A stretch of DNA of 63,921 bases, filler included, from Hyphochytrium catenoides (taxonomy: Eukaryota > Protista > Hyphochytriomycota): the NCBI GenBank assembly GCA_900088475.1. It is 10 parts of 10 records of this genome, joined end to end, with 100 filler letters (N's around TTAATTAATTAA, not from the genome) between each part and the next. Parts side by side here need not be neighbours in the genome. Positions count along the whole stretch, not along the records: positions 42,327 to 51,311 come from FLMG01004516.1; 9 more parts are not named here. The stretch is one strand, 5' to 3'. Each line of letters starts with the position of its first letter. Positions within the stretch are counted from its first letter, which is position 1. The notes under the pieces are model-generated. The model had not been told where the DNA came from. It did not search any database and saw nothing but the letters and a program-made list of their open reading frames with translations. Made by a program: the position numbers and the translations under genes. This document shows positions 1 through 63,921 of the stretch, in pieces.

Positions 1-367
1 TCTCTCCCTCTCTCTCTCTCTCTCTTTCTGTCTCTCTCTCCCTCTCTTTCACTCTCTCTCACTCTCTCATGGACTGCTGCTTGTGATCTTCCACTGCTAA
101 CTTGGATGCGTTCCCTTTCTTTGTCGTCGTCTTTTCTGCTCGTCCCTCCCGAAGGTTCTGAGTGATCTGGGATTACCAGCGTGTTCTCCAAGGCCAAGCC
201 ATCCACAGCGCGCCAGAATCTCTCTTCCTGGTCACCGCGAAGACTCCAGACAGATACTCGATCTCTCCTTCTTCTTCTCTCTCTCTCTCTCTCTTCGTCC
301 TTCCCTGTCCCGTTGTTACTGATTGAGCGGTCTTACCGTCTTAAGGTAGAGAAAGAATAGAAGAAAC

Positions 368-788
368 ATGGGCAAGTCAGCATCTAAGTTGAAGAGAGAA
401 GAGAAGCGGGCCAGAGCAGGCACTGCTGACGGGCCGAAGAGTGAGAAAGAGCCCTCGATGCAGGCTGCGGCACGAGGTGATCTCTCTATTTCTCTATCGT
501 CCTTCCCCTCTTTCTCTCTCTCTCCCTCTCTCTTTCTCTCCTCACTCAGTCTCTTTGTTTTCCTCTTTTCTCTCTCTCTCTCTCTGCTCTGCTTGCCTTC
601 TTAGTACGCCCAGCTTTTCTCTATCTTGGTGGATCCTCTTGCTTCCTCCTTTCCTCAGCAGTGATCTAGCCGTATCTTGTCTCTTCCTTAGCCTCCCCGC
701 TCTGAGTCCTTCTCTCGGCTGCCAAATTTCTCAAAAATGCCTGGCACTTTGTTTGTGCCTCTGTCTCACCTTCCTTGCTCGCTTTCCC

Positions 789-831
<43 letters not shown>

Positions 832-1256
832 TTCTTTCTCTCCGCTCTATCTTTTCTCCTCTCCCCTCTCTCTGTCCCTCCCTCTTGACTTACCTTCCTG
901 AACGCTATTCTGTCTAGCGATTCCCAAGCCAGATTTAGCTCCTGCAGGCGCCCCTGCCTCCAAGAGAGAAGAGAAGTCTTCAGAGCTCTCTCCTGAGGAT
1001 CTTCACGTTGATGAGGCGAAGTGGACCAAATTCTTCACACAGAATGAGCTGATGGGTACGTTACGCCAGACCACGAAGAAAGAGAAAGGTGGAGAGAGAG
1101 AGAAGTGGAGAAAGAGAGGAGAAGGAGGAAGAGCGACCTCTTTCTCTCCAATGTCCCTACATAACTGCTTCAGAGTTTTCATCCAAGTCTGGCTCCTCTT
1201 CAGTTCGCAGTGTTTAGTTGAGTGGCTTCGTTCGGAGTTCCTCTTCTCTTACCTCT

Positions 1257-1299
<43 letters not shown>

Positions 1300-2509
1300 C
1301 TCTTCTTCTCTTCCTTTGTCCCCTTGTACGTAGGCTTGAAGAAGTGTTATTGCGTGCTGGCGACACACGAAGGAATGTCAAAGAAGATCTTTGACGACGA
1401 GGCGCTGGGGCTCAAGCCGTCACTTTACACGGACAGAATCTTTTCTATTTTTGATACTAACTCTGATGGCCTGGTGAGAGACTCTCTCCCTCTCTCTCTC
1501 TCTGTCTATATTACACTTCCTCTCTCTCCCCTCCACCCGCTGACTTTATCTATTTATTGCATCTGCTGTCGTCCGAAAACTCTCTCTCTCTCTCTTTCTT
1601 TCTAACTCCTCTCTATAGTCTCTTCCTCATCAATGCGCGCCTCCTTCGCACTGACGCTTCTTCTCCCTCTTCTCTCTGCGGTTCCTCCTGTCTACTCCCT
1701 GGCTCTCTCTCTCTCTCTGCACTCTCCCTCTCTTCTGCACTCTCTCTTTCTCTTCTGCACTCTCTCTCTCTTCTGCACTCTCTCTCTTCCTAAAGATGTC
1801 AATAGATGAGTTTCTCTCTAGCATGTCAGTGCTCACCTCCAAGGGCTCAGACGACGATAAGATCCGCATCTCCTACCAGATCCTTACGCCACCAGGAGAG
1901 AAAGGAATCAACAGGGCAGCTCTCAAGGAGATGCTGCTTGCCTGCCTTCAGGACTATGGAGGTGCTCTCTCTCTCTCTCTCTCTCTCTGCACTTCTTTCT
2001 TCTTTCCCTTGTCTTTATCTCTATCGCTAGCTGTCTCATGAATCTATCTCACTTCTAGTCAGCTTTCTACTTGTCATCTCTCTCTTGCCATCCCTCCCAG
2101 TCTGTTTGGCGCACTTACATCTTCTTCTCCCTGCCGCCGCCGGCCCCCTTTTTGCATCTCTCTCTTTTCTCTTCCTCTCTTTGCAGACTACGCAGGGAAC
2201 TTGAAGCTGAACTCTCAGCAGGTGGAAGAGATCATTGACAGAACATTCCAAGAGGCAGACACCAACCACGACGGACTTATTGACTTTGCAGAATATCAGG
2301 TTTGGCCGCACGTGCTCTCTCTCTCTCGCTCTTTTTCCTTCCTCCCTCCACCCATTCCCAGCCTTACAACGCTTCTCTTTCTTTTCCTTCGCTCTGACTC
2401 CCAGGCTCTCATGCGAAAGACCGCCACGCAGACTCCCATGTCAGAGTTTTTGACGATTGACATCCCGGGTGTCATCACCACCATCGACAGGACGCTCAGC
2501 AAATACTAA
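368..2509 (+). CDS. Calcineurin B-like / NCS-type EF-hand calcium sensor, N-myristoylated, 6 exons, 256 aa
   Basis: Exons 368-476, 918-1055, 1334-1473, 1796-1961, 2187-2299 and 2405-2509 join by GT-AG into 771 nt with no stop. N-terminus MGKSAS fits G2/S6 myristoylation. Motifs FFTQNELMGLKKCY, IFDTNSDGLMSIDEF, GSDDDKIRISY and EADTNHDGLIDFAEY. Confidence 0.88.
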
Positions 2510-2672
2510 GAGAAAGACACAAAGAGGAAAGAGAGAGAGAGACACACACACACATACGGGCACAGTCTAGCTGTTGCGCCGTAGTTGCTCCTTTCCTCTC
2601 TCTCTCCTAGTGTCTGTCTGCCTCTCCCTCTCACCCACACACAGCTCAGGCTTATCGCGCACACAATCCTTT

Positions 2673-5021
2673 TTACGTTCTCCATCGCTTAGGACGCTTC
2701 AAGCGCGGACCAAACATAGGGAAGAGAGAAGGTTGAAAAGAGAAGAGGAACAGATAACACCGACTTTTGACTCCTTTTATTCTTCCCACCATACGTCCTA
2801 GCCCGCGAGAGACGGGAAAGGTTTTTAGCCCAAGATAGAGACCTTTGAGATTGACAGCGCAAGGGTGGCTGCATGCGTCAAGCACAATCATCAGATGGAA
2901 TACGGCGTGATCCCTCCAGAGAGTGCGTGTTATGCCTCGAGAGACGCACTGATCCGCTGTTTTGTCTTCAAACGGCGGCAGGATGAAAGTCTTCTTCTTG
3001 AGGACCATGAGAGTCAAAGGAAGGGTGCTGGGGGCAGAGGCGGTGATCCTCGATCAGCACGAGTCTAGCCGTCCATCGTCATGAAGTTTCATGTCTTCCT
3101 CATCTACATCTCCCATTGGTGCTGCTCATTTTCTTCTCGTCCTTGCTGGCATAGTGTTTGCAGTTGTTCTTCTCCCTCCCGCTTGACACGGCACCCCAAC
3201 TGCTGCGGCAAGCGGGTTATACGGAGAAGGTTCCTTCTTGTGCTTAAATCTCTGGACAACAGGTGTCGGTGCGACACTTTCTACCCTCGGTGGGCAAACA
3301 CTGCCTAGCGCCGCACTGATTGCCAACAAGATGCTGTTTGCATGGCCGTCTATACGATAATAATGGGGTCGAAAGATGCCAGAGCTTAGGTCTTCTTCTT
3401 GTTTGCTGAACACCATGACTAAGAAGATATCCTCCGGTTTCTAACCCTGTTTGAGCCTCGACAGTCCCTTGACAAGAATTTTGTTTGAAAGTCGTCCCTC
3501 TCTCGTTCACAAGCATCACCTTGTAGAACTGTCTTGCCCCACTAGACTTTACGAGCACGCTCGCTGCAGCTGCCTTAAGCGAGCATCGCCGTGCGNNNNN
3601 NNNNNNNNNNNNNNNNNNNNNNNNNNNNNNNNNNNNNNNNNNNNNNNNNNNNNNNNNNNNNNNNNNNNNNNNNNNNNNNNNGGCTCCTCCTCCATACTAG
3701 TCCTCCGTCTTGACCTCCTGTCAAGTTCTTCGCTCTGTTGGTTCTGCTCATCACAGAAGGCTTCTGGATATTCTACACAGTCAAAGGCGGCACTCGCTAG
3801 CACTTTCATTGTACTTTGTGGGACCCTGAGGCATTGCTTTGAGACCCGGGAAGCATTCCAAGCGTTCCACTGTTGTCTTCCGGCAATCCTTACCAGCTCC
3901 ATCTCCAGCACCTTTGTTGATGCCACCAAGCATCATCGCAGATTCTCCAAGAATGAGTCAGTTGGTCTGAATGTGTACTCGTGATCCCGATCAGGCTGAT
4001 CACAGCTAACAGTAAAGTAGGCGCTATCTTCCTCCGCGTACGCTGCATTGAGAATGCCGATGGTCTTGTCTCCCACTTGCGTCAGAGTATGGATGAGAAC
4101 GTCTAGGAGCTCTTCCTTCTCGACGAATGGGTTTGATCGCCGCGCTCTTGGTATGTGCGAGTGATTATATACGACGATTGACATCAGAGGCGGCACTGAC
4201 AAGAAGGCCGTTCGCTCCTTCCAAGTGATTGTTGTTCACTGAGTTACTGTCGGCAAATTGTGTTAGGCGGAAGGACCAGACGACCACACCTGCTCTTTAT
4301 GCGATGTCTCCCAAACGTAACCTTTCATCTGCAGAGTGACAGGACGTAAGGACACAGCTCCTCCTACTGAGACGACGCTTATAATGTCCCTGAAGAATAG
4401 AAGTGATATAGCGGTTGCCCTTAAGTGCAGATTGGAAGCCGGCCTGATTGCCGCTGGATGATGCTGTTGGGAGGAAGTTCAGCCATCGTGAACTGTTGGA
4501 GGCAGTCTGATGGTTTGGCGGCCTGCCTATGGTGTTGAAGCATCATCAGAAACCCTTGCGCTCCAGGCACCATCTCTTTAATCACCAGTAACTCAATCTT
4601 CCCTGCGCTAGACACTAGCGTTCAAACGTGCTCCCCCGGACAACGCTGTTGGAAGAACTTCTTCTTCTTCTGTTCGTTCCTTTTCCTCTGGATAGTTCCC
4701 CCGATGTGCATCAATGTCAGGAGAAGAAGCTGTGCTTGACGTCGCTTGTCTACTCAACTGATAGTTACATGGGCTCAATAGAAGGAATGTGAGACTGTCT
4801 TTTACATGTTCCAATAAAGCAACGCCCTGGTCTGATCGCTAAAAATGCTCTGAAGCTAGAGACTGAACACTCTCGAATGTCTGCCACCGCGCCTCAGAAG
4901 GCGTCTGGCTTACGAGGTTGGTAGTGAAAGTCTCCCACAGCCATCGCATTCTTCGGTTAAGAGGAAGAGGCTGCTTTCTTTTCTGTCCCAGTCGAGACAG
5001 GAAGAGTCCCTGTGAATCCAT
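2673..5021 (-). pseudogene. Fragmented coding-like region, possibly a decayed Mutator-like transposase or an unresolved gene
   Basis: Microsatellite-free stretch with consecutive short minus-strand ORFs in shifting frames. FYKVMLV..SCQGT..QTGL..SH followed by FRPHYYR..CPP loosely resembles a degenerate SWIM and post-SWIM region. No DDE motif recognised, and an N gap lies at 3596-3681. Confidence 0.25.
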
Positions 5022-5148
5022 AGCGCTTCAAATACTCTTGCTGTTGCCTGCCCAATCTGACCAAGGAGAAAGGGAGAGATGGAAGTTAGAGAAGGGAAAA
5101 GAAGAGAGAGAATAAGAAGAAAGACGGAGAGGAAGCGAGTCAGGGAAT

Positions 5149-5181
<33 letters not shown>

Positions 5182-5183
5182 GA

Positions 5184-5235
<52 letters not shown>

Positions 5236-5298
5236 CGGAGGGAGAGAGGAAGCTCGAGAGAGACTAATGCAGTTGAAAGGAGATGGATATGCGAAGGG

Positions 5299-6348
5299 CT
5301 AGGTTGGAGCAAGATTTATCGGAAGGGCCGAAAAGGTGAGACAATTTGGTGGAATAGTCCACGATCGCAAACTGTGGAAGGAAGAGAACAGGACAAGGAG
5401 ATGGAAAGAGAGGAGAGAAGGAGAGAGAGAGAGAGAGAGAGTGGAGCGAGAGAGAGACAAAGAGAACCAAGGTAGAACCGGAGAGAAAACACAGAAAACG
5501 ACCTCACTTACAGGACAGAAAGTGCTGAGGGAGGTGAGGGTTTCTTAGGGGCGGGAGAGGACTTCGAAGCAGGAGTCTTGGGAGCAACAGGAGACGTCTC
5601 TTTAGTCTCTTTCTTTGGAGAAGGAGGCGGTACAGGGGCCTTGGCTGGAGTTGCAGGAGGAGCTACAACGCTAACGAGGAAGTCGCCTGGGGCAATGGGC
5701 GTCCCTGTAAAGCGCAAGGGAGGGAGAGAGAGAGAGAGAGAAAGAGAGAGACTGTGTTAGTAAGCGAGAAGAACAGTATTCTTTGGACACGAGGAGCGCC
5801 TACCGCTTTTATCAAGTGGGATGACCTCTGGCTGTGGAGCAGGACGGGACGGTGTGGACACCGCACCAGGAGTCTCCTCCTTAGGCAGCAACAGGCCGAA
5901 GGTAGAGAAAGAAAGAGATAGAAGGAGTGACAGAGAGGAAGGGAAAAAGAAAAGAGAGAGAGATTGGTCAGCAACGACAGTTTCACATTTAACTGGGCCA
6001 AAGACGACAGACCAAAAGCAAGAGGTGACATTAAGAAAGAGAGAAGCAGTGGAAGTGGAGGCCCGGGCCCAGTCAAGGGAGAGAATTAATATATAGAGCA
6101 AGAGAGAGAGAAAGGAGAAGAAAGATAACGCATCTGCCCCTTGAAAGAATGAGAAGAAAAGAGCAGGATGATGCAAGATGCCGCTTAAGAGAGAGAGAAA
6201 GTCAAAGTAAGGTCATCTCTCAATGATTACCTTATGTGACAGAGCGGGCTCAGCCTCTGGCTTGAAATCTTTGAAAGGAGGAACATCCTCCGCAGTTTCC
6301 ACCTGAATCAGACATTAAAAAGGAGGAAAGAGCGGAGAGACAGAGGTA

Positions 6349-6398
<50 letters not shown>

Positions 6399-6918
6399 GG
6401 AAGAGCGACAGGGTAAGAGGAAGCATGAATAGCGAAGAAAGAAGCCAGCCGAGGAGCAGAGAGAAAAAAGAGAGCACGCCGCGCAGAGAGGGGAGGAAAG
6501 AAAAAGAGAGAGCGCAGTCTCGCCTTACCGACACAAAGATAGGCGTCCCAACGGCCACATCTGACGTCCCTCCAGGAACCAAAATTTTAGCCACGACACC
6601 ATCGTCCTGGGCTTCAAAGTCTACAACCTGGAGAAGAGAGAAAGAGAGAAGAGAGAGAGAGAGACCCCAAGTCAAGCACAGGCCTGCTGTGCTAAGGTGT
6701 CCTTCCTCTTTTATTCCTTTGCTGGGCTTCGGCTCTTCGTACACCAACGCCCGACCTCTCTCTAGCTCACTTACTCACTCCTATCATCCATAACCTTCGC
6801 CTTCTCCTTCTCTCTCTCTCTCTCTTTCTCTCTTTCTCTTTCTTCCTCTCTCTCTCTCTCTTTTGCTCTCTCTCTCTCTCTTGCTCTCTCTCTCTCTGCT
6901 CCTTCTCTCTCTCTCTTG

Positions 6919-6953
<35 letters not shown>

Positions 6954-7535
6954 TCTTCCTCTCTCTCTCTCTTTTGCTCTCTCTCTCTCTTGCTCTCTCT
7001 CTCTGCGCTTACCGCCTTATCGGTCTCTACAGCGCAGATGACATCTCCAGGGCTGAAGCTGTCTCCTTCCTTCAGCTTCCACTCAGCCAAGTTACCATGG
7101 GTCATGGTAGGAGACAAAGCTACGACGAAGGGAGAGAGGAGGATTGAGAAATAGAGAGCAAGAGGTGGCAAGAGAGATAGCCAGAGAGAAAGAGAGAGAG
7201 AGAGAAAGTTACCTAACAGGAATCAGGAGACAGCTGCTTCAGGTTGAAGAAATATGAGCAAAGAAATAAGAGCTCGGAGAGGCATAACAAGCTACCGTCT
7301 ATCCGATCTCTGCCACCTTGATGTCTCTCTTTCCCTTTCTCTTCTCTCATTCCCTCTCTTTCTTTCTCTCTTTCTCTCTCCAATGCTGGGGCGTACCTGG
7401 GAGTCCCACGACCTCATGAGGCGGATAGGTGGCCATAAAGCGCTTCAGAACTGGAGAAGAGACAGGCCCAACCCTAGCGGGCTGCCGGCCTCCGAGCCTG
7501 CAAAGCGAGCGACCGGCACGAAGGAGAGCACTCAT
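5299..7535 (-). CDS. Mitochondrial lipoyl-domain protein (PDH E2/E3BP-like N-terminus) with Pro/Ala/Lys linker and no catalytic domain
   Basis: Arg-rich presequence [14 protein letters not shown]. Spliced exons give [49 protein letters not shown], with the lipoyl Lys intact. The last exon reads [24 protein letters not shown]-stop. Confidence 0.82.
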
Positions 7536-7733
7536 TCTGTATGTAAGTGGGTGTGTCTCTCTCTTTCCTTCTCTCTCTCTCTCTCTTGCGGTGCTGACCC
7601 CAAGAATCGCAAGAAGAGGCAGTTTGTAGGTGGTGAAGATCGATGTGGACTGGCTCCGGAAGGAGATGTAGGGGACTGTATGACATCAGCGGATCTCTCC
7701 CGTCATGTACTGAAGAATCTCTCTCTCAATCTT

Positions 7734-7765
<32 letters not shown>

Positions 7766-8647
7766 CTCTCCTCTCCCTTGTTGGTGTTCTGTCTCTGTAT
7801 CTCTGGAGATCCCAGCCAAAGGATGTCAGAACGTCGGAACCAGATCTCGGTTGGAATCAGGGATCTAATACGTGTTATTGTGAATAATGAATAGTACCTA
7901 ATAAGGATATCAGGGATCTGGGAGACCAAGCGACCAAGCAAAGTTTCATCTCTCTCTCTCTCTCTCCTCGTCTCTCTCTCTCTTCGTCTCTCTCTCCTCT
8001 ACTCCTTGCCCCACTGCTTCCTTGTACGTGCCGTTCTCTCTCTCTCTCTCTCTCTCCTCACACTCATGGCCCCTCTCCTCTTCGCTGCTGACAAGAGCCT
8101 AGTCCTCCCACTGGCTCAGATAAACTTCTTATTGAGTCTCATGCTGGCTGGCCTGGTTTTTCCTCTCTGTTGTCTATGGTTCTCTCTCTATCTCTGGTCT
8201 CTCTTTCTGTCTCTCAGTATAGGTTTCTTGCTCGCTCTTTGTCGCTCTTTCGTCTTGTACTTCTTGCTACACTTTTAGGGTTCAAGGGGGTAAAGAAGAG
8301 CTAGGCTTTATTTGAGGGTTGAGAGGAAGAGAGAGAGAACGATAAAAGGCCTACAGGAGAGCAAAAGTAATGGCACTCTTTATAATCCTGATCGCCTTGA
8401 CAAGAGAGAGAGAGAGAAAGAGAGAGGGAGAGAGAGAAAGAGAGAGGCAGAGAGAGAGGCGGAGAGAGAACGGCGATTGAGAAATAGTAACAAACCTTGC
8501 TACCTGTAGAGGAGAGCCGAGGAGAATCGAAAGGAAGAGAAGCAAAGAATATGTCCATCAGAGAGTCAAGCTGAAAGACACAGAGAGAAAGAGACTGAGA
8601 GAGACAGAGAGAGAGAAGAGGGACGTCAGCTTTCTCCTCTAGCTTTC

Positions 8648-11600
8648 CTACACTAGATTGTACTTGTCCTTGACGTTCTCTGTCTCTTCATCCGAGCCTT
8701 TCCTCCTGAGAGTCCTGCCCGTGCTGCCATAGTTTGTGTCTTTGCTTCCCTGCAGCGGCCGCCGGGTGGGAGTGAGGTGACTTGGACTCTTTCTCTCTCG
8801 TTCTCTGTCCTTTCTTCCCTTGATCTTTGCTTCTGGGGTCAGTCGGAAAATTGAGGTCGATGACTTCGCTGCAGAAAGAGAGAAAGAGAGAGAGAGAAAC
8901 AGAAAAAGAGTTGTTTAGAGCAGTCAAGATGAAAGTCCACGTGGATCCCATCAGTCATTCGCAGGGCTCTATGGGAGGAGGATGAAAGAAGGGGGAAAAG
9001 TTGGGAAGAGAGAGAGAGAGAGAGAAAGAATGAGAGCGGGAGAAAGGGTAAGAGACCTGAGAGAAGGAGAAGGGGAGACAGACAAATGAGAGAGAGTGAC
9101 AGAGAGAGAGAAAGAGAGAGTCTTGCAGCATACAAAGTCTCTTCTTCATAAAGGACTTCAGTCTATTCATAGAAGGCGAGTTCCAGGCTGGGCTCTTCTC
9201 CTCCCTGTGATCCTTATCTCCTCTCTCCTCCTTGGCCGAGTAGTAGACCAATATCGCAATCTATGAAGAGAAGAGAATGTGTGCAAGAGAGAGAGAGAGA
9301 GAGAGAGCAAGGCGGAGAGAGGGAAGGAGAAGAGCAGGCGACTTAGTAATGCGAAACTATTCCCAACCTAAAGCATTGAAGAAAAATGCTTCGCATCCTT
9401 TCTCTTTCTAGCGTTCGACTCATTGAAGGCGCTATCTCTCTCCTCCTTCCTCCCTTNNNNNNNNNNNNNNNNNNNNNNNNNNNNNNNNNNNNNNNNNNNN
9501 NCGAAGAGATGACGAACATCACGCTCCCGCCATACTTGAAGACAAACAGCATCAACTGCATCACACAGCATCATGTTGACGAGATTAGGGGAAAGAAGGA
9601 GAGAGAGAGTGAGTGAGTGAGAAGAGTGTGTGTAACAAAGAAAGAGAAATTCAACGTTAGTTAAGTGGAGAGAGAGGAGAAGAGACCATCTGTCAGCGAG
9701 GCACCGTTGCTTTAGAGAGGAAAAGACGTTGTGAATAAGCTCCTTAAATAGCGAGAAAACATGAGAGACGAGAGAGAGAAGGCACTCAAAAGAGCCGACT
9801 TGCCAATAGAAGCCAAGCGTTTCGAAGGACGGGAAGGACATTGACATTCTCTCGCTTTTCACTCTCTCTCTCTCTTGTACATTCTCTGTCCGCATACCTG
9901 GTTGTAAACCATATTGAAGACAATAAAAACGAGAAAGAGCGGCAGGATGCTGTCTTCCTCACAGTGCCACACTCTGTTTGGATCTTCCTCAGGAAGAGCA
10001 GGGTTGACGACCACAGGGTTGCCCATGAAACAGCGATGGCTATTCCAGAGATAGTTAGGCAGCTCTGACCAAGAGATAGGAGGATCCGCAAACCCAGGAA
10101 CCTGGACAATTTGGAGAAGACAATGTGTGAGAGAGAAAGATTGACAGAGAGGGGAAGATAAAGAGATGCAGAGAGAGAAAGAGAGCAAGTTAAACGAGTT
10201 TGACAACCGAAGGTCGGTCCATAGCAAGACTGTCAAAGAAAGCGTATCACAAGGAGCTTTTTGGAGTATGAGCTTAGGAGCGCTTGAAGCTGTCATAGAG
10301 GGAAGGAGAGGGAAGGCTAGAGAGAGGTACAAAGCGACGGCAAGGACGTCAGAGAATGGCTAAGGGGAAAGGAAGAAGAAAGACCAAGACAAGATAAGGA
10401 GAGAGAGGGCAGCAGATGGGCACGAGCAAAGAAGAAACTTAGATAGGCCACAATTTGCTCCTAGCTCAGCAGTCAGTTACCCTGATGGTCCAGACAGTCA
10501 GGAACGCATAGATAATCTGCCAGAAACTGGTCCAGGCGTTCGCGTACCAGAGATCCATGTCAACATCCTTCAGACCCACCTCTTTGTAGACTGAGGGACA
10601 GAAAGGACAGAAGCAAGACAAGATAGGAGAGAGAGACTTAGTAGAAGCCGGAATGAGAAGGAGCACTCTGAACTTGGTCGAGAGCTATGATCTCGCGGCC
10701 TCGTGAGAAATGAGAGAGAGACAGACAGACAGACAGAGAGAGAGAGAGAGGCAACAACAATGTGCCGTACAACGATGTGCCGTAGCGGGAGAGAGCTGCG
10801 AAACGAATAAGAGTGGCGAAGGCAGGAGGAGCCTCAGGAAGTGAGAACATTGCTTCAGCTTCGTTCCTGAGCTTTTGCAGTGTGACCTCTCGGTCTCCTT
10901 TATCCTCTGTCTTGACGAGCTGCTCCTTAACACCTACCATTGGATGCTGCAGCAGGAACGAGAGCTAAGATAAATATCCCAGTCCAGAAGAAAGCATCGT
11001 CTCCCACGGCTTTCTCTTTCTTCCCTTCCAACACGGGCAAGAAGTTGACGGCAACGCCGTAAAGAATGAGAATGGCGCCCAGGATGTGATTTCTTCGGAA
11101 GGTCGAGCCCAGGAACACTGCGGCCATCACCATATTGATAGGAAGGACAAGTTGCCCAAGAATGTTGATGAGGTCCCCTCTGCAAGAGCGACATAAAAAG
11201 AGGTACGATTCGGGAAAGGGAGAGAGAGACATAGAGAGAGAAGACGAAAGGAGAGAGAGAGAGCAATTGAGCGAAGGAGAAACCGACGGCAGACAGAGGC
11301 AGCGGAGGAAGATCGAGGGTCACGGAGATGATCAGTGGCAGTGGTCAGACTTCAAGCCATGATCAATCTGAGTAGCGATCAGGCATATCTTGTTAGAGGA
11401 GATAGAGAGGCAGGCAGGCATGCAAACAGAGAAAGAGAGAGACGACAAAGAGGAGAGAGAGAGAGAGCTGGAGAGAGAGAGAGACGGGTATGCTCTTCCA
11501 TAGACGGGAAAGGTGGTCGGTGAGAGAATTGATAGGTAGGACGTTGAGAGGACGACAGAGAGAGGATTTACTGCGAGAAGAAAGAGCAAGAGAGAGAAGA

Positions 11601-11895
11601 AAGAGCCTGCAAGAGAGAGAAGAAAGAGCCTGGAAGACAGTATGAGAAGGTGTATCTCCCTCACCCGAGATGCGGCGTCGGAAAGGTGGAGAGCAGGTTA
11701 AACAGCGTGTCCAAGAGGCCCATGAAGGCGAACTTATACTGAGGAAATCTCTTCATCTCCGGGGTGATGTCCTTAGTAAAGTAAAGCTTGTACCAGACCA
11801 CAGGCCACGAGGTCGCAATGAAGGCAATCGGAAGGATCATGTTGGAGAGATACCAGAGATATGGCGCGTAGGCGAAAGAGAGACGTCTGCAGCGG

Positions 11896-11954
<59 letters not shown>

Positions 11955-12126
11955 AGGGAGAGAGAGTGGCCAGGAGTTAGAGAAGGGAAAGAGTCAGTAC
12001 TTTGCTATGATAGAGGAAAGGGAATGACTACTCACAACATAAACAAACAGAGCACAAAAAATCAAGTCACCATTGACTTCGAGTCAGATGCTCGCCACAT
12101 AGGAAAGCGCAACTTAGTTGAGCAGT

Positions 12127-12166
<40 letters not shown>

Positions 12167-12480
12167 GCTGCTCAAGAGAGACAGACGCCAAAAACACTAT
12201 ATAACAAGAACCAGCTGCCCCGAGAGAGGGAGAGAGAAAAGAGAAGGAGCGTGAGCGAGCGAGTAGCAAAGAGATGGGGCCAGCCGAGAGCGACACAGAG
12301 ACACGGAGAGAGAGAGAGAGTGAGAGAGAGAGAGAGAAAGGAAGAAAGAAGGAAGGAGAGAGAGAGAGAGAGAGGTAGTGTGTCTCACGTCCACAGCACC
12401 CTGTCGACGCATCTCGCTGCCGTCAGAATGAGCAGTGCCAGGTTCACGGCCGCCGGAGCGCCTGCTGCTTCCTCACCCAT
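8648..12480 (-). CDS. CRT-like (chloroquine resistance transporter family, DMT superfamily) membrane transporter
   Basis: Spliced exons give ITPEMKRFPQYKFAFMGLLD, LGQLVLPINMV, LVPAAASNVYKE, ANAWTSFWQ, a Cys-pair loop (HRCFMG..WHCEED) and FIVFNMVYNQLMLFVFKYGGS. About ten hydrophobic segments. An N gap at 9457-9501 hides part of the gene. Confidence 0.88.
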
Positions 12481-13075
12481 GGTCGTGGCACGGAGGAAGA
12501 TGTCTGAGAGCCTTTCAGGCTTTGATAAGAAAGAGACAGAGGCCAAGAAGAAGAAGGCAACGATTAGAAAGCTTCCTTCTCTTGCCTCTTGGTGGCTGCC
12601 CGGGCTCTCTTTCTCTCTCTCTCTCTTTCTGTCGGGCAGCGGGTTATTAGGAGAGAGACTAGGGAATCTGCAAATGAGCAGTGGTCTACGACGGCGGTTG
12701 AGTTGGTTGAGTTGCTGATTGGTGACGAAGGGTAAGCAAGTAAGGACAAAGAAGTAAGGACAAGGGCAAGAGACAGGAGTTGTGATGGAGAGAATGAATG
12801 AGAGACAGAGAGAGCAGGGGAGGGAGAGAAATGGAGGGAAAGAAGGGAAGTAGGGAGAGAGACGGAGGGAGAGAGAGACAATGTAAAAGAGAAAGTGAGG
12901 GCGATACCACTAGATAGAGAGAAATGAGAGAGGGAGGAGGAAATATTAGATGGAACAAGAGAGAGCGAGAGAGAGAGTGAGAGAGAGAGAGTGAGAGAGA
13001 GAAAGAGAGAGAGAAAGTGAGAGAGAGAAAGAGAGTGTGAGAGAGAGAGAAAGAGAAAGAGAAAGAGAGAGAGCG

Positions 13076-13106
<31 letters not shown>

Positions 13107-13121
13107 GAGAGAGCGAGAGAA

Positions 13122-13159
<38 letters not shown>

Positions 13160-14660
13160 GTCACAAGATTGGTATCAAACATGTCATCAAAGTCTCCCCC
13201 TTCCAGATCCTAAGATAGCCCCGCAGCCATCTACTTCAGCGTGTACAAACGGACCTCCTCAAGCATACTAATTCCGGATGAATCCCACTAAGGTTTATTT
13301 TAATCAGAATACTAAAAGTTGTATTCCTTATAAGATATTGAAATGTGTCAAGAAAGGCATACGTCAGCTAACAGCTACTACGAACAGGCTCAGCTGCCAG
13401 GTGTCCGACCTTGATGAAAGAAGGAATGACTCGCAATGAAAAGCTTCAGAATGCCCTTGTGACATCGGCCTTGATAGCTCTGATACGCAGCTGGAGCACA
13501 TGGAAAGTTGAGCAGCTTGTCAGCGTCTTGCAAAGATCTCTGCCATGTTTTGCCCTGCACTAGGCTGTAGTCAAGTACGTCCTGACTTCCGTTGTTGGAT
13601 GGATGCCCATTAATGTCGACTAATGTGTTAGATGCAACCCACGGACGTTCTATTCTTCGGTAGCCATAAGTACAGAGTTATTCCATGATGGGAGGCAAGA
13701 GCTTGGGAGCGCGTCCTCTCCTAAAGTGCAATAGTGGACCATACGATGTCATCCGCGTAAGGATAGCCCAGGCCATGCGGCGGGCCAGTCATCAGATCGA
13801 AAAGTTTTTCACCTATTTTCCGACGTGGTTCATCGAGGAGCCAACTTCAGAGGTCAGGGATTAGCTGCAGGCTTGTTGACTTCACTCTCGAACCTGAATT
13901 CAACATAGGGTGGGTTCCTGCTTCTTTCCTTGCATAGAGCAGTAGGTACAGCCAGTGGCTAGTAAAGCGGGTTGCCTCGCCGCTAGATGGGCATGGCGAC
14001 CACCTTTCGTAATCCCGTACACCCTTCAGAGCACTCCAAATTAGCCATCAGTAGGAAGCAACAGGTGCCAGCGAGTCCATTGAACTTACTTTCCTTGGCA
14101 AAGCCCATCTTTCTTTTTTCTTTACAAGTGCTGCCTGCAGGTTGGTCTCTCTTACACTCTCCTCTGATCTGCCTGTCTTCTTCTTTTCTTTCTGAGTCGC
14201 AGCTTCATTTCTCTGCGTTAGCTTCTGTCCTGGTCGTTCAACCTTCCCACTAACAGAAGCTGTCGAAGACATAACGCCGGTGGGCAGCTGCCTCGAATGG
14301 TCTTACCAGTCTCATCGTAAGTTAGAATCTTCCAAGTGAGGCTAGATAAATGAATATTCGCACGGCTGGCTGCTAGTACGCAAGGATAACACTGCGGATG
14401 CTTATGGTCAATATTATAAAAATAGATCAAGGGACGGATAAGAGCCTAAGCGGACAGTTGTCTATTCTGTTCCTCAAGGGCTCCACATAAAAATAATAGC
14501 TCGTCCTTTAGCACTCCTTTCTTCTTCCGTTTCTGATGTCCGTGTCCCAGAAGTCAGAGGAGGAGAAAGTGCTAGAGGACCCGGGAAAGGCGCTTCTCTC
14601 AGGGTTGATTGGAGCCTTCCTTCCCCTAGAGTTTCTGGGTCTTCCCTCTCTCAAAGCTGC

Positions 14661-15356
14661 CTATCTAAAAGTTCCCCAAAGGAGAAAGAACAGACTTCCT
14701 AAGCCTAGAGCTGCTTGAAGGGCCACGCTACTCACGCAGTCCACGCTTCTGACGCTAGAAGAAACCCTTGTCTTCTTGCCGACATTTGAAAAAAGAGGGT
14801 TTCCATCACCCTGGGCTGCTGGAGCTTCGCTACCCACTTGGACGACCAGCGCATCTGATGCCACGGCCTGTGCAGAGTTTCTTGTTGCTACTGAGGGTAG
14901 CTTGATGCTAAGAGAGCCAATGGAGCCGTTAGTGCTCTCAAGGGACTGTCTCGTGGCCAGCTCCCAACCATTGGCACCGGAAGCGGCAATGTCACACTTC
15001 AGACACCGCTCTCCCCTCATTGGGTTGGCTAGAAGGCATCGGATCTGCTCTGGCGCAAGGGAAAGGGACACCATCGAGTCTCTGAGTGTGCCACAGATGG
15101 GCAGTCCGCCGCATGTGACATAAGGATACGTGTCCTTCTGTATTGTGCCTTCCTGGCCATCACAATGGAAACTAGCATACGACGTGATGCCTGCTATTAC
15201 GACCGCGGCGTGTAGAGGAGGAAGAGCTTTGGCCGAAGCATCCAGAGTAATATAACCTAAGCACTTTGTAGGCATCTGACAGCCCGCATACTGAGCTGCC
15301 GTCCGTTGCATTAGAGAGATGAGAAAGAAGACAAAGAGACTACTAACAAGTGCCAT
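14661..15356 (-). CDS. Intronless Cys-rich secreted protein, probably GPI-anchored, unknown family
   Basis: 231-aa ORF with N-terminal signal-like MALVSSLFVFFLISLMQRTAA, several Cys residues, and a hydrophobic C-terminus preceded by small residues. Confidence 0.72.
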   Translation of the reverse strand: MALVSSLFVFFLISLMQRTAAQYAGCQMPTKCLGYITLDASAKALPPLHAAVVIAGITSYASFHCDGQEGTIQKDTYPYVTCGGLPICGTLRDSMVSLSLAPEQIRCLLANPMRGERCLKCDIAASGANGWELATRQSLESTNGSIGSLSIKLPSVATRNSAQAVASDALVVQVGSEAPAAQGDGNPLFSNVGKKTRVSSSVRSVDCVSSVALQAALGLGSLFFLLWGTFR

Positions 15357-15772
15357 CCTTGCTGCACCGCTAGACTGGAAAGGCCTCGATATTCCGTTCT
15401 CAGCTTCTGCTTTGTTCGCTACAAAGCTTGTCCCTCAGCTACGCCAAGTGATGATTGATATTAACTAGCATCTGTCGCGTGGTAGCGCTTTCCTTGGCAA
15501 TCACTCACTCAGGGATGGCGGCGTAAGGAGACATTGGCGATGAGCCTTCGCGCTGGCGTTTAGGATGTGAGGAGGCGAAAGGAGATGATGAAGGCGACCA
15601 GCATCAACTGTCCTCTCTTCTTCTCGTTGACCTGAGTCTTTCTGTTCCCACAGTAGAGACCATAGTCCAATGTTGGTGATGTCTTTCGTGGGCTGTCTCA
15701 ACATTTTCCCCTCAACCTCTGGCACGCACTCATCTCTCTCTCTCTCTCTCTCTTTCTCTCTTTCTCTCGCTC

Positions 15773-15823
<51 letters not shown>

Positions 15824-15882
15824 CTCTCTTTCTCGCTCTCTCTCTTTCTCGCTCTTCCTCTCTCTCTCTTGTCTCGCTCTTC

Positions 15883-15935
<53 letters not shown>

Positions 15936-16503
15936 TCTTCCTCTCTCTATCTCTCTTTCTCTCTCACAGCTACTCTCTCCTTGACTCTCTCCCTCTCTCT
16001 CTCTTCCTGTGTGGTTCTTCGCTCGCTCTATTTTTCTGAGTCTCTCCTGGTATCTCTGTCTTATGGCCACTTCCTTCCACTTCCTTCCTTTGAAGAGAAA
16101 GGCTGTTGAGCTGCAACGACCCCTGCTTCCTCTCTCTCAGCCATTTAGAAAGGGGTAGTCATAATAATATGCGCGCCAGTAGAATGGCATTAATCATATG
16201 TTTTGCCTGGGGCTCTTGGCGTGGTAAGAACCACATCATCACACTGGCACTTCTGTTGAACAGTCCAAAGGGAAAATTCAGAGGGTGGAAGGGATGAGAG
16301 CCAGGCCGGTAAAGGAATCATAAATACAGCGATGAAGAAATGGGATTCATCTTCTAAATAATAACATAGAGTGCATTAAAAATAAATTGGACTGCCTAAC
16401 ACGTTAGCGGTAGCCGCTGTCGCATCATCCTCTCTCCTTTCTCTTTCCCTTTACACTTTCCCATACAATAATAATGGGCCCTAGGAAGAATTGTAAAGGA
16501 TCA

Positions 16504-16812
16504 GAAGCCCATGGCAGAATGGAAGAAGCCCCAGGCCAACATCATGCAGACATGCAGATCTTCAAAGCCTCTGCAGCTGCCCAAGCTTCTTCTAATCTGA
16601 GACCCGGCCCAATCTTTACTGCTCTCTGTCTGTGGCCATGGTAGTTCTAGGGCTGTGATTGCTAAGTATTATATAAATAAAGGATGAGAAGCCCATAGTA
16701 TATGGAAGAAACATCATGATCTTCAAAGCTCTGCGGCTTCCGAAGCTCTTTCTAATCTGAAGCCCGGTCCAATATTCACTGCTCTCTATCTGCGGGCGTC
16801 GTAGGGCTGTAG
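16504..16812. repeat. Degenerate two-copy direct repeat (about 125-155 bp)
   Basis: AGAAGCCCAT..GATCTTCAAAGC..TTCTAATCTGA..CCCGG.CCAAT..ACTGCTCTCT..TAGGGCTGT occurs from about 16504 and again from about 16688. Confidence 0.8.
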
Positions 16813-17530
16813 TGAGCGGTATCGGGAAGTAGTCTCTCGTCACTCCCAGTCTTTTAAAGGATATCCCACGCCTGGATGATCATGCAAGAGATCATGGGTT
16901 CGAGTCTGACAACATCTTTCGAAGTTACGCACTGCACTTTTTCTAAGCGACATTTCTTCCACCAGTTGACCATCAATGTAGTAAAGAATTATGTTGATTT
17001 CCTCAGCAATAAGACAGAGGAGACACGCCGACTAAAAAAGATACCTCAGCACCAGATACTATATGAGGAAAGAGATGGACAGAGAAAGGGTTCGTAGACT
17101 TGTCTCCTGCTTTTTTGTGAGTCTCCGTTGAGTAATGAATCTCAGGTACTAAGAACAGTCGTCACGCCTGCTGAGGGTTACCAGACCGGCGAAGACAGAC
17201 CTGACAAAATACTTGCGCTTATGCCCACCGACAATTGCCAGAAAATATGCCTACACTTATTAACCTTGAAAGCAGAAAGCTTTTGTCATTGAACATCTCT
17301 ACATGGCTCGCGTTATCGTCTCGCTTTTTATTAGGATAAACAGATTTATTTATAGCTCATAATTGCCAGCAGATGCTCCCACTCACACAAAAAGAGAGAA
17401 TAAGTTGCGTAAGAAAGTAAGGAGATGTCAGCGCCGTGGTCAGGAAGAAGCATGTTGAGCGACCCAATCATTAGCTGTGGAGTGTACAGAGAGAGAGAGT
17501 GAGCATCTCTATAAATGCCCAGGGTGGCAA

Positions 17531-19285
17531 TTAAAGGTTAAGCTTGAAGCCGTCGTCAGCCTTGTGGTAGTCGTTAGGTGGAGATGTGTTTGGAGAGGAG
17601 AAAGGTTGTGCAAGAGCCGCAGCTGCACGGCGTCGTCGTCGTCCACGCACAATAAGAACAACTAGCAGAGCAAATAGAGAGACACCCAGGACACCCACGA
17701 CTGCGATGATGACAATCCCAACAGTGCTTAGACCACCTCCGCCAGAGCCGTCTGCAGAAGCAGCATTCTTCATATAGTTCATCCAGTACTGAGGGGTGTA
17801 TGGCGAATTCTCAGCAAGAGCGAGGGTGCCCTCGCGATCGAGACCATACAGACTTGCCTGTCCTTCCGCTCCACTGTTGGTGGAAGCATCCCGAGGATAA
17901 GAGGCAAAGAACTTTCCGTCCTGTGCCATACCATTTTGACTCTCGGGCACGCACTGCCAGTACCACTCATTCAGCTTGAGGCACTTATAACCAGCCGTGC
18001 AGTCATAGACTTTGGAGTCTTGGCCATTGAGCCCCTTACCTCCACACTGCTCATAAGGAAGCTTTTGGTTGCCTACAGGCTGAGGCTTGGAGGGAACACA
18101 CTGCCAATACCATTCGTGAGATCTTTGACACTCGAATCCAGCCTTGCAGCCATACATTGCCTGGTCTTGGCCATTGGGAAGGCTCTTCCCTCCACATTGC
18201 GCATAGTTCTCGACCACAGTAGTGGCAGGTGGTGGGGGTGGAGGAGGAGCAACATTTTGGCTGGAAGGTATGCACTGCCAGTACCATTCGCTGAGGCTCT
18301 TGCAGGTGTATCCGGGTGTGCAGTCGAATTTCTTCCCGCTCTTGTCACCGCATTGTTCCCATGGGCCCTTAGAGCCAGCAGGAGGAGGAGCAGTGTTCGG
18401 CTTGCATTGCCAGTACCACTCGTCAACCTTGGTGCACTCATAGCCAGGATAGCAAGAGTACTTTGCCGTATCAGAGCCTCCAGGGAGAGACTTTCCTCCA
18501 CACTGCTGATAGTTGCCAATTGGACCAGATGGAGGAGGAGGGTTCTGGGGAGGATTCTGAGGAGGGTGTTGAGGCGGATTCTGAGGAGGGTATTGAGGAG
18601 GGTTCTGAGGAGGATTTTGAGGAGGGTTCTGAGGAGGAGGATTCTGAGGAGGGTACTGAGGAGGATTTTGAGGAGGATTCTGAGGAGGGTACTGAGGAGG
18701 ATTTTGAGGAGGATTCTGAGGAGGAGGATTCTGAGGAGGGTGCTGAGGAGGGTTCTGAGGAGGAGGATTCTGAGGAGGGTACTGAGGAGGATTCTGAGGA
18801 GGAGGATTCTGAGGAGGGTACTGAGGAGGAGGATTCTGAGGAGGGTTTTGAGGAGGGTATTGAGGAGGATTCTGAGGAGGTGGTTTCTGGCCTCCTCCGG
18901 GTGTGCACTGCCAGTACCATTCGTTGATCATGGTGCATGAGTATCCTGAAGTGCACCCAGACTGAGGAGTACCCTTGCCACCACACTGCTCCCAAGGGCC
19001 CTTCTCTCCTGGCCCAGGCGGTTTGTTGGACGGCAAGCATTGCCAATACCATTCGTTGATCTTGCCGCAGTCGTAGCCAGCCGTGCAGGGTAACATGGCG
19101 CTATCTTGACCATTTTGTAGGCTCTTGCCTCCACACTGTCCATAGGCCCCAACAGGCTGTTGTCCGGAATTCTGCATCAGTCCTCCATTAGCAAACGGCA
19201 TTCCGTTAAAGTTAAACCAGCTCCCCTGTGCAGTAGCAGAGCTGCTGACGCCCAAAGTAAGGGCGATGGAGATTAACAGCTTCAT
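17531..19285 (-). CDS. Type I membrane protein with six CBM1 (fungal-type cellulose-binding) modules and a PPQN/PPQY repeat linker
   Basis: 584-aa intronless ORF: signal peptide, six QCG(G/D)..C..G(Y/F).C...EWYWQC modules, Pro/Gln repeat, TM helix VGIVIIAVVGVLGVSLFALLVVLIV followed by RGRRRRR. Confidence 0.93.
   Translation of the reverse strand: MKLLISIALTLGVSSSATAQGSWFNFNGMPFANGGLMQNSGQQPVGAYGQCGGKSLQNGQDSAMLPCTAGYDCGKINEWYWQCLPSNKPPGPGEKGPWEQCGGKGTPQSGCTSGYSCTMINEWYWQCTPGGGQKPPPQNPPQYPPQNPPQNPPPQYPPQNPPPQNPPQYPPQNPPPQNPPQHPPQNPPPQNPPQNPPQYPPQNPPQNPPQYPPQNPPPQNPPQNPPQNPPQYPPQNPPQHPPQNPPQNPPPPSGPIGNYQQCGGKSLPGGSDTAKYSCYPGYECTKVDEWYWQCKPNTAPPPAGSKGPWEQCGDKSGKKFDCTPGYTCKSLSEWYWQCIPSSQNVAPPPPPPPATTVVENYAQCGGKSLPNGQDQAMYGCKAGFECQRSHEWYWQCVPSKPQPVGNQKLPYEQCGGKGLNGQDSKVYDCTAGYKCLKLNEWYWQCVPESQNGMAQDGKFFASYPRDASTNSGAEGQASLYGLDREGTLALAENSPYTPQYWMNYMKNAASADGSGGGGLSTVGIVIIAVVGVLGVSLFALLVVLIVRGRRRRRAAAALAQPFSSPNTSPPNDYHKADDGFKLNL
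18530..18880 (-). repeat. Coding minisatellite (12/15-bp units) encoding PPQN/PPQY/PPQH
   Basis: Tandem GAGGAGG(A/G)TT(C/T)T-type units visible directly. Confidence 0.92.
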
Positions 19286-19933
19286 TGCTGCCTCCTCTTC
19301 GTGAAGCCACCACTATAATGAGCGTTCTATAATAAAGAGACGAAGATTCTTGGCGCTTATGATGTCTGAAGAAAGTCACACTATGAGGCTATCAAGGGCG
19401 ATCTACTTGCACCACGGCCAGCAAAGCTGCGCACACCGCTCCCGAAGTGCTAAGAGACGCTGGGCGGCGGAGGGGACCAAAGCCTGCTCACAGCAAAGAA
19501 AGGGACAAAACATTCCTTCAGGTCAACATCACTGCACTGTGAATATCTAAGAGGAGGAAGCCATAGAGGCGAAGACACGAAGGCTACAAGACAGAACTGT
19601 GGATGCCATACATAACACCTTGACAAGACGAGCAGAGAGAAAATCCCTTAATAAGATTGTGGATTTCTTCTGGATGAGGGTTAGGCCCACTGTTGTGGGT
19701 GAAACCTTTCATATACTTCAGCTCCCAGCACAAAGGGCATCCCTTTTAGGTTAGAGGGTCTATAGTTTCAACAGAATCATTGAAATATTTCCGCTGTAGG
19801 TTAAGAGCGCCTTGTCCTTCCCACTTCAAGAGACAGGAACCGCTTCACATTACTACTGCAACAGCAGGGGTAGGTCCTTAGTAATTCTAGACCTCTATAG
19901 GCTTATTATCCACGATCAAAGGGCAGCGCTCCG

Positions 19934-20139
19934 ATTGGCTTATAAAGCCTTTGATGGTCGTACTTTTCCTCCTTCCCCCTCCAATCAGATCCTCGGTAAA
20001 AGCCTATTGGTTACAACTCCCTGAGCTCAGCCGTCTATTGGCTAGATGTCTCTTGCACCTAGCTAGACCCAGCCAATAGCTTAGCTCCATTAGTTATTAA
20101 TGGCCAATCACAAGAGACTAGTCATAGAGACCGGCCAAT
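19934..20139. promoter_or_regulatory. Cluster of seven CCAAT/ATTGG boxes with a TATAAA
   Basis: ATTGG at 19934, 20006 and 20037; CCAAT at 19981, 20073, 20104 and 20135; TATAAA at 19941. Confidence 0.4.
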
Positions 20140-22220
20140 CTTCTCCATCATGATGCTGATGGTAGGAATGCAAAGTCTTGAGCAGCAGGCTCTACAATTG
20201 AGTTCCGAGTGTCGTTGAACAGTGTTAATACTCTCCGCGCTCAGTCTGTACACGTCGCTCACGGTTTGACTTTTTTCTGCATCTGATGCTCTGCATTGTG
20301 AAGGCTCAAAGTCTTCTTGCAGCTTCCTTGGCGGCAGAGTTCACGGGAAAAAGAATACCTGGCAAGCGATGTTGATAAATTGTTCAACAGAAGAGACTAT
20401 GCATTGCCCTAGCTCACCATGTCATAGCTCATGCAATATAGCCGTCAAGGTGTAGAGCAGCAACCAAAAAGTAACAAGTAACAATAATGGCCGATATATT
20501 ATCGCAATCCGTCAACCATCACGAGTAAGGTGCATCATGAGAACAAATTGACGAGGGAGTGAATCCAGCTAGGTCGAATGAGGCCTACCCCGTTGACGTC
20601 GGGGAACAAGTGGCCCTGCCAGGAAGGACTGAGCTTCCCGTAAAATGGACTAAGCATCCAATGCTTGTGTCGCAGCCAAATTGTCTTTTCAGCTAACCTG
20701 TAAATAGCACTGCATTGCTATTGGCTGTTGGATACATTCATCCATCAAGCAACAGGCGGTAGCACAATGAGCATTTTCTGCTTCGGGGGCATCCTCTCGC
20801 TTACGAAGATTACCGCCAAAGGAAATAGAGTCGGCTGAACAGGAAAATGAGGATAGGTTTAATGCCTTCCACCGTCACGACCATTGTTTTCTTATCTTGC
20901 GTATAGATAATGAAAAGTCGGCACCATGAACGACCGAATATAAGCTAAGATGACACAGTAAGACACCGGCCCAACACGAATGAGAACCGGAGCGCATCAC
21001 TTCCCCCTCCCAAGCGGTCTTATAGAAGAGAACGGTCTGCCCTTGCTTGTACACCTCTCATAACGGAGCAAGCAGGATTGGCACAGAGGGCATACGAGTG
21101 GGCATTGAACCACATACTGTGCGCTGGTGGCGAAGATTATGTCGCAAAAATCGGAGACCCCAACCTGCAGGACGCCTCAGAGATGGCGAGAAGATGGGTT
21201 TCTTCTGCTCTGTCCCGGATATTATCTCGCTTCTGTCTCTTTTAGTATTTCTTCTCTGCCAATATCATTAGCTCTTGCTTATTCAACGTAAGGGCCGACT
21301 ACTGAGCCGTTCAAACGTTGATTTAAGGCCTAGAGTAACCTCGTCTCCACTCTCATGTGGGCAACGCAAATTCAGCCACCAGCTGGGTCACTTCCGCCTA
21401 AGGGTCTCCTTCTAGCATAAGCATAAATGTTTGTATGAAGTGTCTTGTTAACACAGTGCCTGATTGACGACTTACCTTCTTTGGGAGGCTGTAAGGCTTG
21501 AGGTTAGCCTTACCGTTAACTTACCGTCAACTCAGAGTTTATAGGTCACGTCCAGAGATATTCAAGCCAGCCTAACCATAAAGCCAAGATGATGAGACCT
21601 AACGTATAAAGCTCCAGTCATGAGCTCCTTTTAGATAAGCAGGTTGGCTCCTACTTGGCTCCCATCTGCAGCATCCTTCCTAACAACCAGAGGATCGCTG
21701 TCCATCAACGTGATGATTGCTCCTTGTAGATCACTTCCTCTTCACACAGGAAGCGCAGGCTATAGGGACAGCGAAGCATTCGTATCATTGACTCTATTCA
21801 CATAATAAATTCACCTTTGGGTATGTCAAATTGACAGAGTGACATGTCAAGAAAGGCTCCTAGTGCATTCTATAAGGCTGTAAGTCTTCCCTATTGCTGC
21901 ATTTTGACTTGTAGCAAATAACGCTAAGGACTTCACAGCTTTTTTGACGTGAGAGTCCCGTCAGGTCCTGTTCTCTGTGTCTCTTGGCGGACAAAGGAAA
22001 TCTCTGAAAAAGGCAACCGGAACTTCAATGATAAAGCTTCAAAACTCTGTCAGCCAAGATGAGGTGCCAAGCCAAGAGATGAGCCAAGACACAGCGGTCA
22101 GATTGTGGATAGCAAGGCGTCAAGAGGAGGTAGGTGGCGGGCCATCAGTCCACGAGCAAAGGCTAGCAGTTTATCGGATGATGACAAGGGGCGACGCAAG
22201 GATACTCCGATAGCAGCCAG

Positions 22221-24342
22221 ATGAGGCTGTCGCGAGCTGGTCGCTTTAGGTGTTCGTCCTCGTCTACACTCAGCACAGCAGGTGAAGAAAGAACTCCCTC
22301 GCTGATCTTGTCGCCGGATCCCTCTCTGACCATAGCCCTACCCGTTTCTCTCATACATCCCTCCTAGGGCGAGAACAGCTGAACCGAGACGTATGTTCGC
22401 GGTCATTCTTTCGCTCTTCGCAGAGCTTCGGAGTACGTCTTGGCAGGCTCCCCTCCAGCCGACGACCTTTGCAAAAGCGCTTGTTGGATAGGAACGATGG
22501 AGTGCGAAGAGAAGCCAATGCCTGCCAGAGGTGTCCTTCGGACAGTGCAATCCCCCGTAGCTCCTGGCATTTTGCTCTTGTTATCCTGGGGATCTCGCTA
22601 CTCGGCAGCCAGAACACGCAGGTAAAGCAAGAGTCTAGCGTTTTGAGGACCTACAAAGTCAAAGAATGTGCGCTGTCGGAGGGCATAAGGCGGAGGGCCA
22701 TATGACAGAGTCGGATGTGCAAACATATGAGCATACTAAGGGAAGAGAGAGAGATGGCTTAAAGCAGATAATGGGATCGAGAGAGAAGAGACGTGCCTCT
22801 AAGCTTACGTTTGCAGAGTACAGAGGGAGCGCAATGCAACGTTGCTGACAAAAGAGAACTGACATGTCCGCAAGGCTTAAGTATGTTCCTTCCCATCATT
22901 GACTCACCCTTTCTTCACTCTTTACATCTCTGCGGTCTTCAACGGTGCAATTTCTCTCGGTGTCTTTCTCCTCATCTTTCTCTGTCTTCTGCCTCATTTC
23001 CCTTCCTCCCGCTAAACCTACTTTTTTGCGCCACTACCAGGAGAAGAAGGGACGGCCCTAGGTCTAAATTTTGACGTTGATAGCTATCCCGCGAATGAGA
23101 AAATTGAGGATGGATGGGAAGTGCATCCCAAGATGGCGCTAGACAGGAGATGTCAAGGGGCAGCAAGTGGTAAGCGGCTCAAGATGCCAGCCCCATCATC
23201 CTCCTCTCTTCCCTCGTAGATCGATTCGGAGTGTATATTCTTTTTCTCGTCCGCTCTAAGGCTCCTTCTCTTTCTTCACTTTGCTGCTGATATCTTCCGG
23301 CTCTCGGTGGCAACTCGTGCATTAGACGGCGCATTCTTTGCCTGCTATGACGGCCATGGAGGGAGGCTTGCCATGGAGTTCGTGAAGGAAAGACTTTTTC
23401 AAAATTTGCAGGAGTCAGCCGCTACTTCGAAGACAGTAGAGGATGCGATGACAATGGCAAGATGAGAGAGCTGCTGCTCCTCATTTGCGATGCATTGGGC
23501 TTGACCTTCTCTTGCGCCATGTTGTTCTATGAGACCGTCTCGTTGCCAGTGAGAGCACTCTCGTCCAACTCTCTGTCTAGGCATTGCCTTGAGCTTTTCT
23601 TGTTAGTTCTCTCATCTGGTCTCAGTTTATCTCTTTGGCTCTTACACACGCATGGCACAGAGCTTCCTGGAGACGGATGAAGAACTGCTGAAGAGCTTCA
23701 TCACAAAGTTTAGAGAGGGACTGTGGAACGTGGGATCAGGTGAGATTATATTGTGTGCTGCACACTCGCAGACGATAGCTAGCACCAGAATAGAGGAAAG
23801 GAGGCCTGTTGCTTGAAGAACTGGCTACATTCTGTCTTGTTCTTTCTCTCTCTCCTTCATATCGAGTCTGTCTCTGATATCTCCGCTAACCCTCTCCTTC
23901 CCTCATTTATTCCCTTGTGTACCCCTCATTTGCACGGTTCCCTGCCAAACACGTTTAGCCGGGGTGTGCGCGGTAGTCGCCTACTTGACCACTGAGAAGC
24001 TGTATGTTGGGCATTGTGGGGATTGCAGGGCTGTACTGGGTCTAAGAGACCCAGAGAGCGGCCAACTCACACTGCGGGAACTAACAGTGGCTCACAATAC
24101 TTCGTAAGGACCGATCTTCTAGCTGACCGTCTCTCCTCGGTGCTTCCTAGCAGTTGCTGCCCCTCGTTCTAATCTATCTACCGTCTCACTATCTCTCCCT
24201 GTGTTCAGGCTTTTGTTCTGCTCTTCTGCGACAGTTCCCTAACGTTTTCCTTAGCAATGAGAATGAGCGCGAGAGGCTACGCAAAGAGTTTCCTACCGAT
24301 AGGAATATTTTAAGGGAACTGTCACCGAAGGTCCAGCTACTG
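22221..24342 (+). CDS. PP2C/PPM phosphatase, pyruvate dehydrogenase phosphatase-like, probably mitochondrial; 3' end lost at contig edge
   Basis: Presequence-like MRLSRAGRFRCSSSST. Spliced exons give FDVDSYPANEKIED, FFACYDGHGG, SFLETDEEL, GVCAVVAY..LYVGHCGDCRAVLG and LTVAHNTSNENERERL. Confidence 0.85.
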
Positions 24343-24386
24343 NNNNNNNNNNNNNNNNNNNNNNNNNNNNNNNNNNNNNNNNNNNN

Positions 24387-24398
24387 TTAATTAATTAA
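24387..24398. other. Artificial contig linker TTAATTAATTAA between N runs (also at 26251, 40687, 42271, 51356, 53510, 60059, 61504, 62823)
   Basis: Identical 12-mer with stops in all six frames, always between N runs of the same length. Confidence 0.97.
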
Positions 24399-24442
24399 NN
24401 NNNNNNNNNNNNNNNNNNNNNNNNNNNNNNNNNNNNNNNNNN

Positions 24443-26206
24443 TCCTTTGTACGCAAACCAGGATTGTCTGTTTCGTTGAGGAGTTTACAGTTTGCGGCGC
24501 TTGCTAGTCGTGATCCTTTGAACTTGATGACCATTCATTACGGTTCAAATATAAAGTTCCCATGTGTTTCCGGGCCAGTGGCCAAGTTATGTCGACATTT
24601 CAACATTGCTAATAGACCCGGGATTGATTGGGATGCGGATGGAGGGTGAGCGGTGATTGACTGCAGAGGGAGAGACGGACGACGATGACATAATCCACTG
24701 CTCACATAGTCTCGAGGCAACCATAGCAAGGAGCACTGGCAATAACTTGCACGAAAGACTTTGAACTGAAGCTAGTCGCAACACAAATCGCCCATGGTAT
24801 CCTCCATTAAACAACCGGCAGCGGCGAGGTCGCCATACCGTTCAACTCGGCACCGCCAGGGGCAGCGCAATAGGCTTGTCTCAGCATTGGTGGAGGACCT
24901 GCTGAGGCGGGTGGGTCGAGACCAACAGAAGGAGCGATGAGACCCTCATTGCTGCTTCGTTTGTGAAGGTCGCTCATTACACTCATGGTTCCTAACTAGG
25001 GCGGCACGGCTACCCAGGATCCACGATCACATCAGTTCTCTAAACCGACCAAGGGCTGTACTCTGCTCTCATAGTGGATCACTATCATCACCCTTTCTGG
25101 ACCAGTGAGCACTGTGCTTCCCATGGCTGGTTATCACCTACCAAGGACTACAGTCTGCTTCTAAGGATTGATGTACCGTCATTCGTTCCTGTGAACTGAG
25201 CCAGCACGTGCAGCACTTTTTAAACGATTGACACCATTTTCCTTTAATGCGAACTGAGCCGACATGGGGTGACGCTGCGTCTTCTACGGATGGAACAACG
25301 TCGTTCTTTCCTGCGAACTGCGAGCCAGCACGGGCTGCGAGCTGCACTCTGCATCTTCTAAGGATGGAACAACATCAATCTTCCCTGCTGCTGACGGCGA
25401 GCTAGCGCGGGCTGCGGACTGCACTCCGCTTCTACGGATGGAACAACATCATTCTTCCCTGCTGCTGACTGCGAGCCAGCGCGCGGTTCCGACTGCACTC
25501 TGCTCTCTACTTCCAAGGACTGATCACCATCTTTCTTCCCTATGCAACCAAAGAGTTGCGCTCGCTGCACAGCTCACTATCCAACACTGCCCAAGCTCAA
25601 CGTTAACGGCTCCACAACCTTCAAAGCGTAAATTAACGGTTTAAGCCTGTAAGGCCGGAGGAACTTTCAGAACTCACTTCGCCTCTCCTCCGTTTCTTGA
25701 CATTTCGTTGATGACAAGGCTTCCTTGCTTCCTTCCTTCCTCCTTCTCTCCCTCTGTCTGACCTGGCGCGACGCTGTGACAGCTGCTGACCGCATTGATC
25801 TTCGTCTCCTACCTGCGCTCGTGCAAGGCTGTTCTCATCGCTGTCTCCCAGTTTGCTGCTTCAGGGTCGCGGGTAATCCAGGGCTTAGAGGAAGCTTGGT
25901 CTCAACGGATGTATTGATTGCTCTGGACAGAAGAATGGGCTGAAAGCTTGATGATCCTATCCGAACGTCGTTTCTTATACTTTGCTAGTGGGAACCCTGG
26001 ACATATTTCATCGTCAACAACTGTCAGTCCTAGAAGTAAGACCTAGCGCTATCACTCCGCATCTACTCCAAGGGCCGCGTCTTCTTCTTGGTGGCATTGA
26101 TTGGGGAGATAGGCGGCTCAGCGATACATCTTAGATTGCAATCGAGAAGGAGCCACAGCTGACGGCGACCATGGAGTCTGCACAAACCTCGCAACAGCCA
26201 ATGTTC
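24443..26206 (-). mobile_element. Heavily decayed retroelement gag(-protease)-like relic
   Basis: Minus-strand fragments KYVQG..SIRNDVRI..AINTS (gag C-terminal-like) and LATGPETHGNFI (protease-like), broken by stops and frameshifts. Confidence 0.3.
25150..25545. repeat. Degenerate minisatellite, about 6 units of 60-81 bp
   Basis: CTTCTA(C/A)GGATGGAACAAC at 25281, 25355 and 25429 (74-bp spacing), with degenerate copies near 25158, 25216 and 25510. Confidence 0.8.
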
Positions 26207-26406
26207 NNNNNNNNNNNNNNNNNNNNNNNNNNNNNNNNNNNNNNNNNNNNTTAATTAATTAANNNNNNNNNNNNNNNNNNNNNNNNNNNNNNNNNNNNNN
26301 NNNNNNCTCTCTCTTTTCTCTCTCTCTCGCACTCATACCCACTCTCTCTCTCGCACTCATGCCCACTCTCTCTCTCGCATTCATACCCACTCTCTCTTTC
26401 TTTCTT

Positions 26407-26440
<34 letters not shown>

Positions 26441-27218
26441 ACTCATACTCTCTCTTGTCTCTCTCCGGGTCTCTATTTCGTGTGCGTCTCTCCCTCTCTT
26501 TGTATCTTCTGTCCTATTTTGCCATCCATGTCCCTTCCACCTCCCATGAGATCAGAACATAAATGTCCATCAACAGACATCGGCCTCGAGTCCTCGTCAT
26601 CAGCATGAGTTGAATCTCACTTCTCCCAGCCTCCTTCTCTCTCTCTCTCTCTNNNNNNNNNNNNNNNNNNNNNNNNNNNNNNNNNNNNNNNNNCTCCCTC
26701 TCTCTCTCTCTCTTTTTGTCTTTGTTCTCAGTCTTTCCGCATGTTTAACTTTCCTTAACTGGCCCTTATTCCCTCTTTTCCTCCTTTCAACTCTCTCGCC
26801 AGGATGGGGGACTTTTGGTCGTTGTAAAAGAAGTTAAGAGTGCTATCAGACAGCCTCGCTGGTGCTGTCATCAGAGGCGTGGGCCCAGTAAGAGGGTCTC
26901 TTCTGTATCCACACCGATCTCCTCTTCTCCACTTCTTCTCAGAGTATCTTCTCATAGTGACAAAGCCGACAGCATGAGAGAGAGAGAGCAAAATAGAGAG
27001 GTTTGGAGAGCGGAAAGGGGCCTTGGAAGACGAGGAAGATGCGTCACCAGAAGCAAGCAGCCACCAATAGAGAGGTCGGTGCACATCTCCCTTCATTTAT
27101 CAATTATCCCCCAGTCACAACGCAAGCACCAGGATCGCCAACCCCTTTTCAGTGTACAAAGAGGCTTATCGTTCCTGACAGACGGTCCACAGCTTCTCCC
27201 CTATCTCTGATAAAAAGC

Positions 27219-27743
27219 ATGTTACTCTTTAGCAGAAGTCGCTCTCTTGCTAGTCTTCTCCTTCTTCTTGTCCCTGCATTTTCCATAGAAGGCGCTAGCG
27301 CAAGACCACTCCTTCGTCATCTGGACGGCCCAACATCGGCTCCAGTGAAAAGCGACAAGAGCGAGCAACTTAAAGTTCCACCTGGAATAGAGCTCAAGAT
27401 GACTGGAGATGCCTTTCTCTTCTTCCGCGAGCAGCTGCTGAAGGTCCCAGGATACACAGAAGATACCATACAAAGACTTTGGCTCCAGACTGCGGAGGCC
27501 ATGAAGGCGGAGGCGGATGCTGCAGCCAGAAAGGCAGAAGCAGAGGCTTCAGCACGAAGATACGTGGCTGAGGCAGAGACCGCTGCCAAAGAGGCGGAAG
27601 CAGAGGCCGCGGCGAGAGAGGCAGAGGCAGAGTCGGGCGCCCGAATCGCGGAAGCTAATGCTTCAGTGAAGAAAGCGGAGATTGAGCTGAAGATGAAGGG
27701 CAGCGCATCGGTCCCTCAAGATGCTCCTAAGAGCCGCCCATAG
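27219..27743 (+). CDS. Intronless secreted protein (174 aa) with Ala/Glu-rich EAEA repeat coiled coil
   Basis: ATG at 27219 starts a signal-like peptide MLLFSRSRSLASLLLLLVPAFSIEGASA. Repeats AEADAAARKAEAEASARR..EAEAEAAAREAEAE follow. Confidence 0.7.
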   Translation: MLLFSRSRSLASLLLLLVPAFSIEGASARPLLRHLDGPTSAPVKSDKSEQLKVPPGIELKMTGDAFLFFREQLLKVPGYTEDTIQRLWLQTAEAMKAEADAAARKAEAEASARRYVAEAETAAKEAEAEAAAREAEAESGARIAEANASVKKAEIELKMKGSASVPQDAPKSRP

Positions 27744-28256
27744 AAGCCTCTCCATGGAAAGAGCCAAGAGCTCATATACTCTAGCCTCGCCGTCAGCTCA
27801 TCTCTGTAGTTCCCCATTTTATATAACTATATGACTGGTAGAGGAGGCAGACGGGTCGGGTCGCATTAGCCTCTGTCTTTCTATTTGAATCATGTTGCGG
27901 CATGTAAGAAAGACGGGCTTCGTGAATACTGATAAGACCTTAAGATATATATCTTAGACTATGTACTATGGCCGGTGCCCTTGCTTATCCTCAGGCAATG
28001 CTGTTAGGAGAGCGATGCCTGATTGGCATAAAAGACTTGAACTTAGCACCACTTATAAGACTAGCTCTCGCCCCTACTGCGACACGAGTGAGAGAGTCTG
28101 AAGAAAGGAGAGAGAGAGGCTGGCCATCGTTGTTATAGAGCCTGAAACTACAAAGACATTCGTTTTCTCCCGCCAAGAACTTGATCTATCTCTAGTGAAA
28201 GATAGGAGGGCTAAATGGGATGAAGTGATAGAGCATCTGCCAACCTATGTCCTTCT

Positions 28257-29952
28257 TCAGTCCCAGAAGAAAGAAATGGTCTGATAGCTCTGAGTGCAAT
28301 ATGCGAAAGTAAGCACATCTCGCAGTTTGCAGTCTGGTGCGGTACCTCCTCCGCCACCACCAAGTTTCATGCAGGATGAAAGCCAGCTTTGCTGTGCAGG
28401 ACTGTTTGCCAAGAGTCTCCATGAACAGGCAGCTCGCTTCTTTCTCTCGTGCTCTGCTTTTTTGGAGTTTAGGTGCTCGAGAGAGAGCTGCCAGAGGTCA
28501 CCTGCCAACAGCCGCGACAAAAACAATGAGTGAGTATCCAAGATTGAAGAGCTGCCAAAAAACCTTGGCGATAAGGCAATGACGGAATAACTTGAACTTG
28601 AGAACAAATGGCAAAAGAGAGAGGGAGAGCAGCCACGGTGTGAATATACACGTACAAGCGCAGGACAAAGCCCTAGCCAAATCAAAGAAGCTTGTATGTT
28701 AAATTCATCAATTGCTCGGAAAGTACGGGCCAGGGCATAGAAAAGAGGATCAGCGTGAGAGGAAAGAGGACTCAATAAAAAAGAAAGAAATGTCCAGGAG
28801 GGAAGATCTGCCATGAGCTTCTCTTTTTCCTTACTGAAGTATTCTCGTTCCGACTCCTGCCCTCCAAAGAGAAGAAGGGTCGGTCCCTTGCTATCAACCT
28901 CGCCCTCGAGACTCTCTGGGAGCTAGAAACAACAAGGTCATTAGCCGAGCTAAAGAGACAAGTGGGCTGACTAACGCGGGTAGGTTAAACAAGGAGTCAC
29001 GCCAGCGTCCTTTGCGACAGCTAGCTGCAGCCGGAACCCAAGAGGCTACAAATGCATAGCTCCTCTAAGAGAGCTCAATCATAAGAAGAAGGTCGCAGAA
29101 AGAGAAAGTGAGAAGCTGCTGAAGTGTCCTAACCCTCTTTTCTAGCCTCACCAGCGCGAGAGAGTGATAATATCTAGCGACCGGGGCCGGGAGAGGCGGC
29201 GGAGGATGGCCTTCAAACGTCAGATTGTAGTCTCCCTTTTTATAGGGAGAGAGGGGAGCAGAGCTTCCAAGGACCTTTAACCGCTTCCAGTTATCGTGAG
29301 GCCGAGAAAGGTCACTAGCACGGGGAGAAAGGCGAAGAAAGAATGGAGGCTTAGGCAAGCAACAGGGAACTGGGTGAGATATAAAGCAAGCGAGGGACGG
29401 GCATGAGGAGGCTGGCCCTCAAAGTATTACCAGTCACTAGCAAAACAGAAATGCATGGCTTCACAACGCCCCCTAATAAAAAAAAGAAGATGCTATTTCT
29501 AAGTAGGATCGGACACATGAGTGAAAATCAGGCAAGCAATGCGGTGGATTGAGAGGATGGACGCTATCTACGGTGCTAAGGCAGTACACCGTTTGCACTA
29601 CCAGATAGCGCAAGAGACGGGCGGAAGATTGAAGAGTCGCTCTCTAAAAAGAGAGAACAGACCAGGAGACCGGAAAAGAGGGGGATAGATCACTACCTGA
29701 TCCAGACGGAAGAATCATAAGTAAACTGGCTCCCTGCAGCCTGGATGCCACCGTAAGAGACGAGGCCCCACGGTCCAATCACTGCGCTACGCCCAAAACT
29801 CCGGAAGGAAGGAGGTGAGACAGGATTCAGCTAGAGGAGGAGTGGAAGGGAAGTGGAGCGGAAGCGAGAGAAAGTAGAAAAGAAAAGATAGGCGGCAAGA
29901 AAGAAATACAAAAGAGAGAGGTAAGAAGGATGAGATAAGAGGGCAAGAAAAA

Positions 29953-29992
<40 letters not shown>

Positions 29993-30326
29993 GGGGTGGG
30001 GGGAGAAGAGAGAAGAGAGAGGAGAGAGGAGATAGAGAGGGGAAAAGGAGAAGGGAATAAGATAGAAGAAGAGAGAGATCAAGTCAGCTGAGGTCTTCGA
30101 CAGGGAAGAGACAGAAGACGAAGGACTGTGGTCGTGGATGTACGACTTGACAAAACGTGGGGTAAAGGGGAGACAGAAGTGGGATCCGATGACCAGCATA
30201 CACGAAGAGTTTGAGCTAACAATGTTAGCTTGATCAAGTGATGCCCAAAAACAGCACGTCATGATTCACACTCTGCCCAGCAGGTATGTTCGTCACAGAA
30301 CAACGAAGGGGAGACGAAAAAGCCAC

Positions 30327-30360
<34 letters not shown>

Positions 30361-33137
30361 GGCGCACCTTTGTCCAAGCGTTAGTATTTTCATCCAGTCT
30401 GTACAGATCGCCCAGTTGTCTAGTGCTGTGTCCGCCATAGATGAACATAGAGCCACCCACAGTGATCGACGATTGGAGGAAGCGAGGAGATGGCAATGTC
30501 CCAAGAGCGCTTCCTGTCCGTTCAGTCCTGCAGAGAATGGAACAGAGACTTAGCTTCTGAAGACTCAAGAAGGAGGATAGCGAAGGGTAAGCTTGGCTGA
30601 AGCTAAAGAATAAGCTGATGAGGGACGATCCACCGTTAGGTGTAACGGCCAAGCGGTCCCATGAGAGGGACTTAAGAAAAAGAGGTGGAAAGCCTATAGA
30701 TGGAGAAAGAGAGTAGGCAGTCAGAGTATAAAAGCATGGCGGGAGGGTTCAAAGGGGATGGACAAGCAAGAGGCGGATAGAAAGGGCAGATACCATGTGT
30801 AGGTCGGATAACACTTTCTGAGCTTGGATCGTATACTCCAGCCATAGAAATTGCCTTCTATTTTATTGAAGTTCCGGTCTAGAACCCGCAGAGTCCAAGG
30901 ACCAGCACTCAGGGGAAGACCGAGGAAGGGAACGAAGGAGTCCAAAGGCTTGTAAGAGCCTTGGGAGAGGAATGGAGATGAGCAAGGAAAGTTAGCGAGT
31001 CTACTTCTCTCTCATGATGAAAGGCTAAGCATAACGACGCGCATGAGCATTCGGGGATCCGAGGAATTAGAGCTCACCTGTGAAGGATGTAAATACTGCT
31101 CGATGTGGGTCCTCCCGCGCATCATCTCGGAAACTGCCATAGAGGAGAGAGGAAGAGAGGAATTAAGATAGAGCAGTGTTTTATCTGTGAGTGAGACAGA
31201 GAGAGACACAGAAGAAAGAGGCAGAAATGCCTGCAAGCCCTTAAGCCATTTAAATGCAAAACTGATCCTGTCCTCAGCTTGCCTTTCACTCTCTCTCTCT
31301 CCTTCTGTCGCCTTAGCTATCTAGTCTTCTTTCGCTAGTCTATGATGGTCTTCTAGTGGCTTTCAAGCTTCAATCTTACGTTGTAGGGGTGAATGCTCCA
31401 CAAGTCCCGTCTGCCTTTCCGTCCACGGCATTGAAGAGCTGAATGCGAAACTCAAAGCCTGTGGGGCTGGATGAGGTCAACTGGGGCTTATCAAGAACGA
31501 GTCCAGATCCATCTTGAATTAGCTTGGACTCGTCTAGAAGGATCAGCTTCTCGGTTGGCTGTTCCTCCAGCCTGACAGACGGCATCCGACTCCCTGGGGC
31601 CGCATTAGGATCCATCCATGTGGTCTCCTGGCCTGAAATGGATGCCGGCGAAGGATTAAAGAGAAGCAGAGATGTAGGAGTTGGATAGGTAGGAAGAAGA
31701 AGTGCGGTTAGAGAGAAGAGTCTTAGGCACCAGTGGTGTGCCACATCAGACCTGGGAGATAAGAAAGAAATCCGCTAGAGATCAGCTAGAGGTCTTAGAA
31801 CAAGTCGTATGTAGGTACATTAGAGAGAGAGAGAGCATATGAGTTCATTCCGGAATGATGGAGAACAATAAGAGAGTAATGCAGCGACAATCGTGAGGGA
31901 TTCTTGCTAATAGTAAAGGCGAGAGCGCCAGACCTGGCGGGTAAAGGCTCATCCTTGCGTCCTGACTCTCATGTGGGAGTGAAGTAGGCCCAGGACCAGA
32001 CAGGTAGATCTCTATCGTACGGAAAGATCGTGCAAGTATAGTGTTTTAGTACAGACACAGAGAGAGAGGGGGAAAAAGAGAGAGAGAGAGACAGAGAGAG
32101 AGAAGAGAGAGAGAGAGTTATGGCGAAAGAAGGGAAGAATTTGTGTTAGCCTGTCAAGGCCAGAGAAAAATAAGGCTAGATAATAGAGCCGAGGAGAGAC
32201 ATTACAGGCTGGAGCCATACCTAGCTCTCCACTGCATGGATGGGTTATGTTGACAAAGATCTCCAACTCATCGATGCACAGATCAGAGGCTGATGAGGGC
32301 CGAATGATAGACTCGAAGAAAGATCCCTGGCAAAACAAAGAGCATGGATAGATGGGAAAATGAGAAGGAGGTCAGAGCAACAACTTTCAGGCATCAAAGA
32401 TCAAAGAGCATCAGCGGAAGGAGCTGTGATCTTGGAGAAGAGGCGGAACTCATCTGTTCGGCTGCAGGAAGCAATCCAAGATAAGTGGACAAGAGAGAGT
32501 TAAAAGAGAGAGAGAGAGAGACGCGATTCTTACCTCAATAATCCGTTTGCCCTCCGGATGAGAAACAGAAGCAATATCACTTGTTGAGGTGTTTACATTG
32601 AGCTCCCAGACGTCTCCTAGAAGCTGCTGTCTGCATTTTGCAGGAAGAGACAGACAGAGAGAGATCAGCCCCGCAAATGGTACTCCTCTCTCTAGAGCTA
32701 CATTCTCTAAATTTTGACCCCGCTTACCCTGTCGCCTTGCAGTCTGTGCATCCGCCAAAGACGATCATTTTGCCGTTGACTACAGAGGCTGAATGCAGCT
32801 CACGAGGAGGAGGGAGAGGTCCTACTGGAGATAGTAGTGCCCTGCCATGGAGATGGAAGAGAGAGTAAGTGACAGAGAGACAGAGAGAGAACTCAAGGAA
32901 TAAGTGATTAAGCCATTCGAGGTGCTATCATTAGAGAATGGACCTTCGCCGTATCTGTATCAGTCTCGAAAAGAAAGGAAGGCGAATAGACCTACCACTC
33001 TTTCGTTTTAGGATCAAATCTCCACAGCTCGTTGAGAGGACCGCGAGAGGTACGGCAGTCCAAAGCATTGCCAGGATCACATCTGCCAACCCACACGGAG
33101 AGAGAAATCAAAGAGAGAGAGAGAGAGAGAGACAGAC

Positions 33138-33188
<51 letters not shown>

Positions 33189-36100
33189 GACAGAGAGAGA
33201 AACAGAGGGAGAGAGAGAGAATTAGATAGAGACAATTCGTGAGGCACGGAAGGGGAGAATAGTTGCGATGGCAATCACATATGGGCCCCTCGTCTTCAGA
33301 CTCCAAAGATTGACGACAGATCTGGAATCAGTCGCATCTAAAAGACTACTCTGAATATGAGTGGAGAGAGAGGACCCCGTACAGATTGCATTGAGAAGAA
33401 AGGGGAGAAAAGGGGGAAGAATAGAGGCAAACCGAGCTCGTTTTTCTTCCGTACCGGTAGCCTGAAGTCGTCCCTCCAAACATATAAAGGAAGCCATCAG
33501 GAAGCGCAACCATAGAGTGCCCTAGTAGAGATTGTGCAAAGGGAGGAGTGCGAACGAGAAAGATGGTAGAAAAGAAAGAAAAGGAGAACGAGAGAGGTTG
33601 AGAGAATCGTCCGAGAGAGAAGTAAGTCACAAGATTATGACTGACCGGCTAAGGATAGCAGACCGAGAAGAGAAAGCAGTTGAGGAGGATACAGTCATGA
33701 GATAAGAAGGGAGACAAAAGAAGAGAGCAGAGAGTGACAGTGAGAAAGAAAAGAAAAGGAGAGAAAAGGGAGACCAGAGAGAAAGGAACGAAAAGAGAAC
33801 GCGGCAAAGATAGGGTCCATATATGCACCTCTGCGGGGAGAAGGCCTGTCAAATGCCTTGATGTGAGGAGGATCTGCCTCTCTTCTTCCGCTTCGAAAGA
33901 GCTCGCGGGTCCAGCGCCGTGTTAATATCTGGGGGGAAAGGGAAAGAGCAGGGGCGGTGTGAACGCGATAAAGAAATGTGTGGAAGGTCAGAGAGAGTCA
34001 GAGCGGAGAAGCAACGGGGTAGAGAGAGAGACAGATAGACAAACAGGCAAAGACAGACAGTGAGCCGGATACAAAGAGTAAGAAACATCAGACTATGGCG
34101 CCTTTCAGCCTGTTCTGCAGTAAGTAAATCGAAAGGACATGGGATTTTCCAAAAGCAGAATCTCAAGCACGTCGGATGTGAGAGAAAGAGCGGAAGTAAA
34201 GAATAGACTTCAGCACCTCCTTCCACTGGTTGACAGGTGCTGGCGGCGTGGTGAATGAGATGATAGCGCTGTACACCTCCTGGCCCGATCGGGATCTGCC
34301 CCTCACCCGGGCCCGGTAGGGAGATTCTGCTAGAAGGTTGGGGGGAGAGAAAGAGGACGAAGAGCCGCGGTACATCTGCCCGTGACAAAAGAACGAAACA
34401 GGGAGAAAACAAGAGAGGCAGTCAGAGAGAAGAGGAGAGAGAGAGGGGGAGGGTGCAGGGATCAGACATCAGCAAGGAGAGAGGCACAACGAGGAAGATA
34501 GGAACGATGGCTGAAAACGAGATGAGGAGAAGCATAAGGAAAGGATGCCTGGTTAGGTGGAGAGAGCTAAAACAGAAACTAGCGAGAGGGATACTTACAG
34601 GCCTAAAATCATCAGACACTTCCGGCGCTACTTCCAGCATAAAGGAGACGAGCTTGAGGGCAAAACAGGCGAGGAAGTTCCGGAAGGAACAATATGCGTC
34701 GAGGGCCGGGAAGGTACAGTGCACGTTCAAGGAGAGAACAAGAAGAAAGCCAGCAAAGAGAGGCGTCTTAGTTTGTTTGCTCCTCCAAGTCAGATAGTCT
34801 TCTTGTTGCACGCTGGTTTCGTCCCTCTTTCTCGCGCGTTTATTGACCTCCTTCCCGTCCCCTCCTCTCTTCTCTCTCTCTCTCTGTCTCTCTTTCTTTT
34901 CCGTACTCATTTATTCATTGCGATATTCATATCTCTTATCCTACCTCTTCGCCAGCAGGCGTGGGCCCCACAGTCCATTGAAAAGTGCCGTTTGGGGCCA
35001 CCGTCAGTTGGACAAGTGAGGAAGACAGAGCCCTTCGTGGTAAGATAGAGTCATATTTGCCAATAGACAAAACCTGAAGGTAAACAGTGAGACAAGAGCC
35101 GGAGAATGCCGTCCAAGGAAAGATGGACAACACTGAAAACTAGTCTGGCAGGTCCTAGGACGAAAACTGCTCGTGAAGTATAAGTAGTACACGGGGACTT
35201 CACAGGATAACCCAGAGAAGAGTGCTTTCCCGATGCCTGCGGGGATAGAGAGAGGGAGGGAGAGAGAGAGAGAGAGAGACGAAGAGAGAGAGAGAGAAGA
35301 GAGAGAAGTCATACTCTTGTGTTGTCGACGTAGCTCGCTCCGCCTCCTCCTCCTGCCCCTTCAAGGCCGCATCCTCCTCCTCCTCCTCCAAAAAATCCAC
35401 CTCCACCGCCACCACCGCCACTGTAGCAGCTTGCCCCTTCCCCGCCTTGAAGAACTCTGCCGTTGGATGCATTCTGGTAGTATTGACCTACAGAGAGAGG
35501 AACAAGGAGAGATATGGAGGGAGAGAGAGAGGGAGAGAGAGGAAGAGAGAGAGGAAGAGAGAGAGGAAGAGAGAGAGGAAGAGAGAGAGGGAAGAGATTA
35601 ATTGATAAGACAGAAACAGCAGAAGTAGCCGGCGTCAACAGTGGCGGGGGATAGTAAGAACGCAAGGCAGAGTATCAGAGGAAAGACACGCGGTCCACGA
35701 GCGAGGATAGAAGAGAGAGACAAAGAGAAAGTAATTCATGGGCCCAGGTCAAGACAGAGCAAATCTAGATTGGGCTCTCAATCTCTCTCACCTTCCATAT
35801 GTTCTACGTAACCAAAGGAAGAAAGAGCCCTGTACTGGTGAGAGAGAACCGCGAATGACGAGGAGCCACTAACGCCGCCTAATCCCGCGGTCTGAAGGGA
35901 AGAGTAGAGGGGGTAGCAAGAGTTATGGCAATAGAGAGAGCAGAGGAGGGTAACGCGTGAACGAGAGAAAGAGAGGGAGACGGGCTAAGACATCTCTAGG
36001 GAGAGGCTCTTCTGCGACCAAAGTACCATGCCATGCAAGAGGAGATTGGAAAGAGAAGGAGTAGAAACCTTGAATAAAAGAGACGACAAGGCTAGGGTAA

Positions 36101-37182
36101 CGGAGAAATAAAGTGTAAAGAGCGCCCTCTTCCATCTGCTCTCTTTCGATCTCTACTTCTGCTCTCCCTCTTGTCCTCTCTCTCTCTCTCTCTCTCTCCC
36201 CTCTCTCTGTCTTGTCTCCCTTTCTCATCCTTACTCCCTATCACTTACCCGATTTGTGGCACCAACGCCTGGCCCGGCCAGCACTGAGTAATCCGCCCCA
36301 GGGAACTGTCCCCTAGCAATATTCTGGCATAAGAACCGAGAGAAGCAAGGAGTGAGTGAGACAGCCATAGTCCAAGGCCCAAATGTCCGTTCTTATCAGT
36401 CAGTGTTGTTAGCTCTAAGAGGCTGACCTGCTCGTACGGAAACTCTTCAATGAACTCTGTCCGCGGAGCTTTCCCGCTTTCTGCGGCTGCCCCTCCAGCG
36501 CCTCCGTCTGCACAGCAATATGAGGAGTGTCCCGCCCCTCCGCCTCCTCCTGCCACGGCCAGCACTGTGCTACCGACAAAGACAGCGGTGGCACCTCCTC
36601 CTAAGAGAATATTGATAGAATATGAGTGAGCGAGGAGAAAGAAGGTAAAGCCAATAAATAAGAAGCTTAAAAGCAATGAACAGGTGTTGAAGAAGCGATA
36701 GCCCTGGAGCACACTAGAGCTATAGGAAAGGAGCAGGGATGGAATAGAGAGTCACTAAGATGCTTAGAGATTAAAGGCATACTCAAGACAACGCAGTGGG
36801 TTGACAGAAAGAGAGAGCACAAGACGAACTAACACAGAGAGAGAGTAGGTTTTTGGGGATATTAAGAGCCACAAAAGAGAAAGAGCCACATCTGCGCAAA
36901 GAGCTGACCTCCACTTCCTCCCATAACTCCGCCGCCACCATCACCGCCGCCCCCGTATCCTCCTTGTCCGCCCTTATTGGAGACAGAAGCTTCTCCTCCT
37001 CCTCCAACTCGAACCGTGAGGACTTGCCCAGGAATGGCTGGAAACAGAGAGTAGGAGAAAGATCCTCCGCCTCCTTTCCCAGCCTGTCCTCCACCGCCTC
37101 CTGCGCCCCATAGCTTCACGCTCAGAACACTATTTTTGAGTTCTGGTCCTAAAGAATTGATGTGCAAGAAGGAAAGATGCCG

Positions 37183-37218
<36 letters not shown>

Positions 37219-38948
37219 TACCAAATCAAGCCAAGATGTCAGCAACTCGTAGTGCAAAAGAGGGAGAGAGAAGGAAGAGGGAGAGAGATAATGCAGGGAC
37301 AGGAAGAGAAGAATTGTCAAACAGCAACAGAGGCTTTAGGTCCTCGGTTTGGAGAGCAGAGGCTTCTCCCTCTCTTCCTTTTTCGATTCCTTACGGTCAG
37401 GTATCTTATAACTCTGGTTCCGTCCTTCAAAGAGAAAGACTACTTTCTGCTCTTCTTTCTCTCCCTCCCTTCCTGATTCTCCCAACAGAGAGAGAACGGC
37501 CATGCCCGGTTTGCCACTAGCGCCCACTGCACCTCCTTCCGCTGTTGGAGCCTTGTAGTCGCTATCTAGCGTGTTGGCGGCCAGAGAGCCACTTCCACGA
37601 AGGAAAAAATATCCTTGCGAGAAGAGAAAGCACCAAGAAGAGCAACGAAGGGTGAGTCAACCTACTCACGGGAAGACTAGAATCTACCTCTCTTCCTTCC
37701 CGTTTTGCTACTTCTTCTTCCTCTTTAGGTCTTCTCTCTCCCTCTCCTCCCTCCTTTCTTTCTCCCTTCTCTGTCCCTTTGGCCCTACCTCCTTCCTTGG
37801 GTTGTGGGGGATGGAGAACCAGCTCGGGGATGTCTCTTTCTGTCCTCACAGGCTCACTGGTAGTGCTCCATTCGCTTCTCTCTTTCTCACGCTCTGCCCT
37901 CACACGGAAAACATACTCCGCGAGAGGAGAGAGAGAGGAGACGATGCGGGAAAACGACAATGAAGGCGGTGAAGGCAGAGCTCCTTGCTGCGAGACTGTG
38001 ACACTAAGATCATAAAGATCTGGGGTTAGGACAAGAAAGAACACCAAAAAATGATGACAGAGGAGATAGACTGGAAGAAGTAGAAGAGAGAGAGAAAGAA
38101 AGAGGGGCGGAGTGAGAGAGAGAGAGGAAGAAAGAGAGACACATCGCATGGAGGCAAGTTGGAAAAAAAAGGGCACAATGGAGGTAAAAGAGAGAGAGGA
38201 AAGGAGAGAGAACAGGCGGGGGCAGAGAGATGTGAGAAGAAACTTGACATGATCCTCATGGTTTCTTAAAAAGCTAGACCGTTGAGAAATATATTGAAGA
38301 AAAAGAGAGAGCAAAGAAAGAGAAAGAACATGTTCTTCCCGTACGTGACTCTTCCTCCTGAGCCTGTCCAGGGCGCTACCAACTCATCACTTGCGACGGC
38401 GAGAGCTGGGATCTCGTTGTTGGCAATCATCGAACTGAGGAAGAGACAGAGTAGGACAGTAGACAGGGAAACGAACGTTTACAAATCCATAGAGAGAGAA
38501 AGAGTATAGCCAAAGAGATAAGAAAGCCAAAAGCCCTAAGAAACCTGATCAAGAGAGGGCCGTAGGTCTCTGTACAAAGCGTAGGGAGAGCTAACAGATT
38601 CTCTTTCTCTCCCTCTTTCTCTCTCTCTGTCTCTCTTGTGAACGGCGACTAGTACAGCTTCGCGCTTTCTTGCCCCTTACCCGCTAAAGGTGACAGTCCA
38701 CTTATATGTGTTCCGAGCGTCAGGTCCAGACCGCGAGAGAGAGACAATAGAAGGAAGATTCCGCAAAGTGGAGAGAGCCGCCTGAAAGAGAGCTGGAGAA
38801 GCGTCGAAGCGAATGGGCCCTGTGTGCCGCGAAAGAGTCTCTGAGCTGCGCTCTGGAGAGTCCGGAGGACCGTAATAGGAAAGCCTGCAGACGGGCAGGA
38901 GCATTGCTTAAAAAGGTAAGGCTATTGAAGAAATTGGGAAGGGAGAGC

Positions 38949-38986
<38 letters not shown>

Positions 38987-39659
38987 TGGAGGTAAAGGTC
39001 GTGCCTGGGAGAGACACCCAGAGCTCAAGTGGCAGTGCTTTGGCTAAAGCTGTTAGGAGAAGGAGCAGAAAGACAATCACTAGACATATGCAAAGAGAGA
39101 GACACCCGAGAGAGAAACAGAGAGAAAGACGAGGATTGAGCAAGACAGAGAGAGAGAGATGCAATCAAGAAAGCGGAAGGGCGTGATGACTCTCTGTTCT
39201 ACCTGAATGTTCCTCCTAATACTCTCTCTCCCAGGTCCGCTCTGGTCTGTATAACCTGCACATTCGGCGCGGCAAGCGGGCGAATGGACGCCGCCACTCT
39301 TCCTCCCTCTCTCCAGGACACTTCTGATAACTTGCGATACTGAAGAACTAAGCTCTGAACGTTATCGCTGGCACAGAACGGACAGTCCCACGTTACCTGG
39401 AACAAAAGCCGAAGGGAGAAGGCAGAAGAATGAGCAACAGGGAGAGAGGAGAACAAGAGAAACAAGAAGGAAGAGAAAGAGCTATTGGCCGAGGGAACAT
39501 AGAGAATGCGCTAAAAAGAGCAGCAAAGAGAAAGAGAGAGAAGGAACGCTTTGTGAGGGAGCGCGCGCGAGAAAGAGAAGAAAATCAAAACAAAACAAGG
39601 CATATGTAATAACTTTTAAGGCAATACTAGGTGATCAGGGGAAGAGACTGCGAAAGGGA

Positions 39660-39690
<31 letters not shown>

Positions 39691-39699
39691 TAGAGAGAA

Positions 39700-39738
<39 letters not shown>

Positions 39739-40388
39739 TGAGAGAGAGAGAAAAAGAGAGAGAGAGAGAGAACACGGTACATTGATGGCTGTTGGAGAAT
39801 CTGACTGAAGCCGAGCAACAGGGCGAGAGGGCGAGCGAGGAGCTCCTTTCTCTGTGCTGAAGAAGTCGCTTGGGCCGCTAAAGTCACTTGACCCCACAGA
39901 GTTGACGAGACGGACGCGGAAACTGGACATAGGAAGTCGACGGTTAGGACAAAATAAAGAAGATAGAAAGAGAGAGAGAGAAAGAGACAAGCAATGGTAC
40001 CATAGAAAAGAGAGAAGCATTCCCAGGAGAGAGAGAAAAGACAAGACAAAGGAAAAGTAGCACTGTGCACCAGGTCCAAAACAGAAGCAAAGGCCCAAGC
40101 CATAGACCGAGAGAGAGAGACACAACCAGAGCGAGGGCGAAAAGTTCCACTTCGGAAACAAACAAAGAAAAAAGACAACAAGGAGATTAGGAATGGAGGA
40201 AGAGAGATGGAGGAGGGGGGGGAGGAAGAAGAGGGGAGAGAGAGAGAGAGAGAGAGAGAGAGANNNNNNNNNNNNNNNNAAAAGAGCACTATAAGCTTAC
40301 GAGCAGGATGAGGAATGGGGGAGCTTTCGGATGGTCGTCTTGATCCAAGGCGAGGAGGCGGTGAGGACATCGTCATGCAGAGCAGCCT
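28257..40388 (-). CDS. Large multi-exon protein: fibronectin type III domains, glycine-rich domain, Kelch repeats and proprotein-convertase P-like domain; 5' end lost at contig edge
   Basis: FN3: IRKLP..FRVRLVNSVGSSDFS and LSPLAEYVFRVRAE..SEWS. Gly-rich: VKLWGAGGGG..GGGGSF..VRVGGGG and LAVAGGGGGAG. Kelch: GHSMV..LYMFGG, LNELWRFDP and FIYGG..LGDLYRLD. P-like: IDELEIFVNITHPCSGEL and GPWTLRVLD..GWSI. Exon boundaries not all resolved. Confidence 0.78.
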
Positions 40389-41353
40389 GAGGAGAGAGAA
40401 GAAGAGAAGAAGACACTTAGTAAACGATTAAGGGAGACAGGAGACCACGCATGTTATCTGTAGAAAGGTCAGCGCTAGATAATAGGGACGGAAAGAGAGA
40501 GAGGATTAGCTCTAAAAGAGCATGGCTCTTCGAAGGTAACGAAGAGAACTATAAGAGAGAGCTTGGAAACCAATGATTGATGCTGGACATGGAAGCAGGA
40601 GAGCTTCAGGGAGCAGAGGTGAAAGAGAGAGAGAGAGAGAGANNNNNNNNNNNNNNNNNNNNNNNNNNNNNNNNNNNNNNNNNNNNTTAATTAATTAANN
40701 NNNNNNNNNNNNNNNNNNNNNNNNNNNNNNNNNNNNNNNNNNGTAGTGCTTGCTTGGTTACAAGATTACTTTCCAAAATCGCAAGATCATGCCTGGCACT
40801 GACTCCATCTGTAGGCTGCAAAAGATCTCAGGTCTGACGAAAGGCTAGGGGAGAAGGAGCTGAAGCGGAAGGGGTTCTCATTGGCGGGAGAGCGCTTTGA
40901 AGAACTCAGACCATGTCAGTGGCGCTTCCTTTGAATGCTCATTGTTTTAGGTTTTCTACAACATTCTTCGCGTCCTCTCTCGACTCTTCTCATCTATTTC
41001 CTTTGCCCTGAGAGAGAGAGCCGTAGTGTTCACACCTGTTCTCCCATTGCTGCTGCTACTTGCAGTGCTGGACCGGCTGAACGAGCTGGAGAGAGAGCAG
41101 CTAGAAGCGGAGGAAGAAGCAGCGAAGGCTCGAGGCGCAAGCAAAAGGCCAGGAACGGGTGGACGGAGGTAGCTTTCGGGAAAAGGTCACAAGGAGCTCA
41201 CTGCCTTCCTCAGCAACCGCGCAATAAGTTCCATGCCTTTGCGATCCTATTTATATATGCAACAGCTTTCAGCTGCCTTACTCTAACCATGTGACTAGCA
41301 GTTAAGTTTCATATAGGCCCATAATGTATGGTTGTCCACTCCTCCTTTCCCCC

Positions 41354-42226
41354 TCATGCACCTTCAGTAGCCGTCTTATCTTCAGCATACAGATCACTCC
41401 AACTTCTGCCATTGGCTTCTATCAAATGGAGAAGTCTGACACGTGGAGAGCTAACCTCGTCTCTCTCATAGTTCTCCCATATCTTCTCCTTTGGGTACAG
41501 GTTAACTTGATGGTCTTCTAATTCAGCCAGGCTGGGCATAGACGGGCCAGAGATGGTGCCATCCTCCCCGTCTTGTATGGCTGTGAAAACGCCGGCACGT
41601 TCCCCAGCTTCCAAGTACTGATAGATCGCACTTCTGACGTGGGAGATGAGTATCCGCGGGAGTCCGCCTCGGTCCTGGATGCAGTTATCTATGATGTTGA
41701 TAGCTTCATTCAACACTGCCACCTTCACAGGCAGCGCGTACACGACTTTCATGCCATAGTAGTAATTGGCACTGTGAGGATAGCAGAGTAATGTTTGAGC
41801 ACAAGTAATGATGTCTCCAGCGGTAGACTCCAGGTACGGCTGGAGAGAGCGAAGGGTGCCATTCTCCTTCCCTCCGTCCCATCCTCTTAGGACTATATCC
41901 TGAGGATGTTTTCCCATTGCCGCGATTCTTCCTGCCAGCTGCCGCTGCTGTGCTACCGCCCCGGTCACCGAGAGAACGAACGTAGCAGCCACGGTAATGA
42001 CGACAAATCCACTCCCCGCGGCAATGGGTGTCAGGAACTGATAGATGCCCGATATGGGGACATAGTCCCCAATGCCCAACGTTGTTATTGTGTACCCTGC
42101 AAAATAGATGGTCTCTATCACGCTGGCTGGCTCCTGGGTGCTGCTATTTACAAGGGCGCTCCGGGATGTTGAGAAGATTAGCGCCCAGGAGATCCAAAGC
42201 AGGATGAACCAGAAGTTCATAGTGGT
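41354..42226 (-). CDS. Two-TM potassium channel-family (Ion_trans_2) protein of prokaryotic type, intronless; N-terminus probably lost at contig edge
   Basis: TM helix, pore helix and filter IYFAGYTITTLGIGDYVP, second TM, then a soluble C-domain containing IVLRGWDG and YPHSANYY. Confidence 0.85.
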   Translation of the reverse strand, partial: TTMNFWFILLWISWALIFSTSRSALVNSSTQEPASVIETIYFAGYTITTLGIGDYVPISGIYQFLTPIAAGSGFVVITVAATFVLSVTGAVAQQRQLAGRIAAMGKHPQDIVLRGWDGGKENGTLRSLQPYLESTAGDIITCAQTLLCYPHSANYYYGMKVVYALPVKVAVLNEAINIIDNCIQDRGGLPRILISHVRSAIYQYLEAGERAGVFTAIQDGEDGTISGPSMPSLAELEDHQVNLYPKEKIWENYERDEVSSPRVRLLHLIEANGRSWSDLYAEDKTATEGA

Positions 42227-42326
42227 NNNNNNNNNNNNNNNNNNNNNNNNNNNNNNNNNNNNNNNNNNNNTTAATTAATTAANNNNNNNNNNNNNNNNNN
42301 NNNNNNNNNNNNNNNNNNNNNNNNNN

Positions 42327-43420
42327 ATGGGGTTGCCAGTATCATTTCGAGGCACTGTGGAAGCAATTCAGATGAGGGTTGTCACAATATTGTTGACATT
42401 GCGGCTCTCGTCGAAGTCCTCTTGCAATTTCACCATGCCTCCCTGGCAGTTCCCTTCCTTGGTAGAAAGCGCACGAGGTTGTCGGAAACGGCAAGGACAA
42501 TCTTTTTGTAGGCTTTCTTGTCATCCCTGAGCCATTTTGAGTCCTGTTCCCGTCCTGCGGTTTTCTTGTCCTCCTTTTTAGTGTCCGCTGTAGAGGCTCC
42601 AGAGGGTTCCGGATCCGTAACGTGGTCCAGTAGACCTAGCTCGTCCAGATAGGCTGCCATTTTGACACTCCAGATGGGATAGTCATCTCGTCCATGAAGC
42701 TTGTTGATGGATAGAGTTCCTGAGGTTTGAGAGTCCATTTTCTCTGGAAGTAGAGAGATACGGAGTTTTGATTGCAGGGTCGTGATCTGCGTGAAAAACT
42801 GTGTATTCCGGCGTTTTTGACCAGTATATCTGAAAAATGTCAAAATGGTGTTCCAAATGGTGTCAAATAAGGTATATTTCACACCGCAAACTGGTATAAT
42901 TGACACAGTTTTGGGAATAAAGAGCTTTGGCTGTCAATTCAGAAAAATGTCAAATATAATCAATTGCTGTCAAATATCCTGTCAAATATCGGGATAATTG
43001 ACAGAAAATTGGCGATAATTGACCCAAAGCTGGTAAATTCACTCGTTGAGTGTGAATTCACAACTGGGGATGTAGCGGCAATGGTCTTCGGATTCCGATC
43101 CTGGAGGACAGTTGGATACTCCAGGGGTGGTCTGGGTCTTGATCCTGGAGGAGAGTTGGTTACTCCAGGGGTAGTCTTGTTCTTGGTCTTCGTTTGGTTG
43201 GTCCAGAGAGCTCGCTGAAGTCCTGGAGGAAGCGTGGGCCGATAACCTGTTATAATGTATGGGATTTTAAGAGACTCTTATTTAGGTTATGTGGTCTACT
43301 GATATGCTCGGAGTGAGTATGAAGTGATGAACTTTACAGAGATGGGTGGCAATGCCTGAAGCTTCTGTATGAGCACAATCTAGATGCAATGATAACAAAN
43401 GAACATAGTAGCACTCAACA
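42327..43420 (-). mobile_element. 5' part of Ty1/copia element A: LTR 43420-43248, PBS, leader, gag from 42738 (disrupted)
   Basis: Minus strand reads ..AACA then GGTTATCGGCCCA (copia half-tRNAiMet-type PBS). Gag INKLHGRDDYPIWSVKMAAYL..TAREAW is followed by a stop. The LTR contains an N at 43400. Confidence 0.88.
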
Positions 43421-43678
43421 TGAAGAGCTTATGGGACCCTGTTTCCTAGTTATCACGCAGTCTAGTTGTTCTGGAGAGTAACTGTGTCTCGTATAAACCA
43501 CTAGACCCAGTTACTACTTCTTGACGTCATATGATGACTTACCTGATAATAACCTAGTTATCATAACTCTGAAACACTTTGTTTTGTGCCTTCTTCCTCT
43601 TGTCAGATAGAGCCTGGAACTGTGAGCCTTTCAGAACTGTGAGCCTTTCAGAGCTCTTGTCAGCTTCCGCTCTCAACA
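43421..43678. mobile_element. LTR-like segment ending CTCAACA, with internal 17-bp tandem duplication
   Basis: Starts TG and ends CAACA exactly where the pol frame (VFGC) begins. GAACTGTGAGCCTTTCA is doubled at 43617-43650. Confidence 0.55.
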
Positions 43679-45168
43679 GTGTTTTTGGTTGTCTTGCCTA
43701 CGCACTCGTACCGGACTCGAAGAGGCAGAAAATGGACCCCAAGTCAAAGCGTTACATTTTCGTTGGGTACCCAGACAACTCAAAGGCCTATCGACTTTAT
43801 GACAGAGAGAGTGGTACCATCATTGAGCGTAGGGATGCTTTGTTCGATGAAGGGGAATTTGGTTCGCTACTTCAAAACTCGCCTCAGTTGCGTGACTCCG
43901 TACTCCATCTCTTTGATGTACTTAGCGAGGGAGACAGCTCCCTCCTTAACAATCCGACTCGTAAAGGGGATTCTGATCAACATATGTCCATCCAAGTGCC
44001 TCCCCCCAACGAATACCTCGCCAAACAACTCGATACTGCTGCCCGCCCCTTGCCTGCTCCTGAACCAGCAGACACCGTATGCGATACCAACAATTTAACT
44101 TCGATAGATCCGTGTTCACCTCCCGACGGACCCCAAACGATAGAGGAGGCTCTTTCTGGACCGGATGCGTCGGAGTGGAACGCCGCTATCCTCAGTGAAA
44201 TGGCATTTATGGAACAACACGACGTTTGGGAACTCGTTGAACGTCCTCCAGAAGCAAACCTCATTGGGTGTAAATGGGTGTTTCGCGTAAAATATGGAAG
44301 TGATGGCACCATCGATCGCTATAAGGCACGACTCGTTGCTCAAGGCTACAATCAGAAACAGGGGATCGATCACAACGAGGTCTTCGCTCCAGTGGTTAGC
44401 TATGAGTCCGTCCGATGTATTCTCTCTTTAGCAGCGATGTATGACTTTGAGATTCATCATCTGGATATTCGTACTGCCTTTCTCCATGGAGATCCTGACG
44501 AGACCATATACATGCGCTAACCCCCGGGATTCGCTCAACCAGGACAGGAACATCTGGTTTGTTAGCTAAAGCGCAGCATTTATGGGCTCAAACAAAGTCC
44601 TCGCCAATGGAACAAACTATTAGACAGTTATCTTCGCGATAACGGATTTGAACCCAGCTTATGTGAACCCTGCGTCTACATCAACAGGTCCGGGGAGGAT
44701 GGCAAGCTGACCATCGTGTCGACTTTCGTAGACGACCTGCTGATCTTCGCGCCAAGCAACAATCGTGCGGATCAAGTCAAAGGACTTCTAAAGGACAATT
44801 TGATGTGAAGGACTTAGGAGAACTCCAATACTTCCTAGGAGTAGAAGTTATTAGGGATCGAAAGAATCGGAAGATTTACCTTCGCCAACGAAGATTTATT
44901 CAAGACCTCCTGAAGCGTTACGGCATGGAAGACTGTAACCCAATCAGCACGCCTCTTACTCATGGTGAAAAGCTACCCAAGGCAGACTCTCTCTCTACAC
45001 TGACTTCTGAAGAGGAGGAATATTTACTCAAGATACCGTACAGGAATGCTGTTGGCAGTCTTATCCATCTGATAGTAGCCTCCACACCAGATATAGCCTT
45101 CGCGGTACAATCGGTTAGCCAGCATATGACTAACTACAGACAGACTCACTGGACCGCTGTGAAGCGGA
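43679..45168 (+). pseudogene. Ty1/copia pol fragment (post-integrase SH3 region and reverse transcriptase)
   Basis: VFGCLAY, FVGYP, IGCKWVF, YKARLVAQGY, LDIRTAFLHG, IYGLKQSPRQW, FVDDLL, YRNAVGSL and HWTAVKR. In-frame stops near 44518 and 44563 and a frameshift near 44800. Confidence 0.95.
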
Positions 45169-45534
45169 TGTTAGATTTTATCATTGGATGGTGAGTGATG
45201 ACCTCTACAGAGATGGGTGGCAATGCCTGAAGCTTCTGTATGAGCACAATCTAGATGCAATGATAACAAAGGGACTTGGTATTGATGTGTGTGAAGATTT
45301 CTCTCAATGATCACTCAGTCCTGAGAGCCTGGTCTGGACTCGAGATCTTTTGCTCGGCTCAGCTTCCCTCATCATCTCTCTCTCCTCTGCTGCTCCTGTG
45401 TTCTTCTGGGAATTCTTCTCACATCCCTCTTTCCCATAACACAGGTGTACCCGTAACGTCTATGTCCCTGAGAGCTAGGTGTGTATAGAGATTGACTTCT
45501 GTACTACTGACACCGAACATAGTAGCACTCAACA
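45169..45534 (-). mobile_element. 366-bp LTR related to the LTR of element A
   Basis: TGTT..AACA ends. Shares TACAGAGATGGG..GATAACAAA and GAACATAGTAGCACTCAACA with 43248-43420, and truncates the RT frame. Confidence 0.85.
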
Positions 45535-45573
45535 GTGAGCACTTTGAATTAATATTGGGGGGTATCTGGATAT

Positions 45574-48500
45574 CCCTACTGTAATTTTGGCCACTTATAA
45601 GTAGATAACCCTTTCAGATCACCCCTCGGAAGAGGGTGATTACACACTTATAAGTAGTCAAACTGGCCCTTTGTTAGCCATGTTGGAGAGCTCAGTTGGC
45701 GCGCTTTCAATGGCGGGAAACCCAAATTGAGGGCATGATGTTGCGAAAGGTACCTTAAGCCCTGCTGGCACAAACTTTCAGCGCAATCCGATCTGTGGTT
45801 GCAGAGTTACAGCTGAACTCCCACCAGGTACCCTTACCCTAAGATAAGGCTGTATAGGCTGCCGTGTGTGCTGTCTTCCCATCGGTGTATCATCACGACG
45901 ACCACTTTCACGCTATCATCATCATCATTGTTGTCTGGAACCTCCGTGGTTACCTAGCCCGCGTTATCTCTTCCATCATGTCTTTCCACTTTGATAGTCA
46001 GGCCGAGGGTGACCTCGAAAGGAGTATGAGAGGGGACACTTCCCAAGAGGATGCACAATTTATCAATTCTGTTGAGTACATGTTTGGATCTGCCACAGGA
46101 GAGGAAGGTCCTCAGGTATAGTTAGTTGTTGGACGAGATAGGAAGAAAATGCTCTCCACTTCCTCCCTTCGATTGATCTTCTTCCATTCTTCATCTTCCT
46201 TCTAAATTCCAGGACGACGAGCTCCGCTCACCGTTATCCACCCACTCAGTTCCCCGCGAATCAGGCAGCCAGAGGGAAAGCCAGATGCCTGGAAGTACTG
46301 CTCCATACTCGCCTACCTTGTCCATTCCTGCTTCTTTTCCGCCGTCTCAGGTTGCTAGTCAGCTCTCGTGCAGCCCCTCATTATTGCACTCAGCAGAGAT
46401 TGAAAGCCAGATTCCTGGAAGTGCTTTCCTTACTCATCCGCCCTCTACCACTAGTGATGAGCATGAGAGCCAGAGGATACCTGGATCTATTCCAACGTCT
46501 TCTTTCGCCTCCCAGGGTGAGAGTGAGATCGGTGGCGTTAGAAGTAGCTCTTCCATCCCTTCTCAACCAGACCCTAAGTCACCTCTTGGAGAGGAAAGAG
46601 ACGATTTCCCGCAGCAGGAAGGCTTGGCAGCGCATGCCAGTAGTGTGAGCCGTAGACGGGGAGGACATGGAAGGGGACGCGGCACAACAGCTCGTGGTGG
46701 GAGAGGCAGTAGAGGAGGCAGAGGCAGGGGTGCTGGTGGCAGAGGACGAGGACGGCCCTCCTCTGCTACAGGTCAGAGTCTGGATTATGAGGGTGATGAT
46801 CTTAGTGCTAGTCGCAGACCCACGCCTGCTCAAGCCGCCCGCCAAAAAGCCAAGCGTGATGGAGCTACAGCTGGGTGGGTTACGGACTCTATCCCCCAAT
46901 GGGAGCTGGTGGATGAGGATACGTTCTTGCAGAGACCAATAACAGAGCGCTTCATACAGCATCATATACACGTTCTATCCAAACTAGAAAGAAAGTTTGA
47001 AGTCCGACGAGAGACTGATGATGACGAACGCAATAACGTTAGCACTAGTAGTCATCCTAGCCGGGCAGACTTTGTTATCCTCTTGTTGGAGCCAGCGCTT
47101 CATAAGCTAACACGTATGTGCAATGACGCTATGCCAGCGGAGGTAATGCGCACGAACCCGGTGGAGTTCATGCGCTTTCTTGGGACGCTTGTCGGGATCA
47201 GCACCATGAAGGTCTCTCCAAGCATGGCCCACCAACTTCTTACAGCTTTAAAGTGGCCCGTTCTTCCAGAGCATAGGTACAAGGAGATACTTCGATACGT
47301 GCGTGCCTATTCTTCTGTTGATCGGGATGGCTCATGGGATGGCGGGTGGCTTGCCCAAGGCGACCTCACTCCGAACCTGAGCGCCTTTGAGGCACTAATT
47401 TTGGAAGAGTCACGACGACTTCTTCTTAACATTCAGAATAGCTGTCTCGTACTGGACGATGAGCTGGTAGCATCTAGGTCTCAAGATGTTCAGGTACATC
47501 GTCACCTGCTGTGCCCTTTACATAGGACCTTTCCAGCGTTGATCCTCTTCCTCACCCACCAGGTGAAAAGTCTTAATGCCAGGAAGGCTGGCAAGGAGGG
47601 ACACAGCATGGATGTGGTCGCTGACAGCTTCACCAGGATTGTGTTTGCCACCCGGCTAAAGCGACGGGGAGCAGAACAAGATGAGTCAGTCAAGAAGCTG
47701 CTTGAGACTTTGAAGGAAGAGCAACAAGGCAGCTGGAGAGGAGGCATGGTCACGATGGACCGTGGATATTGTAAGCCACAATTGGTTGAAGCTGTTCTCC
47801 GAATGTGAGTAAACTTTTCTTATGATGTTTTAAGGTAGGGCCTAATCTCTAACTGCAGGGGGCTGGGATGTGCTTTCATCGTCCCTGATCACCTGGCAAA
47901 TCATCACCCTTTCTGTACCTCCAACCAGTTCGCACCGCTTGCAAGAACTCACTCATCAGATGCTGATGATATCAGCCAGAACTTAGAGCCACAAGCACCA
48001 GACGAAAGGTCCTCGAAGTGGATCATACCAGATGCGCCTCTTCTAGGTCCTATGGTCTATAGTGCTTCGAAAACTGTCGCTGTTTCTGGCGAATCTAGAG
48101 TGTCCGCGCAAAAGGTTCACGCCATCGCAGTACGGGAAAGGGGCGATAAGAAGTCCACGAAGGTGCTGAGATTCTATATATCCTGGCCCACTATCCCTCC
48201 TTTCCTTCACAAGTGGATGGCAGTATACATCAAAGGTGAGTGAATTAGGCTGCAGCTCTTCCAAGAACATAAGGTTGACAGGTTGTGCTGCAGGGTCAAA
48301 CGGCAACGCCAAGGATACCTTGTTCTACCCCTCAGACGATAGATCAAATGAACGTATCCGGATTGAGGACCTTTTGGTTGGCAAAGTAACCCCACTTACA
48401 GCTGGACAGCGATGTGCGGATTGGTTTATAGCCCGTGCCCACAGGTGTACTGGGACCATGGCCCGTTTTGTCGCAAAGTATGATGTTGGGGCTCGTTTCC

Positions 48501-51007
48501 TATTGAATAAAGAGCAAGTGGAGTCGACCAGTACATTGCCTACCAACTCAGAGCTGATGACAAAGTTCACAACCAGTTGGTACTCGAAAGCGACGTCCAC
48601 TGACGAGATGCGGCAGGGGACGAAGAACGAAGTGAGACAACACCCTTACACTTCCATTTCTTGCTGTAGGCTGTACCTCTGACTACTTTTCATTCATTCT
48701 ATCGCAGGGCAAGATCATCGAGGCCTTGAAAGGACGCCCAGACTTTATTTTAAGCATCTGTGAAGTTGGCCTTCTCCAACATAAAGAAAAGCCGTGGTTG
48801 GCTGTTTCTCCAGATGCCATCGCACTTATCCGTCACCCGGGAACAGGGGAAGAACTTCTTGCCACCGTGGAGCTGAAGACTGCAGTCGCTTCTAGTGCTG
48901 TTGAAGAGTTAGTTAGAGTGGCAGGTGGCTTGGGGAGGTTACTCTCTGCTAAAGTTGGGGATGAGGTCTGGTGGCAGTCCGTGCCTCCAGACCATCGGGC
49001 ACAGGTCCTACATCAGATGTATGTTTGCGGCCTCAACCATGCGCTATATGTAAAAGCGACTACCACTAGGATAGGTTACATGGTTCTCGTGCACGCCAGC
49101 GATGAGCAACTGGACGTCTTCGGAGAGAGTCTTTCCTGCCTGGAGGAAGTGTTGGGCTGGGCTCACGAAGTCATTCCGCGGATACCGGCATTTGTTGGCC
49201 GAGAAGATAAAGAGATCATCTCTTCTCACCTCCCATTTTGGAGGATGGTAAACTCCTCCATCACTGCAAATGGCCCTTCTAAGCCAGTCCTTCTATACCG
49301 ACACGCAGCTCAGGCCCTCTATAGCAAAACCAAGGGCGGGTTGGACGGATCCAGCGAATATCACGCTGGCTTTTCACCAAATGCTGGTTCACTGGATTTT
49401 GAGAGGAAGTTTGTTCTCCGCAGCATCTTCACTGTCTTTTTCAACGCGGCAATCATGTGGAGAATGTGGCAACGACGGGACTTGTTTGTGGGCTTAGCGT
49501 CATCCTCATCAACGTTGCGCAGGTTGCGAGACGCACTCAACCATGTAGAGTCTATCAATGACTTCATGAAGGAGGTAGCAGAAGAGCTCTGTGATGTGCA
49601 CTATCTTCATCAGAAGCTATTGGAGTCCTTCAACCTTTCAGGAGGTCACCAGGATAATATTGTGGGAGGTGCTTCAGACAGTCCCCTAACTGTCACCGAT
49701 CATGAGGCAATCAAAACTCTCCAAGCTCAGGTACCCAAGTACAAGAAGCTGAAATTTTTCGCAACCACAGAGGCGGGTATAAAGCTAAGGTATGTGAGGT
49801 TACCTGCATCGGTCCCTACATGCATCCCTCAAAATCTAATAGGTCTTGTTCCTAGACTTCAAACACCGGGCCATCTCTCTGTAAGGCCCAAGGTTGTGGA
49901 TGGCAGGCCTGTTCTACAAGGTAGATCCTGCGAGTTGTGCAACCGGAAGACCGTCTTCTATTGCCCCGTTTGTGGCGTTTTCCTCTGTACTAGTCTTGCT
50001 CCCCAAGCACGGGTCATCTGCACGGAAACCTTCCATAAAAGAAAGAAGCTGCCAATCGAGAAAGTAGAGCGGCAAAAGAGACCCTACAGAAAAAGAGAAC
50101 TCAGTTCGGGTGAGGAAAATGAATCGAGATCTGAGGAGGAGGGTGATGCAAGCCATGAAGAGAGGGAGAGACAGTCAAAAAGACAACGAAAGGCAGGCAG
50201 TGATACAGGTAGCGAAGAAGAGAGGAGGTCTGTCTGATCAAAAGAAGATAATGTCCCGAAATAAAGCCATCTCTCCGACTTTCCAGGAGTAGCTTTCCTA
50301 GTAGTAGCCGTCCAATTACTTTCCAGACCTTATATCACTTTACTAAGCTCTCCGTAAACCCCAAACCTTCCCACCAGCGTGCCTCCCAAACCTACAATGA
50401 AGTCCTCCTTGAGCTCACCTCTCTATTCCGGCTGCATTTCCATACTTTCCAAGGAAGATCATGAGCTAGCTGGTCAGAGCATGAGGAGACAAGGTGTAAC
50501 AGTAGCACAGAACAGAGCGGACTGTGAGAGAGTCCTTGATAAAAGCGTTAACTTCTTCAGGTGGAAAGTTAGCTCTATCCTTAGTACAAGCAGGAAGACG
50601 AGGTCAAGTCCCAGCGGCCCAAGAAGCAGTTTTGCTCTGGATGAGGGGTTGATGGACAAGCTGCTTCTTTTGATGAGGCAAAACAGAAGCTTTTGTAACG
50701 ACCCAAGGCAAGCCCAGAGGTGTTGTGTTCTGTAAGCCATCCTTTTGTGAATAGCTTTTCTCACTTATAAGTGGGTAATTCTAAAAATAGCGGTTACTGG
50801 TCAGAAAATAAGGCTGGACCTCCTTACCAATTCATGTCAACAGCGGCTTTGATAGGCCTTCTTTGAGCCTGCCCTCTTGCAGCATCCATCTCAAGTCATG
50901 TCTTTAGAGTTTTTTTCAAGCCGCAAGACAATACCTCTTCGGGAAGCAAAACAATGGCTGACCAAAAATTGCCTACTTATAAGTAGCCAAAATTCTGTAC
51001 AGTAGGG
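45574..51007 (+). mobile_element. Complete piggyBac-related DNA transposon, 5434 bp, CCCT..AGGG termini, ATAT target duplication
   Basis: Left end ATAT|CCCTACTGTAATTTTGGCCACTTATAAGTAG. Right end reverse-complemented ATAT|CCCTACTGTACAGAATTTTGGCTACTTATAAGTAG. ATAT at 45570-45573 and 51008-51011. Confidence 0.93.
45978..50237 (+). CDS. piggyBac-type DDD transposase with inserted YqaJ-like exonuclease domain and C-terminal Cys-rich domain, 7 exons, 1279 aa
   Basis: Exons 45978-46115, 46213-47493, 47563-47804, 47859-48235, 48294-48631, 48708-49789 and 49856-50237 are all GT-AG and total 3840 nt open. DDD motifs LVLDDEL, VTMDRGY, YSKTKGGLD. YqaJ motifs QRCADW, MRQGTKNE, LAVSPDA, VELK, QVLHQM. Cys-rich domain CELC..CPVC..LC..CTETFH. 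Confidence 0.92.
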
Positions 51008-51216
51008 ATATACACCGGAGAAAAGTTTGTACGCTCCGGGATTTGAACCCAGGACCTCTGACTTTGATGCCGACACCCTAACCAGTATGCACCATACACT
51101 AAACGTACACTTGACTAATCTCCGTTTTTGTTTATATACCAGGGGCTCTTCCCCTCTGCGTCGTCCGCTGTACACTTTTTGGTGTCAACGTCGATCATAG
51201 TTCAACACTCCCCCGG
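51008..51216 (-). mobile_element. Polypurine tract and start of a 3' LTR, interrupted by the piggyBac-like element
   Basis: Minus strand GGGGGAG immediately followed by TGTTGAA at 51207, the same arrangement as the PPT/LTR junction at 63382. Confidence 0.6.
51029..51108 (-). pseudogene. tRNA-like sequence (Pol III A/B boxes, acceptor and T stems, abnormal D and anticodon arms)
   Basis: GTACGTT..AGCGTAC acceptor stem, TGGTGCATACTGG A-box-like, CTGGGTTCAAATCCCGG T arm. TATATAAA lies about 25 nt upstream and TTTT just downstream. Confidence 0.7.
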
Positions 51217-51411
51217 ATTCTAGAGAACTCTGTAAGCTCTAGATTCAAATGGAACTGTGATGGTCATCCGTGGTCACAGAACCGAATAGCTCACTATATT
51301 GCCCGGCTTAANNNNNNNNNNNNNNNNNNNNNNNNNNNNNNNNNNNNNNNNNNNNTTAATTAATTAANNNNNNNNNNNNNNNNNNNNNNNNNNNNNNNNN
51401 NNNNNNNNNNN

Positions 51412-53414
51412 GAGAAAGAAGAGACTCAGCCAAGCGGACTCCTGATCCCGCTCTCAAGTCCGCTGGATCTCCTCTTTCTAACTCAGACGCCGCTCCTCCG
51501 GCTGCTCAACCTCTGGTAAGCAAAATGTTGACGCCTTTTGGGGAGAGAGGGGGAGAAAAAGACCTTTGGGAAGAGAGAGAGGCACTAAGACCTTTGGGAA
51601 GAGAGAGGGCACCACCAAGATTTGAAATAGAAAAGAGAAAGCATGTGGAGAGTGGAGGTAAAAGTCGCACTAGCTTCTTCCCTGTCTCACTGGTCTTACA
51701 AATAGTTCGTAGAAGCATCGGTTTGACAAGTCTTTAACTCTTACTCCTCCTCCTCTGTCTCTTTCTTTCTTTCGTTTTCTCTCTCTCTCTAACTCTCTCT
51801 CCCTCTCTCTTCTAACTCTCCCTCTCTCTCTCTCTTTCTCTCTAACTCTCTCCCCTCTCTCTTCTACCTTTCTCCCCTCTCTCTTCTAACTCTCTCTCTC
51901 TCTCTTCTCTCCCTCTCCTATGTTACGTCTTAATCTTCGTTGGCTCATCTCAAGGATGTGCCCGCGCCACCTGCTCGGCGCCCGTTCGTTTATCATCTAA
52001 GTATTGGCATACAAACGAACTGCGGGGAAGGAGACCTTCGACGGGCCAGAAAGGAGCAAAAACGGAAAGAGAAAGAGAGAGAAGATGAGAGATAGAAGAT
52101 CCTAAACGATGGAGCCTCCTCGTCCTCCTCTTCCGCGCCCTCAGCACCGCAGACTTTACTAAGCGAGGCAATAAAAGAGGGTGAGGAAGAGACAGACAGA
52201 ATGATGGAAGATAACCAAGGGAGGGAAGACGAGAACGATGCGACAGAGGAAGAGACGGACGAGGAACGGGACGAGAGAAGCAAGATGCTGTTAGAGTCTC
52301 TCGCAGACTATGTGCCGCGTATACACCAAGAGGTCAAGTGGCTCCCAGAGGACAAAGTAAGAGACACAACGCTATTTCTCCCACATGAACGCTATTCTCT
52401 TTCTCTCTTCTGTCCGCGGCTGCTGCAAGGAAAGAAGCCGGGCCGCCTCTCATATCTGGCTCACATATCTTCCTATTCTTATCGGCTTTGTTTCAGAGAG
52501 AATACCTCTCACTCCCTCTGGCTGTCTCTCTCTTGCCGTCTTTCTTCATTGGTCTCTCTCTTTGACGTTTGCCTGCAATCCTGACCCTCTTCTTGTTCCC
52601 TTTTCTTCTTGCGCATCGACTCCCTCTCTCTCTCTCTCTCTTCTATGTCTTCCCTCACTCGGTTCAGGTGGAGCTCGTGCTGGAGTATGACAGCAAGCTT
52701 CTCTCTCTCTTTGGCTCTCTTCCTGTCATCGTAAAGTGGACCAACATTGCAGACACTGCGGACTGTGGCGCCACGATGGTGACAATCGCGAAGAACCTGC
52801 AGGAGCAGCTTCTTGACCTCTCTAGGAAAGCCATGAAGGGACAACTTAGGGTATCTGCAGCAGGTGAGACAGAGAAGAGAGGAGGAAACGAGAGACGTAG
52901 CCAGGGAAAGGATCCTAACCTTCTTTCTCTTGTCTCTCTCCGCACTCTCTCGTTCCAATCGGCAATTTTTTCCTCTCTCTTTTCTCTCTGCGTTCTTCTC
53001 TCACATCTGTTTCTTCTCCCTCTTTTCGCTGTCCTTCCCCCTCTTGCTCAAGGCATCCCCTTCGGATCCTCGGCCTTGACAACTTTCTACGCGACCAACC
53101 TGAAGCCTGAGGCCCAGTATTCCTTCAAGCTCCTATCTGACAACACCAGCGGCAGAGCCATCCTCTCAAGAGATTCCAAGCCTGTCACCATTATCATCCC
53201 ACCGCGCCCGGTCTCTCCCTCTCTCGCTGCCCCACCAACGGAAGCGCCATCTCTCTCGAAGTCTGCCGTCCCCAAGGAGGAGATAGGGAAGAAGAAGGAA
53301 GAAAGGAGCATCGGTGTTCAAACGATAGACGAAGAAGAAAACGACAGCGATGAAGAAGAAGAGGATCTTGAGAGAGCGGGAGAGGGAATGTCCAGAGATC
53401 AAAAGTTACCAGCT
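51412..53414 (+). CDS. Partial multi-exon gene, low-complexity protein with an FN3-like segment; one in-frame TAG
   Basis: Exons linked by GT-AG CT-rich introns. FYATNLKPEAQYSFKL is FN3-like; SIGIQT and SIGVQT motifs; TAG at 52093. Confidence 0.55.
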
Positions 53415-53565
53415 GGTAACTCGGAAACTCTTTTCACCTGTCTCTCTCTTCTCTCCTCTCTCTCTNNNNNNNNNNNNNNNNNNNNNNNNNNNNNNNNNNN
53501 NNNNNNNNNTTAATTAATTAANNNNNNNNNNNNNNNNNNNNNNNNNNNNNNNNNNNNNNNNNNNN

Positions 53566-59279
<5,714 letters not shown>

Positions 59280-59290
59280 TGTTCCCCCTT

Positions 59291-59321
<31 letters not shown>

Positions 59322-60299
59322 TGATTCGCTAACTTATGAAAGAGCTTCCTCTTTCAGGAGAGATCGAGAGGGAGCGTGGAGCTTACAACTGGAAGAGGAG
59401 GAGTAGACTGAGGGCCTTGCCCATATGAACAGCCGTCGATTCCTTAGTCTCTCCTTCGTTCGTTGTCTCTCTCTCTCTCTTCTTCCACGTCCCCGACCAA
59501 GGAAGCAGAGTAGTGGAGACCAGGAGAGAAGGCCAAAGAGTTCGGGCAGCTCGCCCTGAGAGAAGAAGTTGCAAGAGTAAGTTCCCGGGAGGAGAAGGAA
59601 AGCGGCCGAAGCGCACAGCAGAGAACTCTCTTTCTCTCTCTACATTGACAATGGCACCGGCAGCGCTTGAGAGGAAAGAGAAGAGACAAGAAGAGGAGAG
59701 ACGAAGAAAAAAGAAGCTATCGGGTGCTGCCCGTAAGGGAAGGAGAAGTGCAGCGAAAGAGAAAACGGGGCGATGACTTGCAGAGTGCCAAGAGGAGGAA
59801 CGAAGCCGACAAAAGACTTGGATGTAAGGAGAAGGGAAGAGGAAGGAGTAAGAGATAGCCATGGGATAGGGGGAGTAGACCTAGTGAACGAGGAGAGAAA
59901 GTGGAGCTTTTAGAGCTAAGAGTGAGAGAGAGAGAGGGAGAGAAAGAGAAAGAGAGAGGGAGAGAGAAAGAGAGAGAGAGATAGAGGGAAGAAAAAGAAG
60001 AAGAGAGAGAGAGANNNNNNNNNNNNNNNNNNNNNNNNNNNNNNNNNNNNNNNNNNNNTTAATTAATTAANNNNNNNNNNNNNNNNNNNNNNNNNNNNNN
60101 NNNNNNNNNNNNNNGTGTTCGATAAGGTCTAAGGATGAAGATTAATGAAAGAAAATGATATTTGTGCTATTGTGCTGTTTTTCTTTTTCGTTATTCGTTA
60201 TTCATCATTATAAAAGCATGACAAGAAGACAACGAGGCCCAAACCTCATCCCAAATCCATTGCAGTATATCATCAATATACTGTATATTATCAAGAATA

Positions 60300-60394
60300 G
60301 GCCCCGGTCACTTATGGTCACTTGACGTCAAGTGACCGTCATTGCGACCGCGACCGGTCACTTATCCAATGCGACCGGCCAATTAACATCCCTG
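60300..60394 (-). mobile_element. Probable terminus of a hAT-like DNA transposon with subterminal repeats
   Basis: Minus strand starts CAGGGATG (Ac-like terminus). Repeated GGTCACTT and GCGACCG motifs and a perfect 22-bp palindrome at 60316-60337. Confidence 0.55.
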
Positions 60395-60475
60395 GTGATG
60401 GAGATTTCTCTGAATGATCACTTCCACTTCCACTCAATTTTTCGCCGCTTATGCACCCATTAAGGGTAAGTGTCC

Positions 60476-61459
60476 TGTTGGAGTCTGAGGGCACAGCTAT
60501 GTGGACTGCAAGCTGACAAGCTTAACTACCAAAGTTTCAGCTCTAAACTCCCAGTAGAAGCCGAGATATGAAGCAAACGAAATGTCCCTGTTTATATCTA
60601 TGGCTTATGGTCAGTACCCCAGGATACCTCCAGGACTGACTATTCTAGACAGGGATATCTCTATAACTCCATATCTTAGGGTTTATTAGGAATAGTTGGC
60701 ATAGTCAGAATAGCTCTAGTTTATGGGACCCCCAGTTGGGCTTATAAGTCGAGCACTCTCATCTAATGACATTGTCCAATCATCCCATACTAATCCAACA
60801 GGTTATGGGCCCACGCGTCCCTCAGGACTCGGAAACTTGTTCTGAGGCCTCTGAGCCAGACCACTGGACCATTGCGATTCCGACCGAGACCAAGATCAAG
60901 TCGGCCCCCTGGAGCAGCCAACCACTGGGCAATAACGGCTACCCGGTCCCGCCGGCTTCCAAAACAACTAGCCAGTTCCGCTACCGGCGTTATATAGCTG
61001 CTAACGGAAATCCTGTTTTATTGAAACTTTTGGAAATATTTCAGCGAACACTTCCAGGAAACATTTGAAACATTGAAAGTTTCATCCAAAATTTCGGTAT
61101 AAATTTCAACCACTCCATCGAAAATTTCAACCATACGAGCATTTTTCAAAGGGAAAGTTTCAAGCACGATTTCGGCCCAAAATCACCTCTTTTCGGAGCT
61201 TTCAAAGAGTGACAGGGGGTAAATCGGCATCGCTGAGTTCATTGGTGCCATTATTTTCGTCTGAAGCCGCTTCGTTTTGGAGATATCGTCCCATTTATCA
61301 AGGCAAGAAGAGCACCAAATCCTACGGACACAAAGTCTCATATTGTCCATTTCTCTTTCCATTCTCATCATCAAGACCTATTTCGAGCCCCCCAGGATCA
61401 TCTGCATTATGAGGTCTTTCGTGGTTACGATATCAAAGCTACAAGGAATGGAGGACTAC
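60476..61459 (+). mobile_element. 5' part of Ty1/copia element B: LTR 60476-60800, PBS 60801-60812, leader, gag start at 61409
   Basis: TGTTGGA..TCCAACA LTR, PBS GGTTATGGGCCC, and gag start MRSFVVTISKLQGMEDY resembling INKLHGRDDY of element A. Confidence 0.9.
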
Positions 61460-61559
61460 NNNNNNNNNNNNNNNNNNNNNNNNNNNNNNNNNNNNNNNNN
61501 NNNTTAATTAATTAANNNNNNNNNNNNNNNNNNNNNNNNNNNNNNNNNNNNNNNNNNNN

Positions 61560-62778
61560 TCCAGGACCATAAAGTTCAACTCCACCTCCTCCAAGTCATG
61601 GCCTGCAAGCATAACATTTTCAGTAGGGGATAGGACCACGGGGTTGGCAAGATAGACAAGAATGTAAAGAGGAGGACCAACCGCTACGTTGCCGTACAAA
61701 TCAGCAATGTCTACACCATTACGGGCTATTAGTCATGGCTGATTGAGCCACGCGCTGGAGAGAAGGAGACTAAGGATTGCAATGTGTATGAGAGAGATTG
61801 CTACCAGAAAAATGGAGCAGAAGGCGACGAAGCTTACTTTCTCCTAGGTTTTTGTCGCAGATAGCCAGGAACTCGTCCAACATGATGGCTCCGTCCTTAT
61901 CACTATCTACACTCTCAATCATCTATGATAGCAATGCAATGCGTCAGGCCCAGCATAGTCGAAAAGAAAAATACAAGTCCCAAAGCCAGCAAGGCGATGT
62001 TGGGGCCAAGCGACTAAGGTACAGAATAGAAACGGAAGCGACGGTAGACCGAGGGGAGATGGACAGAAATCAAGTCCCACCTTTTGAAGCTTCTCCTGAC
62101 TAGGGCGCTCACCTATTGCCTTGAGCAAGGCCAAGAGGTTATGAGGGTCCAGTTCTAGCTGACCTTGAGAGTTTGGCTTGGCATAGGCCTTAAACAGATT
62201 AGTGGTGACGTCCCTGATATTAGCGTTAGGAGGAATGGTTAGCGTCAGATCGTGAAAGAGGTAAGCGGCTGGCACTAATGAGACGCGGTGGAGGCTCCGC
62301 TTTTGGGGAGGACTAACTTAAGGGAGACAGGCGCGCTTGTGACCGAGATATAAGTGTCAACGTGTGAGAGAGGGGGAAGAAGCAATTCGACGAAGAGCGT
62401 GAAGGGAGAGGCGAGAGAGTCGGTCCGTTCTCACTTGGGTGGGGGGATTTTTGGAGGTACAGGGCAAAGACAGAGACAATTTTCCATATTATTTTGCATA
62501 CGTTTCCTCTCACCTCCATGATCTCTGCTCGGTAGAGAATCCGAGGGACGCAGGTTGCTTTGCAGCCAGATCTGGAGAACTAGGAGCTAGTGCCTCTTGC
62601 ATTATCGTAGCATTGGAGGCAAAAGAGGGAGCGGCTGCTTCAAGTACGGCACTAGGAGGCGATGGTTGGGTGGAAGGTTGCAGAACAGGCGGTGTAGCGA
62701 GAGAGAGAGGTGAAGTTTCCCTTTCGCTTTCAAGAGCCTTCTCCTCGCTGCCCTTCTCACTCTTTGTAGGTCTCTCGT
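61560..62778 (-). CDS. Partial multi-exon EF-hand (calmodulin-like domain) protein
   Basis: Spliced LLALLKAIGERPSQEKLQK|MIESVDSDKDGAIMLDEFL, later EEVELNFMVL. Both ends run into gaps. Confidence 0.72.
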
Positions 62779-62878
62779 NNNNNNNNNNNNNNNNNNNNNN
62801 NNNNNNNNNNNNNNNNNNNNNNTTAATTAATTAANNNNNNNNNNNNNNNNNNNNNNNNNNNNNNNNNNNNNNNNNNNN

Positions 62879-63058
62879 CGGACAGTGTCATGCCCTATCA
62901 CTGGAGCAAAGACCTCGCTAAAGCCAATACCTTGCTTCTGTCGATTGCCAAGAGCGACTAGACGGGCTTTGTACTTGTCCACTGAGTCATCGCTATGCAA
63001 CTCGACCCTAAAGATCCATTGAGAGCCGATAAGATGAGCGCCGGGAGGTGGGGGGCAC
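62879..63058 (-). pseudogene. Copia reverse transcriptase fragment interrupted by an LTR
   Basis: IGSQWIFRV..DKYKARLVALGNRQKQGIGFSEVFAPV. Confidence 0.9.
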
Positions 63059-63393
63059 TGTTGGATTTGTATGGGATGATTGGACAATGTCATTAGATGA
63101 GAGTGCTCTACTTATAAGCCCAACTGGGGTCCCATAATCTAGAGCTATTCTGACTATGCCAACTATTCCAAATAAACCCTAAGATATTCAGTCATAGAGA
63201 AATCCCTGTCTAGAACAGTCAGTCCTGAAGGTATTCCGGGGTACTGACCATAAGCCATAGATATAAACAGGGGCATTTCGTTTGTTTCATATCTCGGCCT
63301 CTACTGGGAGTTTGGAGCTGAAACTTGGGTAGTTAAGCTTGCCAGCTGGTAGTCCACATAGCTGTGCCCTCAGACTCCAACAACTCCCCGCAT
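63059..63393 (-). mobile_element. 3' LTR (63382-63059) and PPT of the element B family
   Basis: Reverse complement closely matches 60476-60800 and is preceded on the minus strand by GATGCGGGGAGT. Confidence 0.92.
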
Positions 63394-63459
63394 CTCGAAC
63401 TCCCTATTGTGAAGGGTCGAAGCTGAACCTTCAACACCTCCCCGCATGCTGTAGACCCG

Positions 63460-63921
63460 CTAGAAGGAGATTACTTGGTTCTTGGGTTTCCATTGCACAC
63501 TTTTTTCGATGTACGATGAACAGCGAGGTTGGCGGAATGTTGTTTCCTTAGCCTCTTTGATAAAGGCGTCGAAATCTCCAGAAAATTCCACATTGTCTGA
63601 TTGCTTCAGCGCTAGGTAGAAAGAGTGAAGAATATTGTTATCGGCGTCAATTTCTTGACTCGAAGCCTGCGTAATGATTAATTGTCCTTCCTTTGGATCC
63701 TTGGGACCTTGATGTTGGTTGACTCCTGTCCGTGCTTCCTCTTCGGAAAGAGATACTTTCGCTGGTTGTTGAGATGCTTCCTTAGTGATGAGCTGGTTGT
63801 GTTCTTCAGTTCTTCTCAGTATTGCCTTGTGTAAGGTCCTAGCAAGGCGAGAGGAGAGCTCGGGAAATGCCAGAATGATGATATTGATCTTTAGCGCGCC
63901 GCCCCAAGCCACTCGATGACC
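63460..63921 (-). CDS. Unknown ORF immediately upstream of the PPT inside the LTR element
   Basis: At least 150 open codons ending about 70 bp before the PPT; no RNase H motifs recognised. Confidence 0.45.
   Translation of the reverse strand, partial: GHRVAWGGALKINIIILAFPELSSRLARTLHKAILRRTEEHNQLITKEASQQPAKVSLSEEEARTGVNQHQGPKDPKEGQLIITQASSQEIDADNNILHSFYLALKQSDNVEFSGDFDAFIKEAKETTFRQPRCSSYIEKSVQWKPKNQVISF

What the first reader, a model, noticed from the sequence alone, without database searches (positions are those of the whole stretch)
45978..50237. piggyBac-type transposase with a whole YqaJ/lambda-exonuclease domain inserted inside its catalytic core
Seen: one spliced 1279-aa frame holds the three piggyBac Asp motifs (47458, 47758, 49344). 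D1 to D2 is 77 codons, but D2 to D3 is 466 codons. That interval contains all YqaJ motifs in order (QRxxxWxxxR at 48407, MxxGxxxE, SPD at 48813, ExK at 48870, QxxxQ near 49000), with catalytic D, E and K intact. Established: Trichoplusia ni piggyBac spacing is D268-D346-D447 (78 and 101 aa), and YqaJ/lambda exonucleases are 5'-3' dsDNA exonucleases. From memory and unverified, YqaJ is a passenger of ISL2EU and some Kolobok elements, but not nested in the DDD fold. Inference: a two-nuclease transposase in which the exonuclease sits beside the active site and could resect donor or target ends or process hairpins, changing piggyBac's precise cut-and-paste chemistry.
Basis: partly seen in the sequence, partly recalled or inferred. 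Interest (0 to 1): 0.93.

Follow-up and report, generated by a model that had tools for sequence, protein, structure and literature searches.

The report
piggyBac-like transposase with nested exonuclease
This is a complete jumping gene of the piggyBac kind whose cutting enzyme carries a whole second DNA-chewing enzyme (a lambda-exonuclease/YqaJ domain) inserted in the middle of its catalytic core; it belongs to a large protist and red-algal family that I did not find described in the papers I could search.

Summary
The piece holds a 5,434-bp DNA transposon (45574-51007). It has CCCTA...TAGGG inverted ends and ATAT flanks and sits inside a very high-copy tRNA-derived SINE. Its single six-exon gene (45978-50237, about 1,301 aa, all introns GT-AG) has D1 at 47455/47458, D2 at 47758 and D3 at 49344. 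All YqaJ/lambda-exonuclease motifs lie between D2 and D3.

No RNA run could be listed. Homologues support the splicing instead: one encodes D1, exonuclease and D3 in a single uninterrupted ORF, and a 67%-identical relative keeps GT..AG at introns 3 and 4.

A 37-member family profile hits T. ni piggyBac (E 5e-15, two stretches either side of the insert), piggyBat and a lambda-exo homologue. An AlphaFold model of a homologue (pLDDT 83) matches piggyBac (Z 23, residues 5-754) and full-length lambda exonuclease (Z 15, residues 357-625). Integrase cores align across residues 83-695, so the RNase H fold straddles the exonuclease.

Both catalytic sets are kept in 32-37 of 37 members. Relatives occur in Plasmodiophora, Gracilariopsis, Durusdinium and many metagenomes, named only "YqaJ domain-containing". 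Eight elements show ATAT, not TTAA, flanks.

The exonuclease's role is inferred. No paper describing this nesting was found.

The parts
45570..45573 (.). left target-site duplication ATAT
   Evidence: ATAT lies directly outside both termini. Other copies of the host SINE read ...GGATAT then ACCGGAG..., with a single ATAT (loose ends at 45573). The same ATAT flanks occur in 7 related loci.
45574..45604 (+). left terminal inverted repeat, starting CCCTACTGT and containing the palindrome CCACTTATAAGT(GG)
   Evidence: Inverted-repeat pairs I1 and I4 and the alignment of the two ends. The start CCCTA matches T. ni piggyBac's CCCTAGAAAG (PMC7351741).
45646..45661 (.). second subterminal copy of the ACTTATAAGT palindrome (a further copy lies at 50763-50774)
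   Evidence: (I5, I9, I10, I24). Every related element has a palindrome at about bp 15-36 of each end.
45978..46115 (+). exon 1 (tentative; the alternative start is the ATG at 46285)
   Evidence: ATG plus a GT donor at 46116 and an AG acceptor before 46213. No homologue supports it.
46213..47493 (+). exon 2: disordered Ser/Pro- and RG-rich N-terminus, the helical DNA-binding/dimerisation part, and D1 (47455-47460)
   Evidence: The profile stretch aligned to piggyBac residues 131-307 includes D268.
47563..47804 (+). exon 3: RKAGKEGH...DVVAD strands and D2 (47758-47760, motif DRGY)
   Evidence: D is present in 32 of 37 members, and 4 of the others are gaps.
47859..48235 (+). exon 4: strand beta5, the HPF motif, an acidic loop and the three-stranded beta insertion domain (about 48052-48226)
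   Evidence: Model strands 260-269, 279-288 and 298-303 of P0002, mapped to the window. This is the same topological place as piggyBac's insertion domain 372-433 (PMC7351741).
48294..48631 (+). exon 5: N-terminal half of the exonuclease domain (QRcaDWFiaR...TGT; STdeMrqGTkNE)
   Evidence: The acceptor at 48294 and the donor at 48632 are conserved in L004/L003.
48708..50237 (+). exon 6: exonuclease catalytic D828 (48813), E847 (48870) and K849 (48876); D3 (49344); second helical part; Cys-rich domain; charged tail
48353..49242 (+). lambda-exonuclease/YqaJ domain (interrupted by intron 48632-48707)
   Evidence: Pfam YqaJ covers residues 370-551 of P0002. Lambda exonuclease matches at Z 15.1 over model residues 357-625, covering the whole 226-aa enzyme.
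49287..49449 (+). C-terminal piece of the RNase H-like core, with YSKTKGGLD (D3)
   Evidence: Profile positions 782-865 align to piggyBac 435-514, including D447. DDE_Tnp_1_7 profile positions 301-349 hit P0002. Integrase cores align across model residues 83-695.
49929..50036 (+). C-terminal cysteine-rich domain (CxxC...CxxC...C...C....H)
   Evidence: The family profile aligns to the piggyBat Cys-rich domain, domain E 0.0048. There are weak B-box zinc-finger Pfam hits.
50973..51007 (-). right terminal inverted repeat (ends ...CAGTAGGG)
51008..51011 (.). right target-site duplication ATAT
51012..51200 (-). host tRNA-derived SINE copy interrupted by the element (its other part is 45400-45569)
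   Evidence: Summed contig depth is about 2e4 to 2.7e5 in the flanks against 36-424 inside the element. ARAGORN finds a tRNA-like sequence at 51027-51109 on the minus strand.

Best explanation
SHOWN. Positions 45574-51007 are a structurally complete DNA transposon of the piggyBac superfamily. It has 31/35-nt terminal inverted repeats (TIRs) beginning 5'-CCCTA, palindromic subterminal repeats, a 4-bp ATAT duplication, and one gene. It is inserted in a high-copy SINE.

The gene encodes one polypeptide of about 1,300 aa, in this order:
- a disordered RG-rich N-terminus
- a helical DNA-binding/dimerisation part
- RNase H-like core strands with D1 and D2
- the usual three-stranded beta insertion domain
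- a complete lambda-exonuclease/YqaJ (PD-(D/E)XK) domain
- the core helix carrying D3
- the second helical part
- the Cys-rich zinc domain

The exonuclease is therefore nested inside the transposase catalytic domain, at the C-terminal edge of the insertion domain. Both catalytic sets (D-D-D, and D...ExK plus the Q/R/W/E motifs) are intact here and conserved across a large family.

INFERRED. The DDD site carries out piggyBac-type cleavage and joining with a 4-nt stagger at ATAT. In piggyBac the insertion domain lines the channel that holds flanking or target DNA. The exonuclease hangs from that domain, so I expect it to act on the flanking donor or target DNA rather than on the transposon ends. 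My preferred reading (about 0.4) is 5'-to-3' resection of the donor break. That would block piggyBac's seamless re-ligation and channel repair into homology-directed copying from the sister chromatid or homologue, restoring the element and making transposition effectively replicative.

The confidence figure below is for identity and architecture, not for this last step.
For: - Gene model and motif coordinates.
- Single polypeptide: the homologue P0002 has one uninterrupted 804-aa ORF spanning D1, D2, exonuclease and D3 in two independent assemblies. Many 900-1,400-aa relatives match in one stretch.
- Introns 3 and 4: GT..AG is conserved at aligned positions in L004/L003. The intron sequence has diverged, and the frame is restored only after splicing.
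- piggyBac homology: the family profile hits 6x67 at E 5e-15 and piggyBat 9c0f at 2e-9, including the Cys-rich domain. Ten of 37 members hit Pfam DDE_Tnp_1_7, best E 2.7e-8. All 100 named protein-language-model neighbours of the N-terminal part carry DDE_Tnp_1_7.
- Exonuclease: Pfam YqaJ 30 bits (cut-off 22) over the whole profile, 18 of 37 members. LHK-Exo 3syy hits at E 0.002.
- Structure: pLDDT 83.4 and pTM 0.79. piggyBac Z 23.0 over model residues 5-754, lambda exonuclease Z 15.1 over 357-625, integrase cores at rmsd 3.2 over 83-695.
- Conservation: D1 34/37, D2 32/37, D3 34/37, exonuclease D 37/37, E 35/37, K 35/37, W 37/37, and R/K at the presumed 5'-phosphate pocket 37/37.
- Purifying selection against L003: pN 0.18 against pS 0.77.
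- Mobility: TIRs and ATAT flanks; paralogous empty SINE sites; the same ATAT|CCCTA ends plus a palindrome in L001, L003, L006, L007, L008, L009 and L010.
- piggyBac domain map, insertion-domain role and Cys-rich-domain binding to a palindrome: PMC7351741.
Against: - No RNA run could be listed, so splicing rests on homology and comparative conservation. Exon 1 is unsupported.
- The structure is of a 36%-identical homologue, not of the window's own protein. I could not read coordinates, so Asp-Asp-Asp distances and the exonuclease-to-active-site distance were not measured.
- The window's own pieces give only sub-threshold Pfam hits.
- The flanks are ATAT, not the TTAA that defines piggyBac.
- Compared with the SINE consensus, the right flank has two extra bases (AC), so the empty-site match is not exact.
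- The element looks low-copy, and a near-identical second allele or copy carries frameshifts in the exonuclease part. Current activity is not shown.
- No single-strand annealing partner is encoded, and nothing tests what the exonuclease does.
Confidence: 0.88

Rival explanations
1. The exonuclease domain serves as the second-strand (5'-end) nuclease or hairpin-processing nuclease, like TnsA beside TnsB in Tn7. Cleavage would then be shared between two active sites in one chain, replacing or modifying piggyBac's hairpin route.
For: It is a PD-(D/E)XK nuclease, the same superfamily as TnsA (PMC3424549). It is nested next to the insertion domain, which in DDE transposases handles the hairpin and the non-transferred strand (PMC7351741). 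Its catalytic residues are conserved.
Against: The fold and motifs are those of processive 5'-3' exonucleases: full-length lambda exonuclease matches at Z 15, and the Arg/Lys at the presumed 5'-phosphate pocket is kept. They are not those of restriction-like endonucleases. The residues piggyBac uses around the hairpin (Y439 equivalent, KGGVD) are still conserved.
Confidence: 0.2
2. The locus is an inactive relic or a host-captured gene. The architecture is real, but this copy no longer transposes.
For: Internal depth is that of low-copy sequence. A second, nearly identical form has a 1-nt deletion at 48562 and 35 nt replaced by 1 at 48593-48627. All three runs read G rather than C at 47648. 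No RNA run was listed.
Against: The window's copy has an open spliced frame, all catalytic residues, near-perfect TIRs and intact ATAT flanks. It also lies inside a SINE, as a transposon insertion would.
Confidence: 0.3
3. There are two separate proteins (a transposase plus a YqaJ accessory protein, as in ISL2EU), wrongly joined by the reader's splicing.
For: ISL2EU elements do encode YqaJ as a separate ORF (PMC4122938, PMC4482050). The window shows three separate long ORFs before splicing.
Against: D3 and the last core helix lie downstream of the exonuclease, so a transposase ending before it would lack its third catalytic residue. Homologues have a single uninterrupted ORF through all parts. 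Intron positions are conserved.
Confidence: 0.03
4. It belongs to Kolobok (the KolobokE lineage) or to ISL2EU, which are the superfamilies already known to carry lambda-exo-like nucleases, and not to piggyBac.
For: Both are described with such nucleases (PMC9587614, PMC4482050). Kolobok also makes 4-bp A/T palindromic duplications.
Against: The best sequence and fold matches are piggyBac and piggyBat. The termini are CCC...GGG, not RR...YY (Kolobok) or GG (ISL2EU). The third catalytic residue is D within YxxxKGGVD, and there is a piggyBac-type Cys-rich domain and internal palindrome. No THAP domain was found.
Confidence: 0.02

Closest known systems
piggyBac superfamily transposons (T. ni piggyBac, piggyBat; PDB 6x67, 9c0f)
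   Same: DDD triad with D1-D2 spacing of 78; RNase H-like core interrupted after beta5 by a three-stranded insertion domain; a helical domain built from segments before and after the core; a C-terminal Cys-rich domain; TIRs beginning CCCTA; a palindromic internal repeat about 15-35 bp from the end; a 4-bp A/T palindromic duplication with a central TA.
   Different: About 370 extra residues between the insertion domain and the D3 helix, including a complete lambda-exonuclease/YqaJ domain. The flanks are ATAT rather than TTAA in the window's clade. Pfam DDE_Tnp_1_7 mostly fails to recognise the family. The N-terminus is long and RG-rich.
KolobokE lineage of Kolobok transposons (PMC9587614)
   Same: [quoted passage not shown]
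   Different: In KolobokE the nuclease lies downstream of the transposase domain, not inside it. It is a different superfamily (DDE, C/DxxH signature, RR...YY termini, TTAA).
ISL2EU transposons (PMC4122938, PMC4482050)
   Same: A eukaryotic DDE transposon associated with a YqaJ exonuclease. The target is A/T-rich and palindromic (AATT).
   Different: YqaJ is a separate second ORF. The transposase is PIF/Harbinger-like with a THAP domain. The duplication is 2 bp and the termini are GG.
Tn7 TnsA/TnsB (from established knowledge; TnsA is listed as a PD-(D/E)XK transposase in PMC3424549)
   Same: A DDE-type enzyme works together with a PD-(D/E)XK nuclease in one transposition machine.
   Different: These are two separate bacterial proteins. 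TnsA is restriction-endonuclease-like, not lambda-exo-like. No homology was shown here; this is a functional analogy only.
Lambda exonuclease / LHK-Exo / YqaJ phage recombination exonucleases (PDB 1avq, 3sm4, 3syy)
   Same: The whole fold (206-211 of about 226 residues aligned, Z 15), the D...ExK site, and the N-terminal QR..W...R..T motif.
   Different: Here it is embedded in a transposase. No annealing-protein partner is encoded. Toroidal trimer formation is unknown.

Membership tests
piggyBac superfamily | Transposase homologous to piggyBac transposases (DDE_Tnp_1_7 / solved piggyBac structures) | tested here: met
   The family profile hits 6x67 at E 5e-15 and 9c0f at 2e-9. Fold Z is 23.0 and 19.4. 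Ten of 37 members hit PF13843 at E<=0.01. The window's own pieces alone are sub-threshold.
piggyBac superfamily | DDD catalytic triad in an RNase H-like fold | tested here: met
   D461, D539 and D1005 are present and 32-34/37 conserved. D1 and D3 align to D268 and D447. Integrase cores superpose on model residues 83-695 at rmsd 3.2. Asp-Asp distances were not measured.
piggyBac superfamily | Beta-stranded insertion domain after the fifth core strand | tested here: met
   Three strands at P0002 residues 260-303 lie between beta5 (189-194) and the D3 helix. The definition is from PMC7351741.
piggyBac superfamily | C-terminal cysteine-rich zinc domain | tested here: met
   A CxxC...CxxC...C...C....H pattern at 49929-50036. 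The profile aligns to the piggyBat Cys-rich domain.
piggyBac superfamily | TIRs with 5'-CCC...GGG-3' termini and an internal palindromic repeat | tested here: met
   CCCTACTGT...ACAGTAGGG with the ACTTATAAGT palindrome. The same layout occurs in 7 related loci. The piggyBac left-end sequence is in PMC7351741.
piggyBac superfamily | TTAA target site and TTAA duplication | tested here: not met
   The flanks are ATAT in the window and in L001, L003, L006, L007, L008, L009 and L010. The uninterrupted SINE has one ATAT. One relative from another clade (L005) has TTAA. I therefore file this as a divergent lineage of the superfamily, not as a canonical piggyBac.
YqaJ / lambda exonuclease (PF09588, PD-(D/E)XK) | Profile match over the whole domain above the curated cut-off | tested here: met
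   P0002 scores 30 bits against 22 over profile positions 1-149. Eighteen of 37 members match. The window's exon 6 alone scores 20.0 bits over profile positions 80-149, because the domain is split by an intron.
YqaJ / lambda exonuclease (PF09588, PD-(D/E)XK) | Catalytic D ... E-x-K | tested here: met
   D828, E847 and K849 in the window; conserved 37/37, 35/37 and 35/37.
YqaJ / lambda exonuclease (PF09588, PD-(D/E)XK) | Lambda-exonuclease fold | tested here: met
   Z 15.1, with 206-211 residues of 1avq/3sm4 aligned to model residues 357-625. Foldseek target-normalised TM 0.63-0.69.
YqaJ / lambda exonuclease (PF09588, PD-(D/E)XK) | Toroidal trimer and 5'-phosphate-dependent processive 5'-3' digestion | not testable with these tools
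   Only the Arg/Lys that aligns with LHK-Exo's WFAAR motif is seen (37/37). Equating it with the 5'-phosphate pocket rests on my own knowledge.
YqaJ / lambda exonuclease (PF09588, PD-(D/E)XK) | Paired single-strand annealing protein (Red-beta/RecT type) encoded nearby | tested here: not met
   The element holds one gene. The only other ORF tested (50379-50732) has no Pfam hit.
ISL2EU | PIF/Harbinger-like DDE transposase with THAP, YqaJ as a second ORF, 2-bp duplication, GG termini | tested here: not met
   There is a single fused ORF, the homology is to piggyBac, there is no THAP hit, the termini are CCC, and the flanks are 4 bp. The criteria are from PMC4482050.
Kolobok (KolobokE) | [quoted passage not shown] | tested here: not met
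   The termini are CCC...GGG, the third residue is D in a KGGVD motif, the nuclease is nested and not downstream, and the best fold matches are piggyBac and Tn5. The criteria are from PMC9587614.

The most novel reading that the evidence does not exclude
This clade is a natural single-chain, two-nuclease transposase. The embedded lambda-type exonuclease is mechanistically coupled to DDD chemistry in one of two ways. It may resect the donor break, so that a normally seamless, non-replicative piggyBac excision is turned into homology-directed restoration of the element. Or it may take over second-strand or hairpin processing. The same clade has shifted piggyBac's hallmark TTAA specificity to ATAT. 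It would be the third, and topologically most intimate, independent recruitment of a YqaJ nuclease by a eukaryotic DDE transposon.
Probability: 0.3. Interest if true: 0.9.

Novelty: new variant of a known kind. Interest (0 to 1): 0.78.

Why it matters
piggyBac is a main tool for genome engineering. Its defining traits are TTAA targeting and footprint-free excision. A widespread natural lineage that keeps the piggyBac scaffold but targets ATAT, and has a conserved, apparently active 5'-3' exonuclease built into the catalytic domain, raises a direct and testable question: what does a transposon gain from resecting DNA at its own break?

Lambda-exo-like nucleases turn up repeatedly with DDE transposons: as a separate ORF in ISL2EU, as a downstream fusion in KolobokE, and nested here. 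That recurrence suggests a general but unexplained benefit.

The family is also invisible to standard annotation. Public names are "YqaJ domain-containing" or "hypothetical", so these transposons are being missed in protist and algal genomes.

Tried and rejected
- RNA evidence: the first RNA-run search failed as busy. The repeat listed none, so junctions could not be checked with reads.
- phmmer of the window's two long ORFs against PDB sequences found nothing relevant. Only the family profile reached piggyBac.
- Rfam found nothing in 45200-51311.
- I looked for ends in two members of other clades (L011, L012). The contigs did not contain recognisable TIRs. The link between 'YN' (Asn at the piggyBac N440 position) with TTAA, and 'YS' with ATAT, therefore rests on one TTAA element against seven ATAT ones. 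I also note that N440 contacts A-2, a base shared by TTAA and ATAT, so I do not claim this residue explains the switch.
- The intron-3 acceptor at 48336 (giving 1,287 aa) was rejected, because it removes the conserved LFxP motif and is not the aligned acceptor in L004.
- dN/dS proper could not be computed because synonymous sites are saturated. Only pN and pS are reported.
- Literature searches for piggyBac with YqaJ, 'piggyBacX', an insertion-domain exonuclease, or lambda exonuclease found no description of this architecture. Repbase itself could not be searched.
- The spliced window protein could not be handed to the profile, structure or atlas tools by reference, so the homologue P0002 was used as its stand-in.

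Full report
**What is in the piece**

The piece 42327-51311 is eukaryotic DNA with about 42-56% G+C. Its left part holds fragments of a copia-type LTR retroelement: gag on the minus strand at 42433-42906, and the SH3-like integrase end with RVT_2 at 43579-45191. Three long plus-strand ORFs fill 46285-50237. On their own they give only weak Pfam hits: DDE_Tnp_1 at E 0.023 at the end of the first, and YqaJ at 20.0 bits (cut-off 22) at the start of the third.

**Gene model**

A word-based search with the third ORF found P0002. This 804-aa protein is encoded by one uninterrupted ORF in two independent assemblies. Laid on the window by tblastn, it is colinear across all three ORFs, and each break in the window coincides with a short gap. 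At every break there is a GT...AG pair that restores the frame.
- Exons: 45978-46115, 46213-47493, 47563-47804, 47859-48235, 48294-48631, 48708-50237.
- Introns: 97, 69, 54, 58 and 76 nt.
- Product: 1,301 aa.

The acceptor at 48294 is preferred because the conserved LFxP motif must be exonic. In addition, a relative about 67% identical in DNA (L004/L003) has GT and AG at the aligned positions of introns 3 and 4, diverged intron sequence, and a frame that continues only after splicing. Exon 1 has no comparative support. No RNA run could be listed, so splicing is inferred, not observed.

All are present at the stated places.
- Transposase: D461/D462 (47455/47458), D539 (47758), D1005 (49344).
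- Exonuclease, between D2 and D3: Q718-R719...W723, M785..G788..E792, S826-P-D828 (48813), E847-x-K849 (48870), Q891...Q895.
- Spacing: D1-D2 is 78 residues, as in T. ni piggyBac (D268, D346). D2-D3 is 466 against 101 (PMC7351741).

**The family**

An exhaustive HMMER search with P0002 found 1,487 cluster representatives at E<=1e-3 and 115 at E<=1e-30. Many proteins of 900-1,400 aa matched in one stretch from before D1 to after D3. A profile search added more full-length members.

Named members come from Durusdinium trenchii, Plasmodiophora brassicae and Gracilariopsis chorda. They are called only "YqaJ domain-containing" or "hypothetical". AlphaFold DB clusters show the same architecture: one entry at TM 0.84, and one at only 18% identity with TM 0.57.

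In a 37-member alignment, conservation is as follows.

| Residue | Members keeping it |
|---|---|
| D1 | 34 of 37 |
| D2 | 32 of 37 |
| D3 | 34 of 37 |
| Exonuclease D | 37 of 37 |
| Exonuclease E | 35 of 37 |
| Exonuclease K | 35 of 37 |
| Exonuclease W | 37 of 37 |
| Arg/Lys of the WFxxR motif | 37 of 37 |

The window's copy has every one of these residues. Against L003, non-synonymous differences are 0.18 per site while synonymous sites are saturated at 0.77. That indicates coding constraint across the exonuclease and D3 region.

**What it is related to**

The family profile matches T. ni piggyBac transposase (6x67) at E 5e-15 in two stretches. Profile positions 110-284 align to residues 131-307 and include D268. 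Profile positions 782-865 align to residues 435-514 and include the YNQTKGGVD motif with D447. It also matches piggyBat (9c0f) at E 2e-9, including its cysteine-rich domain. Between those stretches, profile positions 498-609 match the lambda-exonuclease homologue LHK-Exo at E 0.002.

Pfam agrees. In P0002, YqaJ covers residues 370-551 (30 bits, cut-off 22), and the last 49 positions of DDE_Tnp_1_7 fall at residues 648-695. Across the alignment, 18 members hit YqaJ and 10 hit DDE_Tnp_1_7. All 100 named protein-language-model neighbours of the N-terminal part carry DDE_Tnp_1_7 (a lead only).

**Structure**

An AlphaFold2 model of P0002, built with the family alignment, has mean pLDDT 83.4 and pTM 0.79. 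Foldseek finds Tn5 transposase, piggyBac transposase and lambda exonuclease in the same chain. The structural realignment gives these ranges.

| Match | Z or rmsd | Model residues |
|---|---|---|
| piggyBac | Z 23.0 | 5-754 |
| piggyBat | Z 19.4 | 4-746 |
| lambda exonuclease (virtually the whole enzyme) | Z 15.1 | 357-625 |
| retroviral integrase catalytic cores | rmsd about 3.2 | 83-695 |

The RNase H-like core is therefore assembled from segments on both sides of the exonuclease. In the model, the order is:
- the D2 strand at 167-170
- strand beta5 at 189-194
- three strands at 260-303, which is the piggyBac-type insertion domain
- the exonuclease at about 343-625
- a strand at 641-646
- the helices carrying D660

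[quoted passage not shown] The exonuclease is thus an addition at the C-terminal edge of that domain. I could not obtain coordinates, so convergence of the triad is supported only through these superpositions.

**It is a transposon**

Inverted repeats of 31 and 35 nt lie at 45574-45604 and 50973-51007. They begin CCCTACTGT and are each flanked by ATAT.

Laying the contigs of three DNA runs on the locus showed that the flanks (45400-45573 and 51012-51200) have a summed depth about 600 times that of the interior. Other copies of that repeat run from ...GGATAT at 45573 straight into ACCGGAGAAAAG..., which matches the sequence that starts at about 51014 in the window. These are paralogous empty sites carrying a single ATAT. 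The match is inexact by two bases (AC), in a spot where SINE copies vary. The repeat is a tRNA-derived SINE, with a tRNA-like sequence at 51027-51109 on the minus strand.

The same end structure recurs in other elements:
- Both ends show unrelated flank, ATAT, CCCTA(C/G/A)..., then a 14-22-bp palindrome at about bp 15-36 in L001, L006 (P. brassicae), L007, L009 and L010 (G. chorda).
- One end shows it in L003 and L008.
- No further direct repeat lies outside ATAT.

This mirrors T. ni piggyBac, whose left end reads TTAA|CCCTAGAAAG... and carries a palindromic internal repeat at bp 17-33, bound by the Cys-rich-domain dimer (PMC7351741). One relative from a different clade (L005) has TTAA flanks.

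In a quick tree, all ATAT elements and the window fall in one 24-member clade (support 96) whose D3 motif reads YS..KGGVD. The TTAA element lies in a clade reading YN..K.G.D, as piggyBac does. With a single TTAA case, this is a lead only.

**How it probably works**

Shown: two intact, conserved nuclease sites in one chain, the nested topology, and the hallmarks of mobility.

Inferred from piggyBac biochemistry (PMC7351741): the DDD site nicks, forms and opens 4-nt hairpins, and joins ends at a 4-bp A/T palindrome with a central TA. Here that palindrome is ATAT.

The exonuclease is attached to the insertion domain. In piggyBac that domain lines the channel occupied by flanking and target DNA. 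I therefore expect the exonuclease to meet donor or target DNA rather than the transposon ends. piggyBac's default outcome is seamless re-ligation of the donor, which loses the copy. A 5'-3' exonuclease acting on the donor ends would prevent this and favour homology-directed repair from a copy that still carries the element. I give this reading about 0.4. A TnsA-like role in second-strand or hairpin cleavage gets about 0.2. Other or unknown roles take the rest.

**Comparison with known systems**

YqaJ is a separate ORF in ISL2EU (PMC4122938, PMC4482050). A lambda-exo-like nuclease lies downstream of the transposase domain in KolobokE (PMC9587614). Neither is nested, and the element here fails the defining features of both superfamilies.

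It meets every piggyBac feature tested except the TTAA target. I therefore treat it as a divergent lineage of that superfamily.

Six literature searches found no description of a piggyBac-type transposase with an embedded exonuclease. Repbase could not be consulted, so prior cataloguing there cannot be excluded.

**Verdict**

It is a new variant of a known kind, a widespread family missed by standard annotation, and it poses a clear open mechanistic question.

Noticed in passing
window 42433-42906 (-) and 43579-45191 (+): Fragments of copia-type LTR retroelement(s) in opposite orientations: gag (Retrotran_gag_2, DUF4219) on the minus strand, and the SH3-like integrase end plus RVT_2 in two pieces on the plus strand.
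   Followed up: partly
window 45400-45573 and 51012-51200: A very high-copy tRNA-derived SINE on the minus strand. Summed contig depth is about 600 times that of the transposon interior, and a tRNA-like sequence lies at 51027-51109. It is the insertion target and supplies the paralogous empty sites.
   Followed up: partly
window 48562 and 48593-48627; also 47648: A near-identical second allele or copy (about 6 substitutions over 5.4 kb) has a 1-nt deletion and 35 nt replaced by 1 nt, inside the exonuclease's N-terminal half. It is the only form in the contigs of run X2 and a minor form in X1. All three runs read G, not C, at 47648 (Ala502 to Gly).
   Followed up: partly
L003:1100-1200, against L004: In a metagenome relative (71% protein identity), one copy has an out-of-frame internal deletion. 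It joins the N-terminal region (...ERFLRHHK) directly to the start of the exonuclease and removes D1, D2 and the insertion domain. This is a typical deletion derivative. L004 keeps the sequence upstream of that junction, back to the equivalent of window 48012, where its contig ends.
   Followed up: partly
L005:5135-5158 and 8589-8612: The TTAA-flanked relative has, at both ends, a 24-bp perfect or near-perfect palindrome, TTAACCCTCCATATGGAGGGTTAA. That reads as two abutted CCC ends around an ATAT. Similarity continues in direct orientation beyond it. The meaning is unexplained.
   Followed up: no
tree of 51 family members: The window's protein is closest (39% identity) to the Plasmodiophora brassicae copies. 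The next clade mixes red-algal and metagenome sequences. The family's distribution across dinoflagellates, rhizarians and red algae (and possibly other lineages, from AlphaFold DB entries whose organisms were hidden) is patchy, which suggests horizontal spread.
   Followed up: no
AlphaFold DB cluster hits: One entry, named as a piggyBac-derived domain protein, aligns to the exonuclease-plus-D3 part (query 404-741). Automatic annotation therefore already touches this architecture in at least one organism without anyone remarking on it.
   Followed up: no
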